Below, piece by piece: positions 1 to 64,000 of a DNA stretch of 64,000 bases. The stretch's first letter is position 1, and each line of letters opens with the position of its first letter. The DNA comes from Hyalangium minutum (GTDB taxonomy: Bacteria; Myxococcota; Myxococcia; Myxococcales; Myxococcaceae): positions 372,001 to 436,000 of the forward strand of contig NZ_JMCB01000008.1 of the NCBI RefSeq assembly GCF_000737315.1, read 5' to 3'. A program made the translations under genes and the position numbers. The notes under the pieces are model-generated. The model saw nothing but the letters and a program-made list of their open reading frames with translations, did not search any database and was not told the DNA's origin.

Positions 1-1135
1 AGGACGTCCAGGCCACCTCCGGCTCCACCCGCTGGAGGCCCTTCCAGCGCGACAGCATCACCTCCAGCATGACCTTCGCCTCCAGCCGGGCCAGCGGCGC
101 CCCGAGGCAGAAGTGGATGTCCTTGCCGAAGGCCAGGTGTCCCTGGGTGTCCCGGTGGATGTCGAAGCGGTCCGGATCCGGGAACCGGCTCTCGTCCCGG
201 TTGGCCGATGCCAGCAGCGGCAACACGATGCTCCCCTGGGGAAGGTGCTCGCCGCCCACCTCCAGGTCCGTGGTCGTCTGCCGGAAGATGCACTGGGCCG
301 GGCTTTCGTAGCGCAGCACCTCCTCCACCAACTGCGGAATGAGCGAGGGGTTCGCCCTCACCTCCTCGAAGACCTCGGGATGGTTCGTCAGCGTCACCAG
401 GGTGTTGCCGATGAGGCTCGTCGTGGTCTCGTTGCCGGCAATCAGCAGCGTATTGATGAACCTCAGCACCTCCTCCGACGTCAGCTGGGCGCCCTCCACC
501 TCCGCCTGCATCAGCAGCGAGATGAGATCCTCCTTCGGCTCGCGGCGCCGCAGCTCGATCTCCCCACTGAAGTAGTGGGCGAACTCCTGAGCCGATTTCT
601 TCACCTGGGCCACGTTGCCCGCCTTGATCAACGACAGCGAGCTCACGGAGTCGTCTGACCAGCGCTTGAAGTCCCGGCGGCGCTCGGGCCCCACCCCGAG
701 CAGCTCGGCGATGACGATCATCGGCAGAGGGACGGTGATGTCCTGCACCAGCTCGCACTCACGCTGACCGGCCACGGCCTCCACCAGCTCGTGGGAGATC
801 TGCCGGATGCGCGGCTCCAGCTGGGCGATGGTGCGCGGAGTAAACGCCTTCGTCACCAGGCCGCGCAGCTTGCCGTGCCGGGGCGGATCCATCTGCACGA
901 TGGAGGCCGAGGCGCTGCCCGGGCTCCGAAGCTCGGGCGGGATGCTGGCCGTATAGCCCGTGTTCGAGAAGTGCTTGGAGTTCTGGAGCAGACTCAGCAC
1001 GTCCTGGTAGCGGCCCACGCTCAAGAAGCCCGTGGGCATCAGCTTGCACACGGCGGACGCTCGGCGCATCTCCGAGAACACCGCGTAGGGGTTGCGCAGG
1101 ACGTGAGGCGCGGCGACGTCAAAGACGGCGATCAT
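1..1135 (-). CDS. Cytochrome P450 (3' end runs off the left edge)
   Basis: Manual translation from ATG at 1135: MIAVFDVAAPHVLRNPY...MDPPRHGKLRGLV...AGNETTT (I-helix)...EEVLRY (ExxR)...HLAFGKDIHFCLGAPLARLEA (heme Cys motif). Absent from the ORF track because the stop is outside the window. Confidence 0.95.
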   Translation of the reverse strand, partial: MIAVFDVAAPHVLRNPYAVFSEMRRASAVCKLMPTGFLSVGRYQDVLSLLQNSKHFSNTGYTASIPPELRSPGSASASIVQMDPPRHGKLRGLVTKAFTPRTIAQLEPRIRQISHELVEAVAGQRECELVQDITVPLPMIVIAELLGVGPERRRDFKRWSDDSVSSLSLIKAGNVAQVKKSAQEFAHYFSGEIELRRREPKEDLISLLMQAEVEGAQLTSEEVLRFINTLLIAGNETTTSLIGNTLVTLTNHPEVFEEVRANPSLIPQLVEEVLRYESPAQCIFRQTTTDLEVGGEHLPQGSIVLPLLASANRDESRFPDPDRFDIHRDTQGHLAFGKDIHFCLGAPLARLEAKVMLEVMLSRWKGLQRVEPEVAWTS

Positions 1136-1264
1136 GGGCTCTCCAAGCACAGGGGCTGCCACAGCCGCAGCGAACCGGCACATCCTAGCCCGCCCTCTCC
1201 TCCTGCGGGCCTCCCCCCCGCTGTCCCACATGCGCAGCAGGACGGACTCACCTAAACTGTCTCC

Positions 1265-2194
1265 ATGCCCCTCCATCCACAGGCAGCAAACTTCCTTTCC
1301 ATGGTGGCCGGCGCGCCGCCGCTCGACACACAAACCCCCGAGGAGAACCGGGCCGGGGTTCGGGCCGTCCTGCCACTGACCGGAGCACCCACGGCGCTGG
1401 CGGACGTCACCGACACCACGCTGCCAGGTCCGGGGGGCGCCATCCCCGTGCGAGTGTACCGCCCGAGCAACGCCTCCCAGTTGCCCGTCGTGGCGTACTT
1501 CCACGGCGGTGGATGGCTCCTGGGCGACCTGGACAGCCACGACTCCACGTGCCGGGACATCGCCCGTTACGCGGAGGCCGTGGTGGTGGCGGTCCACTAT
1601 CGCCTCGCACCCGAGAATCCATTTCCCGCCGCCTACGAGGACTGCCTGGCCGTCACAAAGGCCCTGCTGGACGACAGCGCCGGCCTCGGCACGGACCGCA
1701 CGAGGGTCGCCATCGCGGGAGACAGCGCAGGTGGCAACCTGGCCGCAGGCATCGCCCAGGCTCTGCGAGGCAGTTCCCCGGGGCTGGTCCACCAGGTGCT
1801 CATCTATCCCCTCATGGACGCGCGCCTGCACCCGACGGGCAGCTCCACGCAGTTCAGTGAGGGCCACTTCCTGTCCCGGCGTGACCTCGAGTACTTCGTG
1901 AACACCTACGCGGGCGCGGCCGACCGGCAGGACTGGCGCCTCTCCCCGGGGCTTGCCAAAGACTTGAGCGGCCTGCCAGCGGCGACCGTGCTCACCGCCG
2001 AGTGCGATCCCTTGCGCGACGATGGCGAGTCCTATGCGGCGGCGCTGCGCTCGGCCTCGGTTCCGGTCGAGTACCGGTGCTTCGAAGGCCAGGTCCACCC
2101 GTTCGTCATGCTGGGCGGCATCATCGACGCAGCGAACGAGGCCCGTCGCCTGATTGGCGAGCAGCTTCGGCAGTCCTTCGCTCGGGCCCCCTAG
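1265..2194 (+). CDS. Alpha/beta hydrolase, HSL (family IV) esterase/lipase
   Basis: YFHGGGW, GDSAGG nucleophile elbow, ECDPLRDDG acid motif, GQVHPF His motif. Confidence 0.95.
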   Translation: MPLHPQAANFLSMVAGAPPLDTQTPEENRAGVRAVLPLTGAPTALADVTDTTLPGPGGAIPVRVYRPSNASQLPVVAYFHGGGWLLGDLDSHDSTCRDIARYAEAVVVAVHYRLAPENPFPAAYEDCLAVTKALLDDSAGLGTDRTRVAIAGDSAGGNLAAGIAQALRGSSPGLVHQVLIYPLMDARLHPTGSSTQFSEGHFLSRRDLEYFVNTYAGAADRQDWRLSPGLAKDLSGLPAATVLTAECDPLRDDGESYAAALRSASVPVEYRCFEGQVHPFVMLGGIIDAANEARRLIGEQLRQSFARAP

Positions 2195-2253
2195 CCTATC
2201 CTGCGCCCCGTGCGAATCGCCGTTCTTCTCCTCTGTGCCGCCGAGGTGGCGCC

Positions 2254-3057
2254 ATGAACCGCGTGGGGATCGCGATCGTCCTGGTGCTCGTTGCGGTGGC
2301 TGCCGCCATCGTCTTCGGGCTCACCCGGGATCCTTCGTCTTTCCGTTCCAAGCAGTTCCTCATCACGGGCCGCATGCCCAAGGACTGGTCTTTCCGCGAG
2401 CACCCAGGTTCGCTGGGGTTCTCGGTCTCTCGAGCGCATCCGACGGGCCGGTCGACGCGGAGCGCGGCCTGGGTGAAAGCCGTGATCGCCGACCCGGAGG
2501 CCACGCTCGAGTCGTGGCGGAACCGGCCGCCTTCGACGCATCGGGTGACCGACGTGACGATCGACTCCCAGCCGGCCATGCAGGTGCAGTCGCCGACAGA
2601 GCGCACCTACTACGTGAAGAACCACCGTGGGGACTTGCTCTCGATCCGGTTCGTGGAGGCGACGCCCGTCAACGAGATCGACGAGTTCATGGCGAACCTG
2701 CGCCTGCTCCCCGGGCGTCCGGTGGATCCTGATGCTCGGTTCGAGCTGAGCGGCACGGTGAGCCTGCTCACCGGCAACTGCATGCCGCCGGCCGAGTGCA
2801 AGCCACTCGGGGTGCAACGCGAGGTCGTCGTCCGCGGAGCAGGACCGAACCTCTCCGCGGGAGAAGAGGTCTCGCGCGCGCTGTCCGACCGAGACGGAGA
2901 CTTCGAGTTCGAGCTCCCGCCCGGCCGCTATCACGTCTTCGCGATCGAGGACGGGAAGGAGTGGTGCACGAGCTCGGGGCCATTCGGCCCGTGCGGCGTG
3001 CGGATCGTCGACCGGGACATCGAGACGTCGGTGGTCATCGATCGCGCGTCGCACTGA
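2254..3057 (+). CDS. Hypothetical membrane-anchored protein, C-terminal carboxypeptidase-regulatory-like beta domain
   Basis: ATG 2254 gives MNRVGIAIVLVLVAVAAAIVF (signal/TM). C-terminal SDRDGDFEFELPPGRYHV resembles prealbumin-like folds. Confidence 0.65.
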   Translation: MNRVGIAIVLVLVAVAAAIVFGLTRDPSSFRSKQFLITGRMPKDWSFREHPGSLGFSVSRAHPTGRSTRSAAWVKAVIADPEATLESWRNRPPSTHRVTDVTIDSQPAMQVQSPTERTYYVKNHRGDLLSIRFVEATPVNEIDEFMANLRLLPGRPVDPDARFELSGTVSLLTGNCMPPAECKPLGVQREVVVRGAGPNLSAGEEVSRALSDRDGDFEFELPPGRYHVFAIEDGKEWCTSSGPFGPCGVRIVDRDIETSVVIDRASH

Positions 3058-3179
3058 GCACCGGGCGGAGGCATGCCCCCGTCTCAGGCGGCCCCAACAT
3101 CGCGCGGAGAATCTCGTCCAGAGGCCGGACTCCAGGTACCGTCCCTTCGTTTCCTCCATGCCTGCTGAGGGTCTCTTCG

Positions 3180-3995
3180 ATGAAAACGGTTTCTGGGAAG
3201 CTCCTGCCGTTCCCCCTGGCGCTGCTGCTGGGCGCCTGTGCCACTCCGGGCGCCAGCGGTCATGAGCCGTCGGGCGCCGGCAACCCCGCGTGGCTTGCGG
3301 GCGCACGCGTCGTCGAGCTCAGCCATCCGCTCACCCCCGAGATGCCCCTCTTCCCGGGCGGAACGCCCCTCGGCGTGAAGGTGCAGGGCACTGTCGAGCA
3401 CGATGGCTACTACATCCGCCACTTCACGATCGGAGAGCACTCCGGTACGCACGTGGACGCTCCCGCCCACTTCGCTCCCGGCGCGGCCACGGTGGACCAG
3501 ATTCCGCCGGAGACCCTGATGGGCCCGGCCGCGGTGGTGGACGTCACGGCACAGGCGGCCCAGAACCCGGACTACGTGGTGTCCCCCGCGGACATCGAGG
3601 CCTGGGAGCGCGAGCATGGTCCGCTCCAGCCCCAGCACCTGGTGCTCATCCGCACGGGATGGGCCGCGCGGTGGCCCGACGAGAAGCGCTACCGCAACGC
3701 GGATGCCGCCGGGGTCCTGCACTTCCCTGGGCTCTCCGTGGCCACGAGCCAGCTGCTGCGCCAACGGAAGGTGCGCGCCGTGGGCATCGACACCCTCTCC
3801 GTGGATCCGGGCACCAACGCCACCTTCGAGGAGCACAGGGACTTCCTCGCCGGAGGCGGCTACCACATGGAGAACCTCGCGGATCTCTCGATGCTGCCTC
3901 CGGTGGGGGCGTTCCTCGTCGTCGCACCGCTGTCCGTCAAGGACGGCAGCGGCGCTCCGGCGCGGGTGTTCGCCTTTCTCCCCTCGAAAGAGTAG
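3180..3995 (+). CDS. Cyclase family (kynurenine formamidase-like) metal hydrolase, lipoprotein
   Basis: EHSGTHVDAPAHF signature, LIRTGW, VGIDTLSVD, ENL; lipobox LLLGAC. Start at ATG 3180. Confidence 0.9.
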   Translation: MKTVSGKLLPFPLALLLGACATPGASGHEPSGAGNPAWLAGARVVELSHPLTPEMPLFPGGTPLGVKVQGTVEHDGYYIRHFTIGEHSGTHVDAPAHFAPGAATVDQIPPETLMGPAAVVDVTAQAAQNPDYVVSPADIEAWEREHGPLQPQHLVLIRTGWAARWPDEKRYRNADAAGVLHFPGLSVATSQLLRQRKVRAVGIDTLSVDPGTNATFEEHRDFLAGGGYHMENLADLSMLPPVGAFLVVAPLSVKDGSGAPARVFAFLPSKE

Positions 3996-4048
3996 GAAGC
4001 TCGCCGTGCCCTGGAGCCCGGTGCCGACGACGCTCACCGGCGCACCCT

Positions 4049-4429
4049 TCAGAGGGCGAGGAACATGTTGACGCCGATCTGATCGCCATTGAGGGTGTCG
4101 CTTGTGGCAGGCGAGGACTTCCCGCCAGCAGACACCTGCTGCGCTTCATAGGACTGGTGAGCGAAGCGCAGATTGATGGACCAGCACAGGCTGCTGCACG
4201 ACACATAGCCCCCCTCGGCCACGAGCCCCAGGGTGTCGCCGAACCGGACGGAGGCATCCTGGCCGTCGAGCGACACTTTGGCCTGGGGAGCCATCACGTA
4301 CTGCAGACCGCCGCCCAGGCGAACAGCGGAACCGAGCTTGACGAAGCCCAGCAGTTCCAGCGGCCAGCGGTCGAACTTGATGCCCCCATTGGAGGCCGTG
4401 GCGTCGTCTACGTGGTAGGAGATCGTCGT
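4049..4429 (-). pseudogene. 3' fragment of an outer-membrane beta-barrel protein gene
   Basis: Frame open 4429..4049: TTISYHVDDATASNGGIKFDRWPLELLGFVKLGSAVRLGGGLQYV...GVNMFLAL (alternating beta-strands). TGA at 4432-4430 immediately upstream; no start or signal peptide. Confidence 0.6.
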
Positions 4430-4823
4430 TCAGGAACTCATTCCGCCGCTTCTGCGAGGAGCCCGCCGGGATGATCTCAAAGCCCCCGTTCGCGGTCAGG
4501 GCCTGGGAGAGGGCATTGCCGAGTTCCTCCTCCAGCTTGAGTTGCAGGCTCGCCTGCTGCTGGGTGAACGCCTGGGTCATGTTGGCGGTATCGGATGCTG
4601 CGACCAGCCCACCAATGAGGCCGAAGCTGGCCCCGGGGTGGTTCACGATGGTGACGCTGAGCTCCTCCGGACTGCTGAGCGGCATCAGCGCGATCGTCCG
4701 CACGTGCGTGTTGACTGCCTTGTCGTAGGGCTTGTGCGGCACACTGGCACAGCCCGTCAACGCCAGCGCCGCGCACAGCGCGACGAGCCTGAGCTCCGGC
4801 TTGCTTCTTGAGAACTGCTCCAT
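4422..4823 (-). pseudogene. 5' fragment of a lipoprotein gene, fused out of frame to the beta-barrel fragment
   Basis: LALTGCASV lipobox; protein-like up to RNEFLND, then low-quality RRRR text to the stop at 4146. Confidence 0.6.
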
Positions 4824-4900
4824 GGTCTCCCGCTGAGGTGATTCTGGCGGGCCTGATCAGGTGGCCCGCAGAGGGATGAGACCGTGAGCTGGAGAACGAT

Positions 4901-5389
4901 TCAGGGAATCGTCCTCATCCCGATGGAGCGTGGGTCCCGAGAAGAGAAGTCAAAGGCGGAAGAGGAAGGAGGGTTGGGCACGGCACCGGAATTCTGGGGG
5001 CTGGCCGCGCGGGTAGAGCCAAACCAGGTCACCAAGCCCCAGACGAGCATCGAAGTCCCCACGGTCACGGGAATGAAGGACGCGACACAGGCCACTTCGG
5101 GGATCTGATTTTCGTCGCAGGACCCTAGCTTCCGCACAAGGCCCACAGCTCCATAGGCGCCGACCAGGCCCCCGGCAACGGCGGCGACATTGCCGGGGTG
5201 GTCGATGCCGGAGATCTCCAAGCGTGGAATGGGAACCACCCATCCCGACTGGGTCTCGACGACCACCTCGTCCGGGTCGCTGTGTCGAATCTTGGCCTCG
5301 AACCGCCTTCCATCGAAGAGGGAAACCGTCGCGGTCGTCGAGCAACCGCAGAGCGCGGCCAGAAGCACCCAGGTGAGTCTCGTAGGCAT
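4901..5389 (-). CDS. Hypothetical lipoprotein with two C-terminal hydrophobic segments
   Basis: LLAALCGCS lipobox; GGLVGAYGAVG and VGTSMLVWGLVTWFG segments. Confidence 0.7.
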   Translation of the reverse strand: MPTRLTWVLLAALCGCSTTATVSLFDGRRFEAKIRHSDPDEVVVETQSGWVVPIPRLEISGIDHPGNVAAVAGGLVGAYGAVGLVRKLGSCDENQIPEVACVASFIPVTVGTSMLVWGLVTWFGSTRAASPQNSGAVPNPPSSSAFDFSSRDPRSIGMRTIP

Positions 5390-5410
5390 CGCTGCACCTC
5401 CCCCATCCCA

Positions 5411-8110
5411 TTATTTCCGCGGCTGCTCTCGGGGGCCCGCCTCCAGCGCGCGCAGAGGGGTATTCTGGCCCACGACGATGAAGGGTGCCCAGTAATGGGG
5501 ATGCCCATGGGTCTGCCGCAGCGCAAGCATCGCCTCACGCAGGGCCGTGGCGCGGCGGCCCTTCCCCTCGAGCAGGTTGCGGTAATAGTCCTCCATGAGC
5601 ACACGGGTGGTCTCGTCGTTCACCTTCCACAAGCTCATCACCACCGTCTCGGCCCCCGCCGCGACGAAGGCCCGGCGCAGCCCGTAGACGCCCTGCCCGA
5701 GTTTGACGTCCCCTCGCCCCGTGTCACAGGCGGACAGGACCACCAGCTGGGTGCCCCACAGGTTGAGGCCGGCCAGCTCCAGGGCCGTCACCATGGCGCT
5801 GTCGGGGGGAGGCTTGGCGGCGCCGGAGCCTCCGGACGTCGCCGCGCGCGCGCCCGCCAGGACGAGTCCCGAGCGCAGCAACGGATCGGCCGGGCGCGCG
5901 GCGAGGGCGTCCTCTCCCAACGCACCAAAGTGGCCCATGGCACGGGTGGACTCCTGCGTGCTGGGCTCCCCCAGGAAGAAGCCGTGGGTGGCCAGATGCA
6001 GCACGCCCGGAGCGGACAGGTGCAGGAGGCGGTCCTTGGTGGCTTCGGAGCCCAGGAAGAGCTGAGCGCTCGGAACCATGCGCTGGATGGCCTCGGCCTC
6101 CCCGCGGGTTCCAGGCAGCGGCGTCCAGAGACTCGCGCCCAGGTCGGTGCGCAGCGTGGAGAAGAAGCGCTCGACGAAGAAGGAGCGCTGCGTCGGCCCC
6201 GGTGTCTTGCCAGGGGCAGGCGGGACGGGAGCGTGGAAGTCCGGGTCGGCCAGGACGACCACCGACGGTGAAGGAGCCACCGTCCAGGTGCGCGGCAGCA
6301 AGTCCTTGCCGGAGGTGAGATAGGTGAAGTCGTAGGAGTCCACGAGGAACTCGGCGCCATCGTGAAGCGCGGCGAAGGGAACGAGGCCCAGCTGCCCGTC
6401 CGGCGAGATGAAGACGTTGCGGGTGCGGCCCAGGGCCTTCCTCAGGGGAGCGAAGACGAGCCGGTAGAGCGCCTGGGCAGGAACCAGGAAGTTCGCGTCG
6501 CGGTTGGCCAGGGCATCTCGCAGCCGAGCGGCGGCGCTATCGATGGGCTCGGCGGCTCCAAGCTCAAAGGCTTCGATGCTCCCGTCCGGGAAGAGAACCA
6601 TCGCCAGGTAGCGGAGCTCCTGCGGGGCCTGCGAGCCCCCGGCTCCGGGCCCGCGGAGGATCCCGCGATCCATGTAGGCGATGAACTCGACCAGCGCGTG
6701 AGTGGGCGGCAGGGCCTCCGCGACGAGGCTGACCACGTCTTCAGGAGGAGGCAGCGTGGTCAGCGCGCGCAGAGGCGCGGAGCGCCTGGCCAGGTCCGCT
6801 TCGAGGGCATCGCCCTGGCTGGCGAGTTCCTGAAGGCGCTGCTGGTAGTCGGCGGGCGCCAGCGATCCGGGCCCCTGAAGCGACAGGGTGGCCAGCTGGC
6901 TGCGCAAGCCGCGCAGCCGCTCGAAGGCGTCACGGTCCTGGGCACTGACACGCTGGTGGATGGTGCGTGAGGTATCCGCGGTCTCCTCGACGGAGCGGCC
7001 CTTGCGCAGGAGCGCGGCGGTGAGCGCCAGGTGCCGCACCTCATCCTCGGTGGGCATGGCTCGCTGCAGCTCGTAGAGCAGCTCCTCCTGGGTGCGCAGG
7101 TGCGCCATGAAGGCGGTCAGACGGGACTCTGAGAAGTCGAGTGCTTCCCGGCGCAGGCGCAGCTCGGAGATGGCGAACGCGCGCTGCAAGAGCGGCAGGG
7201 CATCGTCCAGCCGGTCATCGGCCAAGCGCAACTGGGCCAGGTTGATGAGCAGATCGGCGACGTAGGGATGGTTCCTGCCTTGAGTCGCCTCGATGATCGC
7301 GAGCGCGCGCCTGTAGCGCGGCTCTGCCCTCTCGACATCGCCTTGCCTGGCGAAGATGAGGGCGAGGTTGTTGAGCGAAGAGGCAATGTCGGGGTGATTC
7401 TTGGGCAGAGCCCTCTGCTGAAGGAAGAGAGCGCGCACGGCGAGTGGCTCCGCGCGCTCGTACGACCCGAGGTTCATGTAGAGGCTTGCGAGGTTGTTGA
7501 GCGAGGCGGCGACCTGGGGATGGTCCTTGCCGTAGGCCGCCTGATGAATGGCGAGCGCGCGTTTGTAGAGTGGCTCGGCCCGCTCGTACCGCCCCTGCTC
7601 CGAGTAGAGCCGGGCGAGGTTGCTGAGCACCACGGCGACCTGGGGATGGTCCTGACCGTGGGCCTTTTCCTGAATGGCGAGCGCGCGCTCGTACAGCGGC
7701 GCGGCGCGGTCATATGAGCCCTGCGCCTTGTAGAGAGAGGCGAGGTGGTCGAGCGAAGAGGCGATGTCGGGATGGCGCTTGTCCAGGGCTGCTTCCCGGA
7801 GCTCGAACCCGCGCTGGAGCAGGGGCTCAGCCTCGGCCGAGTTTCCCTGAAGCCGATGAAGCACCCCCAGCAGATCCAGACACCGGGCGGTCTCCAGATG
7901 AGTCCCCCCCAGCACCGCCTCCGTCAGCGCGAGCGCCTGCCTCCCGTGGATCAGCGCGTCGGCGTACCGGCCCGTCTCATAGAGCTTTGTCGCCCGGTCA
8001 TAGGCCTCCTGCGCCTGCTCCAGCTGCGACTCCGTCCGTTCCTCTCCGGCCATGGCTCCCGCCGCGCAACAGAGGACAGCGGCCATCATCCACGCGAGCG
8101 CCTGCCGCAT
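5411..8110 (-). CDS. Secreted TPR-repeat + CHAT (caspase-like) domain protein
   Basis: Start ATG 8110 after GGAGG; signal peptide; kinesin-light-chain-type TPRs (HPDIASSLNNLA); CHAT motifs LHLATHGFF and VVLSACDTG. Confidence 0.93.
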   Translation of the reverse strand: MRQALAWMMAAVLCCAAGAMAGEERTESQLEQAQEAYDRATKLYETGRYADALIHGRQALALTEAVLGGTHLETARCLDLLGVLHRLQGNSAEAEPLLQRGFELREAALDKRHPDIASSLDHLASLYKAQGSYDRAAPLYERALAIQEKAHGQDHPQVAVVLSNLARLYSEQGRYERAEPLYKRALAIHQAAYGKDHPQVAASLNNLASLYMNLGSYERAEPLAVRALFLQQRALPKNHPDIASSLNNLALIFARQGDVERAEPRYRRALAIIEATQGRNHPYVADLLINLAQLRLADDRLDDALPLLQRAFAISELRLRREALDFSESRLTAFMAHLRTQEELLYELQRAMPTEDEVRHLALTAALLRKGRSVEETADTSRTIHQRVSAQDRDAFERLRGLRSQLATLSLQGPGSLAPADYQQRLQELASQGDALEADLARRSAPLRALTTLPPPEDVVSLVAEALPPTHALVEFIAYMDRGILRGPGAGGSQAPQELRYLAMVLFPDGSIEAFELGAAEPIDSAAARLRDALANRDANFLVPAQALYRLVFAPLRKALGRTRNVFISPDGQLGLVPFAALHDGAEFLVDSYDFTYLTSGKDLLPRTWTVAPSPSVVVLADPDFHAPVPPAPGKTPGPTQRSFFVERFFSTLRTDLGASLWTPLPGTRGEAEAIQRMVPSAQLFLGSEATKDRLLHLSAPGVLHLATHGFFLGEPSTQESTRAMGHFGALGEDALAARPADPLLRSGLVLAGARAATSGGSGAAKPPPDSAMVTALELAGLNLWGTQLVVLSACDTGRGDVKLGQGVYGLRRAFVAAGAETVVMSLWKVNDETTRVLMEDYYRNLLEGKGRRATALREAMLALRQTHGHPHYWAPFIVVGQNTPLRALEAGPREQPRK

Positions 8111-8793
8111 CACAACCTCCCGGCAATCCCGATGGTGGCCCCCAGTCCCTGCCTGGCCAGGGTCAGCACAGGAACGAAGCGAGGCGGAGAGGATGGAGCG
8201 CTCGAGGCATAACCATGGGACAGCCACGGCTCGGGCGCCGAGAGCTCGTAGCCCAGGGTCGCTCCAACGGTGGGCAGAAACAAGATGCCGGCGACCGCGA
8301 ACACCCCGGAAGTACAGCTCCAGGTCTCGGAGATCTCGCACCCTTCGAGCCCGACCAGGGCCGAACCGGCGACGAGCGGCACAACGAGGCCGAGGATGCT
8401 TCCCAACAGGGTGAAGCCCAATCGGCCCCGGCCGTCCATCGCCCAGCCGGTGACAGCCACCCCCAGGCTGGTGGCCAGCACATCGAGTGATAACGGGACC
8501 GCGAGCTGCCCGAACGTTGGGGACTCGGAGAGGGCCAGACTGCCCACCGCCATGCCTACGACGCCTCCCCCGAGCCCCGCCAAGGACTCGATGAGGATGC
8601 GGCCAGCCGAGCCCCCCTCGCCGCTCCCGTCATGGATGGTCGAATCCATGTCCGTATCCAGCAGGTAGGATTTCCCACGCTGGGAGCCAGGCAGTGCCAG
8701 GGAAGAAACTCCATCGAGGCGAGGGAGGATGGAGGCCTCCCCGCCCGGGGACAGGGAGGCAAGGGCGACGGTCAGGACGCAGAGCGTGTACAT
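8110..8793 (-). CDS. Hypothetical secreted/membrane glycine-zipper-like protein
   Basis: Start ATG 8793 (MYTLCVLTVALA); several Gly-rich hydrophobic helices; its TGA overlaps the CHAT gene ATG (TGATG). Confidence 0.7.
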   Translation of the reverse strand: MYTLCVLTVALASLSPGGEASILPRLDGVSSLALPGSQRGKSYLLDTDMDSTIHDGSGEGGSAGRILIESLAGLGGGVVGMAVGSLALSESPTFGQLAVPLSLDVLATSLGVAVTGWAMDGRGRLGFTLLGSILGLVVPLVAGSALVGLEGCEISETWSCTSGVFAVAGILFLPTVGATLGYELSAPEPWLSHGYASSAPSSPPRFVPVLTLARQGLGATIGIAGRL

Positions 8794-8919
8794 GGCGTTC
8801 TCCCGAGGGAGCCCCGAAAGGCAGCAGGCGGATGGCATGGGCCGGAATGGCCCCTCCCCCCGGTAGAGCCAGTGACCTGGAGAATCATGCAGCCCCAGGC
8901 TCCAGAGCCCTCAGACCTC

Positions 8920-9888
8920 TCAGCGACGCTTGCTGGCCTTCTGCGTGGACCAGGCGAAGCTGTACTCGCGCTCTTCAACCTCCTCGCGCTCCTGGCCCTC
9001 CACCTGCAGCTTCGTCACCTGCGAGGTTCGGGCGCTGTAGGGGCGCAGCGTGGCGGCGTCCGTTACCACCTCCAAGGTGGAGACGCGGCGCGCCGACTTG
9101 AGCATCGCATTGAAGTCCGGCGTCTTGTCCGCGGGGCCTGCGGCCTTCATCATCTGCGCCATCACGCCCGCCATCCCCTTGCGGAAGGGCTCGCCCTCGA
9201 GGACCGTCTCCATCTCCAGGCGCACCGCACCCTTGCGGCCCGCCTCCGGTCCGCGGTGGCGCACCGTCACCTGGCTGTCCACCGGCCCGGAGGGCAGCTG
9301 CATCGGCACCGTGCCCGAGCGCTCCGCTCCAGCCGCCAGATCCGTGCCCACCCAGGCCCCCACCCACACGTTCCAGAAATCTCCCGCCTTCTGCTTCATC
9401 ATCTGCGCCATCGACGGCTGCGAGAGTGCCGCGCGCATCTGCTCGCGCATGCCCTTCTCCTCGGGAATCATCGCGAGGGCCCGCGCCACGGTCTCCTCCA
9501 TCCCCACCACATCCACCACCTGGCCCTCGGGCGAGAGCACCAACGTGGGGATGGCGCCGGCCACCGCCGCGGCGGCCTTGATGTCCAGGGGCAGCGGGCC
9601 CTTGGTGACATCGCGCCCGTCCAGCTCCACGAACTGGAACTTGTCCAGCTTCAGCTCGTACCCGCCCCCCTGACGCGCCGACAGCGCCGCGTCGTAACGC
9701 ACGACCGAGCGCCTGCCCTTCTTGAGGATGCGCTCGGTCACCGTCACCCGCGACGGCGCGCCCCAGGCGAAGCGCAGCTCGGGACCGGCCGCGAGGGCTT
9801 CCGCCTTCGGAGCGGCGGCAGTGGGGTCGGCGGCGAGAGCAGAACTGGCTGTGAACAGCATCGCCGCCAGGAGAACGACGAAGCGCAT
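8920..9888 (-). CDS. Hypothetical secreted protein
   Basis: MRFVVLLAAMLFTASSALA signal peptide; GC3-rich coding pattern. Confidence 0.75.
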   Translation of the reverse strand: MRFVVLLAAMLFTASSALAADPTAAAPKAEALAAGPELRFAWGAPSRVTVTERILKKGRRSVVRYDAALSARQGGGYELKLDKFQFVELDGRDVTKGPLPLDIKAAAAVAGAIPTLVLSPEGQVVDVVGMEETVARALAMIPEEKGMREQMRAALSQPSMAQMMKQKAGDFWNVWVGAWVGTDLAAGAERSGTVPMQLPSGPVDSQVTVRHRGPEAGRKGAVRLEMETVLEGEPFRKGMAGVMAQMMKAAGPADKTPDFNAMLKSARRVSTLEVVTDAATLRPYSARTSQVTKLQVEGQEREEVEEREYSFAWSTQKASKRR

Positions 9889-10383
9889 CGGGTGTACCTC
9901 ATCAGGTATCGAGTGGGTCCGCGCGTATAACACGGGTCCTGCCTCCCCTGCCTGCGCTGGGCTTGAGACTCCTGCGAGTTCGCCGGATTTGTCAGGGGCT
10001 TCTGTCAGCTCTCCCGCACTCTGGATGTAGCGGCTTTCGACAACGCAGTTTCAGGAGTCACTCAATGCAAAGAAGCTCTTGGGGCTGGATGAAACGGCTG
10101 TTGGGACTCTGGCTGGGAGTGGGTGTGGGCAGCCGCCGGAGGCGCCGGAAGAGCAGGCTTCGCTGGGCGCTGCTCTCGGGAGCGCTTTCTCACGAGTGAA
10201 CTCGGGGCTGAGTGGCATTGAGCTTTGGAGGGGCGTTTCGCTTCGGGGAGGCGCATGCGGGACGCGACATCTCCCCCCTTGCTACTTCCAGCTGTATGCC
10301 ACGACCTGGGGATTGCCACAAGCCCCCCTCTGTGAGGCACAGACGCCGGCCGCACGCGAAAAACAGCGGGCGCGGAGGAACAA

Positions 10384-11880
10384 ATGCACACCGAATCCGG
10401 ACGCAGTGTGGCCACGAACAACCATGCAGTGCTGATCGCCGGAGGCGGCCCGACGGGCCTGATGTTGGCAGCCGAGTTGGCGTTGGCGGGGATCGACGTC
10501 GCCGTCGTCGAGCGTCGCGTGAACCAAGAACTCCCCGGGTCACGCGCTGGCGGCCTGCACGCCCGCACGATCGAGGTGTTCGATCAGCGGGGCGTCGCCG
10601 AGCGCTTCCTCTCGCAGGGGCAGATCATGCAGGTGGCTGGCTTCTCGTTCATCCCGCTCGACATCAGCGACTTCCCGACGCGCCACAACTATGGGCTCGC
10701 GCTCAGGCAGGCTCGCATCGAGCGCATCATGGCCGAGTGGGTCGCCGAGCTGCCGGTGACGTTCTATCGAGGGCGTGAGGTGACGGGGTTCGCGCAGGAC
10801 GACACCGGCGTCGACGTCGAGCTGTCGGACGGCGCCTCGCTCCGGGCGACGTACCTCGTCGGGTGCGACGGAGGCCGGAGCCTGATTCGCAAGAATGCCG
10901 GGATCGAGTTCCCCGGCTGGGACGCGTCGACCAGCTTCCTCATCGCCGAGGTCGAGATGACCGAGGAGCCCGCGTGGGGCGTGCGCCGTGGAGACAAGGG
11001 CGTCAACGCCATCGGCAAGCTCGACGACGGCAAGCGCGCCGGCGTCGTGCTGGTCGAGCCGCAGGTCGGCAACAGAATCGAGCCGACCCTGGATGAGCTG
11101 CGCGCGGCGCTGATTGCTGTCTACGGGACCGACTTCGGTGTTCGCAATCCGACCTGGCTCTCCCGATTCTCCGACATGGCTCGGCAGGCGGCGTCCTACC
11201 GGGAGCGACGGGTGCTCCTCGCCGGCGACGCGGCGCACGTGCATGCCCCCACAGGCGGACAGGGACTCAACATCGGCGTGCAGGACGCCGTGAATCTCGG
11301 CTGGAAGCTCGCGCAGGTGGTGAGGGGCCTCTCGCCGGAGACCCTGCTCGACACCTACCACGCCGAGCGGCACCCCATCGGTGCCCGCGTGCTCCGCCTG
11401 ACGATGGCCCAGATAGCGCTCGGCCGCGGCGACGATCGCACCGAGGCCCTGCGCGAGAACATGACCGAGCTGCTGAAGATGGAGCAGCCTCGCAAGCAGT
11501 ACGCCGCGATGATGTCGGGCCTCGACGTCCACTATGACTTCGGTGCGGGGCACCCGCTGCTCGGGCGTCGCATGCCCGACCTCGAGCTGAGCACGGAGAA
11601 CGGTCCGAAGCGCGTGTTCTCGCTGCTGCACGAGGCCCGACCGGTCTTCCTCAACCTCGGCGAGCCGGGCGCCTTCGACATCACGCCGTGGACGGAGCGG
11701 GTTCGGCGGGTGGATGCCCGCTACACGGGCGCGTGGGAGCTCCCGGTGTTCGGTGCGGTCGCTGCGCCCTCGGCCGTTCTGGTTCGGCCCGATGGCCATG
11801 TCGCGTGGGTGGGAGACGGCACGGATTCGGGGCTGCGTGACGCGCTCACCCAGTGGTTCGGACCGCCCACGCCGGCGTAG
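10384..11880 (+). CDS. FAD-dependent monooxygenase (PHBH/group A; Rox-like family)
   Basis: GGGPTG Rossmann motif, LVGCDGGRS, LAGDAAHVHAPTGGQGLNIGVQDA, C-terminal thioredoxin-like LVRPDGHVAW. Confidence 0.93.
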   Translation: MHTESGRSVATNNHAVLIAGGGPTGLMLAAELALAGIDVAVVERRVNQELPGSRAGGLHARTIEVFDQRGVAERFLSQGQIMQVAGFSFIPLDISDFPTRHNYGLALRQARIERIMAEWVAELPVTFYRGREVTGFAQDDTGVDVELSDGASLRATYLVGCDGGRSLIRKNAGIEFPGWDASTSFLIAEVEMTEEPAWGVRRGDKGVNAIGKLDDGKRAGVVLVEPQVGNRIEPTLDELRAALIAVYGTDFGVRNPTWLSRFSDMARQAASYRERRVLLAGDAAHVHAPTGGQGLNIGVQDAVNLGWKLAQVVRGLSPETLLDTYHAERHPIGARVLRLTMAQIALGRGDDRTEALRENMTELLKMEQPRKQYAAMMSGLDVHYDFGAGHPLLGRRMPDLELSTENGPKRVFSLLHEARPVFLNLGEPGAFDITPWTERVRRVDARYTGAWELPVFGAVAAPSAVLVRPDGHVAWVGDGTDSGLRDALTQWFGPPTPA

Positions 11881-11902
11881 CACTGCTCGTACCAACGACA
11901 AA

Positions 11903-11926
11903 GCCCCTCTCCGAGTGGAGAGGGGC
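11903..11926. terminator. Hairpin, probable intrinsic terminator
   Basis: Perfect 10-bp stem GCCCCTCTCC-GAGT-GGAGAGGGGC just after the monooxygenase stop. Confidence 0.6.
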
Positions 11927-11957
11927 CGTCGGAAAGCCGGAGTTGGACTCAGCCGCC

Positions 11958-12189
11958 GAGCATCAGAAAAATGGGAGGCCAGTTGAAGGTCCTGGGCCTG
12001 TGGGTTGTCTTGAGCGCCTCAACACCCCGCTGCCTGATGTGGCCCTCGCGCCGCGGCCAGCCTCGCACCTGCCGTGGTCAGGCCCAGGGGCTTCACAATC
12101 GCGCGCCCCCCTCGTGCTGCCTTCACGTACGCCAACACCCTGAAGCCTGCCTCCACACCTCACGCAGGCGAACACGTCGAAGTCGAGTG
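11958..12189 (-). mobile_element. Degenerate 3' end of an IS91-like (Y2/zinc-binding) transposase plus downstream end sequence
   Basis: LDFDVFACVRCGGR/(frameshift)RVLAYVKAARGGRAIVKPLGL...GPHQAAGC*, recalled as the myxobacterial IS91-like C-terminus; 33-bp end motif shared with 16957..16989. Confidence 0.65.
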
Positions 12190-12466
12190 AGCTTGAAATC
12201 CGGGTGGGGACGAATGCATCCCTCGGAGGCTTGGAAAAACTTGGAAATCGTCTCTTCCATGAACTGTGAATCTTGCACGGCTCCGTAGCGCACCGTCCGA
12301 GGGGAGGTGCGCTGGGCGCAGCCCTGGAGAATTTTCCCTGCCGGGGCAAGCTCAAGCAGGGGGTTCCCCTTAATCCATTCTTCTATTGTGCAATCAATAA
12401 CACCTGTAGAGTCCGCCGCCCGAATTGAGCCTCGCTCTCCGAAGCGCCGTAGGGGCTGGAGTCACC

Positions 12467-15388
12467 ATGACGACGAAGTACCCGCTGTTGCTTGTGCTGG
12501 CACTGGCCGCTGCTTGCGGAGACAACCACAAGCCCAATCTTCCCCCCACTGTCGCGGATGTCAGCGTCTCCACCGCCGAGGACACCCCGGTGGCCATCAC
12601 CGTCTCGCCGGAGGATGCGAACGGCGACGCGCTTGAGGTCACATTCGCCACCCCCAGCCATGGCACGCTCGCGGGCACGGGGACGTCGGTGACGTACACG
12701 CCCCATGCGAACTTCGCCGGAAAAGAGACGTTCACGGTCACGGTCTCCGATGGCAAGGCCTCGGCGACAGCCACCATCTCCGTCACCGTGAACCCGGTCG
12801 ATGACGCCCCGGTGGCGGGCAACGACACCGCGACGACGGACGAGAACGTACCGCTGACGCTGGCGGCCGCCACCCTGCTGGCCAATGACACCGAAGTGGA
12901 CGGGCAGACTCTCACCATCACTGGCGTGAGCAGCGCGGTCTCCGGTACCGTGGTCTTGGCAGGCACCACCGTCACCTTCACTCCCACAGCCGATTTCTCG
13001 GGCACGGCCCGTTTCCAGTACACCGTGTCGGACGGCACCCTCACCGCCACCGCCACCGTCACCGTGACGGTGAACATGGTGAATGACGCTCCGGTGGCGA
13101 CCGATGACACCGCGACGACAGACGAGGACGTGCCGCTGACACTGGCCACCAGCACCCTGCTGGCCAACGACACGGACCCGGAAGGACAGACACTGACGAT
13201 CACCGGCGTGAGCGGCGCGGTCTCTGGCACAGTGGCGCTGGCGGGCACCACCGTCACCTTCACCCCCACGGCCGACTTCTCGGGCACGGCCCGTTTCCAG
13301 TACACCGTGTCGGACGGCTCCCTCACCGCCACTGCCACCGTCACCGTCACCGTGAGCCCGGTCGATGATGCCCCGGTGGCGACCGATGACACCGCGACGA
13401 CGGACGAAGACGTGCCGCTGGCGCTGGCCACCAGCACCCTGCTGGCCAACGACACGGACCCGGAAGGGCAGACACTGACGATCACCGGCGTGAGCGGCGC
13501 GGTCTCTGGCACCGTGGCTCTGGCAGGCACCACCGTCACCTTCACCCCCACGGCCGACTTCTCGGGCACGGCCCGTTTCCAGTACACCGTGTCGGACGGC
13601 TCCCTCACCGCCACCGCCACCGTCACCGTGACGGTGAACCCGGTGAATGACCCCCCGGTGACGACCGACGACACCGCGACGACGGACGAAGACGTGACGC
13701 TGACGCTGGCGGCCACCACCCTGCTGGCCAACGACACCGACGTGGACGGGCAGACGCTGACGATCAGCGCCGTGCAGAACCCGAGCAATGGCGTGGCCAC
13801 GCTCTCCGGGACGACCCTCACCTTCACTCCCAACGCAAACTTCAATGGCACGGCCGCCTTCGAGTACGTAGCGACCGACGGGCTGGCCACCCGCATCGGT
13901 CTGGTCACGGTGACGGTGAACCCGATCAACGACGCGCCCGTGGCCACCGACGCCACGGTGAGGGTGGCCCAGAACACCTCCACCACCGTCACCCTGAGGG
14001 CCACGGACGTGGACGGTGACGCACTGTCCTTCACCATCGCCACCCCTCCCGCTCAAGGAACGCTGGCAGGGACAGGCGCCAACCAGACCTACGCTCCGGC
14101 AGCGGACTTCGCGGGGCAGGACAGCTTCACCTTCACGGTCAGTGATGGCACGCTGACCTCCAACACCGCCACGGTCAGCATCACCGTCTACCCTCCCTTC
14201 GTTTGCGGCGACGGCAACCTTGAGCCCGGCGAGGTGTGTGACGACGGAAACCGCGTCGCTGGGGACGGCTGTCGCGCGGACTGCCGCGGCCTGGAGGTGT
14301 GCGGCGACGGCCTGGTGGACAGCGTCGCGGGCGAGCAGTGCGATGATGGCGGAACGGCTTCTGGAGACGGCTGCGACGCCTCGTGCCAGCTCGATGCCTT
14401 CTCCAGCGTCCCGCCAACGCTCATCAGCGGGGCCTTGAGCTGCCGCACGAACAACTCGAACACGGGGCGTAAGGTGGCGGTGGATGCGCTGGGCCGCTTC
14501 TTCGTGGTGATGAACTGTGGCGGCACCGGGTATGTCAGCGTGAGCCGGGATCGCGGCCAGACCTGGGTGGGCCCCACCTCCCTGGGCATCACCGGCGTCG
14601 CGGAGATCGCGATTGAAGGCGGCCCCACGGGAACCGCCTATGTGTCGGCCCTCGCCAGTCCGGGCAAGCTGATTTTCACCCGGACCACCGACGCGGGCGA
14701 GACCTGGGAGACCCCTCGAGAGATCTCAGCTGTGGTCGAGGCCGAGGTGAGCATGGACTCCCTGGGCGACGCCCTCTACATGTCCTTCTCGATGAACTCG
14801 ACGAACCTGCGCATCCTCCGGAACTCCGCCCGGGGCGAAGGTTCTTTCATCGTCACGGATGTGGCCCAGGCCAATAGCTTCCACGAGCTCATCGTGGACA
14901 AGATCAGTGGAGACGTGTTCTCGGTGAGTGACAACCCGGCGTTCCACATCCGCCGCAGCAGCGACGCGGGCGCCACCTTCGGCGCCGAGAGCGCACCGCC
15001 CGGGCAGGCCTTCTTCTCGGATTGGACAGGCTCCAACAGCTTCCTCTACACGACAGGAACCAACGGAGACGACAACATTGACGTCATCCCCGTGTCGGCC
15101 CCCGGGACGAGCACCCAGGTGCATGGCCTGCCCACGGACGTTGGCCCTGGCCCCCTCCGCAGCATTGACGCGGATGCGCTCGGTAACGCCTATGTCGTCA
15201 CGCAACGGAACACGGGCAACATCCAATTGGACAGAATGCTCTTCGGGGCCTCTTCGGTGGCGCAGGCGGACGCCCGGACCCTTGGCGCCGGCAGCGCCCC
15301 GGCGGTCGCGGCTCTCCCCTCGAACACCGGCGCCCTCGTGGCCTACACGAACGGCACCAGCGTCTACGGCGCGGTGGTCGTGTACTAA
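12467..15388 (+). CDS. Surface lipoprotein: six cadherin-like/Big_9 (tandem-95) domains, Cys-rich CGDG repeats, C-terminal BNR/sialidase-like propeller
   Basis: [10 protein letters not shown] lipobox; repeated [16 protein letters not shown]...F.YTVSDG units; [16 protein letters not shown]; [16 protein letters not shown] and SSDAGATF Asp-boxes. Confidence 0.9.
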
Positions 15389-15428
15389 ATTCACGCTTTG
15401 CCTTCATCCCCTTTTCGAGACCGTGTTC

Positions 15429-16868
15429 ATGCGGAAGTTCGTTGCGAAGTCATGGGTGTACACTGTGAGCCTGCTGGCGATCTCTGGCCTGCTGGCAGCC
15501 CCTCAGGCGCGAGCGGAGGGTGAGGAGCCCCAGGGCCACCTGGAGGCGGGGCTCTTCGGAGGCGGGCACTTCTTCTCCAAGAATGGAGAGCTGGGGGTGG
15601 CGGACTACCCAGACCTGGTGCCCTCGCTCAAGAACTCCGGGTTGCTGGGAGCCCGGCTGGGCTATGCGCTGCTCCCGAGCCTGTGGGTGGAAGGCGAGCT
15701 GGCCGCCATCCCCACCTCGGACTCCCTCTCGGACGCGTCCGTCTTCGTGATGGGCTGGCGGGCCCATGCCCTGTTCCACTTCTGGAGCTCGGGCCGCTGG
15801 CGTCCTTTCCTGGCTGCGGGCGTGGGGGCCCACAGCTCCTTCACGGGGCGCACGGGGGTGGATCAGGTGGAGAATGACACGGACTTCGCCCTCCACTGGG
15901 GTGCCGGACTCAAGTACGACCTGACGCCCCGGCTGTCGCTGCGCGGAGATCTGCGCCACCTGCTGCCGCCCTCCCGGCAGAGCCGTGGCGTCACCCATGA
16001 CTTCGAGCTGCAGGCGGGCCTCTCCTACCGCTTCGGTGGCGAATCCCGCCCGGCCCCCCCTCCGCCTGAGCCCCTGGACACGGATGAGGATGGGGTGCGG
16101 GATGAGGCGGACGCCTGTCCGCGTGAGGCGGAGGACAAGGACGGCTTCCAGGACGAGGACGGCTGCCCGGACAACGACAATGATCAGGACGGGGTGGCCG
16201 ACGCCGCCGACAAGTGTGTGGACCAGGCTGAGACCGTCAACCAAGTGGATGACGAGGACGGGTGCCCCGAGACAGACGAGGATGGGGACGGTCTCCTGGG
16301 CTCCAAGGATGCGTGTCCCGCGCAGGCGGAGGACAAGGACGGCTTCCAGGACGAGGACGGCTGCCCGGACAACGACAATGATCAGGACGGGGTGGCCGAC
16401 GCCGCCGACAAGTGCCCCGCCGAGTTGGAGACGCGCAATGGTTTCCAGGACGACGATGGGTGCGCCGATGAGCTGCCGAAGGCGGTGCAACGCTTCACGG
16501 GCGTCATCACCGGGCTCCAGTTCGCGGCGGGCTCGGACCGCATCCAGGCCACGTCCTATGCGCTTCTGGATCAGGCGGTCAAGGTGCTGAAGCAGTACCC
16601 GGACGTGCGGTTGGAGATCTCGGGGCACACCTCATCGGACGGGAACGCGCAGGCCAACCAGGAGCTGCCACAGCGACGAGCCGAGGCGGTGCGGAAGTAC
16701 CTGCTGTCCAAGGGGATTGAGGCGAGCCGGGTGACGGCGCAGGGGTTTGGCTCCTCCCGCCCCCTGATGCCGAATGAGGCGAGGTCGGGGCGTGAGAAGA
16801 ACCGGCGCATCGAGTTCCGGGTCATCAACGACGCGCCAGCGAGCGGAGCGGAGGCGCACCCCAAGTAA
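15429..16868 (+). CDS. OmpA-family protein: N-terminal beta-barrel, thrombospondin type-3 repeats, OmpA C-terminal domain (TraB-like architecture)
   Basis: Start ATG 15429; beta-strands ending AGLSYRF; DxDxDG..D..D.CP repeats; ISGHTSSDG...QRRAEAV...GFGSSRP...NRRIEF. Confidence 0.92.
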   Translation: MRKFVAKSWVYTVSLLAISGLLAAPQARAEGEEPQGHLEAGLFGGGHFFSKNGELGVADYPDLVPSLKNSGLLGARLGYALLPSLWVEGELAAIPTSDSLSDASVFVMGWRAHALFHFWSSGRWRPFLAAGVGAHSSFTGRTGVDQVENDTDFALHWGAGLKYDLTPRLSLRGDLRHLLPPSRQSRGVTHDFELQAGLSYRFGGESRPAPPPPEPLDTDEDGVRDEADACPREAEDKDGFQDEDGCPDNDNDQDGVADAADKCVDQAETVNQVDDEDGCPETDEDGDGLLGSKDACPAQAEDKDGFQDEDGCPDNDNDQDGVADAADKCPAELETRNGFQDDDGCADELPKAVQRFTGVITGLQFAAGSDRIQATSYALLDQAVKVLKQYPDVRLEISGHTSSDGNAQANQELPQRRAEAVRKYLLSKGIEASRVTAQGFGSSRPLMPNEARSGREKNRRIEFRVINDAPASGAEAHPK

Positions 16869-16956
16869 GGGCCCGAGACCCGCGCGCTGAAAACCGTTTC
16901 CGGTCCTCGCGGGCGCCCACGATTCTGCGGCCCCGAGCAGCCCGGCCCCGATTCTG

Positions 16957-17480
16957 GAGCATCAGAAAAATGGGAGGCCGGTTGAAGGTGAGGGCTGGAG
17001 AGGAAGGGCCGAAGAGGGCTGCGGACGGGGTCCGCCCGAGCAGTAGCAACTCGGCCCAGTCCTCTCGCGGACTCCGCTGCTTCATCCGCTCCGTTCGGGC
17101 CGCTGCCTCCTTCCCCGAGCTCGACTCCTACTCACCGGCTTATCTTTCCATGCGCACATGGCAGGTACACCCTTTCATGGTCGATGTCAGAACCCTCCCG
17201 AGCGGATTGAGGCCATCCCTCTACCGTCGTCAGCATCTGGCGCATTAGGAGGAAGCACTGATCAGGCCGTTGGTGACCCGCTGGGAGTGAGCAGCGATGG
17301 CACTCTTGCGACCGAGGATTTGTTGCGTGTGACCGCCAACCCTTGAGGTTTGGGAGAGCCGAGGCGTGAGGCTCCAACCCGGCTCCTGCCTTCACACCTC
17401 ACGCAGGCGAACACGTCCAAGTCCAACGTCCTCCTCAGCAACTCGGCACTGTCCTCTCGCGGCGTCGCGAGCGGGGGCTC
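16957..17480 (-). mobile_element. Fragmented IS91-like transposase remnants
   Basis: PREDSAELLRRTLDLDVFACVRCEGR (~17360-17470), a second PREDWAELL piece (~17040-17085) and the 33-bp end motif at 16957..16989. Confidence 0.6.
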
Positions 17481-17649
17481 CGTTCGGGCGCGGTGGCGAA
17501 CGGATCTGGCGCACATGGGCTGCCTGGACGGCCAGGTGGTGACTCCAGTCAGCAGGAAAAACAGCAGTCACCAGTCTTCCACCCCTCTTTCGGGGCCGTT
17601 CTCGAGGAAAAACGGCCCTTCTCGGGCCTTTAGGGGGCCGAAAAGCCGT

Positions 17650-17665
17650 TGGCATGTTCCCTGCT
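17650..17665 (+). promoter_or_regulatory. Putative sigma-54 promoter (-24/-12)
   Basis: TGGCATGTTCCCTGCT has the GG-N10-GC spacing, 42 bp upstream of ATG 17708. Confidence 0.55.
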
Positions 17666-17707
17666 CTAGGTCAGGGCGTCTCCACTGCCTCGAATGGAAC
17701 CCCGACC

Positions 17708-18718
17708 ATGACCTCGCCCATTGCCTCTCGTGACTTCGCCGTTCGCCTCCCCGTGCAGGACGTCCCCGCTCCCCGCGTGGGCAGCGCGCAGACCGCCAGT
17801 CAGCCCGTGGCCCCTGCGGAGAGTGGCTCCAAGCGCGCTGTCGCTTTGGACCTGCAGAAGGACGGCTTCAGCGCAGGCCCTCCGACCGGTGCCAAGTGGA
17901 CCCAGTTCCTGCAGGGGCTGCAGGGCCTCGACGCAGGCAAGCAGCAGGAGCAGATCATCCAGGCCCACCAGCAGATGGTGCAGGCCCAGGTGCAAGAGCA
18001 GCTTCAGCAGTTGCAGCAGATGATTCAACAGCAGCAGCAGATGAGCCAGGGCGCCGCCGGGGCTCCCCCGTCCGCCGGTGGCGTTCAGCCGGCCGGTGGC
18101 AGCAGCGCCGCCCCGGCAGCTCCGGCCGTTCCGCAGGCTCCCGCGGGCAACGGTGGCATCGTCCCCTCCACCGGACAGGCCCCCGGCAAGCCCAGCGCCT
18201 CGGCCCCCACGGGCTCCGGCCCCGTCAGCGCCTCGGGTGACGCCAAGCTGGGCTCCGGCTTCCCCTCGGCCCTGGGCCAGTTCAAGGGCGCCATCGAGTC
18301 GGCCGCGGCCAAGGCGGGCGTGCCGGCCTCCATGCTGGCCGGGCAGATCTGGCAGGAGTCCCGCGGCAACATCGCCGCCGTCACCACCAACGGTGGCAAC
18401 GGCCTGACGGACACGGGCCTCATGCAGGTCAACCCCAACACCTTCGGCGAGCTGCAGGCCAAGCACCCGGAGCTGCAGGGCAAGAACCTGGCGGATCCGG
18501 AGACCAACATCCTGGCCGGCGCCTTCTACATGAAGGACATGAAGGAGCAGTTCGGTAGCTGGGATCTGGCCCTGCGCGCCTATAACTCTGGCCCGAACGG
18601 CGTGGACAAGAGCAACCCGAACGCCATCCCCGCCGGCACGGGTGACGCCACCTACGTGAACAAGGTGAAGCAGTTCTGGGACACCATCCAGACGGGCAAA
18701 GGCTCCCTGCCCGCGTAA
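17708..18718 (+). CDS. Lytic transglycosylase (SLT domain) with a Gln/Gly/Pro/Ala-rich N-terminus
   Basis: IWQESRG (catalytic Glu), GLMQVN, NILAGAFYM, ALRAYNSG, YVNKV. Confidence 0.9.
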   Translation: MTSPIASRDFAVRLPVQDVPAPRVGSAQTASQPVAPAESGSKRAVALDLQKDGFSAGPPTGAKWTQFLQGLQGLDAGKQQEQIIQAHQQMVQAQVQEQLQQLQQMIQQQQQMSQGAAGAPPSAGGVQPAGGSSAAPAAPAVPQAPAGNGGIVPSTGQAPGKPSASAPTGSGPVSASGDAKLGSGFPSALGQFKGAIESAAAKAGVPASMLAGQIWQESRGNIAAVTTNGGNGLTDTGLMQVNPNTFGELQAKHPELQGKNLADPETNILAGAFYMKDMKEQFGSWDLALRAYNSGPNGVDKSNPNAIPAGTGDATYVNKVKQFWDTIQTGKGSLPA

Positions 18719-18731
18719 ACCGTGAGCCCGC

Positions 18732-19553
18732 TCAGCTCCCCATGAACGACTTCCAGAGCGTCTCCGCGAACTGCTCATCCGACATCGCCTCGCGCATCTG
18801 CAAGAGCTGCGAGGTCTGGCCTCCCTGGGGGAGGATGTAGCGGAGCCGGTCCGTGCCGTCGGTGACGGCCTCGAAGATGTCCGCCGCGACCGACTCGGCG
18901 GGGGTGTGCACGGAGCTGTTATGGCGGTAGGCCACCAGGCACTTGTCCCGGGCCTCCTGGTACTCCTCGAGGCCCTCTCCGGCGAGCAGCGCCAGGGAGC
19001 TGCCGTTGAAGTCGGTACGCACCCCTCCCGCCTGGATCAGCTTCACGGAGATGCCGAGCGGCTTCAGCTCGTATTGCAGGGACTCCGAGAAGCCCTCGAG
19101 CGCGAACTTCGTGCCGTGGTACAGGCTGTAGAACGGGAAAGTCACCATGCCGCCCACGGACCCGATGTTGACCACCACGCCCCGGCGCCGAGCTCGGAAT
19201 TGGGGCAGGACGGCGCGGATGACCCGCATCGTTCCGAACAGGTTCGTCGAGAACTGATGCTGGATCTCTTCCTCGGAGGCCGCCTCGAAGGGGCCAAAGG
19301 TGCCATAACCGGCGTTGTTGATGACCATGTCGATGCCGTCGCAATTCCGCTGCGCTTCACTGACGGTCTTGCGAACGGACGCATCGTCGAGCACATCCAT
19401 GCCGTACACCCGGACATGCGGCAGCAGGTGCAGCTCCTGCTCCGCATCAGGCCTGCGCATGGTCGCGGCCACCTGCCAGCCCTTCTGCTGGAAATGCTTC
19501 ACCAAGGCTCGGCCGAGCCCCCTGGAGCATCCCGTAATGAGAACCGTCTTCAT
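18732..19553 (-). CDS. Short-chain dehydrogenase/reductase
   Basis: ITGCSRGLG, INNAGYG, YHGTKF (YxxxK). Confidence 0.95.
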   Translation of the reverse strand: MKTVLITGCSRGLGRALVKHFQQKGWQVAATMRRPDAEQELHLLPHVRVYGMDVLDDASVRKTVSEAQRNCDGIDMVINNAGYGTFGPFEAASEEEIQHQFSTNLFGTMRVIRAVLPQFRARRRGVVVNIGSVGGMVTFPFYSLYHGTKFALEGFSESLQYELKPLGISVKLIQAGGVRTDFNGSSLALLAGEGLEEYQEARDKCLVAYRHNSSVHTPAESVAADIFEAVTDGTDRLRYILPQGGQTSQLLQMREAMSDEQFAETLWKSFMGS

Positions 19554-20057
19554 GGTGTGTGCCCCTCCCTTTTCCCTGTTTTGACTTCGCAACACTCCCC
19601 TGGATCTGCGCATCGGGAGAGAGAGGCCTGTTGAGGGTGGGAGGAAGCGGTCTCCAGGAAACGCGGACCCACGATCCGCGTGACCGCGGCGCGCCTGACG
19701 AGACACCGCCTCGAGATGAGAAGGACTCGAGGCGTCACAGCGGCCCGGGCGATCTCGCTCGCCGCGAGCGCAGTCCCGCGCCTTTCGCGGATCGTCTCCA
19801 TTCGGGGGCACGCGCGCAGGCAACTTCTACGCCCCACAGCTTGCCCACAACTTTTCAGTCTCCCCCGGTCCCCCTTCAACTGCCCCCGAGTCACCAGCGC
19901 TGGGACTCACCTCGCAGCCACTGTCGATCCGGGGGACCACGACGGTGGAGATCTGGAATTCCGGTCGAGTGATGATCGGAATCACGCGCTCCCTGCTGAC
20001 CATCCACATCCGGTGGACAATCCTCAAGGGTCCTATGGCTGGTAGGATGAATGCACC

Positions 20058-20768
20058 ATGCCTTCTTCAACGAGCGGACTCATCCTCACCGTCGCCGTTG
20101 TCGTAACCGGGTGCGCCACTTCTCAGGAGGCGCCCGAGGCCTACTCATGGGCGCCTGTGCGCCCACCCGCTGTGCCCGGCACGGGCCTGCCTGTGCGAGG
20201 GCAGCCAGGCCAGGTGCGCCCCCCATCACTGCCCCGGAGTCAGCACCAGCGCGAGTTGCCGCCCACCCGGGAGCCCAGCATCTGGGCTGGAGACGCTCCT
20301 CGTGCTTCGCAGGAGCGAAAGCCGGAGGCGGAGGCGAACCCCACATCGGAGAGGTCCATCAGGAGGGACCCACCTGCCCCGGTGACCGTGGAGCGTCGCC
20401 GCTCTGGGTGCGAGGCCATCCCCGTGCCGCACGCGGGCGGAGATGATCCGCATAACGAGTGTGCCGATAAGTTTCCGCCGAACCGCTATCCCGGCAAGGA
20501 CGTGCTCGTGAACGGCAAGCGCTTCGATGCGCTGCAAGTCGGCGTGCGCGTGCTGTGGGAGATCAAGACTGATCAGTTTGACACGTACTCGCTCTTTCTC
20601 CGGAATCAGGTGGCCATCGATCAAGCGGAAGAGATGCGAGAAGAGCGCGACATCGCCGCGGCCTGTGGATACGGCTTCGTCGTTGGGGTGAGCAGCGCCG
20701 CTCACAGGGAAGCGCTGCTGCGGCAGGATCCGACTCTGGACATTGTTGTCACAGGGTGCAAACGATGA
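20058..20768 (+). CDS. DUF6310-type lipoprotein, putative polymorphic toxin (PD-(D/E)XK-like C-terminus)
   Basis: VVVTGCATS lipobox; NGKRFDALQ...LWEIKT motif recalled as DUF6310. Confidence 0.75.
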   Translation: MPSSTSGLILTVAVVVTGCATSQEAPEAYSWAPVRPPAVPGTGLPVRGQPGQVRPPSLPRSQHQRELPPTREPSIWAGDAPRASQERKPEAEANPTSERSIRRDPPAPVTVERRRSGCEAIPVPHAGGDDPHNECADKFPPNRYPGKDVLVNGKRFDALQVGVRVLWEIKTDQFDTYSLFLRNQVAIDQAEEMREERDIAAACGYGFVVGVSSAAHREALLRQDPTLDIVVTGCKR

Positions 20769-21523
20769 CCGCTCAAAATCGCGTCGAGCTCACCGTCTAC
20801 GCGCCAGCGCTCACGGGTGACGATGGCCGCACGCTCGCTGCCGTCCACGGAATGGAGAAAGCGCTCCCAGGCATGCGCCTGGAGTGGAAAGTCTCCAAAG
20901 AAGGGCAACTCATTGCGCTCCCGCAGCGTGACGCATGGCTTGCTGAGGCAGCGACTCGCGGGCAGTTCCCGCTTCTCTGCAACGGCGATGAGAACTACCC
21001 CATGACGATTTCCGGGTTGAAAACGCCCGCGAGCCAGGCACCTGGCGGACAGCCGCTGCTCGATATCCATGCGGACCTACCGCTCGATGCGGTCGTCATC
21101 GCGGCAGCGGTGAACATCCTAGAGCACGTAGCCGAAGGCGCACGCGCGCGATGGGGCCACATGACGCCGGCCCGTGTGATGCAGGACATTGCGGACCAGA
21201 TAGGCCCGAAGCGGCATGGTCCTGAAAAGCCGCCGCGCGGGCTACCTGCTATCACGTTCCCAGAGAGAATCCCCGCACCCGAGATTCCCTATTACCTCGG
21301 GTGGCTCAACTACTGGTCGGCAGCCGCCGCACGAGCCATCGGGTTCCCGGACCCTGCCCGCGATGCGGACCTGCTCTCTGGGGCGCAGCGCACGGCGACG
21401 GGCGGGTGGGTGGTGCGACTCACGGAGGCGCCGCTCGATCTCGACAACCCTACGCATCTGGATGCGCTCCTGCGAGCGTATGAGCGCTTCCCGGTGATCG
21501 GCGGGCGCGTCGCTCCGCGCTGA
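20765..21523 (+). CDS. DUF5953-type protein, putative immunity protein
   Basis: ATGA overlap with the upstream gene; YLGWLNYWSAAAARAIGFPDPARDADLL...LTEAPLDLDNP motifs recalled as DUF5953. Confidence 0.8.
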   Translation: MTAQNRVELTVYAPALTGDDGRTLAAVHGMEKALPGMRLEWKVSKEGQLIALPQRDAWLAEAATRGQFPLLCNGDENYPMTISGLKTPASQAPGGQPLLDIHADLPLDAVVIAAAVNILEHVAEGARARWGHMTPARVMQDIADQIGPKRHGPEKPPRGLPAITFPERIPAPEIPYYLGWLNYWSAAAARAIGFPDPARDADLLSGAQRTATGGWVVRLTEAPLDLDNPTHLDALLRAYERFPVIGGRVAPR

Positions 21524-22147
21524 CTGAGTGTGTACAGCAGCCGAGTGCTTTCGGCCCCATGTAGCCGCGGGCGTGTTCGAGGCCGACGACCTCAAAGCCC
21601 GAAGTTCGCCAACCGACCGATTGGGCTGGATTCTGATCCAAACCAGAGGGCGCGATCCTGCGGTTGCCCGCAGTTGCCGCAATCGGAATCCCGTGTTCCT
21701 CACCGATCGTTTCCACCAGCCCCAACAAGCCCAGGTGCCCATGGCGTCTGCCACGCACCTCACGCGGGTCCTTCCCTCCTTCAACCCGTATGGAGAGGGC
21801 AAGTTCTGGGTAATGTTCAACCGAGCAACATTGCCGTACTCGCCAGCGTAGCCCTCGATGATGATCAACAAGGTCGTGCCTCTGACGAGGCCCGAGAGGG
21901 TGACCCTCGAGTGCAGACTGCTTCCCGCATCGTCAACTCAGACGGCGCTGCAACCGCCTCATCCTCGTCTGGCATCCCCCGCAGGGCATGGCCTTCTGGG
22001 GCACCCTGCTGCTTGAGGCTCGACACCGCGTGCTGGGGTAGCCCCTGTGCTGAGGCCAGTTGAACAGGCCTCCCTCGACGTCCAAAGAGAACGTCCGGCG
22101 CAGCAGCGACCCATGAATAGATCCCCTGGGGGATTAGGGCTCCTGGA

Positions 22148-23623
22148 ATGCCGAAGATCTATTCATTAAAAGAAATTTTCTCGATCGACCTCAGATCGCT
22201 GGCCTGGTTTCGCGTGCTGATGGGCGCGCTTGCCGTGGCCGACGGGTTCAACCGGCTTTCCGTCGCGGAGGCTCATTACTCGGACAGCGGCGTTCTACCC
22301 AGAGCCGCTTACCTGACCGATATTGCGACCCGGTTCGAATTCAGCCTCACCCTGCTCTCCGGAGACTGGCGGTTTCAGGCTGCACTCATTTTGCTCCAGG
22401 TCGTGTGTGCCTTCTGCTTTATGGTGGGTTATCGCGGCCGCCTCAGTGCATTTCTCACCTGGATTCTGCTGCTTTCGTTTCACACGCGGCTTCCGATCAA
22501 TGCACATGGCGGCGACGACGTTTTGCGGCTGATGTTCTTCTGGTCGATATTCTTGCCAGTCAGCGCCAAGCACTCCATGGATGCCATCTTGAATTCCGAG
22601 CGAGAGCCCGTGCCAGACTCTGTGTCCGGCTTTGCGCCGGCTGCGATTCTCTTGCAGCTGGCCTTTGTTTACTCCTTCTCGTTCATCCACAAATGGAATC
22701 CCGTGTGGAACTCCGAGTTTTCGGCGCTTTACTATGCCTTGAACATCGATCATCTGGTGACTGCGCAAGGACGGTGGCTCTTGCAGTTTCCCGCCTTCTT
22801 GAGGTTCGCCACGCTGGGTACGATGATCCTGGAATGTACGGGGCCGCTGCTGGTGTTCTCGCCTGTCTTTCTGCCTCAACTGAGGATGATTGTTCCAGCG
22901 GTTTTCATCTTGTTCCACTTCTGCCTGTTCTTAGGCATGTACCTGGGGATCTTCCCGTGGATCTGCGCGATCAGCTGGTTGCTGTTTTTGCCGGGTGGGT
23001 TTTGGGCAAAGGTTGAACCTCGATTGGGTATCGGCTCCGGCCGCTTCCAGGGTTGGGTTCCCAGAATCGAGGCCCTGGTCAGAAAAAGGCCTCTGGCGTC
23101 CAGTGTCTCCTGGCTCAGCCAAAGCTTGGCGGCGGTCTTCCTGCTCTGGGTGCTCTGGTGGAATCTCACCACGGTTCATGCCCTCCGTGAGATGCCGAAG
23201 CCGCTCGGCGCTATCCTCTTCGGGCTCTACCTGGATGCAACGTGGAACCTGTTCGCACCGTTTCCGTTCAAGGATGATGGATGGTTCGTCATCGATGGAC
23301 TCACCCAGAATGGGGAGCACATCAACTTGATGACTCCAGGCGCACCGCTCACGGATGCCAAACCCGCCCTCGTCGCGAAGACTTACCCCAACTCCCAATG
23401 GAGGAAATATTTCATGAGCCTCTGGTTTGGGGACAATGACGCCTACTTGCCTTACTTCGGGCAGTATTTGTGCAACTCCTACAATCGGGACAAGCAGGGA
23501 CTTGATCGATTGGTCTCATTCAACATGTATTACATGCTGGAAATGACACCACCGCCCGGGGAGCCCGCTCCGCCCGTTGAGAAGAAATTGATGTGGACAC
23601 AGTTCTGCAGCGATGAATCCTAG
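22148..23623 (+). CDS. HTTM-domain integral membrane protein
   Basis: IDLRSLAWFRV, HYSDSGVLPR, GGDDVLRLMFFW, multiple TM helices; lower GC than neighbours. Confidence 0.8.
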   Translation: MPKIYSLKEIFSIDLRSLAWFRVLMGALAVADGFNRLSVAEAHYSDSGVLPRAAYLTDIATRFEFSLTLLSGDWRFQAALILLQVVCAFCFMVGYRGRLSAFLTWILLLSFHTRLPINAHGGDDVLRLMFFWSIFLPVSAKHSMDAILNSEREPVPDSVSGFAPAAILLQLAFVYSFSFIHKWNPVWNSEFSALYYALNIDHLVTAQGRWLLQFPAFLRFATLGTMILECTGPLLVFSPVFLPQLRMIVPAVFILFHFCLFLGMYLGIFPWICAISWLLFLPGGFWAKVEPRLGIGSGRFQGWVPRIEALVRKRPLASSVSWLSQSLAAVFLLWVLWWNLTTVHALREMPKPLGAILFGLYLDATWNLFAPFPFKDDGWFVIDGLTQNGEHINLMTPGAPLTDAKPALVAKTYPNSQWRKYFMSLWFGDNDAYLPYFGQYLCNSYNRDKQGLDRLVSFNMYYMLEMTPPPGEPAPPVEKKLMWTQFCSDES

Positions 23624-24058
23624 AAGAACATCCCTCCTCCGACGGTGGCGGTGGTGCGCACGTAGTCCGGGAAGCCCCCGTGCCGAGGACGACCTCTACC
23701 AAGGCCAGCCTGGGAGCGCTCTCCTCCTCGGGCCGTGGGTCCTCCCGTTTCCTTGGGTGTACCGGAGCGGCCGCCAACCCCCATAGCAAGGCTGCGCAGA
23801 TGAGCATGAGGTGGCTCGCTTCCCCGCCCGGGACCCGCGGCGCCCGGGGAGCATCAGCGCCCAATTTGCGCCCAGCGAGGCTCGCGTGGTTCGACACCGA
23901 GTCGGGAGCGGCTCGAGCCTTGTTCCACCACCACAGAGTGTTCACTCTTGAAGAAGAGCCTACGATTCTAGGTCGAGTTTATTGACTCCCGAGAGGCAGC
24001 GGAGCGGGAGGTAGCGAGGAATCGGAGGACCTATCGGACAACAGAAGGGGGAAGGGCC

Positions 24059-24736
24059 ATGTCAGTCGGGTTGAAGAAACCACTGGGTTTCGGAGGGATG
24101 CTGGTCGCGGCGGGAATGCTGTTCAACACGGCGAGCACAGCGCTCGCGGCTGACTCGGCTCCCAGCCAAGTTGTCCCGGAAGTGCTCGGGGCCGGCCCTG
24201 GTGGCGGCCAGGGCGGCGGCTACGGCGGCCAGCAGGGCGGTGGCCATGGTGGCGGCTACGGCGGCCAGCAGGGCGGTGGTCACGGTGGCGGCTACGGCGG
24301 CCAGCAGGGTGGTGGCCACGGTGGCGGCTACGGCGGCCAGCAGGGTGGTGGCCACGGTGGCGGCTACGGCGGCCAGCAGGGCGGTGGCCATGGTGGCGGC
24401 TACGGCGGCCAGCAGGGCGGTGGCCACGGTGGCGGCTACGGCGGCCAGCAGGGCGGTGGCCACGGTGGCGGCTACGGCGGCCAGCAGGGCGGCGGTCACG
24501 GTGGCGGCTACGGCGGCCAGCAGGGCGGTGGCCACGGTGGCGGCTACGGCGGCCAGCAGGGCGGTGGCCACGGTGGCGGCTACGGCGGCCAGCAGGGCGG
24601 CGGTCACGGTGGCGGCTACGGCGGCCAGCAGGGCGGTGGCCACGGTGGCGGCTACGGCGGCCAGCAGGGCGGTGGCCACGGTGGCGGCTACGGCGGCCAG
24701 CAGGGCGGTGGCCACCGCGGCGGCCACGGGGAATAA
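24059..24736 (+). CDS. Secreted glycine-rich repeat protein
   Basis: Signal peptide (..TASTALA) followed by 14 copies of GGGYGGQQGGGH; AG-rich RBS upstream. Confidence 0.8.
   Translation: MSVGLKKPLGFGGMLVAAGMLFNTASTALAADSAPSQVVPEVLGAGPGGGQGGGYGGQQGGGHGGGYGGQQGGGHGGGYGGQQGGGHGGGYGGQQGGGHGGGYGGQQGGGHGGGYGGQQGGGHGGGYGGQQGGGHGGGYGGQQGGGHGGGYGGQQGGGHGGGYGGQQGGGHGGGYGGQQGGGHGGGYGGQQGGGHGGGYGGQQGGGHGGGYGGQQGGGHRGGHGE
24212..24715 (+). repeat. 36-bp tandem repeat x14 (coding)
   Basis: Tyr codons run from 24221 to 24689 with an exact 36-bp period; variation is synonymous only. Confidence 0.95.
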
Positions 24737-24916
24737 TAGGCGCACCGTCGTCTGGGCATGAGGCGAGGCTGGAGACCGCTGGACGCTCAGCGGCCTCTGC
24801 TCCCAGCGCCCTGCTTGCTGCTGGGCTGGCACCGTCCTCTCGAAGGGTGCCCCTCTACGGGTGGCGCACGGGAGGAGGCTCACATGTCGGGGTAAGCTCG
24901 CGGGCCACGCGCCCCC

Positions 24917-26188
24917 ATGACCCGATTCCTCGACGAACTCACAGCCCTGCTGCGGCACTCCCGCAACCTTCCCGCCGCGGAGCCCCTGCCCAGGGTCTCT
25001 CGCGACTGGATCGATCGGGAGGCGCAAGGTGCTGGCGTCCACCTGGAAGCGGGGGCCATCCTCGCCTTGTCGCTCCGGCACTGTGGCCTGACGGCCCTCC
25101 CCGAGCCGCTCGGCGAGCTGTCCCAGCTCCAGCAGCTCGACGTGACAGGAAATCCCCTCCCTTCCCTACCCGAGAGCCTGGGGCGCCTGACGCACCTCTC
25201 GCGGCTCATGGCCGACAACTGCCGGCTCACGCTGCTCCCGGAGTCGCTCGGGGCCCTGAGCCAGCTCGAGTTGCTCTTCGCGGATGGCAACCAGCTCACG
25301 GCCCTGCCCGCCAGCCTGGAGCGGCTGACCCGCCTCCGGCGGCTGGACCTGCGCGGCAACCAGCTCGCCTCTGTTCCCGAGAGCCTCGGCCGCCTGAACT
25401 CGCTCGTGGACCTGCGGCTGGGCAAGAACCTCCTGACGTCCGTGCCAGAGTCGCTCTGGAACCTGACGGGCTTGGAGACGCTGGATCTGTCGGAGAACCG
25501 CCTTGCGTCCCTTTCGTCCGGCATGGGCGCGCTGTCCCGGCTGAAGATGCTGGACCTGGGCCATAACGCGCTGACCGCTGTCCCCGAGTCTCTCGGCCAG
25601 CTCACCGGCCTCTCGGAGTACCTCTACCTCAGCGACAACCAGCTGACCTCCCTGCCGGAGTCGCTCGGGAACCTGAAAGCCCTGAGGTACCTCAACGCCA
25701 CGGACAACCGGCTGACGACACTCCCCTCCTCCCTGGGCGGGATACGCGCGCTCATCGAACTCCGCCTCTACAACAACCGCCTCACGGGGCTCCCGGAGGC
25801 AATGGGTGCGCTGGAGAACCTCCAAGAGCTCCACCTGAAGAACAACGCGCTGGACTCCTTGCCCGAGTCCCTCGGCCAGCTCACGCGGCTCCGGAAGCTC
25901 AGCCTGGAGAACAACAGGCTGACGGCGCTCCCCTCCTCCCTGGGAGGCCTCTCGCAGCTCACGGAGCTGGACCTGCGGAACAACCGGCTGGGCTCGCTCC
26001 CCGAATCGCTGGGTGCGCTCCGCCACCTGGTCTCCCTGGACCTCCGAGGCAACCAACTGCGCGCGCTGCCCGCATCCATCGCGGAGCTCCCGAGCCTTGG
26101 GAAGCTCGACCTGCGGTGGAACAAGCTGTCCTCGCCCCCAAGCTGGCTGCAGCGGCTCGAGCAGCGCGGGTGCATCGTGTACCTGTGA
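24917..26188 (+). CDS. Leucine-rich repeat protein (~16 x 23-aa LRRs)
   Basis: LxxLPESLGxLxxLxxLxLxxN repeats nearly to the C-terminus; no signal peptide. Confidence 0.92.
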   Translation: MTRFLDELTALLRHSRNLPAAEPLPRVSRDWIDREAQGAGVHLEAGAILALSLRHCGLTALPEPLGELSQLQQLDVTGNPLPSLPESLGRLTHLSRLMADNCRLTLLPESLGALSQLELLFADGNQLTALPASLERLTRLRRLDLRGNQLASVPESLGRLNSLVDLRLGKNLLTSVPESLWNLTGLETLDLSENRLASLSSGMGALSRLKMLDLGHNALTAVPESLGQLTGLSEYLYLSDNQLTSLPESLGNLKALRYLNATDNRLTTLPSSLGGIRALIELRLYNNRLTGLPEAMGALENLQELHLKNNALDSLPESLGQLTRLRKLSLENNRLTALPSSLGGLSQLTELDLRNNRLGSLPESLGALRHLVSLDLRGNQLRALPASIAELPSLGKLDLRWNKLSSPPSWLQRLEQRGCIVYL

Positions 26189-26248
26189 GTCCACGCGGCG
26201 AGCCGCGGCCGAAAGCGGCGGACGAGCCGGACGAGCCGGAGCCCTGAG

Positions 26249-26932
26249 TCAGAAGCGCCCGACGAGCCCGAACGTGCCGCCCTTCGGGGACACCGTGAAC
26301 GAAGGGGCCCACGTCACGCCCGGGGACGGAGACACCGGAGCCGCTTGTGACGGCGACTGGCTCAGGGACGCGGACAGCTCATACGCCACGATGGAGGAGA
26401 CCATCGGGAGCACCATGAGCGGGATGACCGACTCGGCGTCCTCCGCCAGTCCCGCGTAGAAGAGGCCTGCCCCCGCGCCTCCCGCGGCCAGCCCCGAGAG
26501 CAGCGTCGGGAGGAGCCGTCCCTGCCCTCCCATCAGCTCGCCCGAGGCATAGACAGAGACCGTGGAGCCCACCCCACACCCCACCATGGCCAGGGTCCCC
26601 AGGAGGCGGTTGTCACAGACGTCTCCGTTCCGGCAGTTCAAGCGGTCCACACTCGAGGAGTTCGCCACAATCAGCGTCGCCAGGGTCATCAAGAAGCCTC
26701 CCCCGGCGCCTCCGAGTACCTCCACGCTCACCCGGGCCGGGGACAACGCGTATGGCTTCACCTCGGGCCGCGACACCGCCACCTCCTCCAATGGAGGTCC
26801 CGGAATGAACGCGGGCTCCTCCGGTGCCGTCACGAGGGGAGGCGCCAGCGGGGGTTCCGGCGCGGCAGACTGGGCCAGCACGGCCCCGGGTGCCCAGGCA
26901 GCCAGGAAGAGCAGGACACGGATGTCAGGCAT
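26249..26932 (-). CDS. Hypothetical secreted/membrane glycine-zipper-like protein (same family as 8110..8793)
   Basis: Signal MPDIRVLLFLAAWAPGAVLA; RVSVEVLGGAGGG and MGGQGRLLPTLL match motifs in 8110..8793. Confidence 0.7.
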   Translation of the reverse strand: MPDIRVLLFLAAWAPGAVLAQSAAPEPPLAPPLVTAPEEPAFIPGPPLEEVAVSRPEVKPYALSPARVSVEVLGGAGGGFLMTLATLIVANSSSVDRLNCRNGDVCDNRLLGTLAMVGCGVGSTVSVYASGELMGGQGRLLPTLLSGLAAGGAGAGLFYAGLAEDAESVIPLMVLPMVSSIVAYELSASLSQSPSQAAPVSPSPGVTWAPSFTVSPKGGTFGLVGRF

Positions 26933-27054
26933 GTTCGAATCTCCGAGGGTCATCGCACTCTCAGTGGAGCAGCGCACCCGGGGGTTCTGCAATTCCTCAG
27001 CCCGAGCGAGACCTTGAAGTGCAGCATGAACAGAGCTTGGCTGCGGGACGACCC

Positions 27055-27783
27055 ATGCGCCCACACTTCACTCTTTCTTCGCTGTTCGGACGAGCCCTCC
27101 CTGCGCTGCTGTGCGCGGCCACCCTGGTGGCGTGCGAGCCGGGAGACGAGCTCTCACGGTTCTCGGGCCGAGAACTGCGGGCAAGCGTGAACTCCTTCGA
27201 GGGCGGGCTCTTGGCGATACTCGACCGGTATGAGCCCGAGAGAGGCGGCTGCCTCCAGCTGCACCCCGACGTGGTGGCCACCTTCGATGGGGTTCCCCTC
27301 GAAACCTCCCCCGGCGGCCCCGTCGTCGAGCGCTGCGAGTTTCCCAATGATCCACCCTTCTTCACCGGCAAGCTGGACACCGCGCTGTTCTTCGATGCGC
27401 CGAGGAACGCGGTGATGGAGATCCGGGCCGGGGATGAGGCCATCATCGCGGAGTTCACGAACTTCTTCGGGCGGCACACCTTCACGCTGATCGAACCCGC
27501 TCCCGTGGTGAAGCCCGGCGAGGAGATCTTCCTGGAGTGGGACCCGCCCACGGATGACCTGTCCCAGCTCGAGGGCGTCAGCATGAACGGAACCGTCATC
27601 CCGGCAGCGCTGGAGGGGCACGGAGTGCGATTCACCGTCCCGGCGAATTTCCCCACGGGCCGGTTCAACGTGGGCCACGTCGGACAGGTCACCATCCCCG
27701 CCGCGCGCTGCGAGGGCGTAGCCCGCTGCCGATCCTTCCCGTGGCCCCTCTACCGGTTCGCGCAGCTGAACATCCAGCCCTGA
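27055..27783 (+). CDS. Hypothetical lipoprotein
   Basis: AATLVACEPG lipobox. Confidence 0.7.
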   Translation: MRPHFTLSSLFGRALPALLCAATLVACEPGDELSRFSGRELRASVNSFEGGLLAILDRYEPERGGCLQLHPDVVATFDGVPLETSPGGPVVERCEFPNDPPFFTGKLDTALFFDAPRNAVMEIRAGDEAIIAEFTNFFGRHTFTLIEPAPVVKPGEEIFLEWDPPTDDLSQLEGVSMNGTVIPAALEGHGVRFTVPANFPTGRFNVGHVGQVTIPAARCEGVARCRSFPWPLYRFAQLNIQP

Positions 27784-27840
27784 AGCCTCTCTCTGCCCTG
27801 AGCGAAGAGGAGCGCCAGTACCGGCGCGCAAGTCGAACAG

Positions 27841-29280
27841 CTAAGCGGCACAGAAGGCCAACAGAGCGCCTGCGGCGGTGGCCACCACGTTGACGGTGTC
27901 GTTGCCCAGCCAGGACACGCCTCGGAGGGCCCGGGTGGGCTGACCGCAGTGGTGCACGCGGCGCTCGGTCTCCCGGGCACAGGCCTCGCACCAGCGCACA
28001 TCCTGCACCGTGGCCCCCAGGAAGCTGTCCACCAGCGAGCCCACCACCCCCGCCAGCACGAGCCAGGGCAGGAACTGCCACGGGACGCCCGTGACCAGCG
28101 CGAGGCTCCCCACGAAGGCAGCCCCGGCGGTGGAGGCCAGCAGCCCCATGCCCGACACGGCGCCCGAGGTGCCAGGAGCCACCGGCCGCAGGGTGGTGAT
28201 GCTCCGGGGATTGGAGCGCGAGAGCACTCCCAGCTCCGTGGCCCAGGTGTCCGCGTTGGCGGCAACCAGTGCTCCCAGCATCGCCAGCAGGAAGCGCGAG
28301 TCCCCCGTGAGGCCCAGGAGCACGGCGGCCAGTGCGGCCACCCCGCCGTTGGCCAGCGCCTGCCCGAAGTCTCGTGTCCCCGTCTTGGCGTACTCGGCCT
28401 CCATGGGAGCCTTCCGGTCCCGGAAGGCCTTGGAGAGCGCGCTCGAGGAGAAGAAGAAGCCGAGCAGGGCCGCCGTCCCCACCGCACCCGCCAGCCCGAA
28501 CACCGGGGCTCCGACGACAATGGCGCCCAGCACACCGCTGGGACTCAGCGAGCCCCGGAACCAGGCGGCCACACCAATGATCAGCGCCACCCCCGCGCCC
28601 AGGCCCAGGCCCGGAGCGAAGGAGGCGGGAGTCCAGCCGAGCACGGCCAGGGCGCTCAGCGGCACCCAGAGGTTGTCCCGTCCCCGGATACCGAGAGCCT
28701 CGGCGCAGGTGGCCACCACGGCGCACAGCAGGGCCAGCGGCACTCGGGGCAGCTCAGGCGCCAGGCCCGGCAGCCACGTGAGCGCGGCCAGCACGGACAG
28801 GAAGGTGCCCACGAGCATGGCCAGCGAACCCTCCAGGCTCTTGCGCTCCCCTGCCAGCGTCTCATAGCGGTGGCGTCCGAAGCGCCGGCCTACCAGCGAC
28901 GCCAGCGCATCCCCCACCACCATCGCCAGCACGCTGCCCACTGCCACCGCGGGCCGGTCCCATGCCAGCCAGAGGCACGCCGAGAAGCTGAGCGCGTACC
29001 AGACCGTCCCCAGGTTGTCGGGCTCGGTCTCCACCGCCTTCAGCAGGCGCTTGCGGTGGATGACCCAGTTGGCCACCGCCGCCGTCATCGAGGGAACCAC
29101 CGCCCACTCCCGGTGCTCGAACAACTTCAACGCGGCGAAGATCCACAGGCCCACGCCCACGTGGATGAACTTGCGCGAGAACTCCCGGGAGGCCCCCCGC
29201 CGCGCCAACACCTCGCCCACCAGGACGCACGCGCCCACGTAGGCATAGGACAAGAGGAGTGCCTTGAGGTCCTGACTCAT
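27841..29280 (-). CDS. Phytol/dolichol-kinase-like (CTP_transf_1) + DUF92 fusion membrane protein
   Basis: N-half SRKFIHVGVG, GDALASLVGRRFG, KSLEGS, RDNLWVP; C-half RDFGQALANG, ANADTWATELG, GTSGAVS, LVDSFLGAT, NDTVN. Confidence 0.88.
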   Translation of the reverse strand: MSQDLKALLLSYAYVGACVLVGEVLARRGASREFSRKFIHVGVGLWIFAALKLFEHREWAVVPSMTAAVANWVIHRKRLLKAVETEPDNLGTVWYALSFSACLWLAWDRPAVAVGSVLAMVVGDALASLVGRRFGRHRYETLAGERKSLEGSLAMLVGTFLSVLAALTWLPGLAPELPRVPLALLCAVVATCAEALGIRGRDNLWVPLSALAVLGWTPASFAPGLGLGAGVALIIGVAAWFRGSLSPSGVLGAIVVGAPVFGLAGAVGTAALLGFFFSSSALSKAFRDRKAPMEAEYAKTGTRDFGQALANGGVAALAAVLLGLTGDSRFLLAMLGALVAANADTWATELGVLSRSNPRSITTLRPVAPGTSGAVSGMGLLASTAGAAFVGSLALVTGVPWQFLPWLVLAGVVGSLVDSFLGATVQDVRWCEACARETERRVHHCGQPTRALRGVSWLGNDTVNVVATAAGALLAFCAA

Positions 29281-29305
29281 GGCCCCCGAGTATAGGGGCC
29301 CCCTC

Positions 29306-29503
29306 TCAGTCTGGCTCCTCTTCCTCCGAGGCGAGCGGGTGCACCGTCACCACGCTTCCGTCCTTGTCCGGGGAAGCGCGCACGGCGTCCAGTTCTTCGG
29401 GCTTGGTCGGAGCCCTCTCCGAGAAGTTGTCATTGTGGAGGTGGCGCTGGCGCTGCTCGCTCGTCTCGCCGTACCCCTCTTGCATCTTCGATTTCTTCGC
29501 CAT
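29306..29503 (-). CDS. Small hydrophilic hypothetical protein (65 aa)
   Basis: GC3-biased ORF that fills the intergenic space. Confidence 0.5.
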   Translation of the reverse strand: MAKKSKMQEGYGETSEQRQRHLHNDNFSERAPTKPEELDAVRASPDKDGSVVTVHPLASEEEEPD

Positions 29504-29518
29504 GGTCCGCTCCTCGGC

Positions 29519-29767
29519 TCACAAGCCGCCCGGGGCAACGACTCCTTCGACGATCTCCTCTTCCTCGCGCTCTTCCTCTTCCTCCTCCTCGCGCGCGCGG
29601 ATCTCGCCGCCGATGTCGCTCTCCTCGGCTTCCTCGCGCCGTGCGCGGCGCCGTGCGAAAGGCTCCTCCGCCTGTTCGCCATGCGGCCTGCCGTGCTCGC
29701 CCTGCTCGAACTCGGCCGACTTGTGTCCCATCGTGCTCTCGGGTTGCTCCTGAAGATCCGTCCTCAT
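29519..29767 (-). CDS. Small Glu-rich hypothetical protein (82 aa)
   Basis: Acidic ORF tandem with 29306..29503. Confidence 0.45.
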   Translation of the reverse strand: MRTDLQEQPESTMGHKSAEFEQGEHGRPHGEQAEEPFARRRARREEAEESDIGGEIRAREEEEEEEREEEEIVEGVVAPGGL

Positions 29768-29875
29768 GGAGGAACGGTGGGGACGGGCCGTTGGCTGGAC
29801 AAGCTCCCCAAACTGACATTCTTGTCATCTTCGCGTCAGCTTCGCGCCCGCCCTGCTCACCCAGAATTCCGGGCC

Positions 29876-31039
29876 ATGGTAGCGAACGAACAACGGCCCC
29901 ATGCTCGGTGGGCCAGGAAGCTGGTTCTCCTCCTCGTCTCCCTCTCCGCCGCTGGCGGCGGGCTCGGCTGTTCCTCGGAGTCGCGCGCCGCGACGGGGCC
30001 TCCGGCTGTCCCCGTCCTCGTCGAGCAAGTCTCCCGCCGCGACGTTCCTCACTCCCTCCGCGGCATCGGCACCGTCCTGTCGCTTCACAGCGTGGTGGTT
30101 CGCCCCCAGGTGGATGGCCTCCTCACCGAGCTCGCCTTCAAAGAGGGCCAGCTCATCAACAAGGGCGAGCTGCTCGCTCGCATCGATGACCGGGCGATCG
30201 TCGCCGAAGTCGCCCAGGCCCGTGCCGAGAAGGCCCGCAACGAGGCCCTGCTCCACGCCGCGAGGGCCGACCTCGAGCGCTACGGCAACCTCGTGCGCGA
30301 CGAGGCGATCTCACGCCAGACGGCCGACCAACAGAAGGCCCAGGTCGAGCAGCTCGAAGCGACCCTCCTCGCCAACGAGGCGATGGTCGCCGCAGCCCAG
30401 GTCCGCCTGTCGTACACGCGCATCACCTCGCCAGTCACCGGGAGGGTCGGCCTGCGCCGGGTCGACCCTGGCAACGTCGTCCGCACCTCCGACGCCCAGG
30501 GGCTCGTCACCGTCACCCAGATCGATCCCATCGCGGTGCTCTTCTCTCTTCCCCAGGAGGCACTTCCCCGGCTTCAGGCACTGCTGCGCGACACGGCGGG
30601 TGCCCCTGTCATCGCCTTCGATCGCGACGGTGGGACAGCGCTGGCCCAGGGACGCCTGCTGATGATCGACAACCAGATCGATCCCACGACCGGCACCATT
30701 TCCCTCAAGGCGGAGTTCCCGAACGCCGAGGGCAAGCTCTGGCCGGGCCAGTTCGTCACCGTCGAGCTCAAGACGGGAGAGAGCCAGGGGGCGACCGTCG
30801 TCTCGGCCCGCGCTGTCCAGCGAGGACTCCAAGGCCCGTTCGTGTTCCGGGTCGATGATGCCAAAGCCACCGTCGTTCCCGTCACCCTCGGTTACGCGGA
30901 CGAGCAGCTCGCCGTCGTGACGTCCGGAGTATCCCCGGGTGAGACGGTGGTCAGCGATGGCCACTCCCGCCTCAAGGCCGGGAGCGCGGTGAAGATCGCC
31001 CCGCCCAAGGGCGAGACTCCGAAAGGAGCGGCCCCGTGA
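29876..31039 (+). CDS. RND efflux membrane-fusion protein (MdtA-like)
   Basis: VVVRPQVDG, YTRITSPVTGRVG, IDNQIDPTTGT, LWPGQFV. Confidence 0.93.
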   Translation: MVANEQRPHARWARKLVLLLVSLSAAGGGLGCSSESRAATGPPAVPVLVEQVSRRDVPHSLRGIGTVLSLHSVVVRPQVDGLLTELAFKEGQLINKGELLARIDDRAIVAEVAQARAEKARNEALLHAARADLERYGNLVRDEAISRQTADQQKAQVEQLEATLLANEAMVAAAQVRLSYTRITSPVTGRVGLRRVDPGNVVRTSDAQGLVTVTQIDPIAVLFSLPQEALPRLQALLRDTAGAPVIAFDRDGGTALAQGRLLMIDNQIDPTTGTISLKAEFPNAEGKLWPGQFVTVELKTGESQGATVVSARAVQRGLQGPFVFRVDDAKATVVPVTLGYADEQLAVVTSGVSPGETVVSDGHSRLKAGSAVKIAPPKGETPKGAAP

Positions 31040-34000
31040 TTCACTCGCAGCGCAGCCTCTCCAGCTGGTTCGTGGCCCGCCCCGTCGCCACCGCCCTGCT
31101 CACCCTGGGCGTCATCCTGCTGGGCCTCTTCGCCTACCCGCGCCTGCCCATCGCGCCGCTGCCCGAGGCGGAGTTCCCGACGATCCAAATCAGTGCTGGC
31201 CTGCCGGGCGCCAGTGCCGAGACCATGGCTTCCTCCGTGGCCACGCCCCTGGAGGTCCAGCTCAGCGCCATCCCCGGTATCACGGAGATGACGTCCACGA
31301 GCGCCCTGGGGACGACCTCGATCACCCTGCAGTTCGACCTCGAGAAGAGCATCGACACCGCGGCGCAGGAGGTGCAATCCGCCATCAATGCCGCCTCCGG
31401 CCGCCTCCCGTCGGAGATGCCGAACCTGCCCACCTGGCGCAAGGTCAATCCGAACGACAGCCCCATCTTCGTCCTGCGCGTCCAGTCGGACCTGTTGCCG
31501 CTCACGGAGCTGAGCGACATCGCGGAGACGCAGCTCGCGCGGCAGCTCAGCCAGCTCTCCGGCGTCGCCGAGATCGCCATGACCGGCCAGCGGCGCCCCG
31601 CCCTGCGCATCCAGGCCTCGCCCGAGCGGCTGGCGTCCCTGGGCCTGACGCTCGCCGATATCCGGGCGGCGGTGCAGGCCGCGAGCGTCAACCAGGCCAA
31701 GGGTGCCCTCTTCGGCGACACCCGGGTCTCGACGCTCTCGACCAATGACCAGATCTTCCGCCCCGATGACTATGACAACCTCATCGTGGCCTACCGCGAA
31801 GGCGCTCCCGTCCGCCTCGGAGACGTCGCGCGGGTGAGCACGGGCGCGGAGAACGACTACGTCCAGGCCTGGCAGAACGGAAAGCCTGGGCTCAACTTCA
31901 TCGTCCGCCGTCAGCCGGGCGCGAATCTCGTCGAGACCGCCGACCGGATCATCGAAGCCCTCCCGCGGCTCCGGGAGCAGCTGCCCGCCAGCGTCGAGGT
32001 GGACATCCTCAACGACCGCACCCGGACGATCCGGTCCTCGCAGCATGAGGTCCAGGTCACCCTGATGATCACCGTCCTGCTCGTGGTCATCATCATGGGC
32101 CTGTTCCTGCGGCAGGTGTCGGCCACGCTCATCGTCGGCGCGGTGCTCCTGGTGGCCCTGGTGTCAACCTTCGCGGCGATGTACGCGCTCGGGTTCAGCC
32201 TGAACAACCTCACGCTGGTGGCGCTCGTCATCGCCGTCGGCTTCGTCGTGGACGACGCCATCGTCGTGGTGGAGAACATCCACCGGCACCTGGAGGAGGG
32301 AATGAGCTCTCACGAAGCGGCCCTCGCTGGCTCCGCGGAGATCGGCTTCACGGTCATGTCCATCAGCCTGTCGCTGATCGCGGCGTTCATTCCGCTGTTG
32401 TTCATGGGCGGCATCGTCGGGCGCCTGTTCAGAGAGTTCGCCCTGACCATGACAGCGGCCATCCTGCTGTCGGTGGTCGCGTCGCTGACGCTCGCTCCGA
32501 TGCTCGCATCGCGGTTCATGAGGCCCCTGGCTCACCGCCCGAGCAGCGCGAGCCCTGGGTTCTCGCAGCGCCTCGTGAACGGGTATGACCGGACGTTGAG
32601 GTGGGCGCTGGAGCATCAGCGGCTCACCCTGCTCGGCTTCGGGTTGGCCCTGGCTGCCGCCGTCGTCTGCTACGTGTTCATTCCCAAGGGGTTCTTCCCC
32701 GTGCAGGACACGGCCTTCATCCAGGGGACGACCCAGGCGGCGCAGGACGTCTCGTACCAGGACATGATCGCCAAGCACAAAGCACTGGAGCGCATCGTCG
32801 CGGAGGATCCCGCGGTGCAGGAGTACGCGCATGCCGTCGGCGCGACGGGCGGCAGCCAGAGCACCTCCAGCGGCCGCTTCTGGATCGTCCTCAAGGATCG
32901 CTCGGACCGAGACGTCTCGATCACCGAGTTCATCGACCGGCTGCGGCCGAAGCTCGCCCAGGTGCCCGGCATCATGCTCTACCTGCGCCCGGCCCAGGAC
33001 ATCAACCTCGGAGGCGGCCCCTCGCGCGCTCAGTACACGTATGCGATGAAGAGCAGCGATGGCGCCCTGCTGTCCGAGTGGGCGGAGAAGCTCACCTCCC
33101 GGCTCACGCAGTTGCCGCAACTCCGCGACGTGTCGAACGATCAGCAACTGGGCGCCAGCGTCACGCGCCTCACCATCGATCGGGCGGCTGCGGCTCGCTT
33201 TGGCATCTCGGCCCGTGACATCGACCAGACCCTCTATGACGCCTTCGGGCAGCGGCAGGTCAACGAGTACCAGACCGAGGTCAACCAGTACCGGGTGATC
33301 CTCGAGATCGACCCCAAGCAACGAGGCACCTCGCAGAGCCTCGCCTATCTGCACCTCCGCTCCCCCCGCACGGGGGAGGTGGTGCCGCTCTCCGCGGTCG
33401 CGAAGCTCGAGCCCCTCTCGACGGGGCCGCTGTCCATCAGCCACAACGGCATGTTCCCGGCCGTGAACATCTCCTTCAACCTGGCGCCCGGAGCGGCGCT
33501 CGGAGATGCCGTCAAGGCCATCGAACAGGCCGAGGCGGAGCTCGGAATGCCCACCGCCATCTCTCGCAACTTCCAGGGCACCGCGCGCGGCTTCCAAGAG
33601 TCCCTCGCCAGCCAGCCGCTGCTCATCCTCGCCGCGCTCCTGGCCGTCTACATCATCCTCGGCGTCCTCTATGAAAGCTTCGTGCACCCGCTGACCATCT
33701 TGTCCACCCTGCCCTCCGCGGGGCTCGGGGCCATTTTGTTCCTCTGGCTGATGGGCCACGACTTCTCGGTGATGGCGATGATCGGCATCGTGCTCCTCAT
33801 CGGCATCGTGAAGAAGAACGGCATCCTCATGGTCGACTTCGCGCTCGACGCGCAGCGAACGCGGGGGATGTCTCCTCGAGAGGCGATCCACGAGTCCTGT
33901 CTCGTCCGCTTCCGCCCCATCATGATGACGACACTCGCCGCGCTCCTGGGCGGTATTCCCCTCATGCTGGGCTTCGGGACCGGGTCCGAGCTGCGGCAGC

Positions 34001-34158
34001 CGCTCGGCATCGCCATCGTGGGCGGCCTGCTCGTCAGCCAGGTCCTGACGCTCTATTCGACGCCTGTCGTGTACCTGGCGCTCGATCGGCTCTTCAGCCG
34101 CCTGCGGAAGGCGTCTCCCCCGGATCTTCCCAGTCCCTCGAAGCTGGAGGCGACGTGA
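31036..34158 (+). CDS. RND efflux permease (MdtB/MdtC-like)
   Basis: RPVATALL, VVDDAIVVVENI, GIVKKNGILMVDFA, RFRPIMMTT; 1040 aa. Confidence 0.96.
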   Translation: MIHSQRSLSSWFVARPVATALLTLGVILLGLFAYPRLPIAPLPEAEFPTIQISAGLPGASAETMASSVATPLEVQLSAIPGITEMTSTSALGTTSITLQFDLEKSIDTAAQEVQSAINAASGRLPSEMPNLPTWRKVNPNDSPIFVLRVQSDLLPLTELSDIAETQLARQLSQLSGVAEIAMTGQRRPALRIQASPERLASLGLTLADIRAAVQAASVNQAKGALFGDTRVSTLSTNDQIFRPDDYDNLIVAYREGAPVRLGDVARVSTGAENDYVQAWQNGKPGLNFIVRRQPGANLVETADRIIEALPRLREQLPASVEVDILNDRTRTIRSSQHEVQVTLMITVLLVVIIMGLFLRQVSATLIVGAVLLVALVSTFAAMYALGFSLNNLTLVALVIAVGFVVDDAIVVVENIHRHLEEGMSSHEAALAGSAEIGFTVMSISLSLIAAFIPLLFMGGIVGRLFREFALTMTAAILLSVVASLTLAPMLASRFMRPLAHRPSSASPGFSQRLVNGYDRTLRWALEHQRLTLLGFGLALAAAVVCYVFIPKGFFPVQDTAFIQGTTQAAQDVSYQDMIAKHKALERIVAEDPAVQEYAHAVGATGGSQSTSSGRFWIVLKDRSDRDVSITEFIDRLRPKLAQVPGIMLYLRPAQDINLGGGPSRAQYTYAMKSSDGALLSEWAEKLTSRLTQLPQLRDVSNDQQLGASVTRLTIDRAAAARFGISARDIDQTLYDAFGQRQVNEYQTEVNQYRVILEIDPKQRGTSQSLAYLHLRSPRTGEVVPLSAVAKLEPLSTGPLSISHNGMFPAVNISFNLAPGAALGDAVKAIEQAEAELGMPTAISRNFQGTARGFQESLASQPLLILAALLAVYIILGVLYESFVHPLTILSTLPSAGLGAILFLWLMGHDFSVMAMIGIVLLIGIVKKNGILMVDFALDAQRTRGMSPREAIHESCLVRFRPIMMTTLAALLGGIPLMLGFGTGSELRQPLGIAIVGGLLVSQVLTLYSTPVVYLALDRLFSRLRKASPPDLPSPSKLEAT

Positions 34159-35546
34159 CGCGCGCGTCCACGAGTCTTCTTGCCGTGCTGCTCGCCCTCA
34201 CTGGCTGCGCCAGCTCGGCTCCGACGAAGCTGCCTTCCTCCGAGCTCCAGCAAGGCTGGGAGAGCGCTCCGGCCGCGGAGCGAAGCGCGTCGGTCGACGC
34301 GGCGTGGTGGCGGTCCTTCAGCGATCCGGTGCTCGATGAGCTGATGGTCCAGGCCGAGCGCCGGAACCTGGACCTTCGCATCGCCGAGGCTCGAATCCGC
34401 GAGGCCCGGGCGCTGCGCCAGGGCGCGCGGGCGGAGCTGTTCCCTCAGATCAATGGCACCGCTGGGATTGGCTACGGCCGGACTGCGTTGGCCAACGAAG
34501 AGCGGATCTCCGCTTCGATCGGCGCCGAGGCCAGCTGGGAGGCCGACATCTTCGGGCGTCTGCGCAAGACGGCCAACGCCGCGGACGCGGACTGGGCAGC
34601 GACCGTGGCCGAGCGCGACGGCGTGCGACTGTCGCTGGCCGCCGAGGTGGCCCAGGCCTATCTGGAATATCGCCTCTACCGCACCCAGACCACCATCGCC
34701 GGGGCCAACACGAAGGCCGCGGAGGAGACCCTTCGGATTGCCCAGGCCCGGTTTGCGCAGGGCGTCTCCAGCCGGCTCGACGTCGAGCGCACGCTGAGCT
34801 CTCTGTCCGAGACGCGCGCCCGCGCCGCTCAGCTCGCGGAGCTGGCCGAGTCCTCGCGCCACCGGCTCGTGCTGCTGCTCGCCACGACCCCGGCGGAGCT
34901 GGCAGCCGTCCTACCGGAGACGGGGGCGCTCCCGAGTGCCAACGCGCTCGGTGTCCTCCTCACCCCCACCGAGGTCATCGGCCTGCGGCCCGACGTGCGT
35001 GTGGCCGAGGCCCGGCTGCTCGCGGCCATCTCCCGGCGGGAAGCGGCTGAAGCCCTGCGGTATCCCCGAATCACCCTGGGCAGCATGCTTGGTCTTCAGA
35101 GTGGCAACGAGGCGTCGGCCTTGCTGTCCGGAGGCTCCCTGATCTGGTCGATCGGTGCGAATCTGCTCGCGCCGTTGCTCGACTTTGGCCGCATTCGGGC
35201 CACAATCGACGCCGCGGACGCGAGACAGGAGCAGGCCTATCTGAGCTACGAGCTGACCGCGCGCACCGGACTCCAGGAGGTCCAGACGGCGCTCATCCTT
35301 TATACCCAGGGAGAGATCCGGCGCACCGAGCTCACCGCCGCCACGGACTCGGCTCGCAAGGCCGCGGCGCTCGCTCGCCGTCAGTACGCGGAGGGGGCCC
35401 TCTCGCTGTTGGAGGTCCTCGACGCCGAGCGCACCCTCTATGCCCTCGAGCTGCAGGCGGCCCAGGCGACGGCCGAAGTGTCCCTCCGCCTCGTGCGCCT
35501 CTACCAGACCATGGGTCTCATGCCCCCGAAGCAGGAGCCGGCATGA
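34155..35546 (+). CDS. Outer-membrane efflux factor lipoprotein (NodT/TolC family)
   Basis: LTGCASS lipobox; [34 protein letters not shown]. Confidence 0.93.
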
Positions 35547-36229
35547 AGATCCTCATCGTCGAGGACGAGTCGAAGACGGCCGAGTACCTGCATCGAGGCC
35601 TCAACGAGCAGGGCTACACGGTGGACGTGGCTCGGACAGGAACGGATGGGCACGCCCTGGCCTTGGAGCACGACTATGACGTCATCGTCCTCGACGTGAT
35701 GCTCCCGGAGATGAATGGCTTCGAAGTGCTCCGGGCCATCCGCGCTCGCAAGCAGACGCCGGTCGTCATGCTCACCGCGCGAGACAGGGTCGACGACCGG
35801 GTCCACGGGCTGCGGGAGGGCGCAGACGACTACCTCGTGAAGCCGTTCTCCTTTCTCGAGCTCGTCGCGCGCCTGCAGGCGGTGACCCGGCGGGGCCGCG
35901 CCCACGAGTCGACGCAGCTCCGGATTGGAGACCTCGAGATCGATCTCCTCAGCCGGAAGGCGTACCGGGCTGGCGGGCGGCTCGAGCTGACAGCGAAGGA
36001 GTTTGCCCTACTGGCCTTGCTCGCCCGGCGCGAAGGGCAGATCCTGTCGAAGACCGTGATCGCCGAGCAGGTCTGGGACATGAACTTCGACAGCAACACG
36101 AACGTCGTCGAGGTCGCCATCAAGCGCCTGCGAGCAAAGGTCGACGGGCCCCATGAGCGCAAGCTGCTCCACACCATCCGCGGCATGGGGTACGTGCTCG
36201 AGGCGCGCGAGGACGGGGCGTCACCATGA
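35543..36229 (+). CDS. Heavy-metal-type response regulator (OmpR family, CusR/IrlR-like)
   Basis: [36 protein letters not shown]. Confidence 0.93.
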
Positions 36230-37617
36230 GGGCCTCGATCGCCACGCGGCTGGCCGTGATGTTCGCGGTGGCCTCGCTCGGAGTCTTCTCGCTGGTGGGC
36301 ATCGGGCTGCAGCGCGTGCTCCACCGGGAGCTCGTCCACCACCAGCTCCGCGAGGTGAACACCCGGCTCGAGTACGCGGGCATGGTGGTCGCCCGGAACG
36401 AGAGTCTGGAGCGGTGGCAGACAGTGCGCGCGAAGCTGGAGGCCATCACGCCACTCGATGGCAGCGTGCGCTTCTGGGTCGTGGGCCCTGACACCCGCTT
36501 CGAGTACGGAGACGCGCCCTCAGCACTCCGCGAGCGGCTGAGCACCCGCGGCGCGACCGGGCCGTTCGAGTTCGAGCTGCAGGGGCACGCGATGCGGGCG
36601 GCCTCACGCGCCATCGCCCCCCATGGTGAGCGCCCCACGGTCCACGTCATCACGGCGGTCGATTCGACGCGGTTCAACGACACGCTGAACTCCTTCGCCG
36701 GGGCGCTCGTCGCGCTCTGCCTCGCGGGGGCCGCGCTCGTCACACTCCTTGGCCATCGCATCGCCAAGGTGGGGCTCGCGCCGGTGAGCAGCCTGTCTCA
36801 GGAGGCCCAGTCCCTCAGTCCGAAGGATCTGTCCCAGCGGCTGCGGCTCTCTCCCCTCCCTCGGGAGCTGGCCGACCTGGTCTCCTCGTTCAACGGGGCG
36901 CTCGACCGGCTGGAGCGCGCTTACGCCCAGCTCGAGGGATTCAATGCCGATGTGGCCCACGAGCTGCGCACGCCGCTGACCAATCTCATCGGCCAGACGC
37001 AGGTCGCCCTGGCCAAGGAGCGGACCGCCTCGCAGCTCGAGGAGGTGCTGCAATCGAACCTCGAGGAACTCGACCGCCTGCGGGCGATCGTCAACGACAT
37101 GCTCTTCCTCGCCCGCGCGGATCAGGGAGAGAAGGCGCTCGACCGGGTCCACACGTCGGCCGCGGAGGAGGTCTCGAAGACCGTCGAGTTCTTCGATGCC
37201 CTCCTCGACGAGGCGGGCGTCTCGGTGCGAGTGGAGGGAGATGCCCAGGCGTCTTTCGAGCGCTCCCTGTTCCGGCGAGCCGCCAGCAACCTGCTGCTCA
37301 ACGCCATCGAGCACTCCGACCGCGGCGCCGAGGTCGTCGTGGCCATCACGCGGCAGCAAGCCGAGGTGCGCGTCGCCGTCACCAACCCCGGCACTCCGAT
37401 TCCGGAGCAGCACCTGGAGCGGTTGTTCGATCGGTTCTACCGGGTCGACGGCGCACGCCGGAACAGCCGCGACAACCACGGCCTGGGCCTGTCGATCGTC
37501 AAAGCGGTAGCCAAGATGCACGGGGGCGCCGTCTTCGCGATGAGCACGGGAGGCCGCAACACGGTCGGCTTCACGCTCCAGGACACCGCCGCCAGCCCTG
37601 GCGCCACTCCCGCTTGA
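36226..37617 (+). CDS. Heavy-metal-type sensor histidine kinase (CusS/IrlS-like)
   Basis: HAMP domain; [11 protein letters not shown]-box; FDRFYR and GLGLSIV G-boxes. Confidence 0.93.
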
Positions 37618-37623
37618 GAGACC

Positions 37624-40980
<3,357 letters not shown>

Positions 40981-41081
40981 GGATGCGCTCCCGGAGGTTC
41001 CGGGTCCTCGATGAAGGAGCGCTTTTTACGACAGGGCACCGCTGAAGCGGAACCCTCCCGGAATGGGAGGAGCCCCCCGCG

Positions 41082-42650
41082 TCACTTCAGGGGCAGCGAC
41101 ACATAGGACGGGCTGCTCGACGACGAGGAGAGCTTCACCGAGGAGAAGGCCGGCGCCTTGTCCGCATAGAGTGGATCGGCGGTGTCGACGACCAGCGAGA
41201 GGCGGTGGCCGATGGGAACGTCATAGGCCGTCGCCGGGAAGTCCACGTCCACAGCATAGGGCTGGCCGGCCACGGCGTTGCGGAGCGTGACGGCGACGTG
41301 CGTGATGAGGCTCCCCGTCCCGGCCCAGTCCGTGTCGTAGAGATAGGCGATGACCGTCGTCTGTCCGGAGCTGCCCGGCGTCACGGTCAGGCGCAGGTGC
41401 GGGGCGCCGCGCACGCGCTGCGGGCTCGACAGCCAGTCCGACTGCCACACGGCCCCGTTCAGCCGGTCCACCGCCGGAATCCACGCGGAGATCGGCTCCC
41501 CCGTGATGGCCTCCGCGCCGTTCGTCAGCAGCGCGACGCCGCCGTTGGCCACGGTGTCTCCCGCGACGAGCGTCTTGTTCCAGGCCGCCTGCGAGCCCGC
41601 CGTGAGGTCGCCCTCGTTGCTCCACCAGTGCACCTCGCTCAGGTTGTAGCGCGCAGTGCTCGTCGAGATGGCGCTCCACGAAGGGAACGACTCATAGGTG
41701 CTCTGGCCCCGGAGCTGGAGCTGAACCGGGTTCTCCGTGGCGATGCCCGTGTTCACGCCGCGCAGGTACTGGTCGAACCAGCGGCGCGTGCTCGTCCAGG
41801 CGTCATTGGGCAGTCCGAGGATTCCGGTCAGCTCGGGGATGGCATGGTCCCCTGGGCGCAGCTCGAGCCGCTTCGGCCCCGCCAGCTGGGTGAAGAAGCC
41901 CGTGAGCTGATTGGGGCCGAAGAAGCTGTCGCCGTAGGCGTTGCCCAGGAGGATGGCCGGACGGTTCGCGTTGAGGCGATCCAGGTACGTCGCGGCGCTG
42001 CGGACCTGGGCGTAGGCGATGACGCTGTCCAGGTTCTGGTTGGCGAAGAAGTTCGAGAGGGCTTGCTGTAGCTCCGCCGAGGGCTTCCCGGTCAGCTCCG
42101 CCGAGAGCCCCAGCAGCCCGGCACTCTGCAGGTGGCGCGTCTGGTGCGAGAACAACGAGTACGGCAGATCCGTCCAGCAGCTCAGCGCGGCGACGGCGCG
42201 AATGCGCGAGTCAAAGGCCGCGCCGATCAACGACATGCCCGCGCCATAGGAGACACCCGCCGCGCCGATGCGCGCTGGATCCGAGGGCGTCTGGGCCAGC
42301 GTCCAATCGATGACCTGGCTCAGGTCCGCGATGTCCTTGGGGCCCGCCGTCTCGATGAAGCCCCCCGAGGTGTAGAAGCCTCGCGGGGTGTACGAGACCA
42401 CCACGTACCCTGCATCCGCGAACTTCTGCGCCTGCACGAAGTACTCCACGCTGGGCAGCGCCCAGCTGGTAATGAAGAGGATGGCCGGGTACCGCCCCGG
42501 AGTGTCGGGCGTGAAGACGTTGCCCTTCAGCGTCACTCCATCTCGCATGGTGAGGTCGACGATGCGGAAGGACGAGGACGCGAATGCGGGACTGGCGGCA
42601 ATGCACAGGGACACAACGACAGACACAGCGATGGCACGTAACCAGGACAA
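41082..42650 (-). CDS. Secreted CocE/NonD-family (S15) hydrolase
   Basis: MRDGVTLKG, GVSYGAG nucleophile, C-terminal PepX-like domain; TTG start after GAGG. Confidence 0.85.
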   Translation of the reverse strand: MSWLRAIAVSVVVSLCIAASPAFASSSFRIVDLTMRDGVTLKGNVFTPDTPGRYPAILFITSWALPSVEYFVQAQKFADAGYVVVSYTPRGFYTSGGFIETAGPKDIADLSQVIDWTLAQTPSDPARIGAAGVSYGAGMSLIGAAFDSRIRAVAALSCWTDLPYSLFSHQTRHLQSAGLLGLSAELTGKPSAELQQALSNFFANQNLDSVIAYAQVRSAATYLDRLNANRPAILLGNAYGDSFFGPNQLTGFFTQLAGPKRLELRPGDHAIPELTGILGLPNDAWTSTRRWFDQYLRGVNTGIATENPVQLQLRGQSTYESFPSWSAISTSTARYNLSEVHWWSNEGDLTAGSQAAWNKTLVAGDTVANGGVALLTNGAEAITGEPISAWIPAVDRLNGAVWQSDWLSSPQRVRGAPHLRLTVTPGSSGQTTVIAYLYDTDWAGTGSLITHVAVTLRNAVAGQPYAVDVDFPATAYDVPIGHRLSLVVDTADPLYADKAPAFSSVKLSSSSSSPSYVSLPLK

Positions 42651-42842
42651 GTCTCACCTCCGGTGAGAGGGGTTGAAGGGGCACTGCATTTCCTGCTGTC
42701 GATTCGGGCCGCCGGATGAGCACTTCCACTCCGGGTGGCTTCCAGGGTTGGCGGGGCAACTTCACAGAGAGTGCTCGTGTGTCAGGCCCCGGGGGTTTGC
42801 CTCCGTAGGTGCTCTTTCGATACGAAAGAGAGGGAGGGTGAC

Positions 42843-43349
42843 ATGACGTTCAGACTTCGTGAAGGCCTGAGGCTGCTCCTCGCCGCGACCCTGTTCTCCG
42901 CGCCAGCGATGGGCCAGGAGGCGGACGACGGGGACGACGAGTCCGAGGTAATCCTCGATGGCGTGAGCGATGTCGCCCAGGACCTGGTTCAGGAGGGTGT
43001 GGAGCGGTCGCTGGAGAATCACCCCGAGCGGGCCCTCCCCCCGCCCCCTCCACCTCGCGTCATGGTGAAGCCGGGAACGGCGGGCAGCGGGCTTCAGGGC
43101 ACGGCAGGCCTTGGCGACGATGCGCTGCACACCGTCCCCGTGGGTTCGTTCGCGGATGATGTGGCGCATGCCGTTCCCGTGGGCTCGTTCGCGGACGACG
43201 CGGTGCGTGCCGGTTCCGGCATGGCCTCCGTCGCGGATGACGCGGCCCGCGTGGCGGGCGGTGGTTGCATCAAGGCCATCGGTGGGGTGTTCGCGGCCCT
43301 GGGCGCCCTGCTCGCGAAGCTCTTCGGTGGCGGCAAGAAGGAAGAGTAA
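42843..43349 (+). CDS. Hypothetical secreted protein with short ADD repeats
   Basis: GGAG RBS, signal ..SAPAMG; two VPVGSFADD repeats; amphipathic C-terminal helix. Confidence 0.65.
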   Translation: MTFRLREGLRLLLAATLFSAPAMGQEADDGDDESEVILDGVSDVAQDLVQEGVERSLENHPERALPPPPPPRVMVKPGTAGSGLQGTAGLGDDALHTVPVGSFADDVAHAVPVGSFADDAVRAGSGMASVADDAARVAGGGCIKAIGGVFAALGALLAKLFGGGKKEE

Positions 43350-43351
43350 GG

Positions 43352-43726
43352 CGCGGCAACGGAGCGTCCATCACCTTGGACTCGACAATGGTTCAGCGCG
43401 CGGTCTGGGGCGAGACCCTGCAGCGCGCCATCGATCCGGGCACGCAGCAGAGCATCTGTGAACTCTTCCCCAGTGGGCAGCCCACGCCGGACTGCCCCAC
43501 CCCCGAGTCCACGGATGGGGGTACTGCCACGGATGCAGGCACCGTCGCGGATGCGGGTACCATTGCAGACGCAGGCACGGGAGCGGATGCCGGAACGCCC
43601 GGAGACGGCGACGAGCCTCACGAGGAGCCACCGCCTCCCGAGAAGTCGGGCTGCGGAGCCACCTCGGCGGCTCCCCTGCTCGGGGCGCTCGTGCTGCTGC
43701 TGGGGCTGCGCAGAAGGATGTCCTAA
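43352..43726 (+). pseudogene. 3' remnant of a MYXO-CTERM protein, probably a matrixin-type metalloprotease
   Basis: STMVQRAVWGETLQRAIDPGTQQSICELFP, DAG-rich linker, KSGCGA...LLLGLRRR sorting signal; no signal peptide or HExxH upstream. Confidence 0.6.
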
Positions 43727-44280
43727 GAGGCTCGCGCACGCATCCGGTTGTTCTTGGGCTGGTGCTCGACCTCGGCGAGCCCGAGCGCCTCGAGCACAGG
43801 GGGCACGTACACGCCGAAGCGGCCGCGGAGGCCCTTCTTGAGGCCATACCAGCCACCCACGGGATTCTTCGGCGAGCGGCCCCACGCCTCCACGGTCCCC
43901 TCGGCGGCGGGCTTCTGCTCGTCCGCGCCCCCCAGCGAGAGCCAGTCGCCATGGCGGACGAGCATCGCGTGCAGGTCCTCGATGCTGCGGAGGTGGTAGC
44001 GCAGCTCGGTTTTCCCCACGCGCACCACGAGAGCGGGCGGGTCCAGCGTCTCGTCGCGGAAGGCCTCGAACTCCGACGTCCCAGGGGGAGTCTTGAGCTT
44101 CCAGGGCTGCTCACGCGTCCCGAGGCCACCGGCGCCCGCAGCCTGCTTCTTCGCTTCGGGCTTCTTTGCTGGAGTCTTCTTCGCTGGAGCCTTCTTCGCC
44201 GGGGCCTTCTTCGCCGGAGCCTTGGTGGCCGGGGCCTTCTTCACCGAGGACTTCTTCGCTGCGGGCTTCTTGGCTGCCAT
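43723..44280 (-). CDS. DUF6855-like protein with a histone-H1-like KKAPA N-terminal tail
   Basis: PWKLKTPPG...GWYGLKKGLRGRFG...NNRMRA recalled as DUF6855; repeated AKKAP. Confidence 0.75.
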   Translation of the reverse strand: MAAKKPAAKKSSVKKAPATKAPAKKAPAKKAPAKKTPAKKPEAKKQAAGAGGLGTREQPWKLKTPPGTSEFEAFRDETLDPPALVVRVGKTELRYHLRSIEDLHAMLVRHGDWLSLGGADEQKPAAEGTVEAWGRSPKNPVGGWYGLKKGLRGRFGVYVPPVLEALGLAEVEHQPKNNRMRARAS

Positions 44281-44449
44281 GGTGTCCCTCTCAGGGATGG
44301 CCGGCGCATGGAGCGCCGACGATGGACCTGAAGCGGTGACTCTAACTTACTGGAGGCATGTGGACGCTGCGGCAGGAAGCCCTGTGGGCCATCCGCTGGA
44401 TCCCTCTCTCGGACCTCGACTGCGGCCGCAGGAAGTCTCCTGACGAGCG

Positions 44450-44466
44450 CCTACCCTTGAAGTAGG
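44450..44466 (+). promoter_or_regulatory. Inverted repeat CCTAC-N7-GTAGG, possible operator
   Basis: Palindrome directly upstream of the RBS of the kinase gene. Confidence 0.3.
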
Positions 44467-44480
44467 ATAGGAGTCACCGC

Positions 44481-45896
44481 ATGCCGAGTGCCTCCTCGCC
44501 CCCATCGCTTCACCCCGCTCTGCTCCCACGGGGTACCGCCATCGGGCCTTGGCGCGTGGTGGACTGGGTCAACCGGGGCGTCAACGGCGCTGTCTACCGC
44601 GCCGTCCGCATCGGACAGGAGCACCTGCTTCCCGTCGCCCTCAAGCGCGCCCTGCTCGCGGAGGATCCTCGCTTCGAGCGCGAGCGGGAGCTGCTCTCGC
44701 GCACGTTGCATCCGCACATCCCCCGCCTGGTGGACTCCGGCTACTGGGTGAGCCCCAGCGGCGCGCGCCATCCTTTCGTCGCCATGGAGTGGATCGATGG
44801 CGTGCCCTTGTACGACTGGGCACGGATGTTCCTTCCCTCGGCGGCCCAGCAGTTGCGGCTGCTGGCCCAGGTGGCCTTCACCCTTCAGTATCTCCACGCT
44901 CAGGATGCACTCCACCGGGACTTGAAGGGCGGAAACATCCTGGTGCGCCGCTCCGACAGCCGTCTGTTCGTCACCGACTTCGGCTCGGGCATCTACCCGG
45001 ACGCGGCCACGCTGACACCGCAGCAGTTGCCCCCAGGCACTCCGGCCTACCGCTCTCCCGAGGCCTGGCTGTTCAGCCAACGAAACCGGAACACCTCGGA
45101 GCGCTACCGGGCCGGGCCCGCGGATGATGTGTTCGCCCTGGGCGTCACCGCCTGCGTGCTCGCCACCGGCAAGTACCCGGAGATGGGTGAGCTCCGGAAG
45201 GATAAGCAGGGACATTGGTCCCTGGACTCGCTGATGCTGCCTCGGGCCTTGTTCTCGGCCCGGGTGCCGCCGCAGCAGCGCGACTTGATTCTGCGCATGC
45301 TCTCCATCCTCCCCGAGGAGCGCGACACCGCCGGGGAGCTGGCCCCTGCACTGGAGCGGGCGGCAGACTCTCTCTCCCATCCCTGCCCGCGTCCCAGCGC
45401 TTCGGAGACAGAGCGAGCGCCTTCGCACTCACGGCCGCCCTGGCTCGTGCTGGCGGTGGCCGCAGGCACGCTGGCGTCGTGGGCGGCATGGCTGACGTGG
45501 GCGGCCTTTCTCCCCGCGCGGGAAGAGGCCCCGCGTGTCTCGCAAGCCACCGCCCCGGCCGAGAGCAAGCCCTCACCCGAGGCGGGGCCTGTGGGGCTTG
45601 GCGAGGATGCGGCTTCCGCCCCACCTCCGAGCCCTGCCCTGCCCTCCACCTCCACGCCCTCGATCTCGGACAGTCCTCCCGATCCGTATGAGGGCCAGGC
45701 GCAGCCCGACAAGAAAGGCCGGTGTCCTCACCTTCAGCAGGTCATTCTCAACGGCGCGTGCTGGGCTCGTCTGGCGCTGACCCCAGAGAAGTGCGAGACC
45801 AGCGGCGGCGAGATGTACCAGGGGACCTGCCACGTGCCGATCTTCCCTCGCGGCGTCAAACGCCCCAACACCTCCGGCCACGAGCATCCCCCATAG
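44481..45896 (+). CDS. Ser/Thr protein kinase, single-pass membrane, Cys-containing C-terminus
   Basis: RGVNGAVY, VALK, HRDLKGGN, DFG, GTPAYRSPE; TM segment; C-terminal Cys cluster. Confidence 0.92.
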   Translation: MPSASSPPSLHPALLPRGTAIGPWRVVDWVNRGVNGAVYRAVRIGQEHLLPVALKRALLAEDPRFERERELLSRTLHPHIPRLVDSGYWVSPSGARHPFVAMEWIDGVPLYDWARMFLPSAAQQLRLLAQVAFTLQYLHAQDALHRDLKGGNILVRRSDSRLFVTDFGSGIYPDAATLTPQQLPPGTPAYRSPEAWLFSQRNRNTSERYRAGPADDVFALGVTACVLATGKYPEMGELRKDKQGHWSLDSLMLPRALFSARVPPQQRDLILRMLSILPEERDTAGELAPALERAADSLSHPCPRPSASETERAPSHSRPPWLVLAVAAGTLASWAAWLTWAAFLPAREEAPRVSQATAPAESKPSPEAGPVGLGEDAASAPPPSPALPSTSTPSISDSPPDPYEGQAQPDKKGRCPHLQQVILNGACWARLALTPEKCETSGGEMYQGTCHVPIFPRGVKRPNTSGHEHPP

Positions 45897-46035
45897 GGGT
45901 CCTGAAGCCACAGATCTCGGCGAGCCGGGCTTTGTGCTTCAGAACGTGTTGGGTTCTATGAAAGAGCCGAACCAGGGCGATTCGTGCGCAACCCCCTACG
46001 GGGACCCTGCGATAACTCCGAACAGTGAAATCCGG

Positions 46036-46587
46036 ATGGGAAGCCCCTTGGCACTGGCTCGTGATGCTTGGCGCTCTGCCTTGGGTGTCGCCTTAAGCGC
46101 GAGCCTGATGGGTGCCATGGGGTGCAGTGCGACACACGCCGCCCACCAGAGCACAGGCGAGTCAGGCTCGACGGCTGGCACCGCTGAGCGCGGCGATGCC
46201 CTCGCGCAGCGCGGGGACTCCCTCGCGCAAGCCGCAACGTGCGGCCCAACAGACAGCACCATCTCGTGCTGCCTCAAGCAGCATCCAGGCGTCTACGAGC
46301 GCTGCGGAGCGCTGGACCCCACGAAGGTCCCTACGCGAGCCCCCACCAAAGCCTCCCAGACGGATCCGCCTCCCCTTCCGCCCCCTACGAGCGCGGCCCC
46401 TCCCAACCGGAGAAAAAGGGAAGAGGAGTGCCGTCAATACTGGCTCCAGTGCATCGCGATGGGAGGCGAGTACGAGAAGCGCGGGCAGCACGGCCAGACG
46501 GTCTGCCAATCTTGCTACGAGACCTGTAAGGGAACAGGCTCCTGGCCTTCGGAGGTCAACGGCCTCGAGTGTCTCGGAGGCTACTAG
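46036..46587 (+). CDS. Cys-rich lipoprotein (start uncertain)
   Basis: MGAMGCSA lipobox; SCCLK, ECRQYWLQC, CQSCYETC...WP. Confidence 0.7.
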   Translation: MGSPLALARDAWRSALGVALSASLMGAMGCSATHAAHQSTGESGSTAGTAERGDALAQRGDSLAQAATCGPTDSTISCCLKQHPGVYERCGALDPTKVPTRAPTKASQTDPPPLPPPTSAAPPNRRKREEECRQYWLQCIAMGGEYEKRGQHGQTVCQSCYETCKGTGSWPSEVNGLECLGGY

Positions 46588-46589
46588 CT

Positions 46590-47090
46590 GTGTCGCGCTC
46601 GCGCCGCGAATGGTGGAACACGGTTGCAGAGGCCCGCGAGTGGCTCTGCCTCGGAATGGCTTTCGGTGAAGTGCCTTTTGACGCCTACGTGGGCGCGCTC
46701 GTGGATCTGGAGCGGCAGTTTGCACGAGAGGCGCGCACTCCCTCCGAACGCCTGCACCTCCAGCGTCTGACGGCATTGAATGCCGTGCAAGCAGCGTTCG
46801 ATCAGGCTCGTCCATGGAAGGACTTTGGCCCATGGCTGCGCAGGCTCCAGCGGTTGGGATTTCCCAACCTGTGGAACCGCCATCATGTCGCGTGCCTCTA
46901 CGTGCAGTCCTTGAACAACTTCCCGGACCGGGCCCGAGACGCCTTTGCGATGTTGGCGGACACGGAGCAAAGGGTGTTAAGGCTCCACAAGGATCGTCGT
47001 TCGCAGCAACAGATGCTTGACGGGATCGACCATGCCCGACGCGAAGCCGCGAGCTACGGGATTCAACCTCCTGAGGAGTTGAAGCGGTAA
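46590..47090 (+). CDS. Helical hypothetical protein, putative partner/immunity protein
   Basis: GTG start 2 nt after the lipoprotein stop. Confidence 0.65.
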   Translation: MSRSRREWWNTVAEAREWLCLGMAFGEVPFDAYVGALVDLERQFAREARTPSERLHLQRLTALNAVQAAFDQARPWKDFGPWLRRLQRLGFPNLWNRHHVACLYVQSLNNFPDRARDAFAMLADTEQRVLRLHKDRRSQQQMLDGIDHARREAASYGIQPPEELKR

Positions 47091-47097
47091 AACTGGA

Positions 47098-48141
47098 ATG
47101 CACTCGCGCGTGGCATTTACCTCCGACGACACCCGGGACTGGGGCCCGTCTGTGGCGGGTCCGGGCATGCTGCTGGACATTCCCCGCGAGGGACGCTGGC
47201 TGCAGCGGCCCTCCCTGCACTTCGAGGTGGCCGCTCCGTACCGGCTGCGTCTGACGAGTGGCGGGCAGCCGCTGCTCTGGGTGTGCATCGACAGCTATTG
47301 GGATCAATGTGGCTTCCTCCGGGGCACCGCCAGCGCGCCCTGGGGATTGCCTCCGCTGCGGGCCGCCGAGCTCCGCGAGGTGACCCATGAGCCAGGAACC
47401 GACCGCTGGTGGGAGGCCTGGACGTGGCGCTTGGGCCGAGCGCTCACCGAGTCGCTCCATCCCCTGCTCTACGCGGGCCGCTGGTGCCTGCGGCCTGTCC
47501 GGGCCATCGACGTGCGCCAGGCCTCGCGCTACCCCATCAGCCCCATGGAGTGGGGGTTCGGCGAGGAGATCGCTCCACCCCACTCCCTCGAAGGCCTCTC
47601 GCGCTTCGAGACGTTCTGGACCGAGGACTGGGCCACGGAGTCCGTGCTCTCAGGCGCGGTGCTCCCGCTGCGAGCCGCTTCCCCGGAAGACGACGGCCGG
47701 GTGAAGAGCTGGCGCAAGCACGCTCGGGACCGGACGTTGCCACCGGCGCTGCTGCTCTATGTGGACCTCCTGGCGAAGTGGCTGGTGCTGGATGGGCACG
47801 ATCGCCTGCAGGCGGCTCTCCTCGAAGGGGTGACGCCGCCCCTGCTGGGGCTCTGGCCGGTCGTCGAGCGGGCGGACCCCTCCCGCGCCGTGTCGCAACA
47901 GGGGGCGCTGATTGCCGCCGAGTTCCAGCTGCGCGCGGGGGAGACTCCGCAGCGCATCGACCAGGTCAACCGCATGCTGGTGCGCAACTTCGCGGGGCCG
48001 CGGCGCGGCACCGTCACCCGTGCCTGGCCGCTGCGGGGTGGCCTCGAGGTGTGGAGGGCCGAGGTGCTGGCCTGGCGCCGGTGGAACACCTTCCCAACAG
48101 CCCCCCAGCCCTGGGAGTGGTTTGTGGGCACTACTTCTTGA
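47098..48141 (+). CDS. Hypothetical Trp-rich protein with a ParB/Srx-like DGHxR motif
   Basis: PPALLLY...WLVLDGHDRLQAALLEG. Confidence 0.6.
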   Translation: MHSRVAFTSDDTRDWGPSVAGPGMLLDIPREGRWLQRPSLHFEVAAPYRLRLTSGGQPLLWVCIDSYWDQCGFLRGTASAPWGLPPLRAAELREVTHEPGTDRWWEAWTWRLGRALTESLHPLLYAGRWCLRPVRAIDVRQASRYPISPMEWGFGEEIAPPHSLEGLSRFETFWTEDWATESVLSGAVLPLRAASPEDDGRVKSWRKHARDRTLPPALLLYVDLLAKWLVLDGHDRLQAALLEGVTPPLLGLWPVVERADPSRAVSQQGALIAAEFQLRAGETPQRIDQVNRMLVRNFAGPRRGTVTRAWPLRGGLEVWRAEVLAWRRWNTFPTAPQPWEWFVGTTS

Positions 48142-48676
48142 GAGGCAGTTCCAGCTTCGCCGCGATCTCGAACCATCCGCTGTCGATCACCTCGGCCGAG
48201 ATCTCTCGCGTGGCGCAGTCCACCCGCAGGCGCACGAAGTCCGCGCCGTCGTCTCGCTCCAGGTTGGCGTAGAAGACCAGCTCCTGAGGAGCCCGTCGCG
48301 GCGCCTCCCAGCTCGCCAGCCCGCGCTCCCCGATGGTGCCGCTGTGGATCACCTCCGGCCCCGGCTGATCCAACGTGAGGAAGTCCAGATCCTCCTTGGT
48401 GCGAGTCACCTTCGCCCCGGTCGCCAGCTCCACCAGCTCCATCACCTGCTGGAAGCTCGCCTCCGAATCCAGTTCCGCCTGAGTTCCTCGCAGCGCTTCG
48501 CTCAACTCCTCGATGGAGCGCGGCGCTGGCAGATACCGCGCTCCGAGCTCCACCCAGACCTGCCAGCGGACCCAGGCCAGCCGCACGCCGGCCCGCTCGG
48601 CCCAGCGCTCCGCCCCAATTTCCTCGAGCCTCGCGCGCAGTGCTGGCTCTGCCTCGTGGAGTTCGTGCTCGCTCAT
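48131..48676 (-). CDS. Hypothetical protein
   Basis: ATG 48676; GC3-biased; converges on 47098..48141. Confidence 0.6.
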   Translation of the reverse strand: MSEHELHEAEPALRARLEEIGAERWAERAGVRLAWVRWQVWVELGARYLPAPRSIEELSEALRGTQAELDSEASFQQVMELVELATGAKVTRTKEDLDFLTLDQPGPEVIHSGTIGERGLASWEAPRRAPQELVFYANLERDDGADFVRLRVDCATREISAEVIDSGWFEIAAKLELPLKK

Positions 48677-48824
48677 CGCTGCCGATGCTACCCCTGGCCT
48701 GTTACGCCTGGGAGCTCCCCCCGCTCTTTGGGCTGCATGGCAGAAGCCTGACGGGGAGACGTGGGCACGCGCCACTTCCGGCGGTGGGAAAAAGTCGGCG
48801 CTCGACCATGTTGGCGTTACAGCT

Positions 48825-50219
48825 ATGCGCAAACACTCACTGATCATTTCCAGTCTTCTGGCGGTGTGGATCGTCCTGGCATGCAAGGACTCGGCAGCAT
48901 CGGTGGAGCGGCCTTCCGCCGTAAGCGCGAGCGAGCTGCCCGCGGAGGACTCGGGGCCGGCACTGCTGCGCCAGCCGTACCTGCAGAGCGTGGGGCAGAC
49001 GAGCGCCATCGTGGCGTTCCGGACCGGCGAGTCGTGCACGCCCCTGGTGCGCTATGGCCAAGGGACAAACGTGTCGCAGACAGCGACGGCCAACGAGGCG
49101 GGCTGGCGGCACGCGGTGCAGCTCACGGACCTGACGCCGGGGCAGACGTACAGCTACGTGGTGGAGGCGTGTGGCTCGGTCACCGGCGTGCGGCAGTTCC
49201 GCACCGCGACTCCCGCGACGGCGACGAGCCTCACGTTCACGGCGATGGGAGACTTCGGCACGGGCGACGAGACGCAGCAGGGGGTGCTATCGCGGCTCGC
49301 GCAGCCGGGCAACGCCGGCGAGCTGCTGCTGACGCTGGGAGACAACGCCTACTCCAAGGGCACCGAGCAGGAATTCCAGGACCGGATGTTCACCCCCATG
49401 GCGGCGGTGCTGCGGCAGGTGCCCCTGTTCCCCAGCCTGGGCAATCACGAGTATGGGACGGACCAGGGCCAGCCGTACCTGGACAACTTCTACCTGCCGG
49501 CCAACAACTCGGAGCACTCCGAGCGCTACTACTCGTTCGACTGGGGCCCGGTGCACTTCGTGGCGCTGGACTCGAGCTGCGCCATTGGCAGGGCCTCGCC
49601 GGATCGCTGCACGCTGGAGGCGCAGAAGCGCTGGGTGGAGCAGGATCTGGCCGCCTCGCAACGGCCGTGGAAGGTGGTCTTCTTCCACCACCCCTCCTGG
49701 TCCAGCGGCAAGCACGGCTCGGAGCTGACGATGCGGAACGAGTTTGGTCCCCTCTTCGAGCAGCACGGGGTGGACCTGGTGCTCACGGGGCATGACCACA
49801 ACTACGAGCGCACCCAGCCGATGTGGGGCGGTGACGTGGCACCCGCGGGGACTCGAGGCATCACCTACGTAGTGGTGGGCAGCGGCGGCGCGAAACTGCG
49901 GCGCTTCCCGGAAGAAGCGCCGAGTTGGACGGCGTACCGCAACAACACGGACACGGGCTACCTGGAGGTGGCGGTGAATGGTGGCACGCTGACCGCCAAG
50001 TTCTACAACCCCAACGGCGAGGTGAAGGACAGCTTCACGCTGACGAAGACGCTGCCGGCCTCGGCGGGGCGCCTCGAGGCGAGCCCGGCCCCGGCGCTGG
50101 AGACGCCTCCGGGACCGGTGGACGATCCGGCGCACCCGCCCGCCTGGCTGCACTTCGAAAAGCCCCTGCCTCCCGCGAGCCCGGAGTCGATGGAGGACGA
50201 CGACGAGCCGTCGCCCTGA
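48825..50219 (+). CDS. Purple-acid-phosphatase-like metallophosphoesterase (lipoprotein)
   Basis: VLACK lipobox; FN3-like N-domain; GDFG, GDNAY, GNHE, GHDHNYER. Confidence 0.92.
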   Translation: MRKHSLIISSLLAVWIVLACKDSAASVERPSAVSASELPAEDSGPALLRQPYLQSVGQTSAIVAFRTGESCTPLVRYGQGTNVSQTATANEAGWRHAVQLTDLTPGQTYSYVVEACGSVTGVRQFRTATPATATSLTFTAMGDFGTGDETQQGVLSRLAQPGNAGELLLTLGDNAYSKGTEQEFQDRMFTPMAAVLRQVPLFPSLGNHEYGTDQGQPYLDNFYLPANNSEHSERYYSFDWGPVHFVALDSSCAIGRASPDRCTLEAQKRWVEQDLAASQRPWKVVFFHHPSWSSGKHGSELTMRNEFGPLFEQHGVDLVLTGHDHNYERTQPMWGGDVAPAGTRGITYVVVGSGGAKLRRFPEEAPSWTAYRNNTDTGYLEVAVNGGTLTAKFYNPNGEVKDSFTLTKTLPASAGRLEASPAPALETPPGPVDDPAHPPAWLHFEKPLPPASPESMEDDDEPSP

Positions 50220-50258
50220 GCGGCGCACGCTCGGTCCCCTCGTGCCCCACCTGCCGTG

Positions 50259-52616
50259 TCAGGGGTTCGCTTGCAGCGGCTTGCGCTCCTTCACGCAGAC
50301 CTGGACCAGCTCGACCATGCTCATGCTGGAGCCGCCGACGTCGAACTTGTGGTTCTTGAAATCGGGATACCCGTTCTCCAGGACGCGCCCCGTCACGATG
50401 CACTCATTGAACTGTTCGAGCGCCTCGCTCTTGCGCGACTTGGCCAGGAGCGCCTTTGCCGATTCGTAGGCCTTCTTCGGCCCCTCGTCGAACCGGATCC
50501 GCACGTCGACCTGCTTCTGTGGCTCCTGCAGCGCCTCTGCCTTCTGGGCACACTGAGCCATCACCTCTTTCGGCTTGGCCGGTTGACCGCCCACGAGCAC
50601 GTCGGACGAGGCGAGCCTGGCGTTCTCCTTCAACATCATGGCGCCTTCGTCCTGGCAGGCCTTGAGCTTCTCCATGGCGCTCGCGTACAGCTCCTTCCGC
50701 TTGCGGAGATCCGAGGAGGACGTAGCCGCAGCCGTCGCCGAGGTGGCGGCGTCCAGTGCCTCACCGGTCACCCGGCGCAGCGCCCGCTCCTGCTTCGCGA
50801 ACTCGAGCACCTCCACCAACCTCAGCAGCTCGTTGCGCCCCCGCTCCGCGGACGAGGCGTAGCCGGCGTCCTGCCGCTCCAGCTCCATGCGCGTCTCGAT
50901 CGCTTGCATGAGCGCGTCCACGCTCTTCGAGGCGGCCTCGATGTCGGCGTCGGTCGTCGTGAGAGCCTTCACGGCTTCGACCTTCTCCCTCGCCGTGGCC
51001 ACCCGCTCGGTGAGCTGCGCGCGGGCCTCCACCGCGGACAAGGCGATCTTCCGCCGGGTGATGCGGTCGCTCAGCTCCGCCATTCGCTCCTTCGACTCCT
51101 TGGCGTACAGCGCGTAGTCGCGATCTTTCTTGACGAACGGGGCGCCCGCATCCAGCACCACGCCGATCTGCTTGACCGCGTTCTCCGCCTCCAGCAGCTG
51201 CGCCTCGGTGGGCTTGTCCTTCTGGATCTGGGCGACCACGGCCGTCGCGTTCTTCCGCGCCTCGTCGACCTTCGCGCGCTGACGCTGCAGATCGACCTCG
51301 TACCGGCGCTTCTCCATCGCCGCCTTGCCGTCCTTGATGAGCTGGCGCGCCTCGGCGGCGGCGGGGCTGATCGCGGGGTTCTTCGCGTGAACCGTCTCGA
51401 GCGTCTTCGACAGGATGGTCAGTGCCGTGTTCGCCTCCTCGAACTGCTCATCGGTCGGCGCCCGCTTCTCGAGATTGCGCAAGGCCTGCACGACGTCGAC
51501 GCGCGCCGCATCGAGGCTGCGGACCTGGAGCGCGACCTCCACCTCGACGAGCGTGTTCTTCACCTCGGTGATGTACTGGCCGATCGCCGGACTCCGCGAG
51601 GCCTGCGGCTCGTACTTCTCCACCAGCTTCCGGACGACGAACGCCGCGGTCTTGGCCTCGGCGAACTGCTCGGGCGTCGGCTTCCTGGCGCGCAGCGCCT
51701 TGGCGGACGCGACGAGCTCATCATGGGCAGGCCCCATCTCCTCCTTGACCCGCGAGACGCCCGCCGCCGCCACGCTCTCCTCCATCTTCTGCTTCGCCTG
51801 GGCGATCTCGGCGCGAGCCTTGTCCGCCTCCGCGCGGTACGCCTTGTCGCTCGCCTCGAGCGGCTTGCCCTCGTCGAGCTGCTTCTGCAGCGCCGCCGAC
51901 GCCTTGTCGGCGGCCCCGAACTTCTCGTCCGACCAGGCCTTGCCCAGCTCGGCGAGCGCGGTGGACAGGGCCTTGCGGCGCTCGTCCAGGAGTCCTCGCT
52001 GCTTCTGGGCCGACAGCGCCAACCACCGCTCGTCGATCGCCTTCTCTTGACGGGAAACGGCGGTGTCGACCTCGGTGAGGTACGTGGCGAATTTCGGATC
52101 CTGCTTCGTCAGCGACCGGCTCTCATCGGCCAGCTTCTTGACCTCCGCCACCGCGGCGCGCGCATCGTCCATCTCCTTGGGACCGGGCTCCTTGCCCGCG
52201 ACCTTGGCCATGCGCTCGTTCAGGGTCGCCATCGCGCTGTCGATGCGCCGGCGGAACTCGAAGATGTGGATCTTGGCCCGGCGCTCGTCGACGTACTCGC
52301 GCTGCGTCCGGTACTCCTTCCGCGCGGCCAGGACGGCCTTGGCGTAATCGAGGTCCTCCGTCTCGAAGCTCGCTCCTGCGTCGAGCGCGCTCTTCAGTGC
52401 GTCCACCGCCGCGAGGGCGGAATCGAGGTCCGCGTTGCTCGGCGGATCCTTTTCAATCCGTTTGACGGCGGCCGACAGGGCGGTGCGCGCGCTCTCGAGC
52501 CGCTTGGTTGCCTCCGCGACGGACTTCGCGGCGCCAGCCTCTGGCGCTCCGGCGGAAGCATCGACGGAGGCGAGGGCGAAGAACCCGATGAGGATCAGCG
52601 TGGGGGTACGTACCAT
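50259..52616 (-). CDS. Large secreted all-helical repeat protein
   Basis: Signal MVRTPTLILIGFFALASVDA; recurring L..G..L..xD..Y motif; coiled-coil composition. Confidence 0.8.
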   Translation of the reverse strand: MVRTPTLILIGFFALASVDASAGAPEAGAAKSVAEATKRLESARTALSAAVKRIEKDPPSNADLDSALAAVDALKSALDAGASFETEDLDYAKAVLAARKEYRTQREYVDERRAKIHIFEFRRRIDSAMATLNERMAKVAGKEPGPKEMDDARAAVAEVKKLADESRSLTKQDPKFATYLTEVDTAVSRQEKAIDERWLALSAQKQRGLLDERRKALSTALAELGKAWSDEKFGAADKASAALQKQLDEGKPLEASDKAYRAEADKARAEIAQAKQKMEESVAAAGVSRVKEEMGPAHDELVASAKALRARKPTPEQFAEAKTAAFVVRKLVEKYEPQASRSPAIGQYITEVKNTLVEVEVALQVRSLDAARVDVVQALRNLEKRAPTDEQFEEANTALTILSKTLETVHAKNPAISPAAAEARQLIKDGKAAMEKRRYEVDLQRQRAKVDEARKNATAVVAQIQKDKPTEAQLLEAENAVKQIGVVLDAGAPFVKKDRDYALYAKESKERMAELSDRITRRKIALSAVEARAQLTERVATAREKVEAVKALTTTDADIEAASKSVDALMQAIETRMELERQDAGYASSAERGRNELLRLVEVLEFAKQERALRRVTGEALDAATSATAAATSSSDLRKRKELYASAMEKLKACQDEGAMMLKENARLASSDVLVGGQPAKPKEVMAQCAQKAEALQEPQKQVDVRIRFDEGPKKAYESAKALLAKSRKSEALEQFNECIVTGRVLENGYPDFKNHKFDVGGSSMSMVELVQVCVKERKPLQANP

Positions 52617-52821
52617 GCGGGCGTATTTACTACAGCGGGGTGGAGGGAGCCTCGGGATAATGGCGGCGAAACCCGTTCCGGCTCGCCCGGCTGGAGACCG
52701 GAGAGAGAGCCCGCTGGGCGCACGCGTCGTCGCTGTCGACTGGGACCCAGAGGCGGACAAAAATAGAACGGACCTCCTCTTTCTCATCGCCGACACGGCG
52801 GGTCTTTCGAGCCACTCCACA

Positions 52822-53200
52822 CCTGGAGACTTCCTGAATGCTGAAGCGAATCATTCCGGCCCTTGCAGCACTGCTGGTGGCCTGTGTCGGCAACACCGAG
52901 TGCAGACTCGATGATCCACACTCATGCTCGTCCGGCCTCGTCTGCGAGCAAGTGAGCGGGGAGGATGTCCCCCAGTGCTTCGCGCCGGTGCAGGTCGAGG
53001 GGAAGGTGTTCGATCTGCTCTCGGGCCAGCCAGTCGCGGGCGCGGAGGTCACAGCGCTGGACATCAACGGGACCGCCGTAACAGGCGTTGCGGTGAGCGG
53101 CCTGGATGGCCACTACACCCTGCCCATCCCCACCGAGCGCTCGGACAGCGAGGGCACCCCTGTGGGCACGAGGGTGACGTTGCGGGCTGCTGCGCGCAAC
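52822..53200 (+). repeat. Left copy of a ~380-bp inverted duplication
   Basis: Reverse complement of 57688..58066 with scattered substitutions. Confidence 0.9.
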
Positions 53201-54244
53201 TACCGACCGTTCCCCTCGGGCGTGCGCATCTCACTGCCCCTGGACACCACGGGCGCCACCAGCGCCGGGAGTGAGCAGCCTTGGGTGCTCGCCTCGGCCC
53301 AGACGGACGTGGGCTTGAGCGCGGGACTGTCGGCGGAGCGATTCTGGCTGAACGTGTCCGGCACTGTGGAGCTGCCCACAGGCAAGCCCGCGCTCGTTGT
53401 TATTGAGGGCAACGGCCGGGTGTACTCCGCGGTGACGGACGCCTCGGGGACGTTCCGGGTGTTCAACGTGACACCGGGGAGCGGCTATACGGTCCAGGCC
53501 TATGTGAAGGGCGCCAACTACACGCAGGTGGATCTCCAGGTGCCGTCGTCGGGCATGGATGTGTCCTCGGTGAGCCTGCGCAGGGCGGGAGACGCGAGCG
53601 CTGTGCTGAACGGCAGCGTGCAGTGGGTGGCGGGGGCCAACAGCGCGGGCACCAGCGTCGTGATGATGGTGGAGAGCACCTTCCATGACGCGCTCGTTCG
53701 CGGCGAAGTGCCACCGGGGCTGCGTGCGCCGGATCCAGGCCAGGCCCCCACGGTGACGGGGGCTTTCTCCATCTCCGGAGTTCCAGACGGCAAGTACGTG
53801 GTGCTGGCGGCCTTCGACAACGACGGCAACGTGCGCGACCCGGACCCCAGCATCTCGGGCACACAGATTGTCCACCTGACGGTGGCCAATGGCATCCCGA
53901 GCCTGAGTCCCTCGTTCAAGGTGACGGGCGCCATCGAGATCACCAGTCCGGGTCCCGGGGAGGCGACCGACCAGGTGACGTTCCCGCCAAAGTTCCGCTG
54001 GAAGCCCTACCCCAGCGCCAGTTCCTACGAGGTGCGCCTGTTCGACTCGCAGGGCAGTGAAGTGTGGGAGAACCTGGCGGTGGCTGCGGACGCCCAGAAT
54101 GGCTCGGGCTTTGTCCAAGCGTCATATACGGGCAAGGCGCTGATCCGAGGCCTCACCTATCAGTGGCGCGCCACCGCCAAAGACACCTCGGGCAACCCCA
54201 TTTCCAGCACCGAGGATCTGCGCGGCCTGTTCATCGTGCAATAG
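52838..54244 (+). CDS. Lipoprotein with carboxypeptidase-regulatory-like beta-sandwich domains
   Basis: LLVACVG lipobox; Cys-rich N-terminal module; DGHYTL, SGTFRVFNVTPG, VPDGKYVV. Confidence 0.85.
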   Translation: MLKRIIPALAALLVACVGNTECRLDDPHSCSSGLVCEQVSGEDVPQCFAPVQVEGKVFDLLSGQPVAGAEVTALDINGTAVTGVAVSGLDGHYTLPIPTERSDSEGTPVGTRVTLRAAARNYRPFPSGVRISLPLDTTGATSAGSEQPWVLASAQTDVGLSAGLSAERFWLNVSGTVELPTGKPALVVIEGNGRVYSAVTDASGTFRVFNVTPGSGYTVQAYVKGANYTQVDLQVPSSGMDVSSVSLRRAGDASAVLNGSVQWVAGANSAGTSVVMMVESTFHDALVRGEVPPGLRAPDPGQAPTVTGAFSISGVPDGKYVVLAAFDNDGNVRDPDPSISGTQIVHLTVANGIPSLSPSFKVTGAIEITSPGPGEATDQVTFPPKFRWKPYPSASSYEVRLFDSQGSEVWENLAVAADAQNGSGFVQASYTGKALIRGLTYQWRATAKDTSGNPISSTEDLRGLFIVQ

Positions 54245-54290
54245 CGGCGACGGCCGCTGGGCCCAGCCAACCTTGCAGATGCTCCAAGCG

Positions 54291-54314
54291 GCGGGTTCGA
54301 TTGCCGTTGCCTCC
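54291..54314 (+). other. Degenerate tmRNA/tRNA 3'-end-like copy (possible att site)
   Basis: GCGGGTTCGATTGCCGTTGCCTCC; 19/24 identical to 55213..55236. Confidence 0.35.
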
Positions 54315-54655
54315 TGGCCGGAGTTCATGGGTCCGCTATCAAACATCCGGCCAGTCAAGCGCCTCATTCAACTCGCGCCTTTTGCCCGAGAAACTGTTGG
54401 ACGGAAACAAGCAGGCAAGACGGAAGACACCGAACAGGGGGTCGGCTCTTCGCTTGGAACTGGCGGTGCCGGTCTCCGAAACTGCGATGACGAACACATC
54501 CAGTGTTGTTCTCTCGCGTCGACGAAGCGATTGACTGGATTAGGACTCACAAGGCTGAAGTGGCACTCGGAATGGTCGTTATCATTGCCGGAACCGCCTT
54601 CGTCATCACCACAGGCGGCACTGGCGCGCTGATTCTCGCTCCTCTTGCACTCTAA
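54315..54655 (+). pseudogene. Internally deleted, frameshifted myxobacterial Cys-containing (toxin-like) gene
   Basis: ...GLRNCDDEHIQC joins out of frame to FSRVDEAIDWIRTHKAEVALGMVVIIAGTAFVITTGGTGALILAPLAL* (TAA 54653-54655). Confidence 0.55.
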
Positions 54656-54667
54656 CCTGACACGCCA

Positions 54668-55045
54668 ATGACCTATAACTCAAACTTCGACATTGACGCC
54701 GTCATGAAGACCGTTGGTACAGTGGGAGCAAAATACCCGGAGGGTACGCCGGAAGACGAGGCGCTCCGAATTGTCTCGCTGGCGTTGCTTTACGTTCGCG
54801 ACATCCAGAAGTTGGATGACTACCGTGAATATTTCCGGCGATTCTTCACCTACAAGCCTGTGACCATTGCTCAGACATTCGCGACAAGAGACGAAGCGGA
54901 CACGTGGCTCGCCAGCGGAGAAGCAAAGGACGGCGATCTGGTCAAAATCGCTGACCAAGGGTTCATCGTGATAGATGCGCTCAAGGGGTTGAAGTTCGTG
55001 CCGACGCGCCTGCCGGAGGAACTGGCACCTCCAGGTTCGCAGTAG
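54668..55045 (+). CDS. Small hypothetical protein, putative orphan immunity/partner protein
   Basis: Intact 125-aa ORF 12 nt after the remnant; lower GC. Confidence 0.7.
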   Translation: MTYNSNFDIDAVMKTVGTVGAKYPEGTPEDEALRIVSLALLYVRDIQKLDDYREYFRRFFTYKPVTIAQTFATRDEADTWLASGEAKDGDLVKIADQGFIVIDALKGLKFVPTRLPEELAPPGSQ

Positions 55046-55209
55046 GCCACGCTCGGGCGGTGCGGGCTACTGAGGTGGGCATTGCAGACCGTGTACGCGC
55101 GGCCCGCAAGTTCTGGCCGCTCGCATCCGTGAGCGGCTCCCCCCTGGTGGCCGCATGTACCCCCCGTGTGCCCCTCCAGCGGGGAATTGAGGGGTTTTGC
55201 TTCCGCCTT

Positions 55210-55237
55210 GATGCGGGTTCGATTCCCGCCGCTCCCA
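55210..55237 (+). other. tmRNA/tRNA 3'-end fragment (T-arm + acceptor strand), att-like
   Basis: GCGGG-TTCGATT-CCCGC then CGCTCCC-A; no 5' part upstream; followed by a GCCGCC/GGCGGC hairpin and repeated GGGACC. Confidence 0.6.
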
Positions 55238-55427
55238 AGCAGAGCAACCCGCCGCTTTCAAGGCGCCGCCCTCTGAGAACGGCGGCGGCGCTCGCATTTT
55301 CGGGACCAAATCCGGTTTTTGGGACCCCAAAAGGACCAAGCCGGAGACGGAAACGACATGAGCAAGACGTGGCTCGGCAAGTGGAAGCGTATAGGCGGGA
55401 TACGCCTGGCTAGACAACGCGGCCACC

Positions 55428-56073
55428 ATGAGTGGCCAGGTCATCATCCGAGACCTGGGGCTGGATGGAAACTCCGCCAACAACACCACCGCCGAGACGA
55501 ATGGCATGGTGTTGCTGGCCGACAACGCTGTCGTGGAGAACACCCAGATCTTGAACATGCGGGGCTCTGGAATCCAGCTGACGAGCACCAACCGCGCGGG
55601 CACTCCAGCGAATGCACTCTCAAGCTCCTTCCCCACGCTGGGAGGGCGCATCGCGAAAAATGTCATTTCGAAGCCGGGCGGCCACGGCATCCTCATCAAG
55701 GGTGTGGACTGGCTCGTCGAAGTGCTCGACAACCAGATCGATGGCACCGGCCTGGATGGTATCGTCCTGGACAGCGGTAGCGTGTGTGTGGTGCGCGGCA
55801 ATGACCTCTTCATGATCGGCAAGAATGGGATCGTCACCAAGGCCCATGTGTTCATCACCACCGTAAAGTAGCCTCACCGTGATCGGGAACACCCTTGATG
55901 GCGTGGGGGGCACTGGGCTTGGGAACAATGGCCTTCATTATACCTATGGTGTCGCTCTTTCGAGCACTGGGACCTGGATCATCAAAGATAACTTGATTAA
56001 CCATATCGGAAGCATACACACGCCGTATTTGAAGACGTACCAGAAAACAGATTCGGAATGCAGCAGTTTCTAG
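55428..56073 (+). pseudogene. Fragmented right-handed beta-helix (pectate-lyase-like) gene
   Basis: IRDLGLDGN, NTQILNMRGSGI, KNVISKPGGHGI, DNQIDGTGLDGI; stop at 55871 then continues in another frame (IGNTLDG, KDNLIN). Confidence 0.6.
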
Positions 56074-56155
56074 GCAGCGCGCCGCCAGGCATCAGACATC
56101 CTTCCATTCAATTTCTCCATGCACTTTGAGTAGCTCGCCAGTATAGCGTGATGAC

Positions 56156-57598
56156 ATGAACCGATTCGCCGTCACAATGTTAGTGGTTACGCTGTCCGCG
56201 GGGGTGTGCGAGGCGTTGGGCTCCAGCCCGCCAGGCTACAGCGTTCAGATAACGCGCGCTGGCCTCGACCCCCTCATCAACGGCATTGCCAACCTGTCCG
56301 AGGCGTACGCCAAGAAAAGCCCTGCGCCGGACGCCACCATGGACATCTCTAACGTCCACTTGATCTTCAAAGGGATGAGCATCAGCACGTTGGAGCGGCC
56401 GGCGTTCGTGTACACGTTGCAAGCACCGAACAAGCTCCTCACCAAGGTCACCTTGCCCAAGGTCATCATCAAGGGCCTCTTTCAGGCGTCGCGACGGACG
56501 CAATTCGAGACGCAAGAAGATCAAGGCAACGTCGACTTCACCCTGGTCAACGCCACGCTCACGCAGTCCGTCACCCTCGGCACGTTCGAGAACGGCATCC
56601 TGAGAGTCGACCAACGCGACTGCAAAGCGACCCTCGGTTCGACCAACGTGGCCATCCAGAACAACCAACAATCATTCTCGGCCGATGCAGTCAGGGCAGC
56701 CGCCCCAGCGGAACGGCAACTGCTCGCCACGAATCTGTGCAACGTGTTGACCCAGCTGCTGACGAAGAAAGTGGACAGGGCCCTGGCTCAATTGCCAAGC
56801 GTGTTGAGCTTCAGCAACAACGTGTCGTTGAAGGGGCAGCTCACGCCGGCCTTCACAGTCGACTCTGTCAAAGTGAACTTCTCCGAAGAGAGCATCACCG
56901 GCTTCGCCAGTGCCTGGGCGCCGGTCCTGTGCGACACGAGCGTGGCAGGCAGTCCGCAGGCCATCCTGACCGTGAGCGACGTCACGTTCAACAAGCTCTT
57001 GTACCTGGATTACAAGAGCGGCCTCTTGAACTTCACCCTCTCGCCGTCCAGCGCGCCCATCCTGTACCAGAAAATAACGTTGGACTGCGGCGAGTCCGGC
57101 GTGTGCCTGGGCAACGTGGACAAGAAGTTGCCCGAGCGCTTCGGCAAGGACGCAAAGGTCGAGCTGCAGATGGAAGCGCCCATGGCGTCCACCCTCGAAT
57201 TCAAAGAGAGCAGTACCGCCATGACGGCCAGCTGGCGCGCCACTGTCTACATCACGAAGAATCAAGAGGGCGCCCCCCGGACGCTGGTGGCCAGCGGCGC
57301 TGTGTCCGCCAGCGGGCCGCTGCAAGCGAACATCCAAGGCGAGAAGGCCTACGGCAGGGTGAACATCGCGGAGCTCAAGCTCAAAGTCGATCAGCCCGAG
57401 GTGCAATCCTGGGATCAGGACGCCCAGAGCCTGTTCAAGGACATCGTCCAAACCTACATCAACGATTTCTTCTTGAAAGACGGACTCTCGTTGCCGTCGG
57501 GACTGAGCGTCGAGAACGCGAGCATCAAATTCAGCCCCCACTGTGGGAAAGCGCCGTTCAGCTTGGACTACACGGGAATCTTGAGCAGCGAAGAATGA
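56156..57598 (+). CDS. BPI/LBP/CETP-family (two-domain TULIP) secreted lipid-binding protein
   Basis: 480 aa with signal peptide; [14 protein letters not shown], Cys156/Cys195 pair, [37 protein letters not shown] align by eye to BPI landmarks. Confidence 0.8.
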   Translation: [480 protein letters not shown]

Positions 57599-57627
57599 CC
57601 CAAAGAGAGCGCTCCGAGGCCATGCTG

Positions 57628-58050
57628 CTATGGGGCGCGCGGCGCTCTGGCCCCAATGTCTTGCCCCATGGCACGGGACATCGGAGGGTTGCGCGCGGCG
57701 GCCCGCAGCGTCACTCTCTTGCCCACGGGGGTGCCCTCGCTGTCCGAGCGCTCGGTGGGAATGGGCAGGGCGTAGTGACCATCCACGCCGCTCACCGCGA
57801 CGCCCGCCACGGCGGTCCCGTTGATGTCCAGCGCTGTCACCTCCGCGCCCGCGACTGGCTGGCCTGAGAGGAGATCGAACACCTTGCCCTCGACCTGCAC
57901 CGGCGCGAAGCACTGGGGGATATCCTTCCCGCGCACATGCTCACAGACGAGACCGGACGAGCATGAGCGTGGATCATCGAGTCTGCACTCGGTGTTGCCG
58001 ACACAGGCCATCAGCAGTGCTGCAAGGGCCGGAATGATTCGCTTCAGCAT
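57628..58050 (-). pseudogene. Truncated inverted copy of the 5' end of 52838..54244
   Basis: First ~121 aa near-identical (MLKRIIPALAALL...TLRAAARN), then an unrelated ~19-aa tail. Confidence 0.9.
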
Positions 58051-58066
58051 TCAGGAAGTCTCCTGG
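57688..58066 (-). repeat. Right copy of the ~380-bp inverted duplication
   Basis: Reverse complement of 52822..53200. Confidence 0.9.
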
Positions 58067-58186
58067 CATGAAGGGGCTCGAACGACCCGATCTGGCCCTG
58101 GTACTCCGGACGAAGGCAAGCGAAGTTGCCCCCCAGACAGCAGGCCCACTACTGTCGGAGCTTTGGTCTTCCAAAGGACCGCACGC

Positions 58187-60844
58187 GTGCGACGCTCCTC
58201 TCTCAGCCCTCGGCTCTCCCCCGCATCTTCCTCTTTCCTGGCCGTCCTGGCCCTGCTCGTCGCGGCTCCCGCCAGCGCGCAGTGGACTGCGGGGCCTGCC
58301 ATGGCGGGTGCCCACTCGCAGGGGGTGGCTGTCACCGATACCAACGGCCGCATCCACGTGATCGGCGGCAGCAGCACCACTGCCAGCGAGACCAGTCTTC
58401 ACGAGGAATTCAACCCCGCCACCAACACCTGGACCAGCCGCGCCCCCTTGCCCACCGCCAGTCGTGGCATGGGGGCCTCCCTGGGACCCGACGGACGCAT
58501 CTACGTCTATGGTGGCTACAGCGGCACGGGCGCCACCGGCGCGTTCTACGCCTACAACCCCAGCACCAACGCGTGGACCACCCTGCCCTCCATGCCCACC
58601 CCTGTGTGGATGCCTCGGGGCGACTTCGCCTTGGACGGAAGGCTCTTCGTCTTCGGTGGAGAGAACAGCTCGGGCACCCCTCTCGACACGACCCAGATCT
58701 ACAACCCCTCCAACAACCTCTGGACCCTGGGTTCAAGCATGGGCCTGGCGCGCAAACAGCATGGGGTCTTCCGAGGCTCGAGTGGGAGCCTCTACGTCGT
58801 GGGCGGCCAGAACGCCAACGGCGTGGCGATCAGCTTGGTGTATTCCTACACCCCCTTCACCGGTACCTGGAACGTCGGCCCGAGCATGCCGGTGGCCATG
58901 AACTCCTTCGGCCAGGCCCTCTCGGCAGACCGCACCCGGTTCTTCGTGCTTGGAGGCTCGAGCAGCAACGGCAACGACAGCGCGCCCTACTTCAACAATG
59001 TCTACATGTTCAACGAGGAGACCCATACCTGGTCGAGCCTCACCCCGCTCACCACGGGGCGCCGCGACCTGGCGGCCAGCGTGATCGGCTGCCGGCTGCG
59101 TGCCCTCGGCGGCACCAACGGCACCCGCCTCGCGACCCATGAGGTGTTCCAGCTCACCGGCGCGCCAGACGACAATGGCAATGGTCTACCGGACTACTGC
59201 GAGAATGGGGCGGACAGGGATGGCGACTCGGTGGCGGACGCCAACGACAACTGCCCTACCCTCTCCAACCCGGATCAGCGCAACACCGACGGTGACAGCC
59301 AGGGTGACGCGTGCGACGCCGACGATGACAACGATGGGGTGCCCGACACCACCGACAACTGCTCGCTGGTGGCCAACGCCAGCCAGGCCAACGCGGACGG
59401 CGACAGCCAGGGTGACGCGTGCGACGCCGACGACGACAACGATGGGGTGCCCGATACCACCGACAACTGCTCGCTGGTGGCCAACGCCAACCAGACCAAC
59501 ACGGACGGAGACAGCCAGGGTGACGTCTGCGACGCCGACGACGACAACGATGGGGTACAGGACACCGTCGACAACTGCTCCCTGATCTCCAATTCGAACC
59601 AGACCAACACCGACGGAGACAGCCAGGGCGACGTCTGTGACGCGGACGATGACAACGACGGAGTGGCGGACGTCACCGATAACTGCTCCCTCCTCTCCAA
59701 TCCGGACCAGCGCAACACGGACAATGACAGCCAGGGTGACATCTGCGACGCCGACGACGACAACGATGGGCTGCAGGACACCGTCGACAACTGCCCCCTG
59801 ATCTCCAATTCGAACCAGACCAACACCGACAGCGACAGCCAGGGTGACGCGTGCGACGCGGACGACGACAACGACGGCGTGGCGGACGCCACCGATAACT
59901 GCTCCCTCCTCTCCAACCCGGATCAGCGCAACACGGACAATGACAGCCAGGGTGACGTCTGCGACGCCGACGACGACGGCGATGGGGTGCCCGACACCAC
60001 CGACAACTGCGTCCTGATCTCCAACCCGGGTCAGGCTGATCAGGACAACGATGGCCGAGGCGATGTCTGCGACAACGACGGCGACAACGACACCGTGTCC
60101 GATGCGCAGGACAACTGCCCCACCGTCCCCAACGCGGACCAGACCGACTCGGATGGCGACAACCAGGGCAACGTTTGCGACCTGGATGATGATGGCGACG
60201 GAGTGGCGGACGCCACCGACAACTGCTCGCTCATCGCCAACTCCGACCAGCGCAACACCGACGGAGATTTTGACGGTGACGTGTGCGACCAGGATGACGA
60301 CAACGACAGCATCACGGACAACGGGGACAACTGCCCCCTGGTGGTCAACACCGACCAGCGCAACACCGACGGCGACAGCACGGGCGATGCCTGCGACAGC
60401 GACAGTGACAATGACGGGGTGCCTGACACCACCGATAACTGCGACTTCGTCTCCAACGCCGATCAGGCCAACGCCGACAACGACGCGCAGGGCAACGCTT
60501 GCGACTCGGACGACGACAATGACACCGTGGCCGATGGCTCGGACAACTGCCCGCTCACCCCCAACACCGACCAGGCCGACAGCAACAGGAACGGCAAGGG
60601 CGACGCCTGCGACGTGGACAACGACACCGACAAGGACGGCATCGCCAACGCCGTGGACAACTGCCCCCAGGTGGCCAACCCTGACCAGGCGGACTCCGAC
60701 ACGGACGGCAAGGGCGACGCCTGCGAGGGCGACGGCGAGGGCGGAGGTTGCGGCTGCGGCGCGGGCCCTACCGGCGCCTCGAGCCTGATGGTGTGGGCGC
60801 TGGCCAGCCTCGCCCTGATGGCCCGTCGGCGCTTCGTCCGCTGA
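58187..60844 (+). CDS. Kelch propeller + 14 thrombospondin type-3 repeats + MYXO-CTERM surface protein
   Basis: GTG start after AAGGA; signal ..AAPASA; GG..Y..W Kelch blades; 14 DNC repeats; GGGCGCGAG...LALMARRRFVR. Confidence 0.9.
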   Translation: MRRSSLSPRLSPASSSFLAVLALLVAAPASAQWTAGPAMAGAHSQGVAVTDTNGRIHVIGGSSTTASETSLHEEFNPATNTWTSRAPLPTASRGMGASLGPDGRIYVYGGYSGTGATGAFYAYNPSTNAWTTLPSMPTPVWMPRGDFALDGRLFVFGGENSSGTPLDTTQIYNPSNNLWTLGSSMGLARKQHGVFRGSSGSLYVVGGQNANGVAISLVYSYTPFTGTWNVGPSMPVAMNSFGQALSADRTRFFVLGGSSSNGNDSAPYFNNVYMFNEETHTWSSLTPLTTGRRDLAASVIGCRLRALGGTNGTRLATHEVFQLTGAPDDNGNGLPDYCENGADRDGDSVADANDNCPTLSNPDQRNTDGDSQGDACDADDDNDGVPDTTDNCSLVANASQANADGDSQGDACDADDDNDGVPDTTDNCSLVANANQTNTDGDSQGDVCDADDDNDGVQDTVDNCSLISNSNQTNTDGDSQGDVCDADDDNDGVADVTDNCSLLSNPDQRNTDNDSQGDICDADDDNDGLQDTVDNCPLISNSNQTNTDSDSQGDACDADDDNDGVADATDNCSLLSNPDQRNTDNDSQGDVCDADDDGDGVPDTTDNCVLISNPGQADQDNDGRGDVCDNDGDNDTVSDAQDNCPTVPNADQTDSDGDNQGNVCDLDDDGDGVADATDNCSLIANSDQRNTDGDFDGDVCDQDDDNDSITDNGDNCPLVVNTDQRNTDGDSTGDACDSDSDNDGVPDTTDNCDFVSNADQANADNDAQGNACDSDDDNDTVADGSDNCPLTPNTDQADSNRNGKGDACDVDNDTDKDGIANAVDNCPQVANPDQADSDTDGKGDACEGDGEGGGCGCGAGPTGASSLMVWALASLALMARRRFVR

Positions 60845-60994
60845 GACCTGAGCCCTGGATGGGGCCTTGCTCACAAGCCCAGCCCTCTGACATCCCCCTG
60901 CTGCGAGGACAGCCTGGGCAGGGGTGTGCATCATTCTCCTGCTCGCCAGCTCATTCCTTCCGTGGGGCCATCCCGGCCCCTCGAAAGTGAAACC

Positions 60995-63286
60995 ATGCCT
61001 ACCCTCCGGCGTCTCGCCTACCTAACCGCGGTGCTGGTCTTTGCCGTCGCCTGCACTTCCGAGCCCACCGGCTCCGTGCAATTCATCGCCTCTGTCCCTC
61101 AGGCCCTCTCCGCCAACGATGTCACCCGCGTCAAGGTGACCGTCTCCGCCGCGGATATGTCTTCCCTCGTCGTCGAGATGGCACCGTCTCATGGCTCCTG
61201 GGGCGGACTCATCGGCAACATCCCGGCTGGCTCCAACCGCTCCTTCCTCGCCGAGGCCTTCGACTCCTCCGGTATCAGGCGCTTCCAGGGCCAGAGCTCT
61301 GGCGTCACCATCACCGCCAACCAGACCACCGCCGTGGCCATCACCCTCCAGGAGCTGGCTCCCCCTCTTCCCTATGCCAATGAGGCTCCCGTCATTGACT
61401 CCCTGGTGGCCTCCTCCACCTCTGTCCAGGCCGGTTCCGCGCTCTCGCTGACAGCCACGGTTCATGATCCCAACGCCGGAGACACCCTCACCCTCGCGTG
61501 GACTGCCTCCGGTGGCACCTTCACCGCCCCCACGGCCACGAGCACCTCCTGGACGGCTCCTTCCTCTGCAGGCGTGCAGACGCTCACCCTCACGGTGACC
61601 GACTCCCAGGGCGCTGCCGTCGCCGTCTCTCTCGCCGTCAACGTCCTCTCTGGGGCCTCCACCGGTAACGCCGCCGTCAACATCTCCTTCAACCTCTGGC
61701 CCACTGTCTCCAGCGTCTCGGCCTCTCTCCACCGCCTGGATGCAGGTCAGTCCACCACCGTCTCCGCCCATGCCTCGGATGCCGATGGCGACGCCCTCTC
61801 CTACCAGTGGGCTGCGAGCTGCCCTGGTACCTGGACGAATGCGGCTTCCAGCTCCGCATCCTTCGAGCCTTCCTCGGTTCCGGCCGGCGTGTGCAACAAC
61901 TGCCGGCTCACCGTCACCGTTCAGGACGGTCGCGGCGGGCAGACCACCGGCTCGCTCCACCTCTGCATCGCCTCCTCCTCTACCCAGCGCTTCGCTCCGT
62001 CCTTCACTCACTACTACCAGTCCGCTACGGCCGCCTCCCCGGGCCAGACCGTGACCTTTGACGTCACCGCCCTGGACCCTCAGTCCAGTACTCTGACGTT
62101 TGCCTGGGCCTCCAACACTGGCTCGCTTGCCTCGGCCCAGCACACCGCCAACACCAGCCATGTTGTTTGGACGGCACCGGCCTGCGTGCAAACAGGTGTC
62201 ACCCCCACCGTCACCGCTACCGTCACCAATGCCTACGGCTTGCCGGCCTCCAAGGCGTTCTCCCTTTCTGGCCTGCCGACGTGCGCGGCCGACTGGACCG
62301 CTTCAGGCTCCATGTCCGTCGCCCGCCGGTTCCACACCGCCACCCGGCTCGTCTCCGGCAAGGTCTTCGTCACGGGAGGCGACGATTCGTCTGGCTATCA
62401 CACCGCCGCGGACGTGTTCGATCCGGTCACCCGTTCCTGGTCCGCCGCGGCCCCCATGGCCGTGGGCCGCAATGCCCACGCCGCCGCCCTGCTCGCCTCC
62501 GGGAAGGTCCTCGTCACGGGGGGCAACAATGCTGGCGCCCTTTCCACCGCTGCGGTGTACGACCCGGATACCAACTCCTGGTCCGCGGCCACCTCCATGA
62601 CCACGGCCCGTTTCCACCACACCTCCACCCTGCTGCCCTCCGGCAAGGTGCTTATCGCGGGAGGCCTCAACTCGGCTGGCGGCCTTGCCACCGCGGCCCT
62701 GTACGATCCGGCCACCAACTCCTGGTCCGCGGCCGGGTCTATGGCTTCGGTCCGCTACCAACACATCGCCACCCTGCTGCCCTCGGGCAAAGTGCTCGTC
62801 ACCGGGGGCCCCGGCTCTCCCCTTGCCGCCGCGGAGGTGTACAACCCGGCCACCAATACCTGGGCCTCCGCCGGTTCCATGGCCACGGCCCGCCAGCTTC
62901 ACACCGCCACCCTGCTCTCCTCCGGCAAGGTCCTCGTCGCGGGAGGTGATCAGCCTGGCCCCCTTGCCTCCGCGGAGGTGTATGACCCGGCCACCAACTC
63001 CTGGTCCGCGGCTGCTCCCATGGCCGTGGGCCGCCGGGCTCACGCCGCCGCCCTGCTGCCCTCTGGCAAGGTGCTCATCGCGGGAGGCCTGGGCACCAAC
63101 AGTCCCATGGCTGCTTCGGAGGTGTACGACCCGGCCACCAACTCCTGGTCCTCCACCGATTCCATGACATCGCTCCGCAACTACCACACCGCCACCGCGC
63201 TCTCTTCGGGCGAGGTTCTCGTCACGGGGGGCTACACGGCCCTCCACTCTGCCGTCACCTCCTCCACGGAGCTCTACAGGCCCTGA
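60995..63286 (+). CDS. Lipoprotein with Ig/PKD-like domains and seven Kelch repeats
   Basis: VFAVACTS lipobox; seven M...R..H.A.LL.SGKVL..GG blades. Confidence 0.9.
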   Translation: MPTLRRLAYLTAVLVFAVACTSEPTGSVQFIASVPQALSANDVTRVKVTVSAADMSSLVVEMAPSHGSWGGLIGNIPAGSNRSFLAEAFDSSGIRRFQGQSSGVTITANQTTAVAITLQELAPPLPYANEAPVIDSLVASSTSVQAGSALSLTATVHDPNAGDTLTLAWTASGGTFTAPTATSTSWTAPSSAGVQTLTLTVTDSQGAAVAVSLAVNVLSGASTGNAAVNISFNLWPTVSSVSASLHRLDAGQSTTVSAHASDADGDALSYQWAASCPGTWTNAASSSASFEPSSVPAGVCNNCRLTVTVQDGRGGQTTGSLHLCIASSSTQRFAPSFTHYYQSATAASPGQTVTFDVTALDPQSSTLTFAWASNTGSLASAQHTANTSHVVWTAPACVQTGVTPTVTATVTNAYGLPASKAFSLSGLPTCAADWTASGSMSVARRFHTATRLVSGKVFVTGGDDSSGYHTAADVFDPVTRSWSAAAPMAVGRNAHAAALLASGKVLVTGGNNAGALSTAAVYDPDTNSWSAATSMTTARFHHTSTLLPSGKVLIAGGLNSAGGLATAALYDPATNSWSAAGSMASVRYQHIATLLPSGKVLVTGGPGSPLAAAEVYNPATNTWASAGSMATARQLHTATLLSSGKVLVAGGDQPGPLASAEVYDPATNSWSAAAPMAVGRRAHAAALLPSGKVLIAGGLGTNSPMAASEVYDPATNSWSSTDSMTSLRNYHTATALSSGEVLVTGGYTALHSAVTSSTELYRP

Positions 63287-63406
63287 GCCTGGAAACGCCC
63301 TCTGATAACGCGTGTTTTCGATCGCGGGGATTGCGGCGAAGCGCGGGATCGTCCACGGCTGGGGACTCTCCGTCCGCCGCCGTGGACGGTTTGTGGTTAT
63401 AGGGGC

Positions 63407-63763
63407 TCACCGACGCACCCCCGCTCGCGTGAGGGCCTCAGCCAGGGCCTGGGCAGCGTCTCCCACGGCCTCCAGAGCGCGAGTCCCCTCAAACATGCTG
63501 CGCATGGCTTCGTCGTCGCCCACTTCGATGGAGAGCAGCTCGCAGGCAGCAACGGCCATGCTGAAGTTGTTGAAGGCCAACTTCACGGCCGCCGGCGTGT
63601 TCCCTCCGTACTCAGCGGCGATTTCCGCCACCGCCAGGTACCAACACTCGGTGGCCCGGCGCTGCGCCTCCCATGCCTCCCGGTAGTGCCGAGCCGCCTC
63701 CTTCAACTGCTGGGCCGCGTTCCGGAAGTTCGCCTCGGCCTTGTTCAGGTTGGGGGTGCTCAT
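63407..63763 (-). CDS. Small Ala-rich helical hypothetical protein
   Basis: 118-aa ORF; ATGA overlap with the upstream open frame. Confidence 0.55.
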   Translation of the reverse strand: MSTPNLNKAEANFRNAAQQLKEAARHYREAWEAQRRATECWYLAVAEIAAEYGGNTPAAVKLAFNNFSMAVAACELLSIEVGDDEAMRSMFEGTRALEAVGDAAQALAEALTRAGVRR

Positions 63764-63824
63764 TCCGCGTTCGCCCGCCGGGCCTTGGCAATAGCTTCCA
63801 TTGTTTTTACGAGGGGTTGCGAAG

Positions 63825-63871
63825 CACGCCGAGGGGGACTTGAACCCCCAACCCTTGGCTTCGAAGGCCGA
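63825..63871 (-). pseudogene. 3' portion of a tRNA-Arg(TCG) gene (att-site fragment)
   Basis: Minus strand TCGGC-CT(TCG)AA-GCCAA, GGGTT, GGGGG-TTCAAGT-CCCCC, TCGGCGT-G; no D-arm or 5' acceptor strand upstream. Confidence 0.8.
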
Positions 63872-64000
63872 TGCCGCTGGTTAGCGCCCTTCAGCTGCCA
63901 GCACGTGCCTACCTCGGGCGCATTGCTCGCGGCGGTGGTGCTGCGCACGGTGCGATGGGAGGCGATGCGGCTGCTGCTTCGCTTCTTCCGGGTACTGCTC

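Follow-up and report, generated by a model that had tools for sequence, protein, structure and literature searches.

How a predatory bacterium could come to carry an intact gene of the BPI/LBP (bactericidal permeability-increasing/LPS-binding) family, and what use such a protein might have in a cell that is itself Gram-negative, are the questions raised by a locus of Hyalangium minutum DSM 14724 (type strain). Complete, intact eukaryote-to-bacterium gene transfers are uncommon, and those of innate-immunity effectors aimed at the bacterial outer membrane are rarer still. The window analysed here, a stretch of 64,000 nucleotides, originates from the 590-kb contig JMCB01000008.1, and an original prediction made from its letters alone had proposed an intact 480-codon ORF of this family in a probable myxobacterium. 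The host is Hyalangium minutum, and the ORF (Table 1) starts with ATG and runs uninterrupted through 480 codons and a stop codon, encoding 480 aa. The explanation that we prefer, at a probability of roughly 0.55, is the old capture of a eukaryotic gene whose product would now be a secreted binder of foreign lipids. No publication on the gene was found in the literature searched; what is new here is that the bacterial copies evolve at a dN/dS of about 1 yet are intact, and that the polycationic N-domain has been lost.

Table 1. Features of the Hyalangium minutum locus (positions in the window)
Feature	Position	Strand	Basis
Inverted repeat, left arm; beginning of lipoprotein gene 52838-54244 (CarboxypepD_reg)	52799..53200	+	Sequence comparison
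Lower-GC accessory segment inside the inverted repeat	54245..57687		GC 0.50-0.63 vs 0.67
Orphan ORF, 125 aa, GC3 only 0.67	54668..55045	+	No family match
tRNA/tmRNA 3'-end-like fragment, GCGGGTTCGATTCCCGC plus acceptor-like tail	~55205..55242	+	Sequence; weak tmRNA match, 13.6 bits
Right-handed beta-helix gene in two pieces (55428-55871 and 55879-56073)	55428..56073	+	Pfam Beta_helix, E = 2.7e-10; split ORFs
Upstream intergenic region, GC ~0.50	56074..56155	+	Sequence
BPI/LBP-family gene	56156..57598	+	ORF; Pfam PF02886, PF01273; human BPI the top PDB match by profile and fold
Predicted Sec signal peptide, aa 1-20, cleavage likely after VCEA	56156..56215	+	Sequence inspection; low-pLDDT helix, aa 3-19
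N-terminal TULIP barrel, ~aa 24-245, with the Cys156-Cys195 pair and the R113-R114 hairpin	56225..56890	+	Aligned with BPI residues 3-230; invariant Cys
Central sheet and C-terminal TULIP barrel, ~aa 246-471, with the C311-x5-C317-LG motif	56891..57568	+	PF02886, aa 271-440; pLDDT mostly >85; alignment A1
Inverted repeat, right arm; truncated duplicate, ORF 57628-58050 (-), 140 aa	57688..58089	-	402 nt, 92% identity, ungapped

The signal peptide proposed at the outset is likewise predicted here, the N-terminus having, when read by eye from the sequence, the n/h/c layout typical of Sec substrates. Its end at VCEA, an AxA-like site, is common to the Hyalangium protein and the protist homologues P0007/P0008; a canonical lipobox is absent from it, and the homologue P0004 lacks the Cys. 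Nothing meaningful was returned by a sigma-70 consensus scan of the upstream intergenic region, or by an NCBIfam search with the protein.

The product is almost certainly a true BPI/LBP/CETP protein, full-length and with both domains, as Pfam, profile searches of the PDB and structure prediction all agree. The Pfam matches foreseen in the original prediction were obtained in part: PF02886 (LBP_BPI_CETP_C) scores 41.7 bits (E = 1.2e-10, aa 271-440) against a gathering cutoff of 23 bits, but the N-domain model PF01273 (LBP_BPI_CETP), at 22.5 bits (E = 1e-4, aa 124-202), falls just under its cutoff of 28.8 bits; a precomputed PF01273 match is present in two homologues. A single-sequence phmmer search of the Hyalangium protein against the PDB gave nothing relevant and profiles were needed. 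One built from five bacterial sequences only reaches human BPI (1BP1) at E = 1.6e-6, with a collinear alignment of aa 25-348 to BPI residues 3-328, and a mixed profile retrieves BPI (3.6e-74), LBP (1.1e-63) and CETP (4.7e-26). The AF2 model (pLDDT 84.9, pTM 0.76) is a predicted boomerang of two TULIP barrels and a joining central sheet, its N-terminal barrel consisting of a helix, then strands, then a long helix, and Foldseek matches it over its full length to 1BP1 (E = 6.7e-29, TM 0.75/0.78, 474 columns), with LBP and CETP next. HMMER also aligns in the same way the four motif pairs that had been proposed against human BPI, among them Cys156 (codon 56621-56623) and Cys195 (codon 56738-56740), both invariant in alignment A1, with BPI Cys135 and Cys175; by this alignment, the disulfide pair of BPI is conserved in the Hyalangium protein. 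The motif noted at first as resembling the C-x-C-[IL]G of invertebrate proteins, here C311-x5-C317-L-G319, hardly varies among protist and mollusc homologues, and human BPI lacks it.

Human BPI (1BP1/1EWF), mammalian LBP (4M4D) and the invertebrate LBP/BPI proteins of Anadara and Elysia all show this collinear full-length homology, with two barrels and a sheet. They are also alike in the Cys135-Cys175-equivalent pair and the dibasic hairpin position, retained in Hyalangium as R113-R114, and in a signal peptide, which for the Hyalangium protein is a predicted one; C-x(n)-C-[LIV]-G is a motif that the invertebrate and protist members have in common with it. Bacterial TULIPs are far more remote: E. 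coli YceB, Clostridium botulinum P47 and OrfX1/2/3 have the fold element of the superfamily in common with it (P47/OrfX at a Foldseek probability of 1.0), but they reach a TMq of 0.15-0.31 as compared with 0.75 for BPI, have another architecture and give no Pfam BPI signal. The earlier statement that known bacterial TULIPs are mostly distant is still valid, but TipA (Bd2538), a double-TULIP resembling BPI that Bdellovibrio bacteriovorus secretes into its prey, has since been described (bioRxiv 10.1101/2025.09.09.675085). In that study TipA belongs to a divergent lineage that had been wrongly annotated as DUF2785 and was identified from its structure, with dimerisation inserts and an operonic adapter, TipB (10.1101/2025.09.09.675085). 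Both TipA and the Hyalangium protein are double-TULIPs of a predatory Gram-negative bacterium with a signal peptide, in the Hyalangium protein a predicted one, and among functional analogies for a BPI-like protein of bacteria that binds lipids and acts on prey membranes, TipA comes closest. Unlike TipA, compared here by its published description, the Hyalangium protein matches the Pfam BPI models directly and has no DUF2785 match in Pfam at E <= 10. No conserved adjacent gene for a TipB-like operonic small beta-sandwich adapter was present in the window or at the homologue loci L001 and L006, the Hyalangium neighbours being, in contrast to the TipA operon, beta-helix fragments and a truncated lipoprotein.

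The BPI/LBP family is nearly absent from bacteria. Instead of the broad bacterial clade that the original prediction had named as an alternative source, a homologue was found in one of 185,579 species-representative genomes, that of Corallococcus llansteffanensis, where NCBI calls it merely a 'hypothetical protein', and further bacterial homologues are confined to a few high-GC metagenome contigs. The informative search was an exhaustive HMMER search of 1.84 billion representatives, which gave 50 matches at E <= 1e-3; word-indexed searches for homologues had little depth (5, 6 and 16 matches), and nothing was found in a genome scan with the single Hyalangium protein or in a metagenome scan with the bacterial profile. 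The distant sequences, once aligned, proved too divergent for patterns to be derived from them. The contigs compared have no synteny and no flanking genes in common, and in other lineages the family is represented by a decayed remnant (L018) and by N-domain-only or shortened versions (L007, L008 and L010).

The closest non-bacterial relatives belong to an unnamed environmental protist clade (P0007-P0010, P0063, P0067-P0078 and L009), with 26-33% identity and E down to 1e-68. The VCEA signal-peptide end, an A-x-RRT hairpin and the C...C-LG motif are alike in the protist and Hyalangium proteins, whereas the protist genes differ in having AT-rich UTRs on mRNA-sized contigs, a 63-nt GT-AG intron (seen in the genomic contig L009), a more cationic N-domain and a lower dN/dS (0.23-0.55); the Hyalangium gene has no intron. 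In NJ trees based on simple distances and 200 bootstraps, the bacteria, P0006 and the protist clade group at 100%, and the bacterial clade by itself at just 68-69%; P0006, from a marine scaffold (L005, GC 0.41) and not assignable as bacterial or eukaryotic, is its nearest sister. Rooting with CETP, an outgroup that is itself a vertebrate paralogue, nests the group of bacteria and protists among the eukaryotes at a depth of 7 nodes, with CETP joining deuterostome sequences and never the bacteria. The family is broadly spread in eukaryotes, including animals and Amoebozoa, and Acanthamoeba has six BPI/LBP genes (PMC4053784). The eukaryote-to-bacterium transfer proposed originally is therefore well supported and, as far as sequence comparison can tell, very probable, given the near-absence of the family in bacteria and the grouping of the bacterial copies with intron-bearing eukaryotic genes, nested inside eukaryotic BPI/LBP. 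It is quite improbable that the family is instead of bacterial origin and passed from myxobacteria to protists, or that bacteria inherited it vertically and lost it on a massive scale; no direction follows from an unrooted tree in which the bacteria are monophyletic, and soil habitats are common to myxobacteria and protists, but both histories are opposed by the contrast between a widespread eukaryotic family and a single species among the bacterial representatives, and by the nested position under the CETP root. The gene would have been acquired from a bacterivorous microbial eukaryote by an ancestor within Myxococcota and would since have survived, with a patchy distribution, in a few myxobacteria, within accessory regions prone to rearrangement. 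No link to phages, giant viruses or known defence systems was found in the viral structure library, PHROGs or PADLOC.

The lower GC content noted originally for the gene is real (0.60, with 0.50-0.61 for 54.25-57.65 kb, vs 0.67 for the window), but it is no mark of recent transfer, because the GC3 of the gene, 0.84, is fully host-like (0.84-0.85 in neighbour genes), and the dip is thus one of amino-acid composition and not of foreign codon usage. The transfer is old enough for codon usage to have been fully ameliorated. The description of the region as scarred was also accurate, with gene fragments lying between the arms of an inverted repeat that contains the promoter-proximal part and 121 codons of the lipoprotein gene, and whose right-arm truncated ORF ends 30 nt past the BPI stop codon. 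The beta-helix fragments are probably a pseudogene, and the tRNA/tmRNA-like fragment is suggestive of a possible old integration scar; no intact tRNA, tmRNA or other RNA was detected in the window by ARAGORN or Rfam. Genes near the BPI-like gene encode secreted or surface products, and the gene itself, placed among pseudogene fragments, could be heading for loss. The draft state of the assembly, the dip in GC and the rearrangements around the gene would also fit an assembly chimera or eukaryotic contamination, but the gene lies ~428 kb into the 590-kb contig of a type strain, has the GC3 of the flanking myxobacterial genes and no intron, and has homologues of 43-63% identity on further contigs of high GC and myxobacterial type, one of the sources being a Corallococcus genome at NCBI, making misassembly or contamination very unlikely and the least probable account of all.

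Among the bacterial copies, dN/dS is 0.88-1.15 overall and up to 1.5 in the N-domain, as estimated by NG86, which is crude for GC3-biased genes; the controls give 0.20 (inverted-repeat arms) and 0.23-0.55 (protist clade). Saturation as the source of these values was considered and rejected, as 4-fold sites, differing by just 15-30% among the bacterial copies, stand at 27-50% of compositional saturation and the controls remain at 0.20-0.55. A dN/dS of about 1 is also expected under relaxed constraint. It would also fit a functionless relic, a decaying passenger evolving neutrally in a junk-rich accessory region, as would the surrounding pseudogene fragments and truncated duplicate and the decayed or truncated relatives mentioned above (L018, L007, L008, L010). 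Such a relic is nevertheless improbable in view of the intact ORFs of 475-482 codons in four lineages, with only 16 gapped alignment columns, of an ORF survival under simulated neutral substitution of P ~0.001-0.007 per comparison, of structural Cys, Gly and Pro residues that are invariant across bacterial and eukaryotic homologues, and of a GC3 held at the host level. The Hyalangium and Corallococcus copies show ~24% synonymous divergence at 4-fold sites, which hints at a spread later than the split of the host families.

The Hyalangium protein differs from human BPI in sequence (only 16% identity over the structural alignment), in its dN/dS of ~1 and in charge. The net charge of its N-domain is +3 (pI 8.9) vs +14 (pI 9.7) in human BPI, and is +1 to +3 in other bacterial members, +13 to +15 in the protist homologues P0007/P0008 and +6 in P0009. 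The LPS-binding cationic hairpin (BPI residues ~86-99) is neutralised, with 4 basic and 4 acidic residues as compared with 6 and 1 in human BPI. The strongly cationic N-domain and lysine-rich hairpin that are the hallmark of BPI proper are not found in the Hyalangium protein, and the polycationic N-domain, by the calculated charges, has been lost in the bacterial copies, which weakens the early suggestion of a BPI-style permeabilisation of prey. Because the copies stay intact at a dN/dS of ~1 and the polycationic N-domain is gone, a putative lipid/LPS-binding protein directed against other cells is favoured over a BPI-style bactericidal protein. That the protein is secreted and acts on other cells in this way is a plausible reading, to which we would give somewhat less than an even chance.

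Two other uses of such a scaffold have to be weighed. As a self-directed periplasmic carrier, the protein would ferry LPS or lipids of the cell itself from one membrane of the envelope to the other, inner and outer, or serve vesicle loading or outer-membrane exchange, with no action on other cells; beyond a predicted Sec signal peptide it has no evident signal for secretion, its near-neutral N-domain fits a CETP/PLTP-like carrier better than a cationic killer, and TULIPs are generic lipid transporters (10.1101/2025.09.09.675085). This role is unlikely, as housekeeping envelope functions are usually conserved, syntenic and subject to strong purifying selection, whereas the gene is rare, without synteny and at a dN/dS of ~1. 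Slightly more doubtful is an anti-grazer decoy, a secreted, non-toxic copy of a protist LPS sensor or effector that would coat or buffer the cell's own LPS or compete with amoebal BPI/LBP, blunting recognition and killing. The nearest relatives are protist BPI/LBP genes, bacterivorous amoebae use proteins of this family (PMC4053784), a lost charge on a kept fold would suit a binding-competent, non-bactericidal mimic, and fast evolution suits an arms race; yet the idea is purely inferential, literature searches turned up no such decoy, and its sequence-level predictions are the same as those of the favoured hypothesis.

Under the favoured hypothesis of a binder of foreign lipids, the protein would be exported via Sec, with its disulfide(s) formed in the periplasm, and would end up on the cell surface, on outer-membrane vesicles or in the medium. 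Sec export alone reaches the periplasm only, and no secretion partner or conserved neighbour gene was found at the loci compared. The two apolar TULIP pockets would take up the acyl chains of LPS/lipid A or phospholipids from foreign envelopes, and on contact with prey or competitors the protein may extract lipids, carry them or serve in recognition, in a mode nearer to LBP or the TipA of Bdellovibrio than to BPI, which is cationic and kills bacteria directly. Its fast evolution, strongest in the N-terminal ligand-binding domain, could represent adaptation to variable targets. A more specific and only tentative version is that a myxobacterial predator captured the LPS-binding effector of protist grazers as a weapon, secreted or carried on vesicles and turned against Gram-negative prey or the grazers' recognition, with the N-domain under diversifying selection (omega >1) and the gene moving among myxobacteria as a mobile accessory cassette. 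The A/B intergenic repeats that flank the gene in L002 were considered as marks of a mobile cassette, but no copy is present near the Hyalangium gene.

With a recipient that is the cultivable type strain of a predatory bacterium, a donor-like clade visible in environmental transcriptomes and several independent bacterial copies, it becomes testable what the BPI/LBP scaffold does inside a Gram-negative cell, whether predators recycle the weapons of grazers and where in the fold diversifying selection acts. The gene also offers a bacterial, easily expressed and genetically tractable BPI/LBP relative for structure-function work, and it complements TipA as a second, independent route of predatory bacteria to double-TULIP proteins. 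A precedent for cross-kingdom gene sharing in the phylum is goose-type lysozyme, an animal-type antibacterial family common to myxobacteria and animals for which horizontal transfer has been discussed, with a proposed direction from bacteria to animals (PMC13337447); its fold and activity are unrelated. The homologues in L001 and L006 have as neighbours a lectin with a response regulator, and a SUKH-1 gene with a beta-barrel-like ORF, and the transcripts of the protist clade have end motifs, 5' AAAGCGCAAC and 3' GTTGCGCTTT.

The BPI-like gene of Hyalangium minutum begins with an ATG and runs for 480 codons without interruption, and the N-terminus of its product is, as predicted from sequence, shaped like a Sec signal peptide, in agreement with the original prediction. 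The proposed membership of the BPI/LBP family is upheld by Pfam, by profile matches to PDB sequences and by structural comparison, with the Pfam result differing between domains: the C-terminal model (LBP_BPI_CETP_C) matched at 41.7 bits against a cutoff of 23, the N-terminal one at 22.5 bits (E = 1e-4), below its cutoff of 28.8. A profile built from five myxobacterial-type sequences only retrieved human BPI as its best PDB sequence (E = 1.6e-6), in a collinear alignment of residues 25-348 with BPI 3-328 that places Cys156 and Cys195 on BPI Cys135 and Cys175; with protist and mollusc homologues added, the matches to BPI (3.6e-74), LBP (1.1e-63) and CETP (4.7e-26) became full length. All four motif matches to human BPI proposed originally were confirmed by profile alignments, and the C311-x5-C317-L-G319 motif is common to protist and invertebrate members and absent from human BPI. 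The AlphaFold2 model (mean pLDDT 84.9, pTM 0.76) contains a helix/long-sheet/long-helix layout twice, and its top Foldseek match in the PDB is human BPI (1BP1; E = 6.7e-29, TM 0.75/0.78, 474 columns), followed by LBP and CETP. In contrast, the characterised bacterial TULIPs OrfX, P47 and YceB reach a TM of only 0.15-0.31, as expected from the claim that known bacterial TULIPs are mostly distant. By sequence profiles and predicted fold, the protein is a bona fide two-domain member of the BPI/LBP family.

Such proteins are rare in bacteria. Only 50 matches at E <= 1e-3 emerged when 1.84 billion cluster representatives were searched exhaustively with HMMER, and the close homologues (43-63% identity) comprise P0004 from Corallococcus llansteffanensis, named 'hypothetical protein' at NCBI, and three proteins from metagenomes or SRA data (P0002, P0003, P0005), whose contigs are high in GC. 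A pattern scan of one genome per species, covering 185,579 bacterial and archaeal species, returned only C. llansteffanensis CA051B, and none of the literature searched describes a myxobacterial BPI/LBP homologue. Reduced versions are present on further high-GC contigs (L010/L011, L007, L008, L018). One of these, P0011, is a 241-aa N-domain-only protein with a signal peptide, 33% identical to the Hyalangium protein, found in identical form on three metagenome contigs beside a trehalose-phosphate synthase/phosphatase gene; it represents a single-domain derivative that is stable, or else a truncated gene of another high-GC bacterium. L007 and L008 (low-coverage long-read assembly) carry truncated copies, and on L018 a decayed remnant extends over no more than aa 266-342. 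There is no synteny among the three full-length loci with usable flanks (see table), L001 also having a response regulator and the Corallococcus locus a beta-barrel-like ORF beside the BPI homologue. Members of the SUKH-1 family, represented in Corallococcus, are mostly described as the immunity proteins in polymorphic toxin systems.

The next-best matches, at 26-33% identity (E 1e-68 to 1e-44), are more than 20 sequences that make up one clade. Their contigs of 1.6-1.8 kb are mRNA-like, in that untranslated AT-rich sequence borders a GC3-rich ORF on both sides. In one member, on the 4.7-kb genomic contig L009, a 63-nt intron with canonical borders (GTAATG...polypyrimidine-TAG) splits the gene, and its excision restores the conserved NDVAYQ-AYANDKL. 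Judged by these sequence features, the nearest non-bacterial relatives are a microbial-eukaryote lineage; beyond it follow mollusc, hemichordate, nematode and vertebrate BPI/LBP proteins at ~20% identity. Free-living amoebae carry the family as well, with six members in Acanthamoeba (PMC4053784). The protist transcripts also share end motifs: ...AAAGCGCAAC... close to the 5' end (L014, L016, L017) and, close to the 3' end (L004, L015, L017), the reverse complement of that motif, ...GTTGCGC(TTT).... Both are encoded in L009 (positions 20 and 1859) and may be a lineage-specific transcript-end signal, which might be of use in tracing the donor.

The proposed phylogeny with eukaryotic and bacterial homologues was run as neighbour-joining trees (Kimura distances, 473 columns, 200 bootstraps). 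These separate the bacterial sequences, P0006 (from a 2.3-kb marine scaffold of GC 0.41) and the protist clade from all others with 100% support; bacteria plus P0006 receive 99-100%, and the four bacterial sequences alone 68-69%. To obtain a direction, which a tree without a root does not provide, mouse LBP and human CETP were added: CETP joined Saccoglossus in 123 of 200 replicates and vertebrate BPI/LBP in 25, both deuterostome, and among the placements recorded never the bacterial or protist clade, and in the CETP-rooted tree the bacterial and protist clade lies seven nodes deep. Because of this rooting, and because the family is broad in eukaryotes and occurs in one of 185,579 bacterial species, the proposed eukaryote-to-bacterium transfer is the well-supported reading, with the reservations that the distance methods are simple, the outgroup comes from vertebrates and the donor lineage has no name. 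Viral structures searched with Foldseek yielded no match, and hence no sign that a giant virus served as vehicle.

The exact protein is recorded in GCA_000737315.1, on contig JMCB01000008.1, which identifies the suspected myxobacterial host as Hyalangium minutum DSM 14724T, a cultured type strain (JMCB00000000; PMC5441343). Contamination or chimerism is very unlikely, because the gene lies ~428 kb into a 589,979-bp contig, its GC3 is host-like and it has bacterial homologues. The lower GC originally reported is real (60% against a window mean of 67%, with 54.25-57.65 kb at 50-63%), but it reflects amino-acid composition and not foreign codon usage, since GC3 (0.84) equals that of the flanking lipoprotein (0.84) and Kelch/TSP3 (0.85) genes. 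The neighbourhood is indeed scarred: a 402-nt ungapped inverted repeat, 92% identical, consists of 39 nt upstream plus the first 121 codons of a CarboxypepD_reg lipoprotein gene, and its second arm, a truncated lipoprotein copy, ends 30 nt past the BPI-like stop codon. Between the arms lie an orphan ORF, a tRNA/tmRNA 3'-end-like fragment, two beta-helix gene fragments and the BPI-like gene, of which the 64-kb window holds no paralogue. The tRNA/tmRNA-like fragment resembles a leftover att-type scar of an integrative element, and no intact tRNA or tmRNA occurs anywhere in the window. Directly downstream of the BPI-like region follow two large secreted repeat proteins.

Features of the BPI-like locus, its homologues and other parts of the window
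Feature	Location	Strand	Description
BPI-like gene	window 56156-57598	+	neighbours are gene fragments
Inverted repeat	window 52799-53200 vs 57688-58089
Lipoprotein gene	window 52838-54244		CarboxypepD_reg
Truncated lipoprotein copy	window 57628-58050	-	second repeat arm
Orphan ORF	window 54668-55045		between arms
tRNA/tmRNA 3'-end-like fragment	window about 55205-55242	+	GCGGGTTCGATTCCCGCCGCTCCCA
Secreted repeat protein	window 58187-60844	+	Kelch propeller repeats, 14 thrombospondin type-3 repeats (13 tandem 108-nt DNA units)
Secreted repeat protein	window 60926-63286	+	PKD/Big_9 domains, Kelch propeller
HTTM gene	window 22148-23623	+	491-aa membrane protein
Repeat-protein gene	window 24059-24736	+	GGGYGGQQGGGH repeats
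Elements A/B	window 11958-11990, 12008-12086, 16957-17041; L002 161-239, 1875-1969		intergenic
P0011	L010 2042-2767; L011 1211-1936		GC 0.715
Lectin-repeat protein	L001 254-1963	+	569 aa, scytovirin/MVL-type; 62 nt upstream of BPI homologue, same strand
SMI1/KNR4 (SUKH-1) protein	L006 (Corallococcus) 1384-1923	+	directly upstream of BPI homologue

The transfer is not recent, because GC3 is identical to the host's. Across the four bacterial genes, NG86 estimates give dN 0.25-0.49, dS 0.29-0.44 and dN/dS 0.88-1.15 (N-terminal domain 0.91-1.51, C-terminal domain 0.75-1.01), against controls of 0.20 for the duplicated lipoprotein arms of the same genome and 0.23-0.55 for the protist clade. Saturation as the source of a ratio near one was ruled out, 15-30% of 4-fold sites differing against 57-65% expected at compositional saturation; relaxed missense constraint is a possible cause. 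That the gene is a decaying relic remains an alternative reading, against which stands the integrity of the four ORFs, which stay at 475-482 codons (16 gapped and 132 invariant columns) where neutral substitution, simulated to the divergence observed, keeps the frame open with P of about 0.001-0.007. For this reason selection appears to maintain the gene, while the protein sequence turns over unusually fast, most in the ligand-binding domain, a combination that fits proteins in antagonistic interactions. The modest synonymous difference between the Hyalangium and Corallococcus copies (24% at 4-fold sites) hints at spread among myxobacteria later than the host-family split.

The N-domain carries a net charge of +13 to +15 in human BPI, mollusc LBP/BPI and the protist proteins P0007 and P0008, against +1 to +3 in the bacterial proteins. 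In the hairpin matching BPI residues 86-99, the LPS/heparin-binding region of BPI, Hyalangium keeps a dibasic R113-R114 and the rest is neutralised (4 basic/4 acidic against 6/1 in BPI); LPS binding by LBP depends on the equivalent Arg94/Lys95. For both reasons the Hyalangium protein lacks the cationic feature that defines BPI proper, the membrane-attacking, bactericidal form, whereas it retains the lipid-carrier scaffold, the disulfide cysteine pair and the predicted secretion signal. Among bacterial proteins, TipA of Bdellovibrio offers the nearest precedent for function: a divergent BPI-like double-TULIP up-regulated at invasion and secreted into prey, it binds bilayers and has lipids inside its lumen (bioRxiv 10.1101/2025.09.09.675085), but TipA has a conserved adjoining adapter gene and the Hyalangium gene does not. 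On account of the lost cationic surface, the retained features and this precedent, we tentatively favour, at a probability of roughly 40%, a secreted or vesicle-borne lipid/LPS binder acting on other cells, which would extract, carry or recognise their envelope lipids during predation or competition. A self-directed periplasmic carrier and an anti-grazer decoy of protist BPI/LBP remain as alternatives to such a binder.

The finding of the original prediction is thus real and its interpretation essentially right. The family itself is well known; of interest are the host, the cross-kingdom origin, the lost cationic surface and the fast evolution. A tractable predatory bacterium has here captured a lipid-binding protein of innate immunity from a eukaryote, a clear and uncommon case; the evolutionary signature is unexpected, and the function proposed is wholly an inference.

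Elsewhere in the window, the HTTM-domain protein (Pfam E = 1.5e-7), of the vitamin-K-dependent gamma-carboxylase-related family, likewise shared with eukaryotes, falls in a second region of reduced GC (0.57-0.60, at 22-24 kb). The nearby signal-peptide protein, made nearly entirely of repeats and without a Pfam match, coincides with a local GC peak (0.74). Two short intergenic elements, A (GAGCATCAGAAAAATGGGAGGCC...) and B (...GCCTCAACACCCCGCTGCCT...), which belong to no Rfam family and have no copy near the Hyalangium BPI-like gene, are 88-97% conserved between Hyalangium and L002, a contig with a BPI-like gene. On L002 they flank the BPI-like gene in the layout B-gene-A, and in the window A and B adjoin at 12.0 kb, with another A at 17.0 kb, giving B-5 kb-A; the two elements might mark the ends of a cassette or be a repeat of REP/MITE-like type.
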